From Planctomycetota bacterium (GTDB lineage Bacteria; Planctomycetota; B15-G4): DNA of 64,000 nt. The stretch covers positions 128,001-192,000 of the forward strand of contig JBBQUR010000001.1 of NCBI GenBank assembly GCA_038212275.1, read 5' to 3'. Every line of letters begins with the position of its first letter. The first letter of the stretch is position 1. The notes under the pieces are model-generated. The model saw only the letters and a program-made list of their open reading frames with translations, did no database searches and was not told the DNA's origin. The position numbers and the translations under genes are program-made. This document shows positions 1 through 64,000 of the stretch, in pieces.

Positions 1-323
1 ACGTCGAGTCTGCCGATCGTGAAGAGGCGCCGGTCACGCGCGCGCTGCGGCAGGTAGTCCACGGCACGCGGCTTGCCGGGCGCGCTCGTCGTCGAGCAGA
101 TCGCGCCGCGCGGCTTGTGCAGGAGGTAGTGCAACTGAGGGGCGACATGCAGCAGCTGGCTGTCGCAGCGCACTTCGTTGATCTCGTCATCCACCTGTGT
201 GCCCAGCTCGGTGACGATCCTGCCGTCCACCTGCACGCGGCCCTGGGTGATGAGTTCTTCGCAGGCACGCCGGCTGCCGATGCCGCAGGAGGCCATGAGT
301 TTGTGCAGACGTTGTCGGGTCAT
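1..323 (-). CDS. rRNA pseudouridine synthase, RluB/RsuA family (5' part; runs off the window edge)
   Basis: Not in the ORF track. Manual translation from ATG 323 gives MTRQRLHKLMASCGIGSRRACEELITQGRVQVDG (S4 domain)...YLLHKPRG...LFTIGRLD (catalytic GRLD). ATGA overlap with the manA stop. Confidence 0.9.
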   Translation of the reverse strand, partial: MTRQRLHKLMASCGIGSRRACEELITQGRVQVDGRIVTELGTQVDDEINEVRCDSQLLHVAPQLHYLLHKPRGAICSTTSAPGKPRAVDYLPQRARDRRLFTIGRLD

Positions 324-1300
324 CGGGGGCCATCCACGGCGAGAAGCTGCAGGTCATGGCCGGCGATGTTCACTTCGCCGGACACGAGCAGAGTGTCACC
401 CGGGCGCACCACATGCACGCAATCCGCAGCGGAGACCGTGCCCGAGCCGGCCAGCGCGACCACGAAGCCGAAGCCACCGCGGGGCGCAAAGCTCAGCCCG
501 CTCTGCACGATCGTCCGACGCAAGCCAAAGGCCGCTTCGCCGATCAGCATGGTCCACCTGTCGGCCACCACGGGTGCTCGTCTCGGTTGCTCAGCCGGCC
601 CGTCGACGCAAGCCTCCCGGGCCTGCGGCAGGTGAAGCTGCCGGCCGCGACCCCAGTCGTGGATGCGCCACGTCGTGTCAGAGCTCTGCTGGACCTCGAA
701 GAGCTGCAGGCCCGGTCCGATGGCGTGCACCGTGCCGCCAGCGACGAAGAGCGTGTCGCCGGCCTGCACCTCGACGCGGCGCAGCAGCCTGAGCACCTGC
801 TCGTTGCTGGCGCCCGCGGCAGCGGCATCGAGGAGGTCCGAGGTCCGGACGCCGGGGGCGGTCCCGAGCCAGACGCTGGCGCTCGGCGAGGCCCGCAGGA
901 TGTGCCACGCCTCGCTCTTGCCGCATGGCAGTCCCTGGCGCACCGCGACCGCGTCATCGGGGTGAACCTGCACGGAGAGCCGCTGCTCGCAGTCCAGGAA
1001 CTTCAGCAGGAGCGGGAAGGCCGCGGCGGCGGGGATTCCCAGCTCAGGCCCGTGCCGATCCAGCCACTGCGCCAGAGTCTCCGGGCTGTCGCGCAGGCAG
1101 GTGGGTGCGGAGGGGAGGCAACTCGCCAGCCACCACTCTCCGATCGGAGCGTCGTCGAGGGAGTCCCCTCGAGTCGAGGGTGCTTCCGCGACGTCCGCGC
1201 CTCGGGGCGCCCAGCCGAAGCCGGGGCCGAGCGTGTGCCCGCCCCATGGTCGGGCCACGGGGCGCGGCGCCAACGGAACGGCCAGTGCCGAAGACCTCAC
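320..1300 (-). CDS. manA: Mannose-6-phosphate isomerase, class I
   Basis: Motifs PWGG, IGEWW, FPLLLKFLD, LSVQVHP, KSEAW, TVHAIG, EVQQSSDTTWR. Confidence 0.88.
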   Translation of the reverse strand: MRSSALAVPLAPRPVARPWGGHTLGPGFGWAPRGADVAEAPSTRGDSLDDAPIGEWWLASCLPSAPTCLRDSPETLAQWLDRHGPELGIPAAAAFPLLLKFLDCEQRLSVQVHPDDAVAVRQGLPCGKSEAWHILRASPSASVWLGTAPGVRTSDLLDAAAAGASNEQVLRLLRRVEVQAGDTLFVAGGTVHAIGPGLQLFEVQQSSDTTWRIHDWGRGRQLHLPQAREACVDGPAEQPRRAPVVADRWTMLIGEAAFGLRRTIVQSGLSFAPRGGFGFVVALAGSGTVSAADCVHVVRPGDTLLVSGEVNIAGHDLQLLAVDGPR

Positions 1301-1328
1301 CTGTCACTCCTGCGGGAAGTCCCGCAGA

Positions 1329-1520
1329 CTAGAGCGAAAGGCGAATCTCTTCCAGCAACTTGACCAGAGCGCGATCCAGCTGCTCGTCCGGAACGGTGTC
1401 TCCGTGGCGGACCAGCGCCGTCCAGGCAGCCGTCCGTTCCTCGGGTGTCGCCGTGCTCGGAAACTCGGGCAGCTGTGAGGGCGCCGCAGGCTTCGGTGTG
1501 TGATCGGTGTTGTGCGTCAT
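1329..1520 (-). CDS. Small protein resembling the C-terminal helices of the anti-sigma28 factor FlgM (63 aa)
   Basis: ATG 1520. Disordered N-terminus, then EERTAAWTALVRHGDTVPDEQLDRALVKLLEEI, resembling the FlgM pattern 'R...I..G.Y...L..A...LL.E'. A sigma28-like promoter lies upstream. Confidence 0.55.
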   Translation of the reverse strand: MTHNTDHTPKPAAPSQLPEFPSTATPEERTAAWTALVRHGDTVPDEQLDRALVKLLEEIRLSL

Positions 1521-1562
1521 GGTGTGTGTGGCCCTTTGGGTGTGCCCGCTGAGCCGACCCAT

Positions 1563-1590
1563 GTATCGAGGCAATCGCATGCGCACTTGA
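1563..1590 (-). promoter_or_regulatory. Candidate sigma28 promoter of the FlgM-like gene
   Basis: Minus strand reads TCAAG-N15-CTCGATAC, compared with the consensus TAAAG/TCAAG...GCCGATAA. Confidence 0.45.
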
Positions 1591-1623
1591 GCCGATCCTC
1601 AATCCCTGCAAACCGCCTGAAAA

Positions 1624-2199
1624 TCAGGCCTTATCGGAGACCTCGGGCGCCGCGTAGAGAGCAATCGTCGCGACGCCGTGCGTCCGCTGGCGGAGCATCC
1701 GCAATCCGTGCAGGACCACCGGTGCGATGCGGGCTGACGAGCACTCCGCCAGCAGCCTCGCCTCCGGTGCAAACACGGGAGCCTGGCATGCCGCAGCAGG
1801 CACCGGATCGAACAGGGCGTACGGCGGGTCGGCGAACACCAGGTCGTATTGCGCACCGGCCGGCGGCACGATCCGCTGGCAGTCCGCCACGAGCAGGCTC
1901 CACTCGTCGGGACGGAGGCGGGCAGCCTCCGCGTTGGCGCGCAGGGCGGCGACGGCTCTCGGCGCGCGCTCCACGAAGGTCACGTGCGTGGCTCCGCGAC
2001 TGAGGGCTTCGAGGCCCAGGGCTCCGGAGCCCGCATAGAGATCGAGGACGCGAGCGCCTGCCACGAGATCGCCGAGCATGCCGAACATCGCTTCGCGCAC
2101 GGCAGCTCGAGTGGGCCGCGTGTCGAGTCCGGGCGGGACCGCCAGGCGCAGTCCGCGCAGTCGGCCGCTGCTGATGGTGGGCGACGAGCTGCGGATCAT
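1624..2199 (-). CDS. rsmD: 16S rRNA m2G966 methyltransferase
   Basis: Motifs TRPT..VREAMF, LDLYAGSGALGLEALSRGA, DPPY. GGAGG ribosome-binding site (RBS) before ATG 2199. Confidence 0.92.
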   Translation of the reverse strand: MIRSSSPTISSGRLRGLRLAVPPGLDTRPTRAAVREAMFGMLGDLVAGARVLDLYAGSGALGLEALSRGATHVTFVERAPRAVAALRANAEAARLRPDEWSLLVADCQRIVPPAGAQYDLVFADPPYALFDPVPAAACQAPVFAPEARLLAECSSARIAPVVLHGLRMLRQRTHGVATIALYAAPEVSDKA

Positions 2200-2330
2200 C
2201 GAGCGCACCTCCCGTCGCGGCGGCAACCTTTCGTCGGCGTGTTTGTAAGCGGACTCACGAGCGCCGATAGTACCTGCCCGCGGCAGACCCACCCCGACGG
2301 GTTGTCACGAGAGTCCGCGGGCGATCGCCG

Positions 2331-3956
2331 ATGACACCACCCGATCCCGAATCGCCTGCGCTGCATGCCGGCTCGCCGCCGCCGGACAAGCTCCATGCCC
2401 ACCCGCCCGTGGTGCCGGCCGTCGTGGCCTCGGGACGGAAGGAGCGCGAGAAACGGGAGCTCGAACGCGCCCTGCGTCGCCTGCCGATCTACCTGATCGG
2501 GGCGGCCGCCATTCATGCGGCGCTCCTGCTGTGGTGGTGGACCTCGCTGAAGGGAACCCCTGGCGAGCGGCCGCCCTCCCGCATCGAGGCATCCCTCCTG
2601 GAAGAGCTGCCGCCGCTGGAGGACCCGTTGGACGAGGCGCCGTTGGACGAGGCGCTGGATGAACCGGAGCAGGTCGAAGAGCCGCCCACCATGACGGACA
2701 CGGAGGTGGATGACCCCACGCCGACGCTCGATGACGTCTTCGATCCGGGCGAAAACGTGCTGGGACTCGGCGGTGGAGGAGCAGGCGGCGGGCACGGTGG
2801 CGCGCGGCACTCGGCATTGTCGAGTGGCGAGATCCCGCTCGTGGTCGTCGGTGCGGGCGGCTCCGGCTTCAAGAGCTTCGTGGAGGACCTGCGCGAGCGC
2901 GGCCTGGACCTCGTCTTCGTGATCGACGCCACCGCAAGCATGGACAAGTTCATCGTGCAGGCGCGCGCGGCGATCGACGGCATCATCGAGGATGTGTCGG
3001 CGGTCGTTCCTGATCTGCGCATCGGCGTCGTGGCCTATCGCGATCGGAAGGACACGTGGCTCACGCGACAGGTTGCGCTCACCGATGACCGCTACCTCAT
3101 CCACAACTTCCTCGCGGATCTGGAGGCCGGCGAGGGAGGTGATTTCGAGGAAGCCGTGGACGAAGGTCTGCGCGTCGCCATCGAGGACCTGGCCTGGCGC
3201 GCCGGCAGTCGCCGGGTGCTCGTGCTCGTGGGTGACGCACCGCCGCATGCAGCGGACGAACAGAAGGCCCTGTCGCTCGCCCGCAGCTTCGCGCGAGATC
3301 GACAGTCGGTGCTGGACGTGCTGTACACGGGCGCGCGGCCCGGCAGCGCCGCCACCGACCAGGATCGGAACACGCAGAAATCGCTGGAAAAGCTGGCGCG
3401 ATCCGCCAACGGGCAGCTCACGAACCTGCAGGCGGGTGAAGACGACCTGCGCGCGCTCATCCTCGATGCGTCCTTCGGCATCGAATGGCGCGACGACATC
3501 CGACAGCTCCTGGGCCACTCGCGGGACGATTGGCGCCAGCGCATCGTTGCGGACAAGGTGGCGCATCAGCAGCGCGCCTGGCTGCTCGACAATCTCGACC
3601 GCACGCCGGTCCATCCCGCAATCGTGAACGGTTGTCTGACACTCTTCGATGCCTCGATCGCGCAGCGTGCGCTGGCGCTGCTGCTCGATGAGACGCGTGC
3701 GATCCCCGTGCGCTCGGTGGCGCTCTACCTGCTCAAGCACAAGCTCGCAGGGAAAATCGCGCTCGACGTGACGGCTCCGCTCGCCCAGCAGTCGGTGCAG
3801 GTCGCGTCCATCCAGCGCGCCGTGGGAAACTACGCTCGCAGCGGTCGCCCGCCGCCACCGCCACCGCCATTGCCGGGAGACGCGACGCCGAAGACTCCGA
3901 ATCCGCCGCCCGCAGGCACGCCCCCGGATGCGCCGCGAAAAGCTACGGGAGACTGA
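2331..3956 (+). CDS. Membrane-anchored von Willebrand factor A domain protein
   Basis: N-terminal TM helix, acidic linker, LDLVFVIDATASM (MIDAS), VAYRD, GGDFEEAV, VGDAPPH, and a Pro-rich tail. Confidence 0.8.
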   Translation: MTPPDPESPALHAGSPPPDKLHAHPPVVPAVVASGRKEREKRELERALRRLPIYLIGAAAIHAALLLWWWTSLKGTPGERPPSRIEASLLEELPPLEDPLDEAPLDEALDEPEQVEEPPTMTDTEVDDPTPTLDDVFDPGENVLGLGGGGAGGGHGGARHSALSSGEIPLVVVGAGGSGFKSFVEDLRERGLDLVFVIDATASMDKFIVQARAAIDGIIEDVSAVVPDLRIGVVAYRDRKDTWLTRQVALTDDRYLIHNFLADLEAGEGGDFEEAVDEGLRVAIEDLAWRAGSRRVLVLVGDAPPHAADEQKALSLARSFARDRQSVLDVLYTGARPGSAATDQDRNTQKSLEKLARSANGQLTNLQAGEDDLRALILDASFGIEWRDDIRQLLGHSRDDWRQRIVADKVAHQQRAWLLDNLDRTPVHPAIVNGCLTLFDASIAQRALALLLDETRAIPVRSVALYLLKHKLAGKIALDVTAPLAQQSVQVASIQRAVGNYARSGRPPPPPPPLPGDATPKTPNPPPAGTPPDAPRKATGD

Positions 3957-5469
3957 GCAGCCGCGGGGGGAGCAGGATGGGCGGTTGCTGCTCGGCCCAG
4001 GCCTGCCAGGCGCGCTGCACATCGTCCAGCTCCTCGCCGAAGGAAGCCTGCCACGCGATCCGGTGCAGCATCGGCGGCTCCTTGCCGGAGGCTTCCGGCG
4101 TCGCATCATAGGCCAGCAGGTAAGCCCCCAATTCGTCGGCGTGCTGCTCCATCAGGAAACGCAGCACGCTCCAGCTCACGCCGATCTCCATGCTGTCGAG
4201 ATCTTCCACCGGCTGCGACATGAGCGGCGCCAGTCGGCCCGCCTGGGCGGCGAGAGTCGGCCGCATCAGGTTCTCGTGCCAGTGGATGAAGTCTTCCCAG
4301 CCCTTCACGAAGGGGTCGATCGCCTCGTTGTCGGCGTTGCGCGCGAAGCTGGTGATCGTGATCGTGGCGTGCTGTGTGACCGCTCCTTCATAGAAGGCAG
4401 CCAGTCCGGCTTCGAACCAGCCAGGAGTCCGCGCGCCACCCTTGAGGCGCTGCAGCAGCACGTGCGCGAGCTGGTGCGTGACGGATCCGAGCCTGCCGAG
4501 ATCCTCGTCGCCGGCCAGCTCGAAGTTTTCGCCGTGGGCCACCAGGCCGATGAGCGGTCTCGGCCAGTAGAGCGTGAATCCGCGCGAGGCGCGGAAGCGC
4601 TCGCGGAAGGAGTTGCTCGCCCCGTAGCCGACGAGGATGTCGCTGTCCATCAGCCGTCCCACGGCGTCCAGGTCCGGAAGCGCGATCACCGGAATGTCGT
4701 AGCGCAGCAGCGATTTCATCCCGGCTTCGTCAGGCGTGAAGCGCAGCAACAGGTCCTTCACCACCAGGTCGAGGTTGTAGACCAAGGCCTCGGCAGCGTC
4801 CGTGTTCAGCTCCGAGAAAAGCGTCACGTAGGTGCCGGAGGTGGCCGTGAGCGGGATGTCGATCGCCGCCATGTCCTCCAGCAGGAGCGTCGTCTCGCCG
4901 GGGCGCCGCGCGATCCACTCGTCGTGCACCCGGATGAAGCCACGCTGCCGCATGACCTGCGCCTCGGGCTGCCAACCGCCGTCCTCCCAGAGCAGGCCGG
5001 CGGCACGCTGCTCCGCTTCGTGCTGCTTGACGTACTCCTCGACTTCCGCCGGATCGAGCCAGCGGTCGCCCACCTTCACGCGGCCGAGCGACTCGTTGGC
5101 GAGACTGTGGTCAGGGACGAGCGCGATCACCTCGCGGAGCAGCGCCCGTGAGTCGGCCACCAGGCCATTGTCGCGTGCCCAGAGCGCCAGTTCGAAGAGC
5201 GCTGCCGCATCGCCCGCCGGCACGTCCGCGCGCCGCGCCGCAAACTCCTGCGCGGCGGTGCGCTTCTCTTCGATCCGCGCCACCTTGCTGAGCGGTACCA
5301 CGACCTTGCCGAATTCGGTCGTCACGGTGATGTCGGTGGCCGTGCGCGCGCTGATCGTGCCCTCCAGCGTGCGGCCGTCCTTGTAGTGGATGACATCGGC
5401 GCGCGCGAGACACGACAGCAGCACGACAACGGTCAGCACTCGGATGGCGAGGATCGGCGTGATGCGCAT
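3943..5469 (-). CDS. Secreted protein with a degenerate gluzincin/DUF1570-like domain
   Basis: Signal peptide then DVIHYKDGRTLEG, a TPR-like segment, G..W.DG.W repeats, and HQLAH...PGWFEAGLAAFYE. Start taken at ATG 5469. Confidence 0.65.
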   Translation of the reverse strand: MRITPILAIRVLTVVVLLSCLARADVIHYKDGRTLEGTISARTATDITVTTEFGKVVVPLSKVARIEEKRTAAQEFAARRADVPAGDAAALFELALWARDNGLVADSRALLREVIALVPDHSLANESLGRVKVGDRWLDPAEVEEYVKQHEAEQRAAGLLWEDGGWQPEAQVMRQRGFIRVHDEWIARRPGETTLLLEDMAAIDIPLTATSGTYVTLFSELNTDAAEALVYNLDLVVKDLLLRFTPDEAGMKSLLRYDIPVIALPDLDAVGRLMDSDILVGYGASNSFRERFRASRGFTLYWPRPLIGLVAHGENFELAGDEDLGRLGSVTHQLAHVLLQRLKGGARTPGWFEAGLAAFYEGAVTQHATITITSFARNADNEAIDPFVKGWEDFIHWHENLMRPTLAAQAGRLAPLMSQPVEDLDSMEIGVSWSVLRFLMEQHADELGAYLLAYDATPEASGKEPPMLHRIAWQASFGEELDDVQRAWQAWAEQQPPILLPPRLLSLP

Positions 5470-5499
5470 CGGGTTTCCTGGGGCGGTATCTTGGGGCGC

Positions 5500-8400
5500 G
5501 TGGAACGTGACGTCAAACCGCTGCGAGTGGCCGGCTACGAACTGGGCGAGACGCTGGCCCAGGGTGCGGGCGGCACCGTCTTCATGGCACGCGATCGCCA
5601 CGGGCGCAGCGTCGTCTGGAAGCGTCACGAAGCCGGAGCAGGAGAGACAAGTGGCCTTGCCGAGGCGCAACTGCTCGGACTGAGGCACGCGGGGCTCGCT
5701 GCCTGTCTCGATGCCGGGCGCATTGCGGGTGACGGTCGCCTGTACACCGTGACCGAGCATGTGCTCGGCGCCGCCTTCGGTCCTGACGCTCTGGACCCGA
5801 CACCGGTGCCGGCCGAACGCGCACTCGCGCTGTGCGTCCGGCTGCTTTCCGCTCTGGCGACCGTGCACGAGCGCGGCCTGCTGCATCGTGACCTCAAGGA
5901 CGACAACGTGCGTCTCGAGGCCGCGACGGACAGGCCTGTGATTCTGGATTTCGGTCTGGCGTGCCTCGCCGCCGAGAGCGCACGACTGCCGGCCGCAGGC
6001 ACGCCGCGCGCCATGGCGCCCGAGCTTTTTGCCGGCGCGCCCGCCTCCGTCGCTTCCGATCTCTGGGCCGCAGGACTGCTCCTGGCCGAAGCGCTGCTGG
6101 GACGGCGCCTTTCACGTGCGACGGAACCCGAAGCGCTGCTCGCCGAACGCTCGGCCTGGTCCGGTTTTTCGGACGACGACTCCCGGCGTATCGGCGAGCC
6201 CGCGCTCGTGGCGCTGCTGGGGCGACTGCTGGATCCGCATCCCGAGCGCCGACCGCAGGACTGTCGTGCCGCACTGGCAGCCCTGCCGCAGCTCCCTGCG
6301 GCGCTTGCAGCGGAGCTGGCGCGCGAGCACCTCGATGGCCGCCTGTCGGGCGCGCTGGTCGCGCAGGACGAGTCGCGGCACGCGAGACTGGCCGCTCTCG
6401 CGCGCCGCGAGTCGTGGGTGGCCGCCTTTCCCACGCCGGACTCGACGCTGATCGATGCCGTGCAGACGGTCATCGCGCTGATGCGCGATGCCGCTGGCTC
6501 GTCGCCCGGACTGGATGCGCGGCTGGCGCGCGCCGCGGCGCTGGATGCACCCGGTGTCACGGATCTGTGCGGACTGATCGAGGCACTCGCCTCGCTCGCG
6601 CCGCTGACCCTCGAAATGGGCCTCTGCCGCGCGACTGCAGAGTCGCTGCAGGCCCGGCGCGAGGTCGCGAAGAAACTCGAGGTCGTGCCCGCCGTGCACG
6701 TCTTCGATGAGCCCGCGCTGACCAGCGACGGCGCGATCGATGCACTGCGCGCAGCCTTCGGGATGCATGCGGTGCTCGAACATCGCATGCGTGCCGCGCC
6801 TCCTCCCACGCGCGAGGCCCTCGCCCAGGCGCTCGGCGCACTGCTCCGTTCGGGCGTCGTCGGCACGTGGGCGGGCACGCTCGTCGTCACGGAGACGCGA
6901 CTCCCTCCAGGCTGGCCCGCGCAGGCTGTCAGCGCGCTGCCCGCAGACCTGAGCCAGCACGCGCGCACCGTGCTGGCTTTGCTCTGCCTGTCGCCTCGGG
7001 CCTTGTCGGCGCGGGATTGCCAGGCTGTCGTGGGCTCGTCGGTCGAAGCGGCGCTGCGGGAATTGCAGCTGCCGGGTCTGATCGTCCGCCACCGTTCCGA
7101 TCCCGCCGACCTGCACGCGCCGGTCGACGGCCGCAGTGCGCGCGGCTGGCGCGCACTGCTTCCCGTGCCGTCCGGCATGCGGTCCCGGCTGGCGCTCGTG
7201 ATGGCCGAGAGCGGCCGCCGCGACCGGCATCCGGAGGCGACGGCTGCGACGCACGCGGCGCATGCGGCGCATGCGGCGGCTGCGACGCATGCGACCGAGA
7301 GGAAGGGGCTCCACGATGCGGAGCCAGCACGCGCATCGGACGCCGATGCGGGTGGCCTCTTTGACGAGGAGGCGGCGGCTGCCGTCGCGGAGGTGCTGGG
7401 CAGCGAAGCTCCGGCCACGCACGATGCCGACGAGCTGACGCAGGTCATCCTCGAATCCGCCGAGACCCTGCGTCGCGTGGGGCGGGTCAGCCTCGCTGCG
7501 GAACTCCTGCGACGCGGACTCTCGGGTTGCGACCTCGGCAGCCGACGGCTGCGCGCGCTCTGGCTCGGTCTGCTCGACGCGCTCATCCGCCTGCAGTTCT
7601 TCGATCAGGCACTCGCCGCCCTCGCCGAGGCGCGCGCACAACTGGCCGACGATCCGGCGCTCGACGTGCGCGAAGCGCGCACGCACTTCCTGCGCGGGCA
7701 GGTGCCCGAATCACTGGCCTTGCTCGACAGGCTGGAGGTCGGGGCCATGCCGCGTGACGATGCTCTGCTCGCCCTGCTGCTGCGGAGCCAGGCGCGCCAG
7801 ACCGCCGGGCGCCTGCCCGAGGCCTTGACCGACGTGCGCGAGGGATTGCGCCGCGCCGGCGAACCCGGCGACCGCCACACGATGGCGCTCCTCGAGCGCG
7901 CGGCCGTCATCGAGGCACGTCTCGGGCACTTCGACGAAGCCGTCCGCCTCTACGAGTCCTGCATCGCGCTGGCGCGAAAGCTGGGCCGAGGCCTGCTGGT
8001 GGGCAGCCCGATGTTCAACCTCGGGCGCGCCCTGGTGGCGCGCGGAGAACGGCGGCGCGGTCTCGCAGTGCAGGAAGATGGCGCGCGCCAGCTCGCGCTT
8101 GCCGGCGATCAGGCCAACCTCGCGATGGCGCTCAACAGCCTGGGCGCCGAGTGGATCTCGCTGGGACGGCTCGACACGGCGCGTCGACACCTCGCGCGTT
8201 CCCTGGAGATCGCGCGCAGCCTGCCCGCGCTCGGCGTGGCGGCGATGGCGCTCAACAACACCGGTCGCGCCCTTGCCGCCGAGGGGCGGCACGACGAGGC
8301 CGAGGCGGCCTTCGCGGAGAGCCTGCGGATCCGCGTCGCACGCGGCGACCGCGTGGGGCAGGCGGCGGTCGCGATCATGCGCGGCTTCGTGCGTTGCCAG

Positions 8401-10698
8401 CGCGGGCAGCTCGACGAGGCAGGGGCCGACCTCGCAGCCGCCCGCGGCAACCTCTCCGGACTCGACGGAACCGACTGGGCGGTGGAGGCCGACCTGCTGG
8501 ACGCTCGCCTCGCGCTCGCCGAGGAGAGATTTCCGGACGCGGCGGCCGCTGCCGGGCGTGCGAGAGAGCACTGCCTGCGCCGAGGGAAAACCAGCGAGGG
8601 ACTCGCTGCGCTGGACCTGCTCGCGCGTGCCGGAGCTGCGGATCTGGAGTCGGTGGATCCCGCCGCGCTCGACCGTGGCCCGTGGCTGGCCGACCTGCTC
8701 TTCACCCGCGCGGGCTTGCGCTCTGCGGCGGGCCGGCATCTGGAGGCCGACGCCGACATGGCTGTGGCGCTCACGATGCTCGGCGAGGCGCCCGACGGCC
8801 CGATCGAGGCCCGCGGGCTCGTGCACCGGGCGGAGGGCGACCTTGCGCAGCTGGCCGAGGAGCTCTGCCGCCCCGTGCCGGACTATGGCAAGGTGGGCAC
8901 CTGGCTGGCGCGCGCGTCGCGAGACCATGAGCGCGCCGCCGTCCTCGTGGAGCTTCTCGACCTTGCACCGCTGCGCGACAGGCTGGCCCGGTGCGGCGCG
9001 CGTCTCGCGGCCGCAGGAGAGGGCGAGGAGATGAGCGGCCTGTCGGTGCTCTCCGAACGGCTGCGCAATCTCGAGCGCCTGGCCGAGATCAACAAGGCAC
9101 TCAACACGGAGCGAGACACGCAACGGCTGCTCGAGCTCATCGTGGACAGTGCGATCGAGCTGACCGGGGCGGCGCGCGGGTTCCTCATCCTGTTCGACGG
9201 GCGCTCCGAAGAGTTCCGCGCTGCGCGCAACATCGACGAGAGCACGATCCACAACCCAGAATTCGAGGTCAGCCACTCGGTCGCACGGCGCGTCGCGAAG
9301 GAAGGGCGCGCCGTCATCACCGCGAATGCCATCGACGACCCGCGCTTCGGCAGCGCCGCGAGCATCTCGGAGCTGAAGCTGCTGTCGATCCTCTGCGTGC
9401 CGCTCGTCTCGCGTGACCGCACGCTGGGTGCGGTGTACCTCGATCATCCGCAGGTCGTCGGCCGCTTCGACGAGCACCACCTCGGCACGGTCACGGCGCT
9501 GGCCGAGCAGGCCGCCATCGCGCTGGAGAACGCGCGCCTGTCCGAAGGCCTGGCACGCACCAACCGGGACCTTCGTGAAAGCCGCGAGGAAATCACGCGG
9601 CTCAACGAGGCGCTGCAGTCGCGGCTGGTGCAGCGCGAGGCCGAACTCGAAGCCGTGCGCGAGTCGCTCGACGCGAGCCGCCGCGCGCTCGAGCTGCGCT
9701 ACGACTATTCCAACATCATCACCTGCAATCCGGGCATGCACGCCGTGATGGATCTGCTCGATCGCATCACCGACACGGACTTCCCCGTCCTCATCCAGGG
9801 CGAGAGCGGCACCGGCAAGGAGCTCATCGCCCGCGCCATCCACTTCAACGGGGCGCGGCGGACGATGAACTTCGTCTCGCTGAATTGCGCGGCGATCTCC
9901 GAGCAGCTCATCGAGAGTGAACTGTTCGGCCACGTTCGCGGCGCCTTCACCGGCGCCGACCGCGACCACAAGGGCCTCTTCGAGCAGGCGCACGGCGGCA
10001 CGCTCTTCCTGGACGAAATCGGCGACATGAGCGATGGCGTCCAGAAGCGCCTGCTGCGGGTGCTCCAGTCCGGGGAATTTCTCGCCGTGGGCGGACGCGA
10101 TGTGCGCAAGGTGGATGTCCGCGTCCTCTGCGCCACGCACCGCGACCTGAAAGTGCTCGTCGCCGAGCGGGAGTTCCGCGAGGACCTCTATTTCCGGCTG
10201 GCTGTGGTGAAGGTCCAGCTGCCGCCCCTGCGCGAGCGGAGCGAGGACATTCCGCTGCTGCTGGGGCACCTGCTGCAGCGCCACGGCGGGGGAACCCGCA
10301 CGATCGAACCGGAGGCCCAGGCTCTGCTCGCGGCACAGCCGTGGCCCGGCAACGTGCGGGAACTCGAGAATTTCTCGCGCAATCTCCTGCTGTTCGATCG
10401 GGAGGGCACGCGAGTCGGTGCGGCGCTGGTGCGGCGGCTGCTGTCGGGCGGCGGCGTCGATCCGATTCCGGCTGCGGTGGCCGCTCCCGGAGACGCCTCG
10501 CTGCCGATCCGGAGCCGGCTGGAAGCCTTCGAGAGAAGTCTTGTCGAGGAAGCGCTGGCGAAGTCCGGCGGCAACAAGGCCCAGGCCGCGCGGGAACTCG
10601 GCGTCGGCATCCGCACGCTCTACAAGATGCTGGAACGGCTCGGCTTCCAGGCGGCCGCTCCCGGCCGCAGCGGGGAGACGCCGCCGGGCGGCTCCTGA
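5500..10698 (+). CDS. Ser/Thr kinase-TPR-GAF-sigma54-dependent activator (AAA+, Fis HTH) fusion
   Basis: HRDLKDDN, DFG and APE kinase motifs; TPR-like repeats; GAF (LSILCVPL...GAVYLD); GESGTGKE, GAFTGA, LFLDEIG, WPGNVREL; GNKAQAARELG. GTG 5500 lies 7 nt after TATCTT. Confidence 0.9.
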   Translation: MERDVKPLRVAGYELGETLAQGAGGTVFMARDRHGRSVVWKRHEAGAGETSGLAEAQLLGLRHAGLAACLDAGRIAGDGRLYTVTEHVLGAAFGPDALDPTPVPAERALALCVRLLSALATVHERGLLHRDLKDDNVRLEAATDRPVILDFGLACLAAESARLPAAGTPRAMAPELFAGAPASVASDLWAAGLLLAEALLGRRLSRATEPEALLAERSAWSGFSDDDSRRIGEPALVALLGRLLDPHPERRPQDCRAALAALPQLPAALAAELAREHLDGRLSGALVAQDESRHARLAALARRESWVAAFPTPDSTLIDAVQTVIALMRDAAGSSPGLDARLARAAALDAPGVTDLCGLIEALASLAPLTLEMGLCRATAESLQARREVAKKLEVVPAVHVFDEPALTSDGAIDALRAAFGMHAVLEHRMRAAPPPTREALAQALGALLRSGVVGTWAGTLVVTETRLPPGWPAQAVSALPADLSQHARTVLALLCLSPRALSARDCQAVVGSSVEAALRELQLPGLIVRHRSDPADLHAPVDGRSARGWRALLPVPSGMRSRLALVMAESGRRDRHPEATAATHAAHAAHAAAATHATERKGLHDAEPARASDADAGGLFDEEAAAAVAEVLGSEAPATHDADELTQVILESAETLRRVGRVSLAAELLRRGLSGCDLGSRRLRALWLGLLDALIRLQFFDQALAALAEARAQLADDPALDVREARTHFLRGQVPESLALLDRLEVGAMPRDDALLALLLRSQARQTAGRLPEALTDVREGLRRAGEPGDRHTMALLERAAVIEARLGHFDEAVRLYESCIALARKLGRGLLVGSPMFNLGRALVARGERRRGLAVQEDGARQLALAGDQANLAMALNSLGAEWISLGRLDTARRHLARSLEIARSLPALGVAAMALNNTGRALAAEGRHDEAEAAFAESLRIRVARGDRVGQAAVAIMRGFVRCQRGQLDEAGADLAAARGNLSGLDGTDWAVEADLLDARLALAEERFPDAAAAAGRAREHCLRRGKTSEGLAALDLLARAGAADLESVDPAALDRGPWLADLLFTRAGLRSAAGRHLEADADMAVALTMLGEAPDGPIEARGLVHRAEGDLAQLAEELCRPVPDYGKVGTWLARASRDHERAAVLVELLDLAPLRDRLARCGARLAAAGEGEEMSGLSVLSERLRNLERLAEINKALNTERDTQRLLELIVDSAIELTGAARGFLILFDGRSEEFRAARNIDESTIHNPEFEVSHSVARRVAKEGRAVITANAIDDPRFGSAASISELKLLSILCVPLVSRDRTLGAVYLDHPQVVGRFDEHHLGTVTALAEQAAIALENARLSEGLARTNRDLRESREEITRLNEALQSRLVQREAELEAVRESLDASRRALELRYDYSNIITCNPGMHAVMDLLDRITDTDFPVLIQGESGTGKELIARAIHFNGARRTMNFVSLNCAAISEQLIESELFGHVRGAFTGADRDHKGLFEQAHGGTLFLDEIGDMSDGVQKRLLRVLQSGEFLAVGGRDVRKVDVRVLCATHRDLKVLVAEREFREDLYFRLAVVKVQLPPLRERSEDIPLLLGHLLQRHGGGTRTIEPEAQALLAAQPWPGNVRELENFSRNLLLFDREGTRVGAALVRRLLSGGGVDPIPAAVAAPGDASLPIRSRLEAFERSLVEEALAKSGGNKAQAARELGVGIRTLYKMLERLGFQAAAPGRSGETPPGGS

Positions 10699-10801
10699 TC
10701 CGCGTCAGGATGGACTATACTTCGACCGCAGGTAGCTCACCCCGACTCTCAGCCCCCTGCCGCGTGTTGCTCCCCGCCTCTCCCCGCAGGTCTCACCTCC
10801 C

Positions 10802-11506
10802 ATGATGTTCCCGCGCACCAGAGCTCCGCGTCGCGCGTTTGCCTGCGTGGCCTTGCTGTGCATGGCAATTCCCGCAGCGGCCTACCTCCAGCGTGTCTCG
10901 ACCTACTTCGGCGCGAGCTTCAACGTGTCGAGTGCGCCGGGTTCGAACCTGCTCCCCGCGGAAGTCGGGCAGTTCAGCGTGACCTCCGTGCCGTCCGAGT
11001 TCTCCGTGGCTCCGGGCAAGGGGGGGGGCGAACTCAAGATCGACGACAACGGCACAACCGTTGCCGCGACTCTCGAAGCGCTTTTCAAGAAAACGTTCGC
11101 CGGTCCTGAACTCAACGTCGAGTGGACGGTCCGGGCGTCCCAGATCGATGCGCGCCTCGTCGTGTCGGTGCAGGACGCGGGTGATACGGGCCTCATCGAC
11201 TGCGGCATGGATGACGACGGCTCCGTGGACGTGGACGGCCTCGACACCGGCTTCGTCTACCAGCCGGATGTGGACTACGAGATGCACTTGAACCTCAAGG
11301 CACCGCTGCTCGGATCCGGCAAGTGGACGCTCGACATCGAGTCCGGCGACCAGCTCGTGTCCCACTCGAGCGGGCCGTTCAATCCGCCTTTCAACTTCAA
11401 GGCCAAGTCGCTGACCATCACCCGTCCGCCCAACGATCACGCCGGCAAGTTCCACGTCGACGACATCCTCGTCTGGGCCTACCTGCCGAACGCCGCGTCG
11501 TTCTGA
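10802..11506 (+). CDS. Secreted beta-rich hypothetical protein
   Basis: Signal peptide (…CMAIPAAA), host-like codon usage, TATACT -10 box at 10715-10720. No family recognised. Confidence 0.7.
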   Translation: MMFPRTRAPRRAFACVALLCMAIPAAAYLQRVSTYFGASFNVSSAPGSNLLPAEVGQFSVTSVPSEFSVAPGKGGGELKIDDNGTTVAATLEALFKKTFAGPELNVEWTVRASQIDARLVVSVQDAGDTGLIDCGMDDDGSVDVDGLDTGFVYQPDVDYEMHLNLKAPLLGSGKWTLDIESGDQLVSHSSGPFNPPFNFKAKSLTITRPPNDHAGKFHVDDILVWAYLPNAASF

Positions 11507-11519
11507 CGACGATCCTGCG

Positions 11520-12191
11520 ATGCGGGTGTTGATCACGGCGGGTGGAACGCGTGAGGCGATCGACTCGGCGCGCGTGATCGCCAACACGAGCACGGGACGT
11601 CTCGGGGCCGTGCTGGCCGAGACCGCCGCTGCTGCGGGCCACGACGTCGTGGTGCTGGCCGGCTTTCACGCGGCCAGACCGCGGGGCGTGCGCTGCGTCA
11701 CCTTCGACAGTTCGGCGGATCTCGCGCGGCTGCTGCGGGAACACGTTCCGCTTGCGGAGATCGTCATTCACGCGGCCGCGGTGTCGGACTACGTGCCCGT
11801 GAAGGCGCCGGGCAAGCTCTCGTCGGATGCGCCCGAGCTCGTGCTGCGCCTGACGCGGGCGCCCAAGCTCATCGACGGCCTGCGCAACCTGCTGCCCTCG
11901 GGACTGCTCGTGGGCTTCAAGCTCACCGCAGGCCTCGCGGAGGCGCAGCAGGTCGACGTGGCGGAGGCGCTGCGGTTGCGGGCGCGGCTCGACCTCGTCG
12001 TGGTCAACGACGCGGGGGCGACCGGCGAGGACGACCACGTCGCGCTTTTCGTGCACGGGGGCGCCGTGCACGCGCGCTGTCGTGGCAAGGCCGATATCGC
12101 GCGCCAGCTGGTCGAGTGGATGGTGGTGCCCGCCGGCCGCCACGCGCTCGGGCCGGAAGGCTCGTCGGCATGCGGGGCGGAGGGCACGTGA
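11520..12191 (+). CDS. coaB: Phosphopantothenate--cysteine ligase (stand-alone CoaB)
   Basis: Motifs VLITAGGTREAID..R.IAN.STG..G, AAAVSDY, VGFKL, VVND. Confidence 0.88.
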   Translation: MRVLITAGGTREAIDSARVIANTSTGRLGAVLAETAAAAGHDVVVLAGFHAARPRGVRCVTFDSSADLARLLREHVPLAEIVIHAAAVSDYVPVKAPGKLSSDAPELVLRLTRAPKLIDGLRNLLPSGLLVGFKLTAGLAEAQQVDVAEALRLRARLDLVVVNDAGATGEDDHVALFVHGGAVHARCRGKADIARQLVEWMVVPAGRHALGPEGSSACGAEGT

Positions 12192-12742
12192 ACGTCCTGC
12201 TCGGAGTCACCGGCGGCATTGCGGTTTACAAGGCCTGCGAATTGGTGCGGCGGCTGCGCGACGGCGGGCATGAGGTTCAGGTCGTCATGACCGATGCCGC
12301 CACGCGCTTCGTGACGCCGCTCACCTTCGAGACGCTGTCGGGGCGCGCCGTCGCCACGTCGCTCTGGGGCGGGGCCGACCCGTCCATCGAGCACATCCGA
12401 CTGGCGCGCTGGCCCGACGTGATCGCCATCGCGCCCGCCACTGCCAACACCATCGGGCGTCTGGCGCACGGTCTGGCCGACGACCTGCTCACGACGGTCG
12501 TGCTCGCCTCGCTGCCGGCCGTGCCGGTGGTGATCGCCCCGGCGATGAACACCGCCATGTGGGACAACCCGCTCGTGCAGCGGAATCTCGCCGTCCTCGC
12601 GGACGTGGACGGAGGGCGCCGCTACCGCTTCGTGGCGCCTGCCGAGAAGCAGCTCGCGTGCGGCGAGATCGGCGTGGGAGCACTGGCCCACGAGGCGGAG
12701 ATCCTCGCGGCCATCGCAGTGTCAGTGCTGCCGGAGCGCTGA
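12188..12742 (+). CDS. coaC: Phosphopantothenoylcysteine decarboxylase (stand-alone CoaC)
   Basis: Motifs GVTGGIAVYK, EHIRLA, APATAN, PAMNTAMW, LACGEIG. GTGA overlap with coaB. Confidence 0.9.
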   Translation: MNVLLGVTGGIAVYKACELVRRLRDGGHEVQVVMTDAATRFVTPLTFETLSGRAVATSLWGGADPSIEHIRLARWPDVIAIAPATANTIGRLAHGLADDLLTTVVLASLPAVPVVIAPAMNTAMWDNPLVQRNLAVLADVDGGRRYRFVAPAEKQLACGEIGVGALAHEAEILAAIAVSVLPER

Positions 12743-12765
12743 AGAACACGGCGTTTTCCGCGCTG

Positions 12766-12916
12766 CTCAAGCTGAGGCTGGGCGATGTCGACAGGAGGGC
12801 CGCGCCGACGCGAGGGGTCGGTGCGAGCATCTCTCCTGACGTGCGATCGGGCCGCCCTCGAAGAAGCAGCAACCAGGAAGCATCACCCAGTGTCCACGGC
12901 CTGATCGCACCTTGAG
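12766..12916. ncRNA. Candidate structured RNA or palindromic element, family unknown
   Basis: Five complementary segment pairs in a ~285-bp intergenic gap (see findings). Confidence 0.4.
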
Positions 12917-13027
12917 GGAGCGCGCGTCGAAAAAGTGCGCTGACGGAGACGGGAGATCCTCGGCCACGATCGCTACGATGTCGGCGCCGGTGGAGATGGT
13001 CTCCGCGCGGCCAGCACTGGAGTTCGC

Positions 13028-14129
13028 ATGGCCCTCGACGACGTTCACGCCCGCAGCCTCGACATCCGCCGCCGCCTGAACCAGATCAAGGAGTCTCTTT
13101 GACTTCGCGACGCTCTCCAAGCGACGCGGAGAAATCGAGGCAGCGATGGGCGCGGACGGGTTCTGGGCCAACCAGGAATCCGCCCAGACGGTCGTAGGCG
13201 AACTCAAGCGGGTCAAGCTCAAGCTCGACCCGATGGCGAAGCTCGGGGCTCGGCTCGACGACCTCGAACTGCTCACCCAGCTCGTCGAGGAAGATCCGTC
13301 TCCCGGCAACGCGGCGGAGCTGCGCGCGCAGGTCGAATCGGTGGACGACGAGCTGAAACAGCTCGAATTCCAGGTGATGCTCGACGGCGAATACGACATG
13401 CGCAACGCCTACCTCTCGGTGCAGGCCGGCGCCGGCGGCACCGAGTCCTGCGACTGGGCCGCGATGCTGCTGCGCATGTATGCACGCTGGGCCGAGCGAT
13501 CCGGTTACACCATCGAGGTCATCGACCGGCAGGACGGCGAGGAAGCCGGCATCAAGTCTGCCACCGTGCTCGTGAAGGGTGACTGGGCTTACGGCTACCT
13601 GCGCGCGGAGGCCGGCACGCATCGCCTCGTCCGGCTCTCGCCCTTCGACAGTCAGAATCGGCGCCAGACATCGTTTGCGGGCGTGGACGTCTCGCCCGAG
13701 ATGGACGACGCGGAAGGCATGGAGATCCGCTCCGAGGACCTGCGCGTGGACACCTACCGCAGCGGCGGCGCGGGCGGGCAGCACGTCAACAAGACCGACT
13801 CGGCCATCCGGCTCACGCACCTGCCCACCGGGCTCGTCGTCTCGTGCCAGAGCGAGCGCAGCCAGCACAAGAACCGCGCGACCGCGATGAAGATGCTGGC
13901 CGCCAAGCTCTTCGCGCGCGCCGAGGCCGAGCGCGAGGCCGAACTTGCCGGACTCGCCGGCGAGAAGGGCGACATCGGCTGGGGCCACCAGATCCGCAGC
14001 TACGTGCTGCATCCCTATCAGATGGTGAAGGATCACCGGACGGACCACGAGACCGGCAACACCGCGGCCGTGCTCGATGGCGACATCCAGTCCTTCATCG
14101 AAACCCACCTGAGAAGCCGGCGCCGCTAG
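13028..14129 (+). CDS. prfB: Peptide chain release factor 2 (programmed +1 frameshift)
   Basis: ATG 13028, 24 codons to AAGGAG-TCT-CTT-TGA-C; the +1 frame joins ORF 13146..14129 with SPF and GGQ motifs. Confidence 0.97.
13088..13103 (+). promoter_or_regulatory. prfB +1 ribosomal frameshift signal
   Basis: Internal Shine-Dalgarno (SD) sequence AAGGAG at 13088-13093, followed by CTT TGA C at 13097-13103. Confidence 0.95.
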
Positions 14130-14153
14130 CGGCGCCGCGGAAGGACAGACAGT

Positions 14154-15719
14154 TTGCAGAGGCGTGCACTCATTTCGGTGACGGACAAGTCGGGCGTCGT
14201 GGAGTTCGCACGGAGCCTCGTGCAGCGCGACTTCGAGGTGCTCTCCACGGGCGGCACGGCCGCGACGCTGCGCACGGCGGGCCTGCCGGTCACGGACGTC
14301 GCGCAGGTCACGGGCTTCCCAGAAATGCTGGACGGGCGCGTCAAGACGCTGCACCCGGCGGTGCACGGCGGCCTGCTCGCACTGCGCGACAATCCGGGCC
14401 ACCAGTCCGCGCTCGAACAGCACGGCATCGCCAACATCGACGTGGTCGCCGTGAATCTGTACGCGTTCCGTGAGGCTGCCGCGCGCATCGGAGCCACGGA
14501 CGAGCACATCATCGAGCAGATCGACATCGGCGGGCCGAGCATGATCCGCTCCGCCGCGAAGAACCACCGCTTCGTGTGGGTGGTCACGGACCCGCGCGAC
14601 TACGACGCCGTGATCTCGGGCCTCGACGCGTCCGAAGAGGATGCCGGCGCGGGCATCGCGCTGCGTCGCCGCCTCGCGGCCACCGCTTTTCGCGCGACGG
14701 CCGCCTATGACGCGGCCATCTGCGGCTGGTTCGGGACGCGGCTCGGCGACGTGCTGCCGCCCGTGCTCGTGCTGGAGGCCGGCGCGGCGCAGCCATTGCG
14801 CTACGGCGAGAATCCGCAGCAGCGGGCAGCCTTCTACGTGCGGCCCGGCTTCAAGGAATCCAGCATCTCCGGTGTCCGGCAGCTGGCTGGCAAGGAGCTC
14901 TCCTACAACAACATCATGGATGCGGATGCGGCGCTGGAGCTGGTCAAGGAGTTTTCCGAGCCTGCCGCTGCAGTCATCAAGCACGCCAATCCCTGCGGTT
15001 GCGGCACGGGCGAGTCGCTCGGCGAAGCCTTCGCACGGGCGATGACCGGCGATCCGCAGTCGGCCTTCGGCGGGATCATCGCACTCAACGGCGAGGTCGA
15101 CGCAGCGCTGGCGGAAGCCATCGCGCAGCCGGATACCTTCCTCGAGGTCATCGTGGCTCCCGACTTCCGGCCCGAGGCCGTGGAGATTCTCACCACGCGC
15201 TGCAAGTGGGGGAAGAACGTCCGGCTGCTCGCGTGCGGGCCGCTCTCCTCGCAGCGTGACCGCAGCGATCTCGCAGTGCGCAAGGTCGTCGGCGGCTACC
15301 TCGTGCAGGAGCGCGACCTCGGCTTCGAGCAGGAGCAGCGCACCGTCGTGAGCAGTCGCCAGCCGACGCCGCGCGAGCTGGCCGATCTCGAGTTCGCCTG
15401 GCGTGTCTGCAAGCACGTCAAGAGCAACGCGATCGTCATCGCTGCAGATCGCGCGCTGGTCGGCGCGGGCGCAGGCCAGATGAGCCGCGTGGACAGCGTG
15501 TTCATGGCGGGGCACAAGGCCGGCGCCCGGGCGCAGGGTGCCGTCCTCGCGAGTGACGCCTTCTTCCCGTTCCGCGATTCCGTGGATGCCGCCGCCGCCA
15601 TGGGCATCACGGCGATCATCCAGCCGGGCGGCTCCATCAAGGACAAGGATTCGATCGCGGCGGCGGACCAGCACGGTCTCGCACTGATCTTCACGGGAGT
15701 CCGTCACTTCCGCCACTGA
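14154..15719 (+). CDS. purH: Bifunctional AICAR transformylase/IMP cyclohydrolase
   Basis: Motifs RALISVTDK, STGGT, GRVKTLHP, IDIGGP, LRYGENP, KHANPCG, SDAFFPF, RHFRH. TTG start. Confidence 0.97.
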   Translation: MQRRALISVTDKSGVVEFARSLVQRDFEVLSTGGTAATLRTAGLPVTDVAQVTGFPEMLDGRVKTLHPAVHGGLLALRDNPGHQSALEQHGIANIDVVAVNLYAFREAAARIGATDEHIIEQIDIGGPSMIRSAAKNHRFVWVVTDPRDYDAVISGLDASEEDAGAGIALRRRLAATAFRATAAYDAAICGWFGTRLGDVLPPVLVLEAGAAQPLRYGENPQQRAAFYVRPGFKESSISGVRQLAGKELSYNNIMDADAALELVKEFSEPAAAVIKHANPCGCGTGESLGEAFARAMTGDPQSAFGGIIALNGEVDAALAEAIAQPDTFLEVIVAPDFRPEAVEILTTRCKWGKNVRLLACGPLSSQRDRSDLAVRKVVGGYLVQERDLGFEQEQRTVVSSRQPTPRELADLEFAWRVCKHVKSNAIVIAADRALVGAGAGQMSRVDSVFMAGHKAGARAQGAVLASDAFFPFRDSVDAAAAMGITAIIQPGGSIKDKDSIAAADQHGLALIFTGVRHFRH

Positions 15720-15800
15720 CCATGGGCTCGGCACCGGATCGCGGTCCCCGCAGAATCGCCGGTGCGACGGCAAAGCACGGAGCGCGGGCCGTCCCATCCC

Positions 15801-15900
15801 GGGAACTCCTGGGCAGCCGCGGGCAGCGGCGGCAGTCTCGGGGAGTCTCGGGGACTCTCGGGAAGTCGCTGGAATGCCCCGGCCGTCGCTGGAGAGCCGC
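15801..15900. repeat. Degenerate 10-bp tandem array (about 10 units)
   Basis: gggaactcct gggcagccgc gggcagcggc ggcagtctcg gggagtctcg gggactctcg ggaagtcgct ggaatgcccc ggccgtcgct ggagagccgc. Confidence 0.6.
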
Positions 15901-16027
15901 CAACCGCTGTCGCGCCCGATTCGGGGTGGGGCGCTCCCGTCAGGGAGGGGCCGGGAGGCGTAGGCTGCCCGGCGATTGGCGGGGACACCCTGACGGAACC
16001 GAGGAGTGCCTGCATCCTGTGAAGGCA

Positions 16028-16642
16028 ATGACTGGCGAGGCAACTGACGACGGCAGCTCCGACGCGGGGCCCCTGCCAGCACTCGCGCTGGACGCCCTGT
16101 GGCGTGAGCACCGGCGCTGGGTGGCGGCCATCCTGCTGGCCTACATGCCGCGGGAGGCCGAGCTGGATGACCTGCTCCAGGAGGTGGCCGTGATCTTCGT
16201 CTCCCGCATCGGCGAACTGCGCGATCGAGGTGCGCTGCGCCCGTGGCTGCGCACCATCGCGATCAACGCGGCTCGCATGGACGCCCGCGCGCGCCGCGCG
16301 CGCCGCGTGCACCTGCGTCCGCTCGAGGATCAGGATGGCGAGATGGCGCTGGCCGACCCGTCGGCCGAGCACGAACAACTCGCCTCGGACACGCGCGCCG
16401 AAGCCGAGGCCGTCATGCGCCTCGCGCGTGCGCTTCCCGAGGACTACCGCGAGCCGCTGCTGCTGCGCAGCGTCCAGGGGCTCACCCAGAAGCAGATCTC
16501 CGTCACGCTCGGTCTGCCGGAGACCACGATCGAAACGCGACTGGCCCGTGCGCGCCGCATGCTGCGCCAGCAGGTCGATGAAATGCACACCCCGCGCTCC
16601 GGCTGGCCGGAGCGCTCAGCCGCTCGAGTCGCGGCGCCGTGA
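16028..16642 (+). CDS. ECF sigma factor (ECF-1)
   Basis: Region 2 DDLLQEV...LRPWLRTIAIN; region 4 LPEDYREPLLL...GLTQKQISVTLGLPETTIETRLARAR. Confidence 0.9.
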   Translation: MTGEATDDGSSDAGPLPALALDALWREHRRWVAAILLAYMPREAELDDLLQEVAVIFVSRIGELRDRGALRPWLRTIAINAARMDARARRARRVHLRPLEDQDGEMALADPSAEHEQLASDTRAEAEAVMRLARALPEDYREPLLLRSVQGLTQKQISVTLGLPETTIETRLARARRMLRQQVDEMHTPRSGWPERSAARVAAP

Positions 16643-16649
16643 GGACACC

Positions 16650-17450
16650 ATGAACGACGACAACACGCTTGACCTGCTCCTCGGCCGCATCCTCGATCGG
16701 CGCGCATCGCCCGCTGACTGGGACTCGTTTGCGACGTTCGCCCAGGCGCGCCCCGACACATGGGGGCAACTCCTGACGGCTCTGCGATCGGAGCAGGGAC
16801 TGCAGCGCAGCGCGGACATCGAACTCTCCGTCGCGGACCTCGTCGACCTGCCACGCGAGGCCACCGTCGCATCTCTGGAGCCGGGCTCCGACACCCGCGG
16901 GACGTGGGCTGCGGTGCCGCCGCGAGTCGCGCGGCGTGCACGGCGCCCCTGGACTGGCTGGGCTGCGGCCGCCGCGCTGGCGCTCGCCTGGGCCGGCAGC
17001 ACGTGGCTGGCCACCGATGGCTCGGCGCAACGCGCCGCGACCGGATTGCGCGGCATCAACGGCGCACCGGTTGCGGCTGCGCCGCACGCCGAACCCGGGG
17101 CAGCCTCCGCGCCCGACGCAGCGCCTTCCGACCTCGGGCCCGGCAGCCGTGACGAGGCGCCGGTCGATCCCGCCTTGCTGGCGCAGGCCGGAAACACGGC
17201 GGGCCCGCGCCTGCGCGATGCAGCCGCACCCGTCGGCGACGACCTGCACGGCGACATCGTCGGTCAGCTCCCGCTCCAGCTCGTCAGCAGCGTGGCATCG
17301 GCCGACGGAAACGGACTCGATGTCGTCTACGTGCGCCCCGTGCTCGAGCGTGCGCGGGTCTCCGGCATGTACTCGCTGGGATTCGACGATGCCGGCCGCC
17401 TCTCACCCGTGAGCATCCAGCCGGCGTCCCTGCTGCTTGCCGACAACTGA
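16650..17450 (+). CDS. Putative transmembrane anti-sigma factor
   Basis: Starts 7 nt after the ECF-1 stop with a GAGG RBS. Cytoplasmic N-terminal domain, single TM (WTGWAAAAALALAW), extracytoplasmic tail. Confidence 0.7.
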   Translation: MNDDNTLDLLLGRILDRRASPADWDSFATFAQARPDTWGQLLTALRSEQGLQRSADIELSVADLVDLPREATVASLEPGSDTRGTWAAVPPRVARRARRPWTGWAAAAALALAWAGSTWLATDGSAQRAATGLRGINGAPVAAAPHAEPGAASAPDAAPSDLGPGSRDEAPVDPALLAQAGNTAGPRLRDAAAPVGDDLHGDIVGQLPLQLVSSVASADGNGLDVVYVRPVLERARVSGMYSLGFDDAGRLSPVSIQPASLLLADN

Positions 17451-17509
17451 TACCCAGCGCTCGGCGCCGCTCGTCGGCCGCCAAGCCATCCATGTCCGGA
17501 GACAGCCCG

Positions 17510-18790
17510 ATGAAGCTTCTGTTGAACAGCCTGGCCCTCGTTGTCCTGGCGTGCCAGGCCGCACCCGCCGCGCAGGACAGCGTCCGCATCCTGAAGACCC
17601 AGAGCATCAGCGACGACGACGCCGCGCAGGATGCCGCCCGTGCCCGCGGCCATGCGCAGATCACCGTGGACGACGACTCGCACGGCGCCTTGTCGCTCAC
17701 GCTGCAGCGCGACGGCTCGATCGAGGCGACGCTTGACGGCCAGGAACTCTCCGCCGACCGGCTCGTGCGGGACGGCGACCGCCTGCGCGTGCTCGGGGCC
17801 GGAGGCGAGCTGCTGTACGAGCTGCAGATCTTCGGCGACAACCGCGGCCTGGCATATCCCTATGGCGAGCACGGCAACACGTTTCGTATCGGCGGCATCG
17901 GCCTCGGTGGCCTGCATGCGCTGGAGAAGCTCAGCTCCAAGCCCCGGCATGTCATCGGCGTGGTGACCTCGCCCGTGTCAGGCGGCGTCGCGGCGCAGCT
18001 GGGCCTCGAGCCGGACAGCGCGCTGATCATCAACGAGCTCACGCCGGACATGCCTGCAGCCAAGGCGGGCCTGCTGCCCTTCGATGTCATCACGCACATC
18101 GATGGCAGCGCGCCGGTGACGCGAGACATGCTGCGCGAACGCGTCGCCGCCGTGGCGGTGGGGCAACCTCTGCATATCACGCTGCTGCGCCGTGGCCAGC
18201 CTCAGGAGCTGGAGGTCCTCGTCGGCGAGACGACCGACGAGGTCGGCCGTTTCCCCGGATCCTTCATGGCCAACCTGGCGGATGACGATGAGCGTGGCGC
18301 CTGGAATTTCGCCGTCGACACTCTCGCCGTCGGCCCCACGTCGGGATCCAACGAGTCGCTCGCGCGCGCGGACGTCGAACTGACCAATGCGCGTGACTCG
18401 CTGCAGAAGCGTCTCGAGGAATTGCGGGCCAAGGTGTCGCAGGGTGGCGTCGAGGGCGAGGCTGCGGCACAGGCCGCCGCCGAACTGGACGCCGCGCTGG
18501 CGAGCGTCGTCGAAGCGCAGGACTCGATGCGCCAGCATCAGGCCGGCACATCCCCCGAGGTGCGCTTCTTCAATCTCGGGACGGACGGCGACAAGGGCAT
18601 GCTGATGCGCCGGCCTGTGCGCATCGATGGGACGCCGGTGCCCTGGACAGGTGCGCTTGCAACGCCCGGCGCGAGCAGCGGCAGCGTGGAGAGCGATGCA
18701 CGTCTGCAGCAGATGGAAGCGCGACTTGCGCAGCTGGACGCGCGGGTTGCCGAGTTGGTCAAGGCGCTCGAGGCTGCCAACAAGCCGTGA
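17510..18790 (+). CDS. Secreted PDZ-domain/coiled-coil protein (no protease domain seen)
   Basis: GGAG RBS, signal peptide, PDZ motif IGV...PAAKAGLLPFDVITHIDG...LLRRGQ, C-terminal heptad repeats. Confidence 0.8.
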   Translation: MKLLLNSLALVVLACQAAPAAQDSVRILKTQSISDDDAAQDAARARGHAQITVDDDSHGALSLTLQRDGSIEATLDGQELSADRLVRDGDRLRVLGAGGELLYELQIFGDNRGLAYPYGEHGNTFRIGGIGLGGLHALEKLSSKPRHVIGVVTSPVSGGVAAQLGLEPDSALIINELTPDMPAAKAGLLPFDVITHIDGSAPVTRDMLRERVAAVAVGQPLHITLLRRGQPQELEVLVGETTDEVGRFPGSFMANLADDDERGAWNFAVDTLAVGPTSGSNESLARADVELTNARDSLQKRLEELRAKVSQGGVEGEAAAQAAAELDAALASVVEAQDSMRQHQAGTSPEVRFFNLGTDGDKGMLMRRPVRIDGTPVPWTGALATPGASSGSVESDARLQQMEARLAQLDARVAELVKALEAANKP

Positions 18791-18829
18791 TCGAATGGGG
18801 TTGCTGTTCGGGCAGCCCCGGTCGTGTGC

Positions 18830-18866
18830 GCGCCCGGGACGGGAGGGAGAGTCCCGTCCCGGGCGC
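18830..18866. terminator. Perfect 15-bp hairpin between convergent genes
   Basis: gcgcccgggacggga-N7-tcccgtcccgggcgc; a second, weaker hairpin at 18797-18819; no U-tract. Confidence 0.6.
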
Positions 18867-18907
18867 CGCGACCCTTGCGGGCCGCTTCAACCCTTCGCGG
18901 CGCGCGA

Positions 18908-19600
18908 TCAGTTCGCGTACTTGACGCCACAACCGAAGGGGCGGCTTTCCTTGGTGGCCACGTCCTTGCCGGCCAGCAGCGCGTCGACCGCGTCCTTGAC
19001 GTAGTTGACCTCACCCTTGGTCTGGGCGCTGCCGTTGTCGATCGCGCCGGCGTAGCGGAGCACGCCTTCCGCGTCGATCACGAACATGTGCGGTGTCGTT
19101 TTTGCCGCGTAGAGCCGGCCGACGGCGCCGTTCTCGTCGAGCAGCACCGGGTAGGTCACGCCGAAGTCCGCGACCGCCTTCACGTTGCGGTCCTTGCCGG
19201 CGCCTTCCCTGCCCGGTGCGCTGGAATTGATCGCCAGCCACACCACGTCCTTGTCCGCGTAGCTCGCCGCGAGCTTGCCCATGACGCTTTCGGGCGTGTG
19301 GTAGGCGCGCGAGATCGGGCAGTCCGGGTTGAACCACTCGATCACGACGATCTGCTTGCGGGCCGTGAGCGCGGACAGCGTCACGTCCTCGTCCTTGAGA
19401 TTCTTCAGGGTGAAGTCGGGCGCCTTCTCGCCGACCTTGGCGACCTTGGGCTCGGCGTGTTCGGCGGGCTTGGCCTCCGGTGCCGGAGCAACCTGCGGTG
19501 CGCGCGGCGCTGCGGCATCCTGCGACGCCACGCTGAACGGAAGTGCCGAGAGGGCCAGCAGTCCGCCGGCGATGGCGATGCGTGGAAGGGTGAAGATCAT
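18908..19600 (-). CDS. Secreted thioredoxin-fold redoxin (AhpC/TSA-like)
   Basis: Motifs GEKAPDFTL, EWFNPDCP, AKTTPHMFVID, YAGAID, GCGVKY; signal peptide. Confidence 0.88.
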   Translation of the reverse strand: MIFTLPRIAIAGGLLALSALPFSVASQDAAAPRAPQVAPAPEAKPAEHAEPKVAKVGEKAPDFTLKNLKDEDVTLSALTARKQIVVIEWFNPDCPISRAYHTPESVMGKLAASYADKDVVWLAINSSAPGREGAGKDRNVKAVADFGVTYPVLLDENGAVGRLYAAKTTPHMFVIDAEGVLRYAGAIDNGSAQTKGEVNYVKDAVDALLAGKDVATKESRPFGCGVKYAN

Positions 19601-20610
19601 CGGGGCTCTCCTGAGTTGGGAACTGGAACGGGGTCTGTGCGGGAAGGAGGCAGCTTGGCGTCGGGCGGCGCCGTCGTCTCCGCGAGCGGCAGATCGATGA
19701 CAAAAAAGCGTGCGCGCGCCGGAGCGGTCTCGGACTGACTCGCGTAGCGCACGTCGACCCAGCCCTTCAACCGGTCGCCGGGCCGGAGGTCACGGGCCAG
19801 GTGCAGCCGCAGTGTGTCGCCGTCCGCGGTGCCTTCGTCCACCAGGAAGGGGAGTTCTGCGCAGTCTTCGGCGGGAAGCAGCGTGATGGTGGTGGCGCCG
19901 GGTGCGACGAGGCGCACGGCGTCGGCGAGGCGTTCGGCCCGAATCGGTGAGGTCGGTACGGTCGGTACGGTCGGTGCGGTCGAGTCGGTCGCGGTCGGCC
20001 AGGCTTCGGGCAGCCGGGTCGCCGTGGCTGCAAAGAGCGCGGCCGATGCACTGGCCGAGGGCGAGCTCTCCGGCGCAGCCACGAGCAGGGGCAGGGCCAC
20101 GTCGGCGCCGCCGACCACGCAGGCCTGGTCGCAGACCAGCCACTCGAGGTGCGCGCGCAACGTGACCGTGTCACCCGGCTGCGCGTCGGCCGGCACGCGC
20201 ACGTCGAACATGAGCAGGACTTCGTCCTCGTAGACATGGTCCAGCAGCGGCCCGGGTGACAGGTGCCGATGAGGCACCGGCCACAGCACGGGGTCGGCCT
20301 CCCAGCCCGGAGGCAGTTCGGGCCTGACCAGCACCGGCAGGCCGCTGTCGTTGCGTGCTGCGGCATAGACGTGCCAGCCGGCCTCCAGGACCAGGCGCAC
20401 GCCCAGCCGGAGCACCGAGCCCGGGACGGCGGCGTCCTGCGCGGCGAGCAAGCTGGCGGTGACGTGACCGGCGCGCTCGGCGCGGGCGCCGTTGTCCGCT
20501 GGTGTGGCCTGAGCCGGAGCCCTCGACATGGTGGCCGCGGTTGCCACCAGAAGCGCCAGAACGCCTGTCAGCGCGGCGGAGATCGACAAGCTGCGTCTTC
20601 TGCCGGACAT
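19597..20610 (-). CDS. DsbD N-terminal-like (protein-disulfide reductase) domain protein
   Basis: Motifs GWHVY...DSGLP...WP.P and WLVCDQAC; signal peptide; ATGA overlap with the redoxin; TATGAT 7 nt before ATG 20610. Confidence 0.8.
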   Translation of the reverse strand: MSGRRRSLSISAALTGVLALLVATAATMSRAPAQATPADNGARAERAGHVTASLLAAQDAAVPGSVLRLGVRLVLEAGWHVYAAARNDSGLPVLVRPELPPGWEADPVLWPVPHRHLSPGPLLDHVYEDEVLLMFDVRVPADAQPGDTVTLRAHLEWLVCDQACVVGGADVALPLLVAAPESSPSASASAALFAATATRLPEAWPTATDSTAPTVPTVPTSPIRAERLADAVRLVAPGATTITLLPAEDCAELPFLVDEGTADGDTLRLHLARDLRPGDRLKGWVDVRYASQSETAPARARFFVIDLPLAETTAPPDAKLPPSRTDPVPVPNSGEPR

Positions 20611-20803
20611 CGGAGCGATCATAGCCTTGCACCGGCGGTTGTCCGTGCCGCTCCCGCGGTGCCACCTCCGGGTCACGTGCCGCGCCCTCCGGCGCACCGA
20701 GCTCGCGCGCGACGACGAGTCGCGGTGCAGTCGCCGAGCGGTGGAAGCCATGCGGCAGCGGCCGGATACTGCGGCTCGGCCGGAACGTTCCGAGTCGCGG
20801 CGG

Positions 20804-20834
20804 GCGAAGGATCAGCCCGACTCGACACACCAAG
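20804..20834 (+). promoter_or_regulatory. Candidate ECF-2 autoregulatory promoter
   Basis: GCGAAGGAT-N15-CACCAAG; identical boxes and spacing recur at 24391-24421. Confidence 0.7.
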
Positions 20835-20928
20835 CCTTGCGCGCCCCCGTCGCAAGCGCTCCCTTCTCCCACCCGGGCGGTTGGAGGGGGCACCGTGACC
20901 AGGCGCCCCTTTCCAGGAGACAGCCGCC

Positions 20929-21531
20929 CTGACCTCCGCACCCCACGCTGCCGACCTCGGGCTCCGCGATCGCATCGTCGGTGGCGACAGACAGGCAGCG
21001 GCCCTGCTCTTCGAAGAGCACGTGGACGCGCTCTACGAGTTCGTGCATTACCGGGTCGGCAGCGACCGCGCACTGGCGGAAGACGTCGTTCAGGACACCT
21101 TCGTGATCGCCATCGAGAAGATCGCAGGCTTCCAGGGCAGCAGCAGCCTGCGCACGTGGTTGTGCGGGATCGCCCGCAATCTCATCCGGTCGGCACGGCG
21201 CAAGCGTCGCGCGGCCAGCCTGCCTGACCTGCTCGAGGGCGCCGACGACCGCATCTTCGAAATGCTGGAGGAAATCGAGCGCACCGAACTGCCGGAGTGG
21301 GCGCTTCAGCGGCAGGAGACCGCTGCACTCGTCGGTGCGACGCTCTCGTCGCTGCCGCCCGACTACCGTCACGCGCTCCTGCAGAAGTACGTGGAGGATC
21401 TCTCCGTGGCCGACATGGGTGCCGTCAATGGTCGCGGCACCAAGGCCACCGAGTCGCTGCTCACGCGCGCACGCGTTGCTTTCGCACGCGTGTTCGCGCT
21501 GCTGAGCGGCGGCGCGGGAGGTGCTGCATGA
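20929..21531 (+). CDS. ECF sigma factor (ECF-2), probable CTG start
   Basis: Motifs AEDVVQDTF, FQGSSSLRTWL, LPPDYR, ESLLTRAR. The frame stays open upstream of GTG 21022 with DLGLRDRIVGGDRQAAALLFEEH. AGGAG lies 9 nt before CTG 20929. Confidence 0.85.
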   Translation: MTSAPHAADLGLRDRIVGGDRQAAALLFEEHVDALYEFVHYRVGSDRALAEDVVQDTFVIAIEKIAGFQGSSSLRTWLCGIARNLIRSARRKRRAASLPDLLEGADDRIFEMLEEIERTELPEWALQRQETAALVGATLSSLPPDYRHALLQKYVEDLSVADMGAVNGRGTKATESLLTRARVAFARVFALLSGGAGGAA

Positions 21532-24266
21532 GCTCCGGGAGCGAACGGCGCGCGTCGGATGAATCGGTGTTCGAACGCAATCTGCGTGCCTTGTTGACCC
21601 GTTGCTACCAGCCTGCGAAGGCCGACCCCGCGTTCCGCGCACGCGCACGCGCCGCCTGTCTCGCAGCGGTCCTGCCGTCGGCGCGCGGGGCGCCGGACGT
21701 CCGCGTCGCCGGCGCCGACCGGCGGTCTGCGCGAGGCGAGCGCAGGCAGCTGCCGGGGTGGACGCGCGCTGCTGCGGCCCTCGCGGCGCTGCTGCTCGTC
21801 GCCGTCCCGGCCACGCTGTGGTGGATCTCCGAAGCTCGCGGTGACGGCCGCCGCGACGCGATCCTCGCGCGCGGTGAGGTCGCGGCGCGCTGCGGACCGT
21901 CCGAGCGCTGGCAGGCCTTCGGAGCGGACGAAAGCGACGGCCCGGACGACCGCGATGTCGCGCACGCCGTCCTGGCCTCCGGCTCTCTCCAGGTGGTCAC
22001 TCCCGCCGGGCTCGGACTCGATGTGGAGCTGCCGGATCTGCCGGCGGCGACGGGCGCCTGCATCGACCCCGCGAGCCGCGTCCGGCTCGAGCGCACCACT
22101 GGCCTGGAGGCCGAACTCGAGCAGGGCGGCTTGAGCCTGACATGCGCAAACTCGGGGCCGGCATGGACCCTTGCCACGCCGCAAGGAGCGCTGGAACTCA
22201 CGGACGGCTCGCTCACCGCGCGCGTGATCGGGGCGGAGGGCGGCGGCCCGGCGGGCGCCGTCTGGCTGCTGCTGGATGGAAGCGCCGCGCTGCGTGGTGC
22301 TTCCGGTGCACGGTCGCTGCCCTCGGGACGCGCGGTCTCGCTGAGACTCGGCGCGATCACGGCGTACGCCGCGGACGACGACGCACACGTTGCCGTCCAC
22401 CCCGGCCCCGGTTTCGTTCCGCCGTCCGTCGCGCGTCCTCCGGAGCCGCTGGATGCCGCGGAACTCGCCGGTGAACCGGGCAGCGCTGCGACGGCGGCGC
22501 TCCCGACGGCGAACCTCCCGGCGCCGCGCGTGCTCCAGGGCAGCGTGTTGAGCGGCGGCGCGCCGGTGACCTCGTTCGCCCTCGTGCTCGTGCCGCAGGA
22601 CGTGCCGCCTCGGGCCGAGGTCGAGCGCCTCGAGGTGTCCGCCGCGGATGGACGTTTCCGCTGGGCCGATGTCGCACCGGGGAACTACGTGCTTTTCGTC
22701 CTGGCTCCCGCGGCGCCTGCGTGGAAGCGAAGCGGCGTGGTGGTGACGGCGAGCGAGCCGCTGCAGCCGCTCGTCGTGGAGCTCGATGCGAACGGCGCCA
22801 TGGTGTCAGGCTTCGTGACGGACCGCGCGACGGGCGAACCGCTGGCCGGCGCCGTCGTGTTGAGCGAGACCGACGCACCGGCGCGCCTGCTTCCGCTGGA
22901 CGGCTCGCCGATGCCGGAACTCGTGACGGTGCTCGCCGTCACCGACGAGCTCGGCTTCTTCCAGCTGGACCGGCTCACCGCAGGGCAGCAGTTGCTGCGC
23001 GCCACGGCGAGCGGGCACGCGCCCGACTGGTCGGGCCCGCTCACGGTGCAGCCGGGCGAACACGCCGAAGGCCTGCTGTTCCGGCTGGCGCCGGAGGCGC
23101 GCGTGCGCGGCCATGTCCTCGGCGCCGATGGCTTGCCCTCGGTCGGCGCCATCCTGATCGGTTCGCCGCAGCCGGACACGCTGCGCCCCTGCGTGAGCTA
23201 CTCGTTTGCAGCGACCGGCGACGACGGCTCCTACATGCTCGGCAATCAACCCGCGGGCGCGGGCATCGTGATCCTGCTGGGCGATGACGAGGCGCGCGCG
23301 TCCGGCACGCCGCCGCGGATCCAGGCGACGAGTCTCTCGCCGGGAACGGATGCCGTCGTCGACTTCACGCTCGCGCCTGCCGTCGCGGAGGCAGCGGCTC
23401 TGCCTTCAGCTTCCGTCGCGGCGGCTGACGCCGGCTGCCGCCTGCGCGGCCGCGTGCTCGGACCCGATGGCGCCGCGGCGCCATCAGCCATGATTTCGCT
23501 CGTGCGCGAGGATGCTCCTGCCGCGAAGGCGTCGGAGCAGTGGGTCGGCGCGATGACCGCACCGGATGGCAGCTTCGATGTCCCCGGCCTCAGTCCCGGC
23601 ACGTGGGAACTCTTCATCGGCGACGGCGACGGCACGAGCCTCTGCCGCGTGTGCACGGTGGAGGTGCCTGCGGCCCGCGAACTGGTGCTCGACGTGTCCT
23701 TGACCGGAGGCTCGCTGGCCGGGCAGGCGACGAGCGAGGAGAGCGGGCAGCCCGTGAGCCGGGCGCTGCTCATCCTCATGCGGCGCGACGAGCCGAGCGG
23801 CCAGTGGTCATTCCACGGACGGCAGCTCGCGGATGCGTCGGGACGTTTTCGATTCGAGCACCTCGCTGCCGGCCGCTACGAGTTCACCGCGCACGACATG
23901 GACGGCGTGCTGGCCGCGAGCTCGAGCGGCGACGTGCTGCTCACGCAGGATCAGGATCTGGATGGCCTCGATGTCGCACTGCGGCTCGGCAGCGCCCTGC
24001 TCGTCCGGGTGACGGATGCACGCGGCGCGCCCGTGGCGGATGCGCTGGTGATCCTCACCGACGCGGCCGGCACGAGCCGGCAATTCGCCGCGTCGCCAAG
24101 GACCGGCGCGGAGGGCGTCCTGCGCTCGGCCGGCATGCCGCCCGGCCTCTGGCGGGTCGCCGTGAGCGCGCCACCGGAAGCAGGGCTCGTGCCGCGCGAG
24201 GTCTCGGTGGAGCTGCGCGTCGGAGAGGCTGAGGAACTGGAGCTCGTGCTGCCCGACGCCCGTTGA
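21528..24266 (+). CDS. Anti-sigma factor-like TM protein with a FecR-like region and several carboxypeptidase-regulatory-like beta-sandwich repeats
   Basis: ATGA overlap with ECF-2; one TM; LEQG...TPQG FecR-like strands; about six 'G.V....G.P..GA.V...T..DG.F....L.PG.Y' repeats. Confidence 0.75.
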   Translation: MSSGSERRASDESVFERNLRALLTRCYQPAKADPAFRARARAACLAAVLPSARGAPDVRVAGADRRSARGERRQLPGWTRAAAALAALLLVAVPATLWWISEARGDGRRDAILARGEVAARCGPSERWQAFGADESDGPDDRDVAHAVLASGSLQVVTPAGLGLDVELPDLPAATGACIDPASRVRLERTTGLEAELEQGGLSLTCANSGPAWTLATPQGALELTDGSLTARVIGAEGGGPAGAVWLLLDGSAALRGASGARSLPSGRAVSLRLGAITAYAADDDAHVAVHPGPGFVPPSVARPPEPLDAAELAGEPGSAATAALPTANLPAPRVLQGSVLSGGAPVTSFALVLVPQDVPPRAEVERLEVSAADGRFRWADVAPGNYVLFVLAPAAPAWKRSGVVVTASEPLQPLVVELDANGAMVSGFVTDRATGEPLAGAVVLSETDAPARLLPLDGSPMPELVTVLAVTDELGFFQLDRLTAGQQLLRATASGHAPDWSGPLTVQPGEHAEGLLFRLAPEARVRGHVLGADGLPSVGAILIGSPQPDTLRPCVSYSFAATGDDGSYMLGNQPAGAGIVILLGDDEARASGTPPRIQATSLSPGTDAVVDFTLAPAVAEAAALPSASVAAADAGCRLRGRVLGPDGAAAPSAMISLVREDAPAAKASEQWVGAMTAPDGSFDVPGLSPGTWELFIGDGDGTSLCRVCTVEVPAARELVLDVSLTGGSLAGQATSEESGQPVSRALLILMRRDEPSGQWSFHGRQLADASGRFRFEHLAAGRYEFTAHDMDGVLAASSSGDVLLTQDQDLDGLDVALRLGSALLVRVTDARGAPVADALVILTDAAGTSRQFAASPRTGAEGVLRSAGMPPGLWRVAVSAPPEAGLVPREVSVELRVGEAEELELVLPDAR

Positions 24267-24299
24267 ATGGCGGCGCACGCTGCATTGCCCCTCGGCGGG

Positions 24300-24365
24300 G
24301 CGAGGTGGTCGCGAGGTGGTCGCGGGGTGGCCGCGAGTTGGCCGCGAGTTGGCCGCGAGTGTCTC
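24300..24365. repeat. 11-bp tandem array (6 units)
   Basis: gcgaggtggtc gcgaggtggtc gcggggtggcc gcgagttggcc gcgagttggcc gcgagtgtctc. Confidence 0.8.
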
Positions 24366-24390
24366 GTGCCGTCGCCGCGGAGAACGTTGC

Positions 24391-24421
24391 GCGAAGGATT
24401 CCTTCGGGAAGCGGCACCAAG
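24391..24421 (+). promoter_or_regulatory. Candidate ECF-2-dependent promoter of the TPR gene
   Basis: GCGAAGGAT-N15-CACCAAG, ending 81 nt before ATG 24503. Confidence 0.7.
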
Positions 24422-24502
24422 AGATCGCGTGGTGCGGCAGGTGCCGACATCACTCTCGTCGCCAGCCACACGGCCGCGGATCGGCCGATCGGAGAGAACT
24501 GC

Positions 24503-25408
24503 ATGAAGCCCGTCCCGCAACTCGTGCTCACCGTCGTCGTCGCGGGACTCACGTCCGTGGCGGCCGTCACGCTGTTCGCTCCGCCGGATGCGACCGGCGT
24601 CGCAGCGAAGGGTGCATCGACCGACGCTCGCGTGGCCGCGCTGGAGACTTCGCTCGCGGCGCTGCAGTCCGGGCAACGCACGCTGGGGGCCAGCCTCGAC
24701 GGTGTCGCCCTGCGCCTTGCCGCGTCGGCGCCGCGTGACGGCGTTCAGCCGCTCGAGGATCTCGAAGCCACCGTGACGCGAGTGCTCGAACAGCGTGAAG
24801 CCGCGAAGCAGGCGGCCACGGCTCTTGCCGCCGCGAGCGCGGAGGGTGCCGCCGGGATGGACCTCGACGACGCTGTCGCCGCGCTGCTCGACCCGAACCT
24901 CGATGCCGCGGCGCGCACGGCGCTGTGGCAGAAGGTGCGCGAAGCCGGGCTGCTGGACGAAGTGCTGGCCGTGTACGAGGCCCGCGCGAAGGCCAACCCG
25001 AACGACCCGTCGGTGCAGGTCGAACTCGGCGAGGCCTACCTGCAGAAGATCTTCGAGGTGGGCAGCGGTCCGCTGGCCGGCGTGTGGGCCAACAAGGCGG
25101 ATGGCGCCTTCGATGCAGCCCTCGCGCTCGACGATCACAATTGGGAGGCGCGCTTCACCAAGGCCGTGTCGCTGTCCTTCTGGCCGCCGATCTTCGGCAA
25201 GCAGCCCGAGGCCATCTCCCACCTCAAGACGCTGCTGAGCCAGCAGGCAGGCCAGCCCAAGTCGCCGCAGTACGCGCAGACCTATCTGATGCTCGGCAAT
25301 CTCTATGCGCAGCAGGGGAACAGCGCCGAGGCGACCAGCATGTGGAAGCAGGGGCTCTCCGAGTATCCGAACGATGCGGCGCTGCTGGAGAAGACCGGGA
25401 CGCCGTGA
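24503..25408 (+). CDS. Membrane-anchored coiled-coil/TPR protein
   Basis: GGAG RBS, N-terminal hydrophobic segment, coiled coil, TPR helices (ELGEAYL, ALALDDHNWEARF, YLMLGNLY...GLSEYPND). Confidence 0.8.
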   Translation: MKPVPQLVLTVVVAGLTSVAAVTLFAPPDATGVAAKGASTDARVAALETSLAALQSGQRTLGASLDGVALRLAASAPRDGVQPLEDLEATVTRVLEQREAAKQAATALAAASAEGAAGMDLDDAVAALLDPNLDAAARTALWQKVREAGLLDEVLAVYEARAKANPNDPSVQVELGEAYLQKIFEVGSGPLAGVWANKADGAFDAALALDDHNWEARFTKAVSLSFWPPIFGKQPEAISHLKTLLSQQAGQPKSPQYAQTYLMLGNLYAQQGNSAEATSMWKQGLSEYPNDAALLEKTGTP

Positions 25409-25528
25409 GCGCCGACGTGCGGCGGGGCTGTGACGGATGCACTGCACGCCTACCGCATCCGGGGAGGCGCGGCTAGACTCCCGCGCATCACCTTCGACTC
25501 CTGCCGACTCTCCACGGTGCTGTTGCCG

Positions 25529-27673
25529 ATGTTCCTGCTCTCGCGGATGTCGCGCATTTCCTGCGCAGCCTTGTTCGTGGCCGCGACCTCGACCCCGGTC
25601 TCCGCCGCTCCCTTGATCCAGGGCCTGGTGACAGCTGCGGGCATCGAGCCCTCACGGCCTCCCAGCGTCGGCCACGTGGTGCAGGTGCTTCCCCCGGGCG
25701 CGTTCGAGTCCGTGCTTCCCGACGACACGGTGCTCTGGATCGGCGTGGATCACGTGGCCGGCCTCCGGCGCCACGCCGCGGCCTCCGCCGTCGGCCGGAT
25801 GCTGCAGGACCCGGCGATGGCACCGACGCTGGCATCGCTGATGCGCGAGTGCTCCGACATGAAGGCCCGGCTGCGTGAGGCACTCGGTGACGATCCGACG
25901 GAGTTGCTCGACTGGCTGGACGGCCCGGCGGCTCTGGCCATCACCATGCCGCGTGGCACGCAGGACGCGCCGGCGGAGAACGGGCCGCGGTCTGTTGCGG
26001 TGCTGCTGCTGGCGGATGTCGGCGAGCACCAGCGCGAAGTGGCGGCGCTGCTTTCGCGGCTGGTGGCGCGCCTCGCCGAGCGCGACAGTCGGCTGGAGGT
26101 CGGCGAGCGGATGTCGGGCGACGTTGCGCTGACCACGCTCGCGCCGTCGGCGTACGCCGGGAGCCCGCCTGGCGCCGATGACGACGCCGACGATCGGGCC
26201 GCCGACGCCGCAGACGACGCCGACGACGCCGCAGACGACGCCGCCGACGCCGCAGACGACGCCGCAGACGACGCCGCCGACGCCGCAGACGACGCCGCCG
26301 ACGCCGCCGACGCCGCAGATGCCGCAGATGCCGCCGACGCGGACGCGGACGCGGACGACGCGGACGACGCTGCGGGCGACGCCCACGCCGGCATGCCGGA
26401 AGGCCTCCTGAGTTACGGCTTCCGCGGCCCGCTCCTCGTCGCCTCGTTCGAGTGGGAACCGGGAGCACGGCACGCCCTGGACGATGTGCTGCTGGCGCTC
26501 GATGCCCCGTCGGCGCAGGCCCGGGGCCTCCCTCCGTCGCTCGCCTCGCGCGCGGACTTCGCGACTTCGCAGGCCAGCGTGCCTGGCGACGTGCGCTGCT
26601 GGGCCGACGCCGGCGGCTTCACACGGCTGATGCTCGAGCGCGAGGCGTCAGGCGATGCGCAGGGCGCAGAGTCGCGTCGAGTCCAGGAGGCGCTCGGCCT
26701 CCCTGAACTCGGCACGCTGTCGCAGAGCCTGCGCTGTGACGCCCATGGTTCGGACTGGTCGGCCGGCATGATCTGGGAGGGTCAGGGCTACGTCCCGCGC
26801 CTCATGCGGCTGCTGTGCCGGCCCGGCGAGACCCGCACGCTGGCCTGCATGCCCGAGGACTGCCGTTCGGCCGTCGTCGCACACGTGGATCTGCCAGGCC
26901 TGTTCGACACCGTCATCGACATGCTGCTCGACCTGCACGTCGCGAAGCCGTCGGACATCACGGATGTGCTGGCCCGGGCCGAGGGAATGCTCGGATTCAA
27001 TCCGCGAGAAGACCTGCTCGAGCTGTTCGACGGGGAGATCGGTTTCGTGACCGTGGGCACGGACCGCGAGGACGCGTTTCCGGGCACTGCACTCGATCCG
27101 TCCAATTTCGGCCTCCTGGTCGGCCTGGCGGACGGCGCGTCGCTGGCGACGCTCGTGGATGATGCGATCGACGCGAGCAGCCTGCGGGGTGCGCGCAAGC
27201 TCGAGAGCTTCGAGGGCGTGAGGATCGACCACATCACCCTGCTGCCGCCGCTGTCGCTGCACTACGCGATCCTCGGCGACGTGCTGCTCGCGTCGCACAG
27301 TGATGCCCTGCTCCACGAGATGCTGCGCCGGCACGAGCATCCCGAGCTTGGCTCGCTCGCGACGCTCCCGGCATTCCGGGAGGCGCTCGCCCGGCTGTCC
27401 GGGCCGCACGGCACGCTCGGCTACTCGGACACGGCGGCGGAGCTCGAGGGCCTCATCCGTTCCCTCAAGCTGCTGCCCGACTTCCTGAAAGGCATCGCGG
27501 CGGGCATGAACGCCTCGGATACGGACGACGTGCCATGGGCCGGCGGGATGGACTGGCTGACCTCGCTGCCGCTGCCCGAGCCGGCTCTCGTGCGGCAGTA
27601 CATCAACGTCCCGACGATCACCTCGATCACAGTGGACGAGCACGGTGCTCGGCTGCGCAGCCTCGGCCCCTGA
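25529..27673 (+). CDS. Secreted DUF3352-like protein with an Asp/Ala repeat insertion
   Basis: Signal peptide; two internal 'LP.D/MPED...V' half-domains; start uncertain (25430, 25529 or 25547). Confidence 0.6.
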   Translation: MFLLSRMSRISCAALFVAATSTPVSAAPLIQGLVTAAGIEPSRPPSVGHVVQVLPPGAFESVLPDDTVLWIGVDHVAGLRRHAAASAVGRMLQDPAMAPTLASLMRECSDMKARLREALGDDPTELLDWLDGPAALAITMPRGTQDAPAENGPRSVAVLLLADVGEHQREVAALLSRLVARLAERDSRLEVGERMSGDVALTTLAPSAYAGSPPGADDDADDRAADAADDADDAADDAADAADDAADDAADAADDAADAADAADAADAADADADADDADDAAGDAHAGMPEGLLSYGFRGPLLVASFEWEPGARHALDDVLLALDAPSAQARGLPPSLASRADFATSQASVPGDVRCWADAGGFTRLMLEREASGDAQGAESRRVQEALGLPELGTLSQSLRCDAHGSDWSAGMIWEGQGYVPRLMRLLCRPGETRTLACMPEDCRSAVVAHVDLPGLFDTVIDMLLDLHVAKPSDITDVLARAEGMLGFNPREDLLELFDGEIGFVTVGTDREDAFPGTALDPSNFGLLVGLADGASLATLVDDAIDASSLRGARKLESFEGVRIDHITLLPPLSLHYAILGDVLLASHSDALLHEMLRRHEHPELGSLATLPAFREALARLSGPHGTLGYSDTAAELEGLIRSLKLLPDFLKGIAAGMNASDTDDVPWAGGMDWLTSLPLPEPALVRQYINVPTITSITVDEHGARLRSLGP
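26175..26380 (+). repeat. In-frame GAC/GCC-rich tandem repeat encoding an Asp/Ala tract
   Basis: Units gccgcagacgac and gccgacgcc; encodes DDDADDRAADAADDADDAADDAADAADD... Confidence 0.9.
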
Positions 27674-27722
27674 GCGACGCGGCGGCGCGCAGCGCATGCG
27701 CCGCGCGCCACGGCGTGTCGAC

Positions 27723-28697
27723 TCAGCCCTGGGCCTTCAGCGCCTTCACCGCGGCGGTGAGCCTGGGAACGATCTCGAAGGCGTCGCCCACGATGCCGTA
27801 GTCGGCGACCTTGAAGATGGGCGCCTCGGGGTCCTTGTTGATGGCGACGATGTACTTGGCCGTGCGCATGCCGGCGAGGTGCTGGATCGCACCGCTGATC
27901 GCGACCGCGATGTAGAGCTGCGGCGCCACGGTCTTGCCGGTCTGTCCGACCTGCTCGCCGTGCGGACGCCAGCCGGCATCGACGACGGCGCGCGAGGCGC
28001 CGACGGCTGCTCCGAGCGCGCCGGCCAGCTCCTCGATCATCGCGAAGTTCTCCGGCCCCTTCAGGCCGCGGCCACCGGACACGATGATGGCCGCCTCCGT
28101 GAGCTCTATCTTCTTCTGCGCGGACGCGATGACCTCCTTGAGGACGTCGCCGAGTCCCGTCGACGGGGGCGTCGCGGCCTCGCGCTCGAGGCTGCCCGCG
28201 GCCGGCGACTTCTGCGCCGAGAGTGCATTGGGGCGGATGCTGACGACCAGCAGGCCGTTCGCGCCGCTCACGTGCACGAGCGCCTTGCCGGCAAAGACCG
28301 GGCGCCGAGCGACGATCGCTCCGCCCTCGGAGCGCACGGCCACGCAGTCGCTGGCCATGGGGGCATCGAGCAGCGCGGCGATGCGCGGGCCGAGGTCCTT
28401 GCCCAGCGTGGTGTGCGCGAGCAGCACCGCAGCGGGGGACAGCTTGCGCGCAACGCCGGCGACGGCCGCAGCCCACGCCGTGCGATCGGTCGTGTCCGCA
28501 TCGAGCGCGATGACGCGCGCGGCGCCATGTTCGCCCAGTGCGGCGGAGGTCTGCTCGGCACCCTCGCCGGCCACGACCGCGACGGCCGTCGTGCCGTGCG
28601 CCGCCGCAAGCTGCGCGCCGGCCGTCATGGCCTGCAGCGCCGTGCTCTTCAACGCACCGCGCATCTGTTCCACGAGCACCAGGATCTCACCAGCCAC
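27723..28697 (-). CDS. etfA: Electron transfer flavoprotein alpha subunit
   Basis: Motifs [52 protein letters not shown] before GTG 28697. Confidence 0.95.
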
Positions 28698-28753
28698 GTA
28701 TCGCTCCTCGCCGTTGCAGGGGGCACGCGCACCGGCGCGCGCCCCGCGGATGT

Positions 28754-29512
28754 TCAGATGACCTTGGCCTCGTGGCGCAGCAGGCGCACGAGTTCGTCCA
28801 CAGCTGCCGCATCGGTGCCCACGATGCGCCCGTCGGGACGCGCAGCGGGCAGTTCGAGACCGGCGACGTTCAGGCGCGCAGGAACAGGGCCCGCGTCGCG
28901 CTCGTCGAGCGGCTTCTTCTTGGCGGCCATGATGCCCTTGAGGTTGGCGTAGCGCGGCTCGTTGAGCCCCTTCTGGCAGGTGAAGACGGCCGGGAGCGTG
29001 ACCTCGTGGCGCTCCGTGGTGCCCTCGTCGCCGGCGCGTTCCACGGCCGCCTTGCCGTCCGCGACGGACAGCTTCACGATCTCCGTGACGCAGGGCATGC
29101 CCAGCAGGTGCGCCAGGAGCAATCCCACCTGGCCCTGGTCGTTGTCCACGGCCTGCTTGCCGCAGAGCACGAGGTCGGGCTTCAGTTCGCGGATGGCGGC
29201 GGCGAGAACGGTGGCGGTGGCCAGCGCATCGCGGCGGCTGGCCTCGGCGTCCTTCAGGAGCAGCGCGCGGTCGGCGCCCATCGCGAGGCAGGTCTTCAAC
29301 TCGCGCGCGGCGTCGGCGGGCCCCAGGGTCACGACGACGACCTCGCCCGAGCCCGCAGCCTCCTTGACCCGCAGCGCCGCCTCGACGGCGAACTCGTCGT
29401 AGGGATTGATGATCCACTCGACCTGTGCGGTGTCGATGGACGCACCGTCGGCGCCGACCTTGATGCGCGTGTCCGTGGAGGGGACGCGCTTGACGCAAGC
29501 CACGATCTTCAT
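28754..29512 (-). CDS. etfB: Electron transfer flavoprotein beta subunit
   Basis: Motifs [33 protein letters not shown]. Confidence 0.95.
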
Positions 29513-29603
29513 TGCCGTCCTGCCGGCCCCGCCAGGGGCGATCCGTGGAGAGCGCGCGACAGGAGCCGCGCGCCTCGCGAGTTCACGAAAAAATGGGTGC
29601 GTG

Positions 29604-29633
29604 ACTCTAGGACATGCGGCGCGGCAGGTGCAA
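29604..29633 (-). promoter_or_regulatory. Candidate sigma70 promoter for etfBA
   Basis: Minus strand TTGCAC-N18-TAGAGT. Confidence 0.45.
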
Positions 29634-29682
29634 GGCAGGAGCGCCGGATCGATGCCGGGCCGCCGCCTCCCGGACGTTCACG

Positions 29683-30717
29683 TCACTCGGAGAGCGCGGG
29701 CAACGCGCCCGGGTGGTCGATGATCGCACCGAGGAAGGTCTCCACGATGTCGGCCGGGATGCGCTCGCCGGCCTCGCCGCGCAGCGTGCGCACGGCCTGC
29801 TCGAGCGGCATCGGCGCGCGATACGGGCGGCGCGACGTGATCGCCTCCCAGTAGTCCGCCACCTTCACCACGAAGGCTTCCACCGGGACCTGGTCGCCGG
29901 GCAGCCCGTCGGGATAGCCGTGGCCGTCGAGACTCTCGTGGTGCCAGCGGATGATGGGGCGCAGGCTCGCGAGGCTGCGGATCGGCGCGATGAGTTCGTC
30001 GCCCTGCACGGGATGAAACTTCATGATCCGGAACTCCTCGATGCTGAGCGCAGCGGGCTTGTTGAGGATCGCGTCGGGCGTGCCGATCTTTCCGATGTCG
30101 TGCAGCCGGCCGCCCAGCGCGATGCGCTCGACGCGCTCGGCATCGAAGCCCATCGCCTCCGCGAGCAGTCTCGAGAGGTCCGACACGCGCGTGCTGTGCC
30201 GCGCGGTGTAGCTGCTCTTGGCGTCGATCATCGTGGCCATCGCCACCAGGAACTGCTCGAGGTTCTCGAGATCCGCCGCGCGTCGCTCCTCGAGCTGCTG
30301 CAGCATGATCGCCTTCTGCGTGAGGTGCTTGCGCTCGACGGCGCGATGCAGCGCGGCCCGCAGCGCATCGAAGGCGAAGGGCTTGCGCAGGTAGTCGTAG
30401 GCGCCGCGCTTGAGCGCCTCGATGGCGGAGGCGAGATCGCTGTTTCCGGTCATGAGCAGCACGTCGAGGTCCGGGCGCCGCTCGCGCACTTCGGCCAGCA
30501 GGTCCAGGCCGTTGTCGCCGTTCTGCATGGTGATGTCGCTGAGCACCACGAGCACCTCGCGCGATGCGAGCAGCTCGCGCGCCTCGGCGAGCGTGGCTGC
30601 CGACAGCACGGTGTAGCCCTCGAGTTCCAGGAAGCGCGAGATCGACTTGCGCACGCCGTCGTCGTCGTCCACGACGAGCACCGCCGAGCGCTCCAGGCTG
30701 AGCCATTCTCCGGTCAT
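29683..30717 (-). CDS. Response regulator with HD-GYP c-di-GMP phosphodiesterase domain (RpfG-like)
   Basis: REC domain (VVDDD, SDITM, KP); HSTRV, LHDIGK, HHESLDGHGYP, VAD, RPYR. Confidence 0.92.
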   Translation of the reverse strand: MTGEWLSLERSAVLVVDDDDGVRKSISRFLELEGYTVLSAATLAEARELLASREVLVVLSDITMQNGDNGLDLLAEVRERRPDLDVLLMTGNSDLASAIEALKRGAYDYLRKPFAFDALRAALHRAVERKHLTQKAIMLQQLEERRAADLENLEQFLVAMATMIDAKSSYTARHSTRVSDLSRLLAEAMGFDAERVERIALGGRLHDIGKIGTPDAILNKPAALSIEEFRIMKFHPVQGDELIAPIRSLASLRPIIRWHHESLDGHGYPDGLPGDQVPVEAFVVKVADYWEAITSRRPYRAPMPLEQAVRTLRGEAGERIPADIVETFLGAIIDHPGALPALSE

Positions 30718-31484
30718 CGCTCTTCTGCCTCCGCGGAGGTGATCCGGCCGGTCGCAGCATCGGGCATGCTGAACCTCTGGCCGAGATAGACCTCCTTGAC
30801 CCCCGTGTCGTTGGCGAGCTCCGCGGCACTGCCATGCCGGAAGATCGCGCCCTCGTAGATGATGTAGGCCCTGTCCGTCGTGCCGAGCGTCTCGCGCACC
30901 GCATGATCCGTGATGAGCACGGCGATGCCGCGCTCACGCAGTCGGAAGAGCTGCTTCTGGATGTCCTCGACCGCGATCGGATCCACGCCCGAAAACGGCT
31001 CGTCGAGCAGGATGAGCCGCGGATCCAGCGCGAGCGTGCGGGCCAGTTCCAGGCGCCGCCGTTCGCCGCCCGAGAGGTTGAGCGCCTTGCTCCTGCGCAC
31101 GTGGCCGAGGCCGAACTCGTCGATGAGTTCATCGGCGCGGCTGCGGCGGTCCGCGGAGCCGACGCCGAGAGCCTCGAGCACCGCAAGGAGGTTCTCGCGC
31201 ACGGTCATGTGGCGGAAGATCGAGGGCTCCTGGCTGAGGTAGCCCATGCCGAGCCGCGCCCGGCGGAACATCGGCTCGCGGGTGATGTCCTGGTCGTCGA
31301 ACACCACGCGGCCGGCATCGGGCGGAATCATGCCGACTGTCATGCGGAAGCTCGTCGTCTTGCCCGCGCCGTTGGGCCCCAGCAGCCCGACGATCTCTCC
31401 CTCGTTCACCTCGAAGGACACTCCGCGCACCACGGTGCGGTCGCCGTAGGTCTTGACGAGTCCTTCGACCAGCAGCAGCGTCAT
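30714..31484 (-). CDS. lptB: LPS export ABC transporter ATPase
   Basis: Motifs GPNGAGKTT, GYLSQEPSIFR, LSGGERRRLE, DEPFSGVDPIAV, ITDH. Confidence 0.93.
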   Translation of the reverse strand: MTLLLVEGLVKTYGDRTVVRGVSFEVNEGEIVGLLGPNGAGKTTSFRMTVGMIPPDAGRVVFDDQDITREPMFRRARLGMGYLSQEPSIFRHMTVRENLLAVLEALGVGSADRRSRADELIDEFGLGHVRRSKALNLSGGERRRLELARTLALDPRLILLDEPFSGVDPIAVEDIQKQLFRLRERGIAVLITDHAVRETLGTTDRAYIIYEGAIFRHGSAAELANDTGVKEVYLGQRFSMPDAATGRITSAEAEER

Positions 31485-31611
31485 CCGGAGCAATCCACGT
31501 GAGCGAGGCGGCCGCGGTGCACCGGCCGCGGACAGGGCGCAGTGTGCTCCGCCGGGCCGCTCGCTTCCACTGCCGGCGCCTTCCGCGGCGGTCGGCTTCG
31601 CCTGGAGCCGC

Positions 31612-33006
31612 TCAGCGGATCAGCTTCCAGCGGAACGGGTGGAAGACGGGCCAGAAGACCGCGATGGCCTTGCCGAGCAGGTAGCGCCGGTTGATGAACG
31701 GGGCCGGCTCGTTGCTGATGTCCACGATGTCCGCGCGGTCGAGGATGAACTCGTCGCCGTGCACGTCCGCGAAGACGAACTGATTGGGTGCGTAGGGTCT
31801 GGGATTCGCGTCCGGAGGAGCGGGCCCGTTGCGCGGCGCCGGGAAGTCGAAGCCGCTGTGCTTCGTGCCGTCCCGCATCGTGAAGGTGCGCAGCTCCCAG
31901 CCGCGGCCGTCGAGCGAGCCCTGGGTGTTGTCGCCGAGGCCCATGTAGCTGTCGTCGGGGATGTGCCAGACGGGGTCGGCGACGCGCTGCGTGTAATAGA
32001 TGTCGCGCCGCAGGACGACGTGCTCGACGCGGCCGCCGCCCGCGATGGCCAGGGCCGCCAGGGCGCGCTCGGGACGGTCGGTGCGGAATCCCGAGGCGTC
32101 GTCGGCGATGCGGGCGACGAGCGTGCCGTCTACCCACAGCGACACCTGCCGGTCGACGTTGCGAGCCACGACGCGCGTGGACACGCCCGCCGCGAGCCCG
32201 CCCTGCGCCGCGTCCGAGCCGCTGCCGTCAGTGGCGGGCCACAGCACGCGCGGCTCGGCGGAGTTTTTCGCCGGCTGGAAGACGATGTTCGCGCCGCGCC
32301 CGTCACCCTTGCGTGGCAGGGTGAACACGGTATCGCCCTCGTCGGACGAGAGCGTGATGCGCAGGTCGCGCGCCGCCGCGTCGAGCGTCGCGTCGCAGGC
32401 GAGTTCGAGGTCGGCCACGGCCTCGACTCCGTTGGGGCCCGGGGCGATGTTCCAGTCGGGGTCGTAGCCGTGCAGGTAGTCGGCGCGCACGCTGGAGCGC
32501 ACGCGCAGTTCGCCGTCGGCGTCCGGCGCGAAAGACGCCTGTCCGCCGGTGACGCTGATGCCCGGCCCGGCCGTGAAGGCGCGGCCCACGTCGATGCCGC
32601 CGTCGGTGAGCGGAAAGACGTTCTTCAGCACGGAGTCGTTCACGGAGTCGGGCTTGCGCGCGATCTTCCCGTCGATCCACACGTCACCGCCGTGGATCTC
32701 GAGCGTCTCGCCGGGCAGTCCCACGATGCGCTTCACGTAGAGCCGCCGCTCGTCGAGCGGGAAGCGGAAGATCATCACCTCCCAGCGGTGCGGATCGCGG
32801 ATCATCGTGCAGAGCTTGTCCGCGAGCACGCGGTCCTTGATGCCCGAGCGCTCGTCGCCGAGGATCGTCGGCTGCATGCTGCCCGTGGGGATCTGGTAGG
32901 CCTCGATCACGAAGAACTTCAGCACGAGCGCCATCGCGATGGCGATGGCGATGGCTTCCACCTGATCCGCGATCCAGAGATCGAACGGCCTCCTCGCGTT
33001 GTCCAT
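31612..33006 (-). CDS. lepB: Signal peptidase I with a large insertion
   Basis: Motifs IPTGSM.PT, YVKRIVGLPGE, GDNT..SLDGR, GKA. An extra beta-rich region of more than 200 aa is present. Confidence 0.93.
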   Translation of the reverse strand: MDNARRPFDLWIADQVEAIAIAIAMALVLKFFVIEAYQIPTGSMQPTILGDERSGIKDRVLADKLCTMIRDPHRWEVMIFRFPLDERRLYVKRIVGLPGETLEIHGGDVWIDGKIARKPDSVNDSVLKNVFPLTDGGIDVGRAFTAGPGISVTGGQASFAPDADGELRVRSSVRADYLHGYDPDWNIAPGPNGVEAVADLELACDATLDAAARDLRITLSSDEGDTVFTLPRKGDGRGANIVFQPAKNSAEPRVLWPATDGSGSDAAQGGLAAGVSTRVVARNVDRQVSLWVDGTLVARIADDASGFRTDRPERALAALAIAGGGRVEHVVLRRDIYYTQRVADPVWHIPDDSYMGLGDNTQGSLDGRGWELRTFTMRDGTKHSGFDFPAPRNGPAPPDANPRPYAPNQFVFADVHGDEFILDRADIVDISNEPAPFINRRYLLGKAIAVFWPVFHPFRWKLIR

Positions 33007-33008
33007 CG

Positions 33009-34804
<1,796 letters not shown>

Positions 34805-34808
<4 letters not shown>

Positions 34809-35425
34809 GGAAGGCGGGCTCCTGCGGGCGCGCTGCGACGCGCGAGGCCTGCCGCGAGGGCCACCAGCGCCGCGCCGCGATGGCTGAGGCCGGCCTTCTC
34901 GGCGCGGGTCAGTTCCGCGAAGCTGCGCCCCGCGGCGGCGGGGTCGTCGGAGAGGAAAAGCGGGTCGTAGCCGAAACCGCCGCTGCCCGAGGGCGTCCGC
35001 GCGATCGTCCCGCTGCACTCGCCGGTCACTTGCAGGAACGGGACGCCGTCGCGCACGAGGCAGAGCGCGCAGACGAAGCGCGCGCGGCGATCGGCGACGC
35101 CGTCGAGCGCGGCCAGGAGCTTCGCGCGGTTGGCCGCGTCGTCGGCCTGCGGGCCGGCGTAGCGGGCCGAATGCACGCCCGGCGCGCCGCCCAGCGCAGC
35201 GACCTCGAGTCCCGAGTCGTCGGCCAGCGTGTCGAGGCCCGTCGCTCGTGCGTAGTGCAGCGCCTTGGAGCGTGCATTGGCCGCGAAGTCGGGTTCCTCT
35301 TCCGGCGCGACGGGCACTCCCGGAAAGGTGTCGAGCCCGACGACCTCCACGCCCTGCACGGCGAGCAGCGACGTCAGCTCCGCGAGCTTGCCGCCGTTGG
35401 TGGTTGCCACGAGCAGGCGACTCAC
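34805..35425 (-). CDS. rdgB: Non-canonical purine NTP pyrophosphatase
   Basis: Motifs ATTN.GK..E, ADDSGL, PGVHSARY, GFGYDP, SHRG. Confidence 0.95.
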
Positions 35426-36144
35426 CGGGACAGCGCGGCTTCCTGCGCCTCGCCCACGCGCGCCAGCGCCGCGGTTCCCATCTCGATCATCGAGTGCAGC
35501 TGGTCCAGGCTGAACGAGCCGCGCTCGGCGCCGCCGGCGACCTCGATGACGCGGCCCGAGCCGGTCATCACCAGGTTCATGTCCACGTCGGCCTGGCTGT
35601 CCTCGTAGTAGCTGAGGTCCGCCAGGATGTCGTTGCCCAGCACGCCGATGGAGATGGCGCGCACGCTGTCGGCCAGGGGCCAGAAGCGCAGGCCGTTCCG
35701 CTCCTTGAGCTCCGTGAAGGCATCGTGCATCGCGACGTAGGCGCCGTTGATGGACGCGGTGCGCGTGCCGCCGTCGGCCGCAATGACATCGCAGTCCACC
35801 CAGACCGTACGGCCCGGGAAGGCCTTCCGGTTCACGATGGAGCGCAGTGCGCGACCGATGAGCCTCTGGATCTCCACCGAGCGGCCGTCGGTGCGTCCCG
35901 CACGGTCGCGCTGGTGGCGGTCGCCCGTGGAGGCGGGCAGCATGGAGTACTCGGCCGTCACCCAGCCCTGGTCGCTGTTCTGCAGGAAGGACGGCACGCC
36001 ATCCTCGATGAGCACGGTGCAGAGCACGCGCGTGCCGCCGAGGTCGACGAGCACCGAGCCGGGAACGGAGTCCATCCAGTGTCGCTGGAAGCTGAGTGGG
36101 CGGATCGCGGTGGCGTCCCGGCCGTCAAGGCGCTGGAAGGGCAT
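35422..36144 (-). CDS. rph: Ribonuclease PH
   Basis: Motifs GWVTAEYSMLP, EIQRLIGRALR, ADGGTRTASING, DL.Y.ED. Adjacent to rdgB. Confidence 0.96.
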   Translation of the reverse strand: MPFQRLDGRDATAIRPLSFQRHWMDSVPGSVLVDLGGTRVLCTVLIEDGVPSFLQNSDQGWVTAEYSMLPASTGDRHQRDRAGRTDGRSVEIQRLIGRALRSIVNRKAFPGRTVWVDCDVIAADGGTRTASINGAYVAMHDAFTELKERNGLRFWPLADSVRAISIGVLGNDILADLSYYEDSQADVDMNLVMTGSGRVIEVAGGAERGSFSLDQLHSMIEMGTAALARVGEAQEAALSR

Positions 36145-36282
36145 GGTCCGTCCGGGTGCGGGAAGTGTGTCGCGAGGCCTCCGCGAGGCGGGGGCACGAG
36201 CCGGGCAAGTATAGGGGCGGGCCACGGACGGGATCAACGCGGCGGGGCCGTGTCCGCGCGCAATTCGGGCCATCCTCCGGGC

Positions 36283-37047
36283 TCAGCGCTGCGCCACGGA
36301 GACAAGTTGTGCGGTGTCTCCGTTGATCACGCGGCCATCGGGCAGGACCAGGTCGCCGTCCGCCGTGACAGCCGCGATGGCCGTGTCGAAGACGTCCGCT
36401 CCGGCGCGCAGGCGGACGTGTCGGCCGGGCAGCCAGGCGCGGCGACAGTACTCGCGTCCCCGCATCGCGTCGTGCTCCGTGCCGAGCTGCGCCAGCGCGG
36501 CGTCGAGCTCCGCAAGCCAGGCAGCGAGGAGCGCCTCGCGCGCCTCAGCCGGAAGTCCGACGTCGCCGGCCACCTCCGCCAGCTCGGGCGGCAGGTCGCC
36601 GGGGCGGAGCTGCAGGTTGATCCCCAGCCCGAAGACCAGCAGGCGCCGGCCGGTCGGCGTGTCCGCGTGCTCGACCAGCATGCCGCCGCACTTGCGGCCG
36701 TCGCGCAGCAGATCGTTGGGCCACTTGATGGCGACGTCCGCCACGCCGAGGTGCTCCAGCGCCCGGCATGCCGCCACGGCGCCGAGCACTGTGACGCGCG
36801 TGAGTCGTGGCATCGGCGGGATCGCGAGCAGGAGGCTCACGGCAAGCGCGCGCCCCGGTGGCGTGATCCACGCGCGGCCGTGCGTGCCGTGACCGGCGCT
36901 CTGTCGATCCGCGACGATCACGGCGCCGGCGTCCAGCTCGCCGCGCGACACGCGGGCACGTGCCTCGTCGTTGGTGGATCGCGTCTCGCGCAGGTGCAGC
37001 AGCGAATGGCCTGCGAGCTGCGCGGGGAGAGTGGGGATGCTGTCCAC
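36283..37047 (-). CDS. birA: Biotin-protein ligase without an N-terminal HTH
   Basis: Motifs STND, QSAGHGTHGRAW, IKWPNDL, KCGGML, GLGINL. TACACT lies 7 nt before GTG 37047. Confidence 0.88.
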   Translation of the reverse strand: MDSIPTLPAQLAGHSLLHLRETRSTNDEARARVSRGELDAGAVIVADRQSAGHGTHGRAWITPPGRALAVSLLLAIPPMPRLTRVTVLGAVAACRALEHLGVADVAIKWPNDLLRDGRKCGGMLVEHADTPTGRRLLVFGLGINLQLRPGDLPPELAEVAGDVGLPAEAREALLAAWLAELDAALAQLGTEHDAMRGREYCRRAWLPGRHVRLRAGADVFDTAIAAVTADGDLVLPDGRVINGDTAQLVSVAQR

Positions 37048-37130
37048 GCGCGCCAGTGTAGCGGCCGCGCGCGGCGCGCGGCCGCTCCTGCCCGGACCGG
37101 AAGCCCGGGCAGGAGCGGCCGGGACGGCGC

Positions 37131-38099
37131 TCAGATCATGAGGTCCTGGCGGCTCTCTTCCAGATGCACCTTCAGCTTCTTCATCACGTTGCTGTGAATC
37201 TGGCACACGCGCGATTCGGTGAGCTGCAGCACCGTGCCGATCTGCTTCATGGTGAGACCGTCGCGGTAGTACATCAGGATGATCTGCTTCTCCTTGCGGT
37301 TGAGCGAGCGGATGATCGCCCGCATCACGTCTTCCTGGTTCAGGAGGTCCGCAGGATCGAAGGAGCGTTCGTCGCGGATGAAGTCGATCTTCTCCACGGC
37401 GGGGTCGCCTGAGCCATCGTCCCAGGACTCCGAGAGCGAGCGCACCGTGTGAGCCGACGCCTCCTCGGTCATCGAGGAGTAGTCGGCGAGACTGACGCTC
37501 AGCTCGGCCGCCATCTCGGCGTGGGTCGGCGAGCGGCCGTGGCGGGCCTCGAGCGAGGCCTGCGCGCGGGAGATCTGGTGGGCCTTGAGCCGCACGAGGC
37601 GGGGGACCCAGTCCTGGCTGCGCAACTCGTCGAGGATGGCGCCGCGGATGCGGTTGCTGCAGTAGGTCTTGAACTTGATGCCGCGGTCGATGTCGAAGCC
37701 GTCGATGGCATCCATGAGGCCGAAGGTGCCTGCGCTCTTGAGGTCCTCGACATCGATGCTGCGCGGCAGCGTGAGCAGCAGTCGCTCCGCGATGAAGTTC
37801 ACCACGGGGAGATACAGCTCCATGAGCGTGTTGCGCGTTTCCGGATCGCGCGTCTTCACGTACTGGCGCCACAGGTGCTCGTTCGGGCCGCCGAGCTCGC
37901 CCGAAGGCGTCAACTCGCGGGTGGCGCGCTCCTTGTCGGCGACTCTTGCCGGCGGGGGCGCCTTGACGGACGCCTTTCCGGTGGCACGCGCAGCGGACGG
38001 AAGGGACGCAGCGGCCCCCGTTCCTGTCGCGCGCTTCTTCCCCCCTGCATTCACCTTGGACTGCCTGGAAACAGACCGCTTCACATTCACAATGGACAT
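37131..38099 (-). CDS. fliA: RNA polymerase sigma28 (FliA/WhiG family) with a basic N-terminal extension
   Basis: Motifs RIRGAILDELRSQDWVPR and LTMKQIG..LQLTESRVCQIH. Confidence 0.93.
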   Translation of the reverse strand: MSIVNVKRSVSRQSKVNAGGKKRATGTGAAASLPSAARATGKASVKAPPPARVADKERATRELTPSGELGGPNEHLWRQYVKTRDPETRNTLMELYLPVVNFIAERLLLTLPRSIDVEDLKSAGTFGLMDAIDGFDIDRGIKFKTYCSNRIRGAILDELRSQDWVPRLVRLKAHQISRAQASLEARHGRSPTHAEMAAELSVSLADYSSMTEEASAHTVRSLSESWDDGSGDPAVEKIDFIRDERSFDPADLLNQEDVMRAIIRSLNRKEKQIILMYYRDGLTMKQIGTVLQLTESRVCQIHSNVMKKLKVHLEESRQDLMI

Positions 38100-38243
38100 A
38101 CGGGCACTCTCCTGGTCGTGCAACTGGCTGCCCTTGCCGCACATGCGGGGTCGGGCCCTCTAGCTTTGCGCCCCACCCTTCCGAGTGGTTTGCCCTGGCC
38201 TCCCCCCCGGCGCCCGGCCGGCGAGGAGGAAACGACTGACAAG

Positions 38244-38270
38244 ACATCGGTGCTGACGTCGTGAACTGAA
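38244..38270 (-). promoter_or_regulatory. Candidate sigma28 promoter upstream of fliA
   Basis: Minus strand TTCAGTTC-N11-ACCGATGT, compared with TAAAGTTT-N11-GCCGATAA. Confidence 0.45.
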
Positions 38271-38467
38271 GCAACTCACCGGCGAAATTCTTCGGCCGGC
38301 AGAGCGACCCGGCCGATGGGCCGGAGCGCCCGGTTCCGGGCGAAGCGGGACACGTGCGACGGCACCAAGGCCCCGCTATCGGCGCCGTGCAGCGGCGACT
38401 TGACGTCGCGAAGTCCCGGCAAAGTCCGTGCCAGAGCGCGTGACGGCCGGAGGCGGGCCGCAGGCGC

Positions 38468-39001
38468 TCAGGTCGAGATCGGGCTCGGCTTGCTGAACGA
38501 GTTCTCGCCGAAGTAGTGCTCGGCGAAGTCGAGGAACTGCGACTCGATGAAGCTCGCGAACTCCGGCTGGCTCTCGGGCGTCATCGTGCCGGCGTTGCTC
38601 TCGGTCTCGAGGTCGCGATTGCGAATGGTCTTCTTGCACTGCATCACGAAGCGCCCGTCGTCCGGGTGCGGATCGAGCAGGAAGAGCAGGCGCGAGAAGT
38701 ACCGGCCCTGTCGGCCCTCGCCGTTGAGCAGTTCCTCGTCGTGGCGGAGGGCAAGCATGTACTTGCCCTCGAAGAAGCCGCGCGTGAGCACGAATCCAGG
38801 CGCTTCGCTCTGGAAATTCTTGACGAAGTCCTCGATGACCGCCTCGATGCTCTCTCGGAACTCGAAGGCGTGAACCGTGCGCTGGCTGCGCACGAGGTCC
38901 TCGTCCGAGCGCAGGCGCAGGTGGATTTCGCTCCGCTTCGCGCTGGCGTCGCGGATCTTCTTGAGCTTGTCCTTGAAGGCGCTCGACATCGGGATGCTCA
39001 T
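38468..39001 (-). CDS. Hypothetical cytoplasmic protein (about 177 aa)
   Basis: Strong host codon bias. Start at ATG 39001 or 38989. No family recognised. Confidence 0.75.
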   Translation of the reverse strand: MSIPMSSAFKDKLKKIRDASAKRSEIHLRLRSDEDLVRSQRTVHAFEFRESIEAVIEDFVKNFQSEAPGFVLTRGFFEGKYMLALRHDEELLNGEGRQGRYFSRLLFLLDPHPDDGRFVMQCKKTIRNRDLETESNAGTMTPESQPEFASFIESQFLDFAEHYFGENSFSKPSPIST

Positions 39002-39029
39002 CGGGGGGGCTCGTCTCGGGGTGTCTTCT

Positions 39030-39058
39030 ATATCGGCCGGGGGGGTGAATTCGATGAG
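39030..39058 (-). promoter_or_regulatory. Candidate sigma28 promoter
   Basis: Minus strand CTCATC-N15-GCCGATAT (consensus sigma28/SigD -10 box), 28 nt before ATG 39001. Confidence 0.6.
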
Positions 39059-39238
39059 GAAGAATACGTGCAGTAGCACGGGAGGCAAGGAGCGCCGTGG
39101 CCGGGAGTCCCTGCGGGTCTCAGGTGACGGCGGTTTCGTACGGATCTGCGGTGTTCTGCAGGGCGGCCGATCCGCGCGTCCGGGCCCGTTCCACGGGACC
39201 TGCGCGATGCGATGGGCGCACCCTGGCCGATGCGGCGC

Positions 39239-39757
39239 TCAGCTGTAGCGCAGGATGGCCCGGACATCCCGCCCGTGCAGCCGCTCCTTCCACGGAATGA
39301 AGTCCAGCGCGATCACGAAGGCCAGCGCCGAGACCCGAGCGCCCAGCGTCTCCACCAGCGTGCACGCGGCCGAGGCGGTGCCGCCCGTCGCGATGAGGTC
39401 ATCCACGATGAGCACGTTCATGCCCGGGTGCAGGGCATCGTGGTGCATCTCGATCGTGTCGGTGCCGTATTCCAGCGCGTACTGCTGGCGCACGACCTTG
39501 TAGGGCAGCTTTCCCGGCTTGCGCACGGGCACGAAACCCTTGTTCATGGCCAGCGCGAGCGCGGCGCCGAAGATGAATCCGCGCGACTCGATGCCGACGA
39601 TCGCATCGCAGGGCAGGCCCACGACGGAAGCGCGCAACTGGTCGATGCACGACTGGAAGGCTGCCGCGTCGGCGAGCAGCGGCGTGATGTCCTTGAAGAC
39701 GATGCCGGGCTTCGGGAAGTCAGGGATGTCGCGGATGTAGCGGGACAGGTCGTTCAT
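39239..39757 (-). CDS. apt: Adenine phosphoribosyltransferase
   Basis: Motifs IPDFPKPGIVFKDIT, ESRGF, RKPGKLP, LEYG, VDDLIATGGT. Confidence 0.97.
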   Translation of the reverse strand: MNDLSRYIRDIPDFPKPGIVFKDITPLLADAAAFQSCIDQLRASVVGLPCDAIVGIESRGFIFGAALALAMNKGFVPVRKPGKLPYKVVRQQYALEYGTDTIEMHHDALHPGMNVLIVDDLIATGGTASAACTLVETLGARVSALAFVIALDFIPWKERLHGRDVRAILRYS

Positions 39758-39791
39758 GCTTCCTCGGGGAAAACGGTGGGGGCGGCGCCGG

Positions 39792-41522
<1,731 letters not shown>

Positions 41523-41576
41523 GAGGCGGGGGATCGTAGCGATTGTGCGCCGGCGAAGAAGCGCGGTCAGGGGCGG

Positions 41577-43010
41577 TCAGCGAGCCGCGGGCAGCAGCGC
41601 CTGCAGCCCCAGTCCCGCGGCGCGCGGTTCGCCGTCGCGTCGCAGCAGGCCGAGCGTGTGCCCGCAGTCCGTCCAGCCCTGAAAGAAGATGGCGCCGACG
41701 TCGGGGCGACGGTTGGCGCGCTGCAGGCAGGCTTCGATGAAGAGTCGCTGCGCGCGTTCGCCGTACGCCAGCGGCGACAGCCCCGCCGCGAGCACCCAGA
41801 GTTCCGGCGGCGCCGCGACATCCGCACGCCATGCAGCCCACGCATCGAGTGCGCTCTCCGCTGCTTCGGGACCGCGCGCCGCGGCATTTCCAGGCTCCAG
41901 GCGCGGCCCCGCGATGGCGACGGGCGACGGCGCGGCCGCGAGCGCGAGAAACAGGTCGCGGCTGAGTTCGCCGGTGCCGAGCAGTCGTGCCGCGAGGCGC
42001 GTCTGCGGGGACACGGCCGCCACGCGCGCCGCCGCTTCCTCGTACAGCGCGCGCCACGCGTCCGGCGGCAGCCACCCGAAGACGAGCGTCGCGGCGCCGT
42101 CCGGCTCGGGGAAGGGCAGCAGAACCTCGGGCCGTTCCGCCACGGCGAGCCGCTCGGCGCCGTCCAGGAACGCGGCCTTGACGGCGGCTGCATCGGGCAC
42201 GCTCCACAGCCAGGCGTCGGGCGCGCGCAGTTCGAGCAGCAGCGGGCGGCCGTCGCGTCGCGGGAGCGGCGCCACGGCATCGGCCGGCACGACGCGCGCG
42301 TCCCATGAGCCGGGAGCGACGGCTTGCCGTGCGCGTGCCGCTTCGTCGGAGCCATCGAGGATGCCGGTCTGCAGGTCGGGCCGCAGCGCGGTCAGCGCCG
42401 GCTCGATCTCGAAGCGCATCACGATCTCCTCGGCGGTGTCGTGCATCACGAGGAGCAACGCGACGATGAAGCCCGCGAGCGAGGCCATGAACAGCTGCGC
42501 GAGAAATCCGAGGATGCTGCGTGGCGCGCCGCGTCGCACGAGCATCGGCAGGTGCCAGCTGATCGTGCTGACGTGCGCGAGCGGGCTGCCGAGCAGGTGC
42601 TGCAGGATGGAATGATCGTGCAGCAGCGCGGCCGCCCGGGGCGGGAGCTGTTCGCCCGCCACCGTCAGCGCGCCGAGCGACGTGGCCAGCAGCAGCCCGA
42701 CGTTGGCCAGCACGAAGGGCACGTCCGACAGCCGCGGGCCGCGCTTCACGATGGCGTGGGCGTTCTGCGCCAGGCCGAGCGCGAAGGCCAGCGGGAACAA
42801 CGGCGCCACCAGTCCCGACAGCAGCAGCGGCGTGCCGCCAGGAAGCGTCCGGTCCGCCACGAGCACCACGGTGAGCAGCAGCTGCAGCGGCAGAATCACG
42901 GCGCGTTCCCAGTTCCGTCCACCCTCGGGAGCGGGGGCCGAGGCCGCCACGTTCCACGCGAGGAGCAGGGCCAGATACGCGAGGAAGACGCCGTGCAGCG
43001 TCCCGATCAC
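41577..43010 (-). CDS. Multi-TM membrane protein with a C-terminal domain resembling a degenerate clan GH-A barrel
   Basis: About 5-6 hydrophobic helices, then FPEPD...LWVLAAG...Q...GWTD...LGLLRRDGEPRAA. Confidence 0.55.
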   Translation of the reverse strand: MIGTLHGVFLAYLALLLAWNVAASAPAPEGGRNWERAVILPLQLLLTVVLVADRTLPGGTPLLLSGLVAPLFPLAFALGLAQNAHAIVKRGPRLSDVPFVLANVGLLLATSLGALTVAGEQLPPRAAALLHDHSILQHLLGSPLAHVSTISWHLPMLVRRGAPRSILGFLAQLFMASLAGFIVALLLVMHDTAEEIVMRFEIEPALTALRPDLQTGILDGSDEAARARQAVAPGSWDARVVPADAVAPLPRRDGRPLLLELRAPDAWLWSVPDAAAVKAAFLDGAERLAVAERPEVLLPFPEPDGAATLVFGWLPPDAWRALYEEAAARVAAVSPQTRLAARLLGTGELSRDLFLALAAAPSPVAIAGPRLEPGNAAARGPEAAESALDAWAAWRADVAAPPELWVLAAGLSPLAYGERAQRLFIEACLQRANRRPDVGAIFFQGWTDCGHTLGLLRRDGEPRAAGLGLQALLPAAR

Positions 43011-43477
43011 GCGCGCTCCAGCACGGCGAAGACCGCGCGGCCGAGGTCGCGCAACTGGCCGTAGGACAGGCGCCGGGCCACGTCGGCCTCATCGGCCCAG
43101 AGCAGGGCATCGTGTTCCTGCGAGAGCCGCGGCTCGACGGCCGGAGCCTGCGCGAGGAAGTACACGACGCGCTTGGCGTAGCTCGTGCCTCCGGGCACGC
43201 GCACCGTGTACTTCAGGACCTGACGGAAGTCCTGGTGCAGCGACAGGTCGTCGTAGCCGGTCTCTTCGCGGACTTCGCGCAGCGCCGTGGCGACCTCGTG
43301 CGCGTCGGCCCGGTCGCGGCGACCCTTGGCGAAGCCCCATTGCCCGTTCTGCGCGTTGCGCAGCAGCAGCAGCCGCACCGCGCCGCGTGCGCTTGCCTGC
43401 GGGCGCCCGGCGTCCGGGTCCTGCCCCGGAGTCTCGCCCCGACGGTAGAGGATGATGCCGCTGGCGAGGGTGGTCAT
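43007..43477 (-). CDS. NUDIX hydrolase (Ap4A hydrolase-like)
   Basis: Nudix box WGFAKG...ALREVREETG; KRVVYFL; SQEH. Confidence 0.88.
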   Translation of the reverse strand: MTTLASGIILYRRGETPGQDPDAGRPQASARGAVRLLLLRNAQNGQWGFAKGRRDRADAHEVATALREVREETGYDDLSLHQDFRQVLKYTVRVPGGTSYAKRVVYFLAQAPAVEPRLSQEHDALLWADEADVARRLSYGQLRDLGRAVFAVLERA

Positions 43478-43572
43478 GGGTCGCGGTGCGATGTGGGGCC
43501 GGCGCGTGCTCGAGGTGATGCGACTGTTCCGGGCATGGCGCAGCGCGTCCGGATGATAGGATCCCGCGCCGC

Positions 43573-44442
43573 ATGAACGCCACCACGCCGCACACCACGC
43601 CCGCATCCCGACACGCCGCACGCATGGCGAGTCGTGTCGTCCGCGTGCTCAGGAACGAACGCGTGGAGGGCGGCTGCCATCGCGTGCTCGCCGAGGTCGA
43701 AGGCCAGTGGCCCGAGAGCGGGCCGGGGCAGTTCGCGATGCTCAGCATGGATCATCCGCGCTTCCCGATCCTTCCTCGCCCGTTCAGCCTGCTGGGCTGG
43801 CAGCGGGACGGTGCCCGCGACCTGCTGGAGTGGATGATCATGCCCGTCGGCATCGGCACGGGCCTGCTGTGCTCGATGCAGCCCGGCGAGAGCTTTCACG
43901 CGGTGGGGCCGCTCGGCCGGCGCATGGACGAGGATCTGCCTGCCGGTCCCATCCTCTGCGTTGCGGGCGGCTACGGCGTGGCGCCCTTCATCTTTCTTGC
44001 GGACCAGTGGCGCCGCAACGGTGATCGGCGCGCGGACGAACTCGCCGTGATCTTCGGCGCGCGCACGGCGGAGCGCCTTTCGCTGCACGGTCGGCTGTCG
44101 GCGTCGTGCCCGCGCGTGGAACTCTGCACGGACGACGGCACGGCAGGCTACCGCGGGCGCGTGGACGGTCGCCTCGCAGACATGCTCGCCGAGCAGCGGC
44201 CCGCGCTGGTGCTCACCTGCGGACCCGAGAAGATGATGGAGGCCGTCGGCAGAGCCTGCCGGCAGGCCGGCGTGCCGGCGCGCGCCTCGCTGGAGACCGT
44301 GATGGGTTGCGGCTACGCGGTGTGCAACGGTTGCGCCGTAGCTGTGGCGGACGGCCGCCAGCCCGACGGATTCACCTACGAACTGGCATGTCGCGAAGGC
44401 ACGGTGTTCGACGAAGCGCGGCTGCAGTGGCACCCGATCTGA
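43573..44442 (+). CDS. pyrK: Dihydroorotate dehydrogenase electron transfer subunit (PyrK-like)
   Basis: Motifs PGQF, RPFS, GPLG, AGGYGVAP, TDDG, CGP..M, and the MGCGYAVCNGC...C 2Fe-2S motif. Confidence 0.85.
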   Translation: MNATTPHTTPASRHAARMASRVVRVLRNERVEGGCHRVLAEVEGQWPESGPGQFAMLSMDHPRFPILPRPFSLLGWQRDGARDLLEWMIMPVGIGTGLLCSMQPGESFHAVGPLGRRMDEDLPAGPILCVAGGYGVAPFIFLADQWRRNGDRRADELAVIFGARTAERLSLHGRLSASCPRVELCTDDGTAGYRGRVDGRLADMLAEQRPALVLTCGPEKMMEAVGRACRQAGVPARASLETVMGCGYAVCNGCAVAVADGRQPDGFTYELACREGTVFDEARLQWHPI

Positions 44443-44972
44443 ATCGCGCCGAGCGGCTCTCGGCCTACGTGTCGGCCGTGCGCACCGCGGTGGACGGCGT
44501 GCCCGAGGACGTGCACGCAGCCTTCGTGAAGACGCTGCTCTCCTCGGGGCAGATCGTCGTCGCCGGTCGCGGGCGCTCGGGCATGATGGCTGCGGCCTTC
44601 GCGCGCCGGCTCGGCCAGATGGGCCTGCGTGCGTGGGGGCTCGACGACTCCACGGTGCCGCGCCTCGGTCACGGCGACACGCTCGTGGCGTGCAGCGGCA
44701 GCGGCACGACGCCCACCGTGCTCTCGCTCATGAGGACGGCGCGCAGCGGCGACGCGCGCGTGCTCGTCGTGACCCGCGCTCCGCCGCCGGCCGGGCTCGT
44801 CGCGGACGTGACGGTGGCGCTGCAGCTGCCGGTGGGCAGCACGATCTTTCCGCTGGGCACGCTGTTCGAGGCGTCGCTGCTGGCCTACCTTGACCAGGTC
44901 GTGGTGGACCTCATCGCGGCTCTCGGCGCGACGGAGTCCGAACTCGGCGCTCGCCACACGAACCTGGAGTGA
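44427..44972 (+). CDS. hxlB: SIS-domain protein, 6-phospho-3-hexuloisomerase-like
   Basis: Motifs GRGRSG...FARRL, SGSGTT, PLGTLFE, RHTNLE. GTG 44427. Confidence 0.8.
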   Translation: MAPDLNRAERLSAYVSAVRTAVDGVPEDVHAAFVKTLLSSGQIVVAGRGRSGMMAAAFARRLGQMGLRAWGLDDSTVPRLGHGDTLVACSGSGTTPTVLSLMRTARSGDARVLVVTRAPPPAGLVADVTVALQLPVGSTIFPLGTLFEASLLAYLDQVVVDLIAALGATESELGARHTNLE

Positions 44973-45910
44973 GCGTGTCCGACCTGCGCAGGCCACCGCG
45001 ACGGTTTTCCGGACCGATGATCGCGTGCTTCGACGCGCTGCGCTGGCTGACGAGCCGCGTGTGGCCCGGCCGGAAACTCTATGCGCGCAGCCTGGCGCAC
45101 GGCGGCCTGCGCCTCGAGCGCCTCGATGTCGACGTGCCCGGTCTGCCGGCGGCGCTGGACGGCCTGCGCCTCGTGCAACTCAGCGACCTGCACGCGGGCT
45201 GCTTCCTCGACGAGGCGAGCATGCAGCCGGTGATCTCTCTCGCGCGCGCCTGCACGCCGCACCTGCTGCTGCTCACCGGCGACTTCATCACGACCACGGC
45301 GGACGACGTGCGCCTGCTCGGCGTGTCGCTCGGTCGCATCGACGCGCCGCTGGGCAAGTTCGCCGTCTTCGGCAACCACGACTACCGCGGCCGGCGCGAG
45401 GGCGAGCTGGTCGCGGCCCTGCGACGCCAAGGCGTGACGGTGCTGCGCAACACGACTGTGCATGTCACGCACGAGGGCCAGCGGCTCGCGATCACGGGTC
45501 TCGAGGACATCGAGGAAAGCAAGGGCGCGGACCTGGACGCTGCGCTCACCGGGCAGTCCGGCGACGAGGTCGTGCGCGTGCTGCTCTGCCATCACCCCGA
45601 CGTCGTGGACGCGCTGCCGCCCGGTCGTTTTCATCTGGTGCTGTCCGGCCACACGCACGGCGGGCAGATCGTGCTGCCCGGCGTGTCCGCGCTGCTCTCG
45701 CGCTGGTTGCCGCGACGGGTGCGCGGAGATTTTCAGCTTCCCGGCGGAGGGTTGCTGCACGTGAACCGCGGCATCGGCGTGCTCATCGTGCCGTTCCGCG
45801 TGGGGGCGCGCGCCGAGGTGACCTGCCTCACGCTGCGTCGCGCAACACGCGATGACCGGTCCGGGGTTTCGCGCACGGTTCCCGCGGCGGCGGGCGGGCA
45901 CGGCACGTGA
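44969..45910 (+). CDS. Metallophosphoesterase (YkuE/YaeI-like)
   Basis: Motifs SDLH, TGDF, GNHD, HHPD, SGHTHGGQ, VNRGIG. Confidence 0.9.
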   Translation: MSVSDLRRPPRRFSGPMIACFDALRWLTSRVWPGRKLYARSLAHGGLRLERLDVDVPGLPAALDGLRLVQLSDLHAGCFLDEASMQPVISLARACTPHLLLLTGDFITTTADDVRLLGVSLGRIDAPLGKFAVFGNHDYRGRREGELVAALRRQGVTVLRNTTVHVTHEGQRLAITGLEDIEESKGADLDAALTGQSGDEVVRVLLCHHPDVVDALPPGRFHLVLSGHTHGGQIVLPGVSALLSRWLPRRVRGDFQLPGGGLLHVNRGIGVLIVPFRVGARAEVTCLTLRRATRDDRSGVSRTVPAAAGGHGT

Positions 45911-48360
45911 ACGGTCGCCGTCTCGCGCTTTTCGTGCTCGAGGCCGCGCTGCTGGCGCTCGCCGCGTGGGCTGCCTGGCCCGCGCCGGAGCGGCCCTGGC
46001 AGCCGTTCTCGGCGACCGGTGTCGTCGAGGTGCAGTTCCCGGGCGGCACCGGCGTCGCAGCGGATGTCTGGTCGTCGCAGGGACGTCTCGGCGCGCGGCG
46101 CGTCGCGCTGCTCGTGTTCAGGGAACTCCAGGAACCCGAGTCGCTGGAAGTCGAGGAGCCGAAGGGCCAGATGGAACTCCTGCTCGGCGCGCCGGACGGC
46201 AGTGACGGCAGCCTCAAGCTCGACGAACATGGCGCCGTCTTCGGCGTCGCAGGATCGGGGCAGCCCGACCGGCGTCTGGAGGTCGATCACGTCCGGCACG
46301 CGGAACTCGTCTGGGAGCAGGGCGCCTATCGCGCCCTGGTGGACGGTCAGCAGGTCGGCGAGCCGATCTCCGGGTCGGCGCCCGGCGGACCCGCGCACCT
46401 GCGGCTGTCGACCGGCGCCTCACTGGCAAGCGTGCTGTGCTCGACACGCGGCGGCGATGCCCGGCGCGCGCAGGGCGCTCCGGCCGCACCGGGCACGCAG
46501 CGCCTGATCTGGGCGCTGCTCGCGGGGCTGCTCGGCTTGTTCTGCCTCAACGACTGGGTGCCCATGGTGAACGGCGGCCGCGCCGTGAGCGCCGCAGGCC
46601 GCATCGCAGGCTGTCTCGCCGCGCTGGCGCTCGCCTGCGGCGTGGCGTGGTCCTTGCGCGAGCACAACCTCGAGCGACTCACGACCACTCCCGAGACCTG
46701 CGAACAGCAACCACTGTCGCTGCCCGGGGAGCAGGCGGTTTTTCCGGGGCATCCGCTGCCGCTGGGCGAGCGCCGCGACGGGGACTTCACGCTGAACGCC
46801 CGGGTCGTGCTGCAGGAGCGCAGCGCCGTGGACCTGCTGCTGCGCGCGGAGCTGCCGAGGATCGACCGGCAGATCCTGGTCACGCTCAGCTCCGATCCCG
46901 CGCTGCCCTCGGGCGTGTCGCGCAACCTCGGCACCTTCCTGAAGACCACTCCGGCAGCGCGCGGGCTGGAGCAACTCCCCGCGGGACAACCGCTCGCACT
47001 GGAAGTGCGCTGCCGCGACGAACGCACCGAAGTCTTCGTCGACGGCAAGGCTTTCGGCAGCGTGGCGGACCTGGACCTGCGCGCGGGACGCACGGCCTTT
47101 CACGCGCTGTCCGGCAGCGCCACCGTCTCCGCGCTGGAGCTGCAGCCCACCGGCCAGCCACGCGCTCTCGACAGCACCCTGCTCGCCTGGGAAGGGGGTG
47201 CCGCGGTCGCGGCGGCGGCTGCGCTGATCCTCCTGGTGCTGCGCAGCGGTCGCGGTCTCGGAGGGCTCCTGTGGTGCTGGCCGCTCGCGGCGGCTGTCGC
47301 GCCGTTTGCGCCCGATCCGCTGCTCCTCCCGCTGCTCGCACTCTCCGGCGTGCTGCTGTTGTTCACGCCTCGCGCGGGGCATCGGCTCATGGTCTGGGTC
47401 ACGGGCGCCGTCCTGATCGGCCTGACCTGGTGGGCGCACGAAGAGCGCGTGCCCGCACTGTCGCCGCTCATCCTGAACCAGCTGGCTCCCACGGACTTCA
47501 CCGGTCCGCCGATCGATGCGCGCTACATCTGGGCGCGCCATCCGCTCTGCCGCCGCTTCAACGGCTACATCAAGGACCAGACGCTGCGCGATGAGGCGGT
47601 CACGGCGGAAAAGGCGCCCGGCACTCTGCGCATCGTGACGCTCGGCAGTTCGTCCACGTTCGGCTACGGCGTCAGCGCACGCGACACGTGGTCGGCCCAG
47701 CTGGAAATGCTGCTCTCGTATCTGTGGCCCAAGCGCACGGTGCAGGTCGTCAATGCAGGCGTCCCCGGAGCCACCGCCGAGCGCCTGCTCTACTTCCTGC
47801 AGGGCGTGCTGCTGGACCTGCATCCCGACGCGGTGGTCATCGACCTCTCCTTCAACGACCACATCATGGGGGGCACGCACGACGAGCGCGCGCACTTCGC
47901 CGCGCTGACGAGCACGGGCATCGGGCCGCTCGAGGGGCTGCTGGCGGACTGGCGCGCCAGTCGCCAACGACGGGGCTGGCAGGCGCTCGTCTCGGCCGAG
48001 AAGGCCGGTCGTCCGCTGGATGCCGCGGACGTGAAGCGCTACTCCACCGAGCCCGCCGCGCGGTTCGGGGACAGCATCCGCGACATGGTGCGAGCCTGCC
48101 AGGCGGCGGGGGTGGCGGTGCTGCTCGTCCAGGAGCCGACGCGCCCCGGTGAGACGACTCCCTGGCTGGAGGCGTATCACGCCGAGCTGGCGGCGATCGG
48201 CCTCGAACTCGGCGTGCCTGTGGTCGGCCCGCAGCCCGAGCTGGATGCGGCCAAGGGCCCGCTCTACCTCGACGTGGTGCATCCGAATGGCGAGGGACAC
48301 CGCATCATCGCTCGGGTCGTCGGCGGCGGCATCGCGGGCCTGCTCGGTCCGGGGCGCTGA
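45907..48360 (+). CDS. Multi-TM membrane protein with beta-sandwich loops and a C-terminal SGNH hydrolase
   Basis: Motifs LGSSSTFG, NAGVPG, FND, DVVHP; several TM segments. Confidence 0.8.
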   Translation: MNGRRLALFVLEAALLALAAWAAWPAPERPWQPFSATGVVEVQFPGGTGVAADVWSSQGRLGARRVALLVFRELQEPESLEVEEPKGQMELLLGAPDGSDGSLKLDEHGAVFGVAGSGQPDRRLEVDHVRHAELVWEQGAYRALVDGQQVGEPISGSAPGGPAHLRLSTGASLASVLCSTRGGDARRAQGAPAAPGTQRLIWALLAGLLGLFCLNDWVPMVNGGRAVSAAGRIAGCLAALALACGVAWSLREHNLERLTTTPETCEQQPLSLPGEQAVFPGHPLPLGERRDGDFTLNARVVLQERSAVDLLLRAELPRIDRQILVTLSSDPALPSGVSRNLGTFLKTTPAARGLEQLPAGQPLALEVRCRDERTEVFVDGKAFGSVADLDLRAGRTAFHALSGSATVSALELQPTGQPRALDSTLLAWEGGAAVAAAAALILLVLRSGRGLGGLLWCWPLAAAVAPFAPDPLLLPLLALSGVLLLFTPRAGHRLMVWVTGAVLIGLTWWAHEERVPALSPLILNQLAPTDFTGPPIDARYIWARHPLCRRFNGYIKDQTLRDEAVTAEKAPGTLRIVTLGSSSTFGYGVSARDTWSAQLEMLLSYLWPKRTVQVVNAGVPGATAERLLYFLQGVLLDLHPDAVVIDLSFNDHIMGGTHDERAHFAALTSTGIGPLEGLLADWRASRQRRGWQALVSAEKAGRPLDAADVKRYSTEPAARFGDSIRDMVRACQAAGVAVLLVQEPTRPGETTPWLEAYHAELAAIGLELGVPVVGPQPELDAAKGPLYLDVVHPNGEGHRIIARVVGGGIAGLLGPGR

Positions 48361-48549
48361 TTTTCAGGTGCGCGCGGCGCGGGTGCGCGGTCGTGCGCCT
48401 TCCGCTGCACCGGGGCTTTCGATAAACTGAGCCTCCTTTCGGGTTCCCTCGCACGGTGGATAGCGACCGGACCCCGCTTTCCATGCCGACCCCGCCCGCC
48501 GGCCCGCTCCCCCGGGGCCGGCACAGACGCAAGAAGGTTCATTGCACCC

Positions 48550-49731
48550 ATGACCGACGTCGTCATCGCCAGCGCCTGCCGCACCCCGATCGGCAAGTTC
48601 CAAGGAGCCCTCGCGGGGATGACGGCTCCGCAGCTCGGTGCCCACGTGCTGCGCGAGGCGCTCACCCGCGCCGGCGTGCGCGCCGAAGACGTGAACGAGG
48701 TCATCATGGGTTGCGTGCTGACGGCGGGCATCGGCCAGGCTCCGGCGCGGCAGGCCTCGCGCGCGGCGGGCATTCCCGACCACACCTCGGCCCTCACCGT
48801 GAACAAGGTCTGCGGCTCGGGCCTGAAGGCCGTCGTGCTCGCGGCGCAGGCCATCAAGTGCGGCGACGCCGACGTGGTGCTCGCCGGCGGCATGGAGTCC
48901 ATGTCCAACGTGCCGTACTACCTGCCCGATGCGCGCAACGGGATGCGCCTCGGCCACAGCAAGGTGATCGACGGCCTGATCCACGACGGCCTCTGGGATC
49001 CCTACTACGACATGCACATGGGCCTCACCGCCGAGGCCGTCTGCAAGGAATACGGCGTCTCGCGTCAGGCGCAGGACGAGTGGGCGGTGGAGAGCCATCG
49101 CCGCGCGCTCGCCGCGCAGAAGTCCGGGGCCTTCAAGGCCGAGATCGCGCCCGTCGCGATGAAGCCGAAGAAGGGCGACCCGTGGTCCTTCGACACCGAC
49201 GAAGGGCCGCGCGCCGACGCCACGGTGGAGGGCCTCTCCAAGCTGCGCCCTGCCTTCGACAAGACCGGCATGGTGACCGCGGGCAACAGCAGCACGATCA
49301 ACGACGGCGCCGCGGCGCTGGTGATCACGTCCGCCGACAAGGCCAAGGCGCTGGGTCTCAAGCCGCTCGCACGCATCACCGGCTACGCCACCGGCGGCAC
49401 GGACCCCAAGTGGGTGATGATGGCGCCGGTCGAGGCCGTGAAGAATCTCGAGACGCGCACCGGCCGGAAGCTCTCCGGCTTCGACCTCATCGAGCTCAAC
49501 GAGGCCTTCGCGAGCCAGTGCGTGGCAGTGTCCACGCTGTGGAAGGCCGATGCGGCCCGCATCAACGTGAATGGCGGCGCCGTGGCGCTGGGGCATCCGA
49601 TCGGCGCGTCGGGCGCGCGCATATTGACCACGCTGATCCACGCGCTGCGGACGCGAGGCCTCAAGCAGGGCCTGGCGACGCTGTGCCTCGGCGGCGGCGG
49701 CGCGGTCGCCATGTCGGTCGAAACCCTTTGA
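48550..49731 (+). CDS. Acetyl-CoA C-acetyltransferase (thiolase)
   Basis: Motifs [24 protein letters not shown]. Confidence 0.96.
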
Positions 49732-49759
49732 TCGCCACGGTGGCCTGCGGAGTCCCGGC

Positions 49760-50611
49760 ATGATCGCCAGCGTCGCCGTCATCGGCTCGGGCACCATGGG
49801 CAACGGCATCGCGCAGGTGCTGGCCCAGAAGGGCAAGCGCGTCACGCTCGTGGACATCGAGGACGCGCGGCTCGACAAGGCCATGAAGGCCATCGAGGGC
49901 AGCCTGCAGCGCGTGGCGAAGAAGGGCGGGCTGCCGGAAGGCGAGATCCCGTCGGTGCTCGCCCGCATCGGCCGCAGCACGAGCGTGGCCGAGGCGGCGG
50001 CCGGCGTCGAGCTGGTCATCGAGGCCGTCTCCGAGAACCTCGAGCTCAAACAGCGCCTCTTCACGCAGCTGGACGCCGCGGCTCCCCCGGCGACGATCCT
50101 CGCGAGCAACACCTCGTCCATTTCGATCACGCTGCTCGCCGCGCGGACGAAGCGCGCGGACCGCGTCATCGGCATGCACTTCATGAATCCGGTGCCGGTC
50201 ATGAAGCTTGTCGAGATCATTCGCGGACTCGACACGAGCGACGAGACGACGGCCACCGTGAACGGGCTCGCCGAGGAACTGGGCAAGGTGGCCGTGCCCG
50301 CGAACGACTTTCCGGGCTTCGTGAGCAACCGCGTGCTCATGCCCATGATCAACGAGGCGATCTTCTGCGTGATGGAGGGCGTCGCTCAGCCCGCGGCCAT
50401 CGACGAGATCATGAAGCTGGGCATGGCCCACCCGATGGGGCCGCTCGCACTGGCCGACCTGATCGGCCTCGACACCTGCCTGTCCATCATGGAGGTGCTG
50501 CAGCGCGACCTCGGCGACAGCAAGTACCGGCCCTGCCCGCTGCTGAAGAAGATGGTGGCCGCGGGTCACCTCGGCCGCAAGACGGGCCGCGGATTTCATA
50601 CCTACACCTGA
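49760..50611 (+). CDS. hbd: 3-hydroxybutyryl-CoA dehydrogenase
   Basis: Motifs [34 protein letters not shown]. Confidence 0.94.
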
Positions 50612-50692
50612 CGAACTGACGACGGATCGAAGCGACGGATCGAGACGTCGGCACGCAACGACGGCGACGCACGCGCGCCACGGAGTATCAGC

Positions 50693-51823
50693 TTGGATTT
50701 CGAACTGGACGAACAGCTCCTGCTGATCCGCAAGACGGCACGCGAGTTCGCGGACGCCGAGGTGGCGCCGACGGCGGACCGCCGCGACCGCGAGCACAGC
50801 TTCCCGCGCGCCGAATTCGATGCGGCGGCTGAACTGGGTTTCGCCGGCATGCTCGTGCCGGAGGAGTTCGGCGGCAGCGGCCTGGGCACGATGTCGCTTG
50901 CGATCGTGATCGAGGAGATCTCGCGCGCCTGCGCCTCGACCGGCGTCACGCTGTCGGTGCACAACAGTCTGGCGTGCAGCCCGATCGTGCGGCACGGCAC
51001 GCCGGAGCAGAAGCGCGCCTGGCTGCCGCGGCTCGCCTCCGGCGAGTTGCTCGGCGCCTACGCGCTCTCCGAGGCGAACGCCGGCAGCGACGCTGCCGCG
51101 CTGCGCTGCAAGGCGCGGCGCGACGGAGACTCCTGGGTCCTGGATGGCACCAAGCTCTGGATCACCTCGGGCAACGAGGCCGATCTCATCATCGTGTTCG
51201 CGCGCTCCGACGCCGGCATCACGGCCTTCCTCGTGCCCACGGACAGCAAGGGTTTCTCGGTCGGGAAGGTCGAGGAGAAGCTCGGCATCCGCAGCAGCAG
51301 CACGGTGGAGGTCATCCTCGACAACGTGCGCCTGCCGGCGGACCACCTGCTCGGCGTGGAGGGCAAGGGTCTCAACATCGCCTTCGACACGCTGGACGGC
51401 GGGCGCATCGGCATCGCCGCGCAGGCGCTGGGCATCGCCCAGGCGAGCCTCGACGCGTCGCTGCTCTATGCGAGCCAGCGCGAACAGTTCGGCGTGGCCA
51501 TCGGCCGTTTCCAGGCAGTGCAGTTCAAGCTCGCGCAGGTGTCGGCCGACCTCGCCGCGGCGCGGTGGATGACGTGGCGCGCCGCGTGGCTGCGCGACCA
51601 CGGCCGCCCGCACACGCTCGAAGCCGCGCAGGGCAAGCTGCTCGCCAGCCAGGTGGCCAATCGCGCCGCCGACGAGGCCGTGCAGATCCACGGGGGCGCC
51701 GGCTACACGACGGAGTTCCCCGTCGCGCGCTACTTCCGCGACGCACGCATCACGGAGATCTACGAGGGCACCTCGGAGATCCAGCGACTCGTCATCGCAA
51801 GAAAGCTCATGGCCGGCTCATGA
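50693..51823 (+). CDS. Short-chain (butyryl-type) acyl-CoA dehydrogenase
   Basis: Motifs LSEANAGSD, GTKLWIT, KLGIR, REQFG, QIHGGAGY, IYEGTSEIQ. GGAG RBS before a TTG start. Confidence 0.93.
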   Translation: MDFELDEQLLLIRKTAREFADAEVAPTADRRDREHSFPRAEFDAAAELGFAGMLVPEEFGGSGLGTMSLAIVIEEISRACASTGVTLSVHNSLACSPIVRHGTPEQKRAWLPRLASGELLGAYALSEANAGSDAAALRCKARRDGDSWVLDGTKLWITSGNEADLIIVFARSDAGITAFLVPTDSKGFSVGKVEEKLGIRSSSTVEVILDNVRLPADHLLGVEGKGLNIAFDTLDGGRIGIAAQALGIAQASLDASLLYASQREQFGVAIGRFQAVQFKLAQVSADLAAARWMTWRAAWLRDHGRPHTLEAAQGKLLASQVANRAADEAVQIHGGAGYTTEFPVARYFRDARITEIYEGTSEIQRLVIARKLMAGS

Positions 51824-52790
51824 CGGTGGCGGCCGGTGCGGATCTCCTCGGCAGGGTGCGCGCGGGCGAGGCGCTGGCCTGCGCGCGACTCATGAGCCTC
51901 GCGGAGCGCGGGGACAGCCGCTTCGTGGCCGAATACGCGCGCTTCCACCAGGAACTCGGCCGTGCGCGGCGCTACGGCATCACCGGGCCGCCGGGCGCGG
52001 GCAAGAGCACGCTCGTCGAGGGGCTCGCGCTGCACTGGCGCGCGCTGCAACGCAGCGTCGGCGTGGTAGCCGTGGACCCGACGAGTCCGTTCTCCGGCGG
52101 CGCGCTGCTGGGTGACCGCGTGCGCATGAGCCGGCTCGCGCTCGATCCGGGCGTGTTCATCCGCTCGATGGCGACGCGCGGCGTCTTCGGCGGCCTCGCG
52201 CGCGCCAGCGACGACGTCGTCGACGTGCTCGACATCTACGGGAGCGACACGATCCTCATTGAGACCGTCGGCGTCGGACAGAGCGAAGTGGACATCGCGC
52301 GCTCCGCCGACCTCACCGTCGTCGTGCTGCATCCTGGCGGCGGCGACACGATCCAGGCGATGAAGGCCGGACTCATGGAGGTCGCCGACATCTACCTGGT
52401 GAACAAGGCGGACATGCCCGGCCTCGACCGCCTCGTCGAGCAGCTCACGGACATCCTCGACCTGCGCGACATGCCGATGGCCGAGCGCCCGCCGATCCTC
52501 ACGGCCGTGGCCTCGACGGGCGAGGGAGTACCGGCGCTCGCCGACGAACTCGACCGCATGCACGCCGCGCGGCAGGCCAGCGGGGCTCTCGCGCGGCGAC
52601 GCGCGGACAACCTCGAGAAGCGCGTGCGCCGCCTCGTCGAAGGCCGCCTGCGGCATGATATCTGGGAGGCTCTCGGCCTGGCCGAGACGCTCAGCCAGCG
52701 CATCGCGCAGATCGGACCGCATTCGGCCTGGAGCCTGGCCGACGAAATCCTCGACAGCTATCGCCGACGTCGCCCACCGGAGACTCACGC

Positions 52791-52794
<4 letters not shown>
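51820..52794 (+). CDS. meaB: Acyl-CoA mutase-associated GTPase
   Basis: Motifs GPPGAGKST, DPTSPFSGGALLGDRVRM, ETVGVGQSE, NKAD. Confidence 0.95.
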
Positions 52795-54452
<1,658 letters not shown>

Positions 54453-54479
54453 TCGACCACAGGGAGCAAGGCACCTGAC

Positions 54480-54899
54480 ATGGACACACCGATACGCGTG
54501 CTCGTCGCGAAGCCCGGCCTCGATGGCCTCGACCGCGGCGCCAAGGTCGTCGCCGCCGCACTGCGCGACGCCGGCATGGAGGTCATCTACGGAGGGCTGC
54601 ACCAGACTCCGGAGGCCATCGCCGAGATGGCCATCCAGGAGGACGTGGACGCCGTCGGGCTGTCCGTGCTCTCGGGCGCGCACATGCACCTTTTTCCGCG
54701 CGTGGTGAACCTGCTGACGAAAGCCGGCGCCGGGCACATGCTCGTCACCGGCGGCGGCATCATTTCCGCCGAGGACATGACGGAACTCACGAAGCTGGGT
54801 GTCGGCCGGCTCTTCGGTCCCGGCGCGACGCTGAAGGAACTCGTCGAATACATCCGTGCGGAAGTCGGCCGCCGTCGTGCGGCCGCGAGGAGTGTCTGA
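54480..54899 (+). CDS. icmB: Cobalamin-binding small subunit of acyl-CoA mutase (His-to-Leu change in DxHxxG)
   Basis: Motifs [30 protein letters not shown]. Confidence 0.85.
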
Positions 54900-54900
54900 C

Positions 54901-55299
54901 ATGGCTGGCCATCCCAGAAAGACCACGCCCAATCCGATGCCCGATCACGAGATCCTGAACATCGACGGAGCGGCCGCCTTCCTCGGCGTGAGCGTGAAGA
55001 CCTTCAGCAAGGTGCTGCGCGAGGGCGACGTTCCCGGCCGCAAGGTCGGGCGCGAGTGGAAGTTCTCGCGCCAGGCGCTGGTGGATTGGGTGGGGAGTCG
55101 CACCGCGCGCGATTTCCTCGACGGCAGCGACGACACGGGGGACGACGACGCGACGCCGTCGAGCCCGCGTGATGGCGCGCCGCAGCCCGGCCGCGGACGT
55201 CCGGGCGGCGGGAACGGCGCCGGTGGCACGACCGCGCGCGAGTCGGGCGGCTCGCGCCGCAAGAAGGTGAACGACGGCTTTTCGGTGGACGAGATCTGA
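54901..55299 (+). CDS. Excisionase-like (HTH_17) DNA-binding protein
   Basis: EILNIDGAAAFLGVS...VPGRKVGREWKFSR, followed by a disordered tail. Confidence 0.82.
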   Translation: MAGHPRKTTPNPMPDHEILNIDGAAAFLGVSVKTFSKVLREGDVPGRKVGREWKFSRQALVDWVGSRTARDFLDGSDDTGDDDATPSSPRDGAPQPGRGRPGGGNGAGGTTARESGGSRRKKVNDGFSVDEI

Positions 55300-56462
55300 T
55301 GCCCGCGATCCTGGACCTTCCCGTCAGCGAGGAGCAGGAGATGCTCCGCGCCACGGTGCGCGAGTTCGCGCGCGCGGAGCTCCTTCCTCAAGCGATCGAG
55401 ATCGATCGGGACGCGCGCTTCCCGGTGGACACGTTCCGCAAGCTGGCGGAGCTCGGCATCCTCGGTCTGCCCATCCCCGAGGAGTACGAGGGCGCCGGCG
55501 TGGACAGCCAGACCACCGTCATGGTCGTCGAGGAACTTGCCAGGGTGTGCGGTTCCACGGCGCTGGGCGTCGCGGCGCACACCTCGCTCTGCCTGTGGCC
55601 GATCTACGCGTTCGGCACCGAGGAGCAGCGCCGCCGCTACGTGCCGGACCTCGCGTCCGGTCGCAAGCTGGGCGCCTTCGGCCTGACCGAGCCCAATGCC
55701 GGCAGCGACTCGGGCGGCACCCGGACGATGGCCGTGCGCGACGGCGACAGCTACGTCCTCAACGGCAGCAAGATCTTCATCACCAACGCCAACTACGCGG
55801 GGACCTTCGTGGTCACCGCGGTGACCGATCGGACGCGCGGCACGCGCGGCGGCATCAGCTCGTTCATCCTCGAGCGCGGCATGCCGGGCTTCGTCATCAA
55901 CAAGGGCGACGAAAAGCTCGGCATGCGCGGCAGCGACTGGGGCGAACTCTCGTTCCAGGACTGTCGCGTCAGCGCGGCCAACCGGCTCGGCGGCGAAGGC
56001 CAGGGTTTCGCCAACTTCATGAAGACGCTCGACGGCGGCCGCATCGGGATCGGCGCGCTGGCGCTGGGCCTCGCGGAGGGCGCCTGCGAGCGCAGCGTGA
56101 AGTTCGCGCAGGAGCGCGTGGCCTTCGGCAAGCCCATCGCGGAACAGCAGTCGCTGGCCTTCAAGCTCGCCGACATGGCCGTCGGCATCGAAGCCGGCCG
56201 GCTGCTCGTGCGCAACGCCGCGCAGCTCCGCGACGCGGGCAAGGCCTACTCGCGAGAGGCGGCCATCGCAAAACTCTTCTGTTCGGAGATGGCCATGAAG
56301 GTCACCTTCGATGCGATCCAGGTGCATGGTGGTTGTGGATTCACCACCGAGTACCACGTGGAGCGCATGTACCGTGATGCCAAGCTTTGCACCATCGGCG
56401 AGGGGACGAGCGAGATCCAGCGCATCGTCATCAGCCGCGACATTCTGAAGGACGGAACGTGA
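55299..56462 (+). CDS. Acyl-CoA dehydrogenase
   Basis: Motifs LTEPNAGSD, GSKIFITN, KLGMRGS, QVHGGCGF, IGEGTSEIQ. Confidence 0.93.
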   Translation: MPAILDLPVSEEQEMLRATVREFARAELLPQAIEIDRDARFPVDTFRKLAELGILGLPIPEEYEGAGVDSQTTVMVVEELARVCGSTALGVAAHTSLCLWPIYAFGTEEQRRRYVPDLASGRKLGAFGLTEPNAGSDSGGTRTMAVRDGDSYVLNGSKIFITNANYAGTFVVTAVTDRTRGTRGGISSFILERGMPGFVINKGDEKLGMRGSDWGELSFQDCRVSAANRLGGEGQGFANFMKTLDGGRIGIGALALGLAEGACERSVKFAQERVAFGKPIAEQQSLAFKLADMAVGIEAGRLLVRNAAQLRDAGKAYSREAAIAKLFCSEMAMKVTFDAIQVHGGCGFTTEYHVERMYRDAKLCTIGEGTSEIQRIVISRDILKDGT

Positions 56463-58642
56463 GCACAACCAGCGGACTCCTGCGCCCGGAACACACTCTC
56501 TCGGAGGTTGCCTCCGGTGGAAGCCTCGCCGATCTCGAAGCCGCGTGGCTCGAGGCACTCGTGCAGCCGGCGCCCGCGGAGCGCTTCCTCGATGCGCTGG
56601 CCGCCGTGCCTGACGGCCTGCGCGGCAACACCGCCGTCTCGCTGCTGCTGCTGCTGCTCGAGGCCTGCGAGAAGCACGACGCGCACCGCGACACGGTGGA
56701 AGTCGTGCGCGCCCTGCACCCGTACCGCCAGCAGAAGGTGGACCTGCGCCTCCCGCTGCAGAAGGCGCTGGACGGCCTGCACGGCACGGAGCCGTGGTAC
56801 GAGCTGTTCGCCGAGCTCTCGGAGCTGAGGGAGTCGCGAGGCGACATGCTCGATGCTCTCGATCGCTTCCAGCGCCTCGCGCGCCTTGCGCCGGGCTGCG
56901 TCGTCTATCACCGCAGCGGCTGGGGCGAAGGCCTCATCGTCGCGCACGATCTGGCCTCGCGCAGCTTCTCCGTGAGGTTCCGCGAGGACGGGAACACGCG
57001 CAGCATGCCCTTCGCCACGGGCCTCGACGTCCTGCAGCCGCTCGACCGCACGGACCTGCGCGCGCGCCTGCTCACCGACCTCGCCGGCCTGCAGCGCGAG
57101 GCCGAGGACACGCCCGAGCGCCTGCTCCAGGCCGTCGCCCGCCTGCACAAGGGGCGCGCCGCGGTGAAGGAGATCAAGCAGTGGTTGTGCGGCACGGTGA
57201 TCGAGGAGAAGTCCTGGAACAACTGGTGGAAGAAGGCCAAGGTCGCGGCGGCGCGTGATCCCTTCCTGGCCGTCGAGAACCCGGCCCGGCCGGTGTTCGT
57301 GCTGCGCCAGCGTGCGCTGACGCCGCTGGAGGAGATGCGCTCCGCGATGAAGCGGGCGACGAAGCTCTCCGAGCTGCTGTCGGTCGTGCTCGGGCCGCTC
57401 TCGCTGGATCCCGACACCGAGGTGCGCGCGCTCATGCTCGACGAGCTGGCCGCACGCGTGGAGGTCGCGCCGGACGGGCCCGGCAAGGTCGAAGGCGCCC
57501 TGCTGCTCGTGCGCCACGGCGTCAAGCCGGCGGAGTTCGCCGCCCGGATCGTCGACAACACGGTGGGCACGGGCCCCAACCTGGCGGCGCTCATGGACTC
57601 CCTGAGCGATGCCACCCTGCGACGTGAGGCGCTCGATGCCTTCATCAGCGCACGCCCGCTGCTCTGGAGCGATGCGTTGCTGCCCGAACTTTCGGGCCTG
57701 TCGCCGCAGCTTCTGGACACGGCGGCGGACCGGCTGCTCGCCGCCGGGCGCGGGGATGCGCTCGCCAACCGCTTCCACATCTTCCTGCTGTCTCCAAGCA
57801 GGCATCCCGCGGCCGTGATGCGGCTTGCGAAGCGCTTCGCGGCGGGGATGTTCGACGGCGTGAACGGCGCGCCGTCGCTGACGGAGGTCTTCATGGGGGC
57901 ACTGCACCTCGGCGAGACCCAGGCGCCGAAGGCGGAGCGCGGTGACAAGCCCGCCAAGGAAATCATGCGCACGCTGGTGGAGGTGCTGCTTGCGCGCAAG
58001 GGCGGGCTCGTCGCGCCCTTCGCCAAGGCCGGCACGCGCAGCGACCTCGCCGCCGCCATGGGCGTGCTGGTGCGCTGCCGCCGCATGCCGGACGACATCG
58101 TCGCCGGCCTGCGCCACGCGGTCGAGGCACGCTTCCCGGATCTCGCCCCGAAGGAGGAGATCCCGTTCTGGCAGACCACCGGCATCTTCTCCACGCGCGA
58201 TGGCATCCAGCGTCGGCAGGAGGAGTACCGCGTGCTCACCCAGGAGAAGATCCCGGCCAACAGCACCGACATCGGACGCGCCGCGAGCTACGGCGACCTC
58301 TCCGAGAACTTCGAGTGGACCGCAGCCATCGAGCAGCAGCGTCAGCTCACCGAGAAGGCCGTCGCGATGGAGGCCGAACTGCGCCTCGCGCAGCCCATCG
58401 AGGACCAGACGCTGGAGCCGGGCGTCGTGTCGCCGGGCACGCGCGTCACGTTCAAGCAGGACGGCACCGAATCCACGATGCTGATCCTCGGGCCCTGGGA
58501 CATCGGGGACGGCATCGTGAGCTACCGCGCGCCGCTGGCGGCAGGAATGCTCGGCGCGCGCGCCGGTGAGACGGTCTCCGTGGACCTGCCCTCGGGCCAG
58601 GCCTCCGTCGAAGTGAAGCGAGTCGAGCCCGCGTTCGGGTGA
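56459..58642 (+). CDS. greA: GreA/GreB elongation factor with a ~570-aa N-terminal extension
   Basis: C-terminal AASYGDLSENFEW, ILGPWD, SYRAPLA. GTGA overlap with the upstream gene. Confidence 0.85.
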   Translation: MSTTSGLLRPEHTLSEVASGGSLADLEAAWLEALVQPAPAERFLDALAAVPDGLRGNTAVSLLLLLLEACEKHDAHRDTVEVVRALHPYRQQKVDLRLPLQKALDGLHGTEPWYELFAELSELRESRGDMLDALDRFQRLARLAPGCVVYHRSGWGEGLIVAHDLASRSFSVRFREDGNTRSMPFATGLDVLQPLDRTDLRARLLTDLAGLQREAEDTPERLLQAVARLHKGRAAVKEIKQWLCGTVIEEKSWNNWWKKAKVAAARDPFLAVENPARPVFVLRQRALTPLEEMRSAMKRATKLSELLSVVLGPLSLDPDTEVRALMLDELAARVEVAPDGPGKVEGALLLVRHGVKPAEFAARIVDNTVGTGPNLAALMDSLSDATLRREALDAFISARPLLWSDALLPELSGLSPQLLDTAADRLLAAGRGDALANRFHIFLLSPSRHPAAVMRLAKRFAAGMFDGVNGAPSLTEVFMGALHLGETQAPKAERGDKPAKEIMRTLVEVLLARKGGLVAPFAKAGTRSDLAAAMGVLVRCRRMPDDIVAGLRHAVEARFPDLAPKEEIPFWQTTGIFSTRDGIQRRQEEYRVLTQEKIPANSTDIGRAASYGDLSENFEWTAAIEQQRQLTEKAVAMEAELRLAQPIEDQTLEPGVVSPGTRVTFKQDGTESTMLILGPWDIGDGIVSYRAPLAAGMLGARAGETVSVDLPSGQASVEVKRVEPAFG

Positions 58643-58817
58643 TGACGCGGAGTCACCGGTGAGCGAGGGCGGCGAATCCGGCGAACCCGAAGCGCAGAAG
58701 ACGGGCGGGCCGTCGCCCGCGGAGGTCCGTGCGGCGGCGGAGATCGCCGGCAGTCATCGCGTGAGCAGGCCGGGTCCCGAGCCCGACCTGCCGCCCGCGG
58801 GCAGCGATCACGGCAGG

Positions 58818-60191
58818 ATGGCGCAGCGCCCGTCGCAGGATTTCTGGCGCGCTCTCTACGAGCGCCGCACGACCCGCCGCTTCGACCCGACCCGGCCGGT
58901 GCCGCGCGAGATCGTGCTCGAACTCCTCGACGCGGCGCTCATTGCGCCCACCTCGTGCAACCTGCAGATGTGGGACTTCGTGGTCGTGGACGATCCGGAC
59001 CAGCGCGAGAAACTAGGCCGGCTCTCGCTGCAGGTGCTCTCGACGCCGGTGTCGATCTTCGTCGCGTACGGCAAGGAGTACAGCGAGGAGGGGCACGCCA
59101 ACGTGCAGAGCGCGGCGGCCGCACTGATGAACATGTCGCTCGCGGCGCACGTGCTCGGCATGGGCACCTTCTGGATCAACCAGCTGGGACCGCGGGACGA
59201 GGTGGGCCGCATTCTGGGGCTGCCGCCGGACCGTGAGGTCGTGGCCGCGCTTGCCGTGGGCTGGCCGAAGACGTATCCGGGCGTCGCGCCGAAGCGCCGG
59301 CGCTTCGAGCACGTCGTGCACTGGAACCACTTCGGCGGGCGGCCGATCCCGAGTTCGCCGAGGCCGCGTGACTGGGGCCTCGACCTCATCCGCGACTACC
59401 AGCACGCGCGCGTGCTCAACGGCAATCGCTACAACAAGAGCCGTCCGTGGGAGCTGGACGCGGCGCTCGCCGCCGCCGACCGCCTGGCGCCGCGCAACGA
59501 AACCGCCGTGCCTGGCGACGACGCCCCGACCTGGCTCGACGTGCTGCCCGTGCACGGTGCCTTCACCGGCGCGATGGCGCGCGCGCATCGCGACCATCGC
59601 TGGACGGTGCTCGAGCTGTCGCGCGACGTGGCGCAGTTCGCCGCGAAACGCTGCCCCGGGCAGGTGCAGTGCGCGGCCCTCGTCTACGAGAGTACCGACG
59701 TGGAGGCGCTGCCCGAGTCGGCCTTCGATCGCATCACGCTGCTGAACAGGCTCGAGGCGCTGCCGCCGCCGGAGCGCCAGCTGCTGCTGGCCTGCCTGCA
59801 GCGGATGCTCAAGCCCGACGGCCGCATGGTGCTGCAGTACGTGAGTCGCCGCAGCTTTCACGGGCTTGCCGACTGGTTGCACGAGCGCCGCGGCGGCCCC
59901 GGCGGCGTGGAGTACGTGCTGGCGCCCGATCCCAACCTCGGTCCCTTTCAGGCGCTTTCACCGGGCGAGGTGGCGCTGCTCGTCCAGCGCTCGGGTTTCC
60001 GCGTCGTGGAGAGCACCGCGGCCGATGCCGTGCCGGCGCGCACCGAAGTCGAATTCCGCACGCGCAACATGCGCGGCGTCCGGCGCCTCATGGTGCGGGG
60101 CGTGGTCGGAGTCTGCCGGCTGCTGGCCGCGATACCGGGCGTTACCGCGCTCCTCGGCCGCACGCGCACGCTGGTGCTGCAGCGCGCCTGA
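58818..60191 (+). CDS. Nitroreductase fused to a class I methyltransferase-like domain
   Basis: RRTTRRF and APTSCNLQMWDF; C-terminal WLDVLPVHG...LELS...FDRITL...LKPDG. Start at ATG 58818 or GTG 58659. Confidence 0.8.
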   Translation: MAQRPSQDFWRALYERRTTRRFDPTRPVPREIVLELLDAALIAPTSCNLQMWDFVVVDDPDQREKLGRLSLQVLSTPVSIFVAYGKEYSEEGHANVQSAAAALMNMSLAAHVLGMGTFWINQLGPRDEVGRILGLPPDREVVAALAVGWPKTYPGVAPKRRRFEHVVHWNHFGGRPIPSSPRPRDWGLDLIRDYQHARVLNGNRYNKSRPWELDAALAAADRLAPRNETAVPGDDAPTWLDVLPVHGAFTGAMARAHRDHRWTVLELSRDVAQFAAKRCPGQVQCAALVYESTDVEALPESAFDRITLLNRLEALPPPERQLLLACLQRMLKPDGRMVLQYVSRRSFHGLADWLHERRGGPGGVEYVLAPDPNLGPFQALSPGEVALLVQRSGFRVVESTAADAVPARTEVEFRTRNMRGVRRLMVRGVVGVCRLLAAIPGVTALLGRTRTLVLQRA

Positions 60192-60200
60192 GGCGGCCCG

Positions 60201-62780
60201 TCAGCGCGCCGCCTCGACGTAGCCCAGCTCGATGAGCTGATTGCGCAACTCGTCGCTCAGCTCGATCGACTGGCGCTCGGTGTTGCCCATGCGCATCGAG
60301 TCCTCCATGGCGGCCAGTCGCCGGCGCAGGCTGTCGAGATCGCTGACCCGGTCCGCGGCGAGATTGTGCGTCTCATCGGGGTCCTGCTTCAGGTCGAAGA
60401 GTTCCCACTCGATGCTGGCCGGCTCGTCGCGCGCATCGGTGGTGTCGCTGTGCACGATCTTCAGCTGCCCTTCGCGCAGGCCGGTGCGCCCATGCAGGTA
60501 GCGGTCGATGTGGGAGAAGAGCGGAGTGGGCGGCGCCGCGGGGCGGCCGCCGCGCACGTAATCCGCCAGCGAGCGGCCGTCGAGGCCTTCGGGCACCGGC
60601 TGGCCGAGCAGGTCGAGCAGCGTGGGGAGGATGTCCACCTGGCTGACCGGCTCGTCGATGCGCAGGCCGGCCGGGGCGCCCGGCATGCGGATGATCAGCG
60701 GGATGTGGATCAGGTCCTGGTAGAGCGTGCCGCGGTGACGGAAATGGCCGTGTTCGAAGAACTCCTCGCCGTGGTCGGCGGTGACGACCACGATCGTGTT
60801 GTCGAGCAGGCCCTTCTCGTCCAGCCTGCCGATGAATTCGCCGAGGCGCGCGTCGGTGTGGTGGATCGTCGCGTCGTAAAGGTCGATGAGCCGTTCGCGC
60901 GCGGCTTCGCTGGGCGGGTTCGTTTCCGCATCGCTCGTGTTGAGGCAACGCTGCGCGTCGAAGTCCGCGGGCAGGTCGTGCGGCCGCGCGAAGAGCTGCT
61001 CATCCGCGAAGGGCGGGTCGTATTCGTGCACCGCGAAGGTGTGGAGGAACACCATCCACTTGCGCCGTCCCTGGGCCGAGATCCAGCGCGCGATGTCGTC
61101 GAGCCCTCCGCCGGAGCGCGCCTGGGCGATGAGCTGCTTGTCCGGGTACACGCCGGCCGCGCTCGGCGCGAGAATCTTCGGCACGACGACCGGGTCGATG
61201 GTGGTGTAGCGGTCGAAGCCCGAGGCGAAGCCGTAGTCTACGGACACGAAACCGCCGCCCGTGAAACCGGCCGTGTGGAAGCCGGCCTCGGAGAGGATGC
61301 GCCCGAGCGTCGGCGTGCGCTGGGCATCGACGCGATCGAGCGTGTCGACGGCCAGGTGATGGGGCGGGAAGAGTCCCGTGAAGATCGAGGCGTGCGTGGG
61401 CAGCGTGTACGACGCGGCGGCGACGAGGTCCGAGAAGACCGTCGACTGGCCGGCGAGCTTGTCGAGAAAGGGCGAAGTCGGGCGGTCGTAGCCTTGGAAG
61501 CCGAGATGGTCGGCGCGCAGCGTGTCGATCGAGATGAGCAGCAGCGACGGCGCGTCGGGTCGCTCGGGGCCGCGCACCTTGGGCTGACCGAAGACCATCG
61601 CGGCGTCGCCGGCCACGGAGAACTCCACGGTCACGGGGCCCTGGATGTCCGGCGGCCACGGAATGAAGCGGTCCGTGAACTGCGGCGCCATGCCCGCCTC
61701 TCCCGTGTGCTCGATGATGTTCGCGAGCATGTGGTCGCCCGGCTGCAGCACGATGCTCCAGCTGGTGGCCGTGCCGGGCGCGAGCGCCGGGTTCGGGTCG
61801 GGACACGTGCCCACGGCGAGGTCCACGGCGCCCTCGGGGACGTTGATCGGGATGGAAAGCGTCTTGCCGGGAGGCACCAGGGCCGAGATGCGGTACTGGC
61901 CGGAGATCTTCAGCCCCGAGATGGACACCTTGCCGTCGCTGGTCGGCACCTCGGTGCTCGGGTCGTAGCCGTGGCGCAGCGTCGGTGTCGAGGCGAGCGA
62001 CACGTTGTCGATGATCAGCGGGCTGTCCCACGTGGCGATCACCACGAGGAAGCCGCGCGTCTCGCCCGCGGGCACACTCATGTCGGTGTAAGTGCGCGCT
62101 TCGGAGAGGCCGGTGCCGGCGTCGGTGCGCCACTGCGCCCTGGGTGTTGCCGCGAGCACCTGCACCAGCCCTGCGAGGTTGCGGGCGGCCTCCGGATTTG
62201 CCGCGCCGCGGGCCGTGAAGGTCTGTTCCTTGAGCTTGAATGCCGGCGCCAGGTAGAGGTTGGGACAGGTACTCTCGGCCTTGGCCGGTGCGCCCCAGAG
62301 CAGCGAGGTCAGCGTGTAGCGCGCCGTCTTCGCCACCGCCTCGTAGCGCACGAGCGCACAGCCCGGCGAAAGAACGACGTGGCCCGCCTGCTGGATGATG
62401 CCCGGTGCACCCTTCGCGGGCACCAGCGACTGCTCGAGTTCGGGAGAACAGCTGAGCAGCCACCAGCCGTCCAGCGCATCGAGACCGTCTTCGAAGACGA
62501 CCCTTCCGTCGAAGGGAAGTGCGTCGCCGGTCTGGAGCTGCCGCACGGGAAACTGCGGGACGGGCCGGGCCTCGGTCGTGCCGGATTCATCGCCCTGCCC
62601 GCATGCCAGCACCAGTCCGAGTGCGGCGCCAAGCGCGAGTCGGATCGTCAGCCTCCGGCCCGGAAGGCCTCCGATCGCGCCCGTGAGGTGAACTGACTGC
62701 GACCGGTTCTGCAACGAATGGCCTGCTCGATGGAAGTTCCGGGCGAGCCCGAGACGTTTGTGGGGCGCGTCCGGGCCCAT
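60201..62780 (-). CDS. Sulfatase/alkaline-phosphatase-fold protein, probable lipoprotein, with long N-terminal region
   Basis: Motifs IDTLRAD, SYTLPTHASIFTG, TADHGEEF, LFDL..DP.E, LIELGY; lipobox-like LVLAC. Start uncertain. Confidence 0.85.
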   Translation of the reverse strand: MGPDAPHKRLGLARNFHRAGHSLQNRSQSVHLTGAIGGLPGRRLTIRLALGAALGLVLACGQGDESGTTEARPVPQFPVRQLQTGDALPFDGRVVFEDGLDALDGWWLLSCSPELEQSLVPAKGAPGIIQQAGHVVLSPGCALVRYEAVAKTARYTLTSLLWGAPAKAESTCPNLYLAPAFKLKEQTFTARGAANPEAARNLAGLVQVLAATPRAQWRTDAGTGLSEARTYTDMSVPAGETRGFLVVIATWDSPLIIDNVSLASTPTLRHGYDPSTEVPTSDGKVSISGLKISGQYRISALVPPGKTLSIPINVPEGAVDLAVGTCPDPNPALAPGTATSWSIVLQPGDHMLANIIEHTGEAGMAPQFTDRFIPWPPDIQGPVTVEFSVAGDAAMVFGQPKVRGPERPDAPSLLLISIDTLRADHLGFQGYDRPTSPFLDKLAGQSTVFSDLVAAASYTLPTHASIFTGLFPPHHLAVDTLDRVDAQRTPTLGRILSEAGFHTAGFTGGGFVSVDYGFASGFDRYTTIDPVVVPKILAPSAAGVYPDKQLIAQARSGGGLDDIARWISAQGRRKWMVFLHTFAVHEYDPPFADEQLFARPHDLPADFDAQRCLNTSDAETNPPSEAARERLIDLYDATIHHTDARLGEFIGRLDEKGLLDNTIVVVTADHGEEFFEHGHFRHRGTLYQDLIHIPLIIRMPGAPAGLRIDEPVSQVDILPTLLDLLGQPVPEGLDGRSLADYVRGGRPAAPPTPLFSHIDRYLHGRTGLREGQLKIVHSDTTDARDEPASIEWELFDLKQDPDETHNLAADRVSDLDSLRRRLAAMEDSMRMGNTERQSIELSDELRNQLIELGYVEAAR

Positions 62781-62878
62781 TGAACCACGGATCGGGACCC
62801 TTGTTGCAGCTCGGACGACGCCCACATCGCTGCCGGGAATGATGTTTCCACCGCCGCACGCACTGCAGGCAGCCGTCG

Positions 62879-64000
62879 TCAGCGCGCCGCCTCGACGTAG
62901 CCGAGTTCGATGAGCTGATCGCGCAGTTCGTCGCTCAGGTCGGCCGGCGACCGCCGCGTGTTGCCGGCGCGCAGGCTCTCCTCGACGGCGTCCAGCCGCT
63001 GGCGCATGGCGTCGAACTCCGCGGGACGCTCTCCTGCGAGATTGCGCGTCTCGTCGGGGTCATGCTGCAGGTCGAAGACTTCCCACTCCACGGAGGCCGG
63101 TTCCGCGCGCACATCGCTGGTGTCGCTGTGCACGATTTTCAGGGGCCCGTCGCGGAGGGACGTGCGCGCATGGAGGACTCTCTCGATGTGCGAGAACAGC
63201 GGCGTCGGCGCAGTGGCCGGATGTCCGCCGCGCACGAAGTCCGCCAGCGAGCGGCCGTCGAGGCCTTCGGGCACCGGCTGGCCGAGCAGCTCGAGCAGCG
63301 TCGGCAGGATGTCCACCTGACTGACCGGCTCGTCGATGCGCAGGCCTCGTGCGGCGTCGGGCATGCGGATCAGCAGCGGCACGTGCACGAGGTCCTGGTA
63401 GAGCGTGCCATGGTGACGGAAGTGGCCGTGCTCGAAGAACTCCTCGCCATGGTCGGCGGTCACGACCACGATGGTGTGCTCGAGCAATCCCTTCGCGTCG
63501 AGCCGGGTGATGAAGTCGCCGAGGCATCGGTCCACGGCGTGAATCGTCGCGTCGTACAGGTCGACGAGGCGCGCGCGCTCGGCTTCGCCGGGAGGGCTGG
63601 TCAGCGCATCGCTCCTGGCGAGGCACTCGTGCGCATCGAAGTCCTCCGGCAGGTCGTGAGGTCTCGCGAAGAGCAGCTCGTCCTCCCGGGGCGGATCGTA
63701 CTCGTGCACTCCGAAGGTGTGGATGAAGGCCATCCAGGAGCGACTGCCCTGGAGCGTGATCCAGCGCTCGGCATCGCCGAGTCCTTCGGCTGAAAAGGGG
63801 CGTCCCGCGAAGCGCTTCCCGGCAGGGAACTCGCCCGTCTCCGGCGTCACGCGCCTGAGCCCGACGACGGGGTCGATGCTGATGAACCGGTCGAAGCCCG
63901 CGGCGAAGCCGTAACCGACGGACATGAAGCCGCCGCCCGTGAAGCCGGCCGTGTGGAAACCCGCATCCGACAGCAGGCGCGAGATCGTCGGCGTGCGCTC
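62879..64000 (-). CDS. Tandem paralog of the sulfatase-fold protein (3' part only)
   Basis: Motifs FTGGG, HEYDPP, YDATIH, TADHGEEFFEHG; same C-terminus LIELGYVEAAR. The frame is open to the window edge. Confidence 0.88.
   Translation of the reverse strand, partial: ERTPTISRLLSDAGFHTAGFTGGGFMSVGYGFAAGFDRFISIDPVVGLRRVTPETGEFPAGKRFAGRPFSAEGLGDAERWITLQGSRSWMAFIHTFGVHEYDPPREDELLFARPHDLPEDFDAHECLARSDALTSPPGEAERARLVDLYDATIHAVDRCLGDFITRLDAKGLLEHTIVVVTADHGEEFFEHGHFRHHGTLYQDLVHVPLLIRMPDAARGLRIDEPVSQVDILPTLLELLGQPVPEGLDGRSLADFVRGGHPATAPTPLFSHIERVLHARTSLRDGPLKIVHSDTSDVRAEPASVEWEVFDLQHDPDETRNLAGERPAEFDAMRQRLDAVEESLRAGNTRRSPADLSDELRDQLIELGYVEAAR

Follow-up and report, generated by a model that had tools for sequence, protein, structure and literature searches.

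ECF sigma factors are very numerous in Planctomycetota, and the locus analyzed here raises the question of whether a motif found twice around one of them, ECF-2, is the promoter recognized by this factor itself. The locus lies in a 64,000-nt stretch of a Planctomycetota genome (the window).

Two motif copies at the ECF-2 locus

The bipartite motif GCGAAGGAT-N15-CACCAAG occurs at 20804-20834 and 24391-24421, in both cases on the plus strand and between genes, and the two 15-nt spacers are unrelated to each other. The 16 identical positions, the equal spacing and the intergenic, coding-strand placement described in the original prediction were exact on recheck. The genome scan that it proposed, run over all 4,650,915 bases, yielded exactly these two full matches, while 100 dinucleotide shuffles yielded none; the shuffle test is post hoc, as the pattern was derived from the same two copies, and the real evidence is conservation. 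Allowing up to two mismatches and spacers of 12-18 nt adds 0-4 genome matches per spacer.

The first copy, the predicted ECF-2 promoter P1 (20804..20834), comprises a -35 element GAAGGAT (20806-20812), the N15 spacer (16 nt in the counting of Todor 2020) and a -10 element CAC(CAAG) (20828-20834). Its predicted +1 is at about 20841, the register being taken from Table S1 of Todor 2020 and from start-codon offsets in relatives. Downstream on the plus strand are the ECF-2 gene (20929..21531, 200 aa) and the gene of a predicted anti-sigma factor (21528..24266, 912 aa), overlapping the ECF-2 stop codon in ATGA. The second copy, P2 (24391..24421), is a predicted internal promoter of the TPR gene, with GAAGGAT at 24393-24399, CAC(CAAG) at 24415-24421 and predicted transcription start at 24427-24428. 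The TPR protein (24503..25408, plus strand, 301 aa) has a hydrophobic helix at its N-terminus (signal or anchor), several long helices and a C-terminal TPR superhelix with the conserved block W-x-x-R-F-x-K...S-F-W-P-P, and the fold search returned generic TPR matches only. No terminator-like site was found in 20500-25700.

The only Pfam domains of ECF-2 are Sigma70_r2 and r4_2 (sigma2 and sigma4), with no sigma3, which together with its length of about 200 aa places it among ECF (group 4) factors. It scores 74.4 bits against TIGR02937 (cut-off 42.9), and its best PDB matches are AlgU, SigW and RpoE. In the alignment of the recognition helix with RpoE, K168, E171 and T175 replace G, R and F (RpoE numbering; the first two are K172 and E175 of ECF-2). 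The putative start codon is CTG, 9 nt past AGGAG, with an in-frame TGA at 20896; the ortholog L082 in genome G006 has the same CTG start with a Shine-Dalgarno sequence. GTG at 21022 was rejected as a start, since it would truncate sigma2, and a frameshifted start at GTG 20895 is unsupported, as a possible source contig, which is not independent, has no indel and G006 likewise has CTG.

Conservation of the motif and correlation with the sigma factor

The motif is present upstream of ECF-2 orthologs throughout Planctomycetota. A de novo motif built from 29 ortholog upstream regions, with the genome under study left out, gives this genome's site a score of 24.4 and seven distant ECFs at most 3.4. 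Among the held-out orthologs, 12/17 have a site of at least 12 bits at N15/16, compared with 0/17 on the reverse strand and 1/17 and 4/17 with control spacers; in the training sites, the mean -10 score is positive at N15 only, among the spacers. The -35 core was found upstream of 30/35, 10/11, 22/30 and 8/13 ECFs in bins of falling similarity, and of 6/61 distant ECFs (reverse-strand controls for the same five bins: 6, 1, 4, 1 and 8).

The conserved core is (C)GAAGGAT-N15-CAC, and the conserved -10 element is CAC(Y/A)N(A/T). The exact 16-base word occurs in none of the 45 orthologs, and GAAGGAT-N15-CACCAA in four. Of the -10 element CACCAA proposed originally, the CAC part is conserved; CACCAA(G) is mostly a family-level variant, with CAAG specific to the lineage. 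Two close orthologs (L166 and L167) have no clear site and a third (L162) has a weak one; at one locus (L200) a tandem second ECF with K168/E171 carries its own motif copy. One ECF with an internal stop (L011) was excluded from alignment A1.

A weight matrix trained solely on ECF upstream regions of 29 other genomes ranks P1 and P2 first and second among all N15 sites of this genome (27.1 and 23.7 bits). Over the genome as a whole, the matrix scan did not show N15 sites to be enriched (40 matches of at least 14 bits, compared with 32-85 at other spacers). Among the 34 ECF-like genes of the genome, an N15 site precedes ECF-2 only. Upstream of ECF-1, a neighbouring gene at 16019, there is no motif copy (3.9 bits), and no cross-regulation between ECF-1 and ECF-2 was seen.

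The -35 element correlates with amino acids of the recognition helix. A -35 score of at least 9 is reached by 68/78 sigma factors with K168/E171, by 1/10 related ones without this pair and by 3/59 distant ones. A sister clade with Lys in position 171, nested within the group (SH-aLRT 96 in a quick tree), carries CGACACCT-type sites: the pattern CG[ACT][AC]ACCT-N13/14-[GT]ACA is found in 6/7 members of this clade, in 0/78 K168/E171 factors and in 0/65 others. All four newly fetched Myxococcota members with K171 have CGACACCT (three) or CGACACGT (one), each followed by N13-TGACA. As residue 171 changes, the first block switches and the second stays. According to Todor 2020, residue 171 governs positions -32/-31/-30 and residue 168 governs -33, with Lys171 selecting C-31 at 0.98; the agreement of the K171 clade with this code supports ECF-2 as the reader of the motif. 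The K171 swap represents about one evolutionary event, and, as related genomes are not independent, Fisher p values for the -35 covariation and for the start-codon offsets overstate the significance.

In the mutants of Todor 2020 the preference of Glu171 is weak (G 0.33, T 0.29, C 0.21, A 0.17). Ser172 fits poorly: it prefers G-34 (0.83), and the best register places A there (0.13), so the promoter register could be one base off. The unusual -35 element is likely explained by Lys and Glu in RpoE positions 168 and 171 in place of Gly and Arg.

Start codons provide another line of support for ECF-2 as the reader. Among 38 ECF genes, an in-frame start lies 9 nt past CAC in seven, 11 nt in five and 12 nt in four, and never at 0-8 nt; at the ABC transporter sites described below, ATG or GTG lies exactly 10 nt past CAC in 7/11. 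Start codons at 9-12 nt are located at the predicted +1, as in leaderless mRNAs.

Regulated genes and the anti-sigma factor

A third motif copy was found in relatives, upstream of a distant gene, that of an ABC-2 exporter ATPase: the site is present in 10/12 genomes with the sigma factor and in 0/18 where it was not found, the latter being incomplete MAGs. At E 1e-55, no ABC ortholog is present in this assembly. Outside the class, an ABC homolog occurs in 3/25 genomes at E 1e-65, one of the three with a site (17.1 bits). The strict pattern yields 62 matches in 29 ECF-bearing genomes, compared with 31 for the reversed control. No two of 38 strict matches examined outside the known targets have homologous downstream ORFs, so only the ECF, TPR and ABC targets are supported; likewise, 18 runner-up sites in this genome show no target common to relatives.

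The ortholog motif, the covariation of the -35 element with sigma4, the ABC target and the start codons all favour the original view that this is the cognate promoter of ECF-2, with a -35 element other than GGAAC. Judging from these comparisons, the motif is likely the promoter recognized by ECF-2 itself, with -35 GAAGGAT and a -10 element starting with CAC. The original prediction had further proposed a three-part system of ECF, surface-sensing anti-sigma factor and TPR output protein. Its P1 and P2 sites are upheld, but P2 is facultative and the ABC-2 exporter forms a fourth part in relatives; the anti-sigma factor may sense the surface, and the TPR protein may be an output.

The +1 gene product is predicted to be a class I-type membrane anti-sigma factor binding ECF-2. 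It has N-terminal helices 12-26 and 34-48, one transmembrane helix (about 77-104) and a periplasmic part made of a FecR/PupR-like beta domain (about 118-290) and five CarboxypepD_reg Ig-like repeats. Foldseek pairs the periplasmic domain with PupR 6OVK (E 2.5e-6) and with 4M0H (E 5.5e-5). Pfam FecR was detected in only 1/31 members; distant clade members do match it. The predicted complex of ECF-2 with anti-sigma residues 1-75 has ipSAE 0.72 (best control 0.00), with at least 93% of contacts agreeing between runs and partner pLDDT of at least 67; the ipSAE mark is reached by 116/157 solved complexes and 2/215 mismatches, and the value may stem in part from similarity to sigma/anti-sigma complexes with solved structures.

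In the proposed mechanism, the membrane anti-sigma factor encoded alongside ECF-2 would keep it inactive through its N-terminal helices. A signal reaching the FecR-like and Ig-like domains in the periplasm would set ECF-2 free, possibly via regulated proteolysis, by analogy to known class I and FecR-type anti-sigma factors. Freed ECF-2 would then transcribe the ecf-antisigma-tpr operon from P1 (positive autoregulation) and additional tpr from P2; in relatives of the same class it would also drive the ABC-2 exporter from the third copy. The regulon is probably small and local, serving an envelope or export response. The reading as a whole, with ECF-2 held by the anti-sigma factor, acting at P1 and P2 and controlling a small local regulon, seems to us highly probable.

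Alternative readings and known systems

A bipartite site could also suit a two-domain regulator, and the motif might then be an operator for another transcription factor co-regulating these genes. This is extremely improbable, as the motif is non-palindromic, strand-specific and rigidly spaced, has start codons 9-12 nt past its second block, and travels with the sigma gene despite differing neighbours and anti-sigma ectodomains; the shift of the first block alone with residue 171 also argues against it. Hardly more probable is a cascade, in which another upstream sigma factor reads the promoter. ECF cascades are known, and the genome offers 34 ECF-like genes, but the runner-up paralog reaches 82.6 bits on the ECF-2 family profile, compared with 289.4 for ECF-2, the -35 element covaries with this family's own helix, and the ABC site is gone where the ECF was not found. 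There is slightly more room for P1 alone being functional and P2 being a chance or neutral duplicate, since the P2 site is missing in 23/35 relatives, where tpr mostly sits close behind the anti-sigma gene; still, we consider this improbable, as an equivalent site precedes the TPR gene in 12/35 relatives, compared with 2.1% of random 200-nt windows, mostly at intergenic gaps of at least 82 nt, and P2 is among the top-scoring sites of the genome with a spacer unrelated to that of P1.

If the promoter reading holds, the TPR protein may be a periplasmic partner of the anti-sigma factor (a feedback regulator) and not an output effector, as RseB/MucB or the signalling domain of TonB transducers are elsewhere. 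The anti-sigma fold is of the PupR type, yet the +2 gene encodes the TPR protein and not a TonB-dependent receptor; a TPR ortholog was found in 14/15 genomes with the ECF and 1/8 without it; and the anti-sigma factors of distant clade members carry fused TPRs. On the other hand, the fused TPRs are not detectably of this TPR family, and a separate tpr-only promoter suits an output at least equally, so the partner role, though a serious candidate, is the less probable of the two. A broader proposal is rather doubtful: a phylum-wide unclassified ECF group (at least 694 clusters at 90% identity), in which K168/E171 would read GAAGGA and a natural change to K171 would shift the reading to GACACC. 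Its FecR-type anti-sigma factors would be uncoupled from TonB receptors and have exchangeable ectodomains, and a secreted TPR protein would, in this clade, stand in for the receptor as their periplasmic partner.

In its overall design the ECF-2 system follows a well-known regulatory scheme, of which it is a variant. With ECF group 4 factors and class I anti-sigma factors (E. coli RpoE, B. subtilis SigW) it shares sigma2 and sigma4 in about 200 aa, a +1 anti-sigma factor with a single transmembrane helix, a small local regulon and an upstream bipartite motif with the Todor-type 16-17 nt spacer. It differs from them in the -35 GAAGGAT, which is not of the GGAAC/TGTAACC type, in the -10 starting with CAC and in the three recognition-helix residues. 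With FecI/FecR and PupI/PupR (FecI-like groups, e.g. ECF239) it shares the periplasmic fold, similar to the PupR CCSSD and to Parabacteroides BDI_1681, but the TPR gene replaces the TonB-dependent receptor at +2 and the anti-sigma factor carries five fused CarboxypepD_reg repeats.

In the consulted parts of Casas-Pastor 2021, ECF54, ECF57s3, ECF216 and ECF255 have a carboxypeptidase-regulatory domain in common with this system, ECF46, ECF213 and ECF226 share Planctomycetes and a 1-TM anti-sigma factor, and ECF253 and ECF289 (-35 TTTGAAGGG and CCCAAGGA) and ECF264 (GTAACCTT / GGCACATT) share part of the motif. By the same text, ECF54, ECF216, ECF255 and ECF253 belong to other phyla, unlike ECF-2, and ECF57 has a C-terminal TM extension. 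None of its text descriptions of these groups gives a GAAGGAT -35; in the supplement text consulted, GAAGG has one match (ECF253), AAGGA one (ECF289) and GGAT two unrelated ones. Planctomycete groups there mostly have no predicted promoter. ECF46, ECF216 and ECF226 are given without a conserved one, and ECF213s4/s7, which are from Planctomycetes and to which ECF-2 might belong, have no predicted motif. The GAAGGAT/CAC motif is thus absent from the ECF classification text searched, the planctomycete groups of Jogler 2012 and Wiegand 2020 being outside this search. GAAGGAT, CGAAGGA and GACACCT have no matches in the searched Todor 2020 supplements, promoter datasets S1 and S2 aside, and, among the papers listed in literature searches, none found for this -35 element concerns planctomycetes by its title and none from the further searches describes this system.

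With these data, one ECF family would gain a candidate promoter, a start site and a specificity code for which the K171 clade serves as a natural control, as well as a short predicted regulon of itself, the anti-sigma factor, the TPR protein and the ABC-2 exporter. The system hints at a form of FecR-type signalling in which no TonB receptor takes part. An ECF that reads GAAGGAT, together with a sister that reads GACACCT, would broaden the protein-DNA code of ECFs and provide candidate orthogonal switches.

Motif sites and their locus

As originally predicted, re-checking the sequence confirmed that both exact copies of the bipartite motif (16 fixed bases, with GAAGGAT in the -35 block and CACCAAG as the -10 block, around a 15-nt spacer), at positions 20804-20834 (P1) and 24391-24421 (P2), are intergenic and lie on the + strand of the window; they are the only exact matches in a whole-genome search. 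The locus consists of divergent DsbD_N and redoxin genes, P1, the sigma factor gene ECF-2 (20929-21531, + strand), the gene of a 912-aa membrane protein (21528-24266, + strand), P2 and the gene of a 301-aa TPR protein (tpr; 24503-25408, + strand). The start of ECF-2 is suggested to be CTG at 20929, since an in-frame TGA is located upstream at 20896 and AGGAG sits 9 nt ahead of this codon. The ortholog L082 from genome G006 has the same arrangement, an apparent CTG start with a good SD being common to both (20929-20931 in ECF-2).

The sequence GAACGTT occurs upstream of both sites at differing distances (20781-20792, where it lies within a 12-bp perfect palindrome, and 24382-24388), and is not evident in the ortholog-derived motif. 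A second ECF cluster, 2 kb upstream (ECF-1, 16019-18790), encodes an ECF sigma, a putative anti-sigma and a PDZ protein; the ECF-2 motif is absent from it. Directly after tpr there is a large ORF (25430-27673) that matches no Pfam family and contains a low-complexity tract rich in Asp and Ala.

Motif conservation and -35 specificity

The reading of the motif as a real, predicted ECF promoter is well supported by its conservation, covariation with sigma residues, co-occurrence with the sigma and start-codon offsets. The ECF-2 orthologs come from records titled Planctomycetota, nearly all metagenome-assembled. The motif cGAAGGAT-N15-CAC(C/T/A)N(A/T) was recovered de novo from 29 ortholog upstream regions, the studied genome being left out, with training sites scoring 11.0 to 27.6 bits (the one-site-per-sequence model forces a site in each sequence). 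The held-back site of the studied genome reached 24.4, and none of seven distant ECFs scored above 3.4. Sites of at least 12 bits at N15/16 were found in 12/17 non-training orthologs, compared to 0/17 on the reverse strand and 1/17 and 4/17 with control spacers. The bipartite motif is conserved, but the full 16-base word of the original prediction is exact in 0/45 orthologs, so CAAG in the -10 block is a local variant.

Related sigmas are present in 71 of the 401 genomes of a Planctomycetota phylum sample, and at E values no higher than 1e-40 a protein search yielded at least 694 clusters. In bins of decreasing similarity the -35 block is found upstream of 30/35 (counting the studied genome too), 10/11, 22/30 and 8/13 sigmas, and of 6/61 outside the clade. 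In the wider clade the -10 block becomes (T/G)GACA, displaced one base further on. In the studied genome ECF-2 alone among 34 ECF-like genes has a motif site. At one locus of a relative (L200), two tandem K168/E171 ECF genes each have their own motif copy.

Aligned to E. coli RpoE, ECF-2 has Lys, Glu, Ser, Thr and Arg in positions 168, 171, 172, 175 and 176, respectively. In the parts of Todor et al. 2020 (PMC7776599) used here, residue 171 is assigned to nucleotides -32, -31 and -30, residue 168 to -33, residue 176 to -35, and residue 84 to -13/-12. A strong -35 block accompanies 68/78 sigmas with the K168/E171 pair, versus 1/10 relatives without it and 3/59 distant sigmas. Lys in position 171 characterizes a nested subclade of seven sigmas (SH-aLRT 96, quick tree), where CGACACCT, CGCAACCT or CGTAACCT replaces CGAAGGAT in 6/7, with unchanged spacing and a GACA-type -10; all four Myxococcota members fetched afterwards follow this pattern.

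Since Lys171 selects C-31 (0.98) in the part of dataset S3 of the same study considered here, the register is placed at G-35 A A G G-31 A-30 T-29, with 16 nt between -30 and C-13 A-12. It may be off by one, because in these S3 data Glu171 is only weakly G-preferring and Ser172 prefers G, while the base facing Ser172 in the proposed register is A, and because the Lys171 swap amounts to about one evolutionary event. According to the same data, Glu, Ala or Gln in position 84, common among ECF-2-type sigmas, favour CA or CG at -13/-12.

The nested Lys171 sister clade, comprising Myxococcota, cultured Enhygromyxa salina records among them, and some Planctomycetota (loci L014, L015, L016, L155, L185, L193, L202-L205), has the promoter-like motif CGACACCT/CG(C/T)AACCT-N13-TGACA.

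Target genes and predicted transcription starts

A site precedes tpr in 12 of the 35 distinct relatives that remain when a duplicate is dropped from 36 rows, compared to 2.1% of random windows; one extra site is borderline (11.6 bits). Most of the 12 sites lie in intergenic gaps of at least 82 nt. In relatives without their own site tpr is likely the third gene of the operon, and no terminator-like site was found between the predicted anti-sigma gene (21528-24266) and tpr in the studied locus. The promoter prediction is broader than originally described. Pattern searches in relatives revealed a third target, an ABC-2 exporter ATPase/permease pair. Among the best 30 of 35 hits in the class, its site is present in 10/12 genomes with the sigma versus 0/18 where the sigma was not found (0/13 with hits limited to E 1e-80 or better); since these genomes are incomplete and related, the p value overstates the co-occurrence. 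Genomes of both kinds occur inside two families (f1 and f2). The exporter ortholog was not found in the studied assembly (91% complete), which also has no genome-wide excess of motif sites, and 38 further pattern matches yielded no shared target beyond the known ones.

Several single sites and genes were also observed. A near-consensus site lies ahead of a secreted DUF1579 gene in genome G004 (L216:1632-2186), and no shared target was found in other genomes. The third-ranked N15 site of the studied genome (C3:175618-175646, minus strand, 20.0 bits) immediately precedes the start of a gene for a secreted repeat protein of 842 aa, within the same open frame; we claim no conservation for it. In one relative the TPR gene is doubled in tandem (L001:7223-8961).

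The start codon is exactly 10 nt past CAC at 7/11 ABC-2 sites, and in-frame starts of ECF genes follow CAC by 9 nt in 7/38, 11 nt in 5/38 and 12 nt in 4/38 cases, with none of the 38 at 0-8 nt. Such offsets follow the pattern of leaderless mRNAs and agree with the -1/+1 positions of the register; together they predict starts at about 20841 (P1) and 24427-24428 (P2), both at a pyrimidine-purine step.

Partner proteins and proposed mechanism

In the 912-aa protein, the putative anti-sigma of ECF-2, two N-terminal helices are followed by a TM helix, by a beta domain whose predicted fold matches the anti-sigma structures of PupR and BDI_1681, and by five CarboxypepD_reg repeats. According to complex prediction, ECF-2 is bound by residues 1-75 of this protein (0.72, versus 0.00 for the best control), with contacts that span sigma2, the linker and sigma4 and agree to 93%, at a pLDDT of 67 or more. 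The mark used is reached by 116/157 solved pairs and 2/215 mismatches, and the score may partly reflect similarity to solved complexes. The N-terminal anti-sigma motif is common to the genes following the sigma across the wider clade, while their ectodomains vary, with Ig-like repeats, FecR-VIT-vWA-TPR, HEAT, TPR, or none recognised (40 neighbouring proteins scanned). Some of these putative anti-sigmas are giant, about 1,850-2,080 aa (L141, L142, L147, L149, L155, L157, L160, L174, L175, L177, L178); in the four scanned (L147, L155, L174, L178), FecR and VIT domains are accompanied by vWA or TPR domains. The TPR protein is predicted to have an N-terminal hydrophobic helix followed by a generic TPR superhelix, and we moderately favour a putative output role over that of a feedback partner.

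Wiegand 2020 is said to describe 30 planctomycete groups. ECF-2 and its putative anti-sigma would work like class I ECF/anti-sigma pairs with a FecR-type sensor. Unlike FecI/FecR systems, the ECF-2 locus has no TonB receptor at +2 and thus falls outside that class. The group may already be among the group HMMs, Jogler 2012, Wiegand 2020 or Todor datasets S1/S2. Compared by description only, no group in the part of Casas-Pastor 2021 (PMC7826278) used here is described with a GAAGGAT-type -35, and ECF213s4/s7 of that classification may be the home of ECF-2.

By analogy with known ECF systems, a periplasmic signal would release ECF-2 from the anti-sigma, the freed sigma would positively autoregulate from P1, and P2 would provide extra tpr transcription; in relatives, ECF-2-type sigmas would induce the exporter. 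A weak start at the putative CTG could hold the sigma level below that of the anti-sigma. Given the targets, our best guess is that the ECF-2 system is an envelope or export response.
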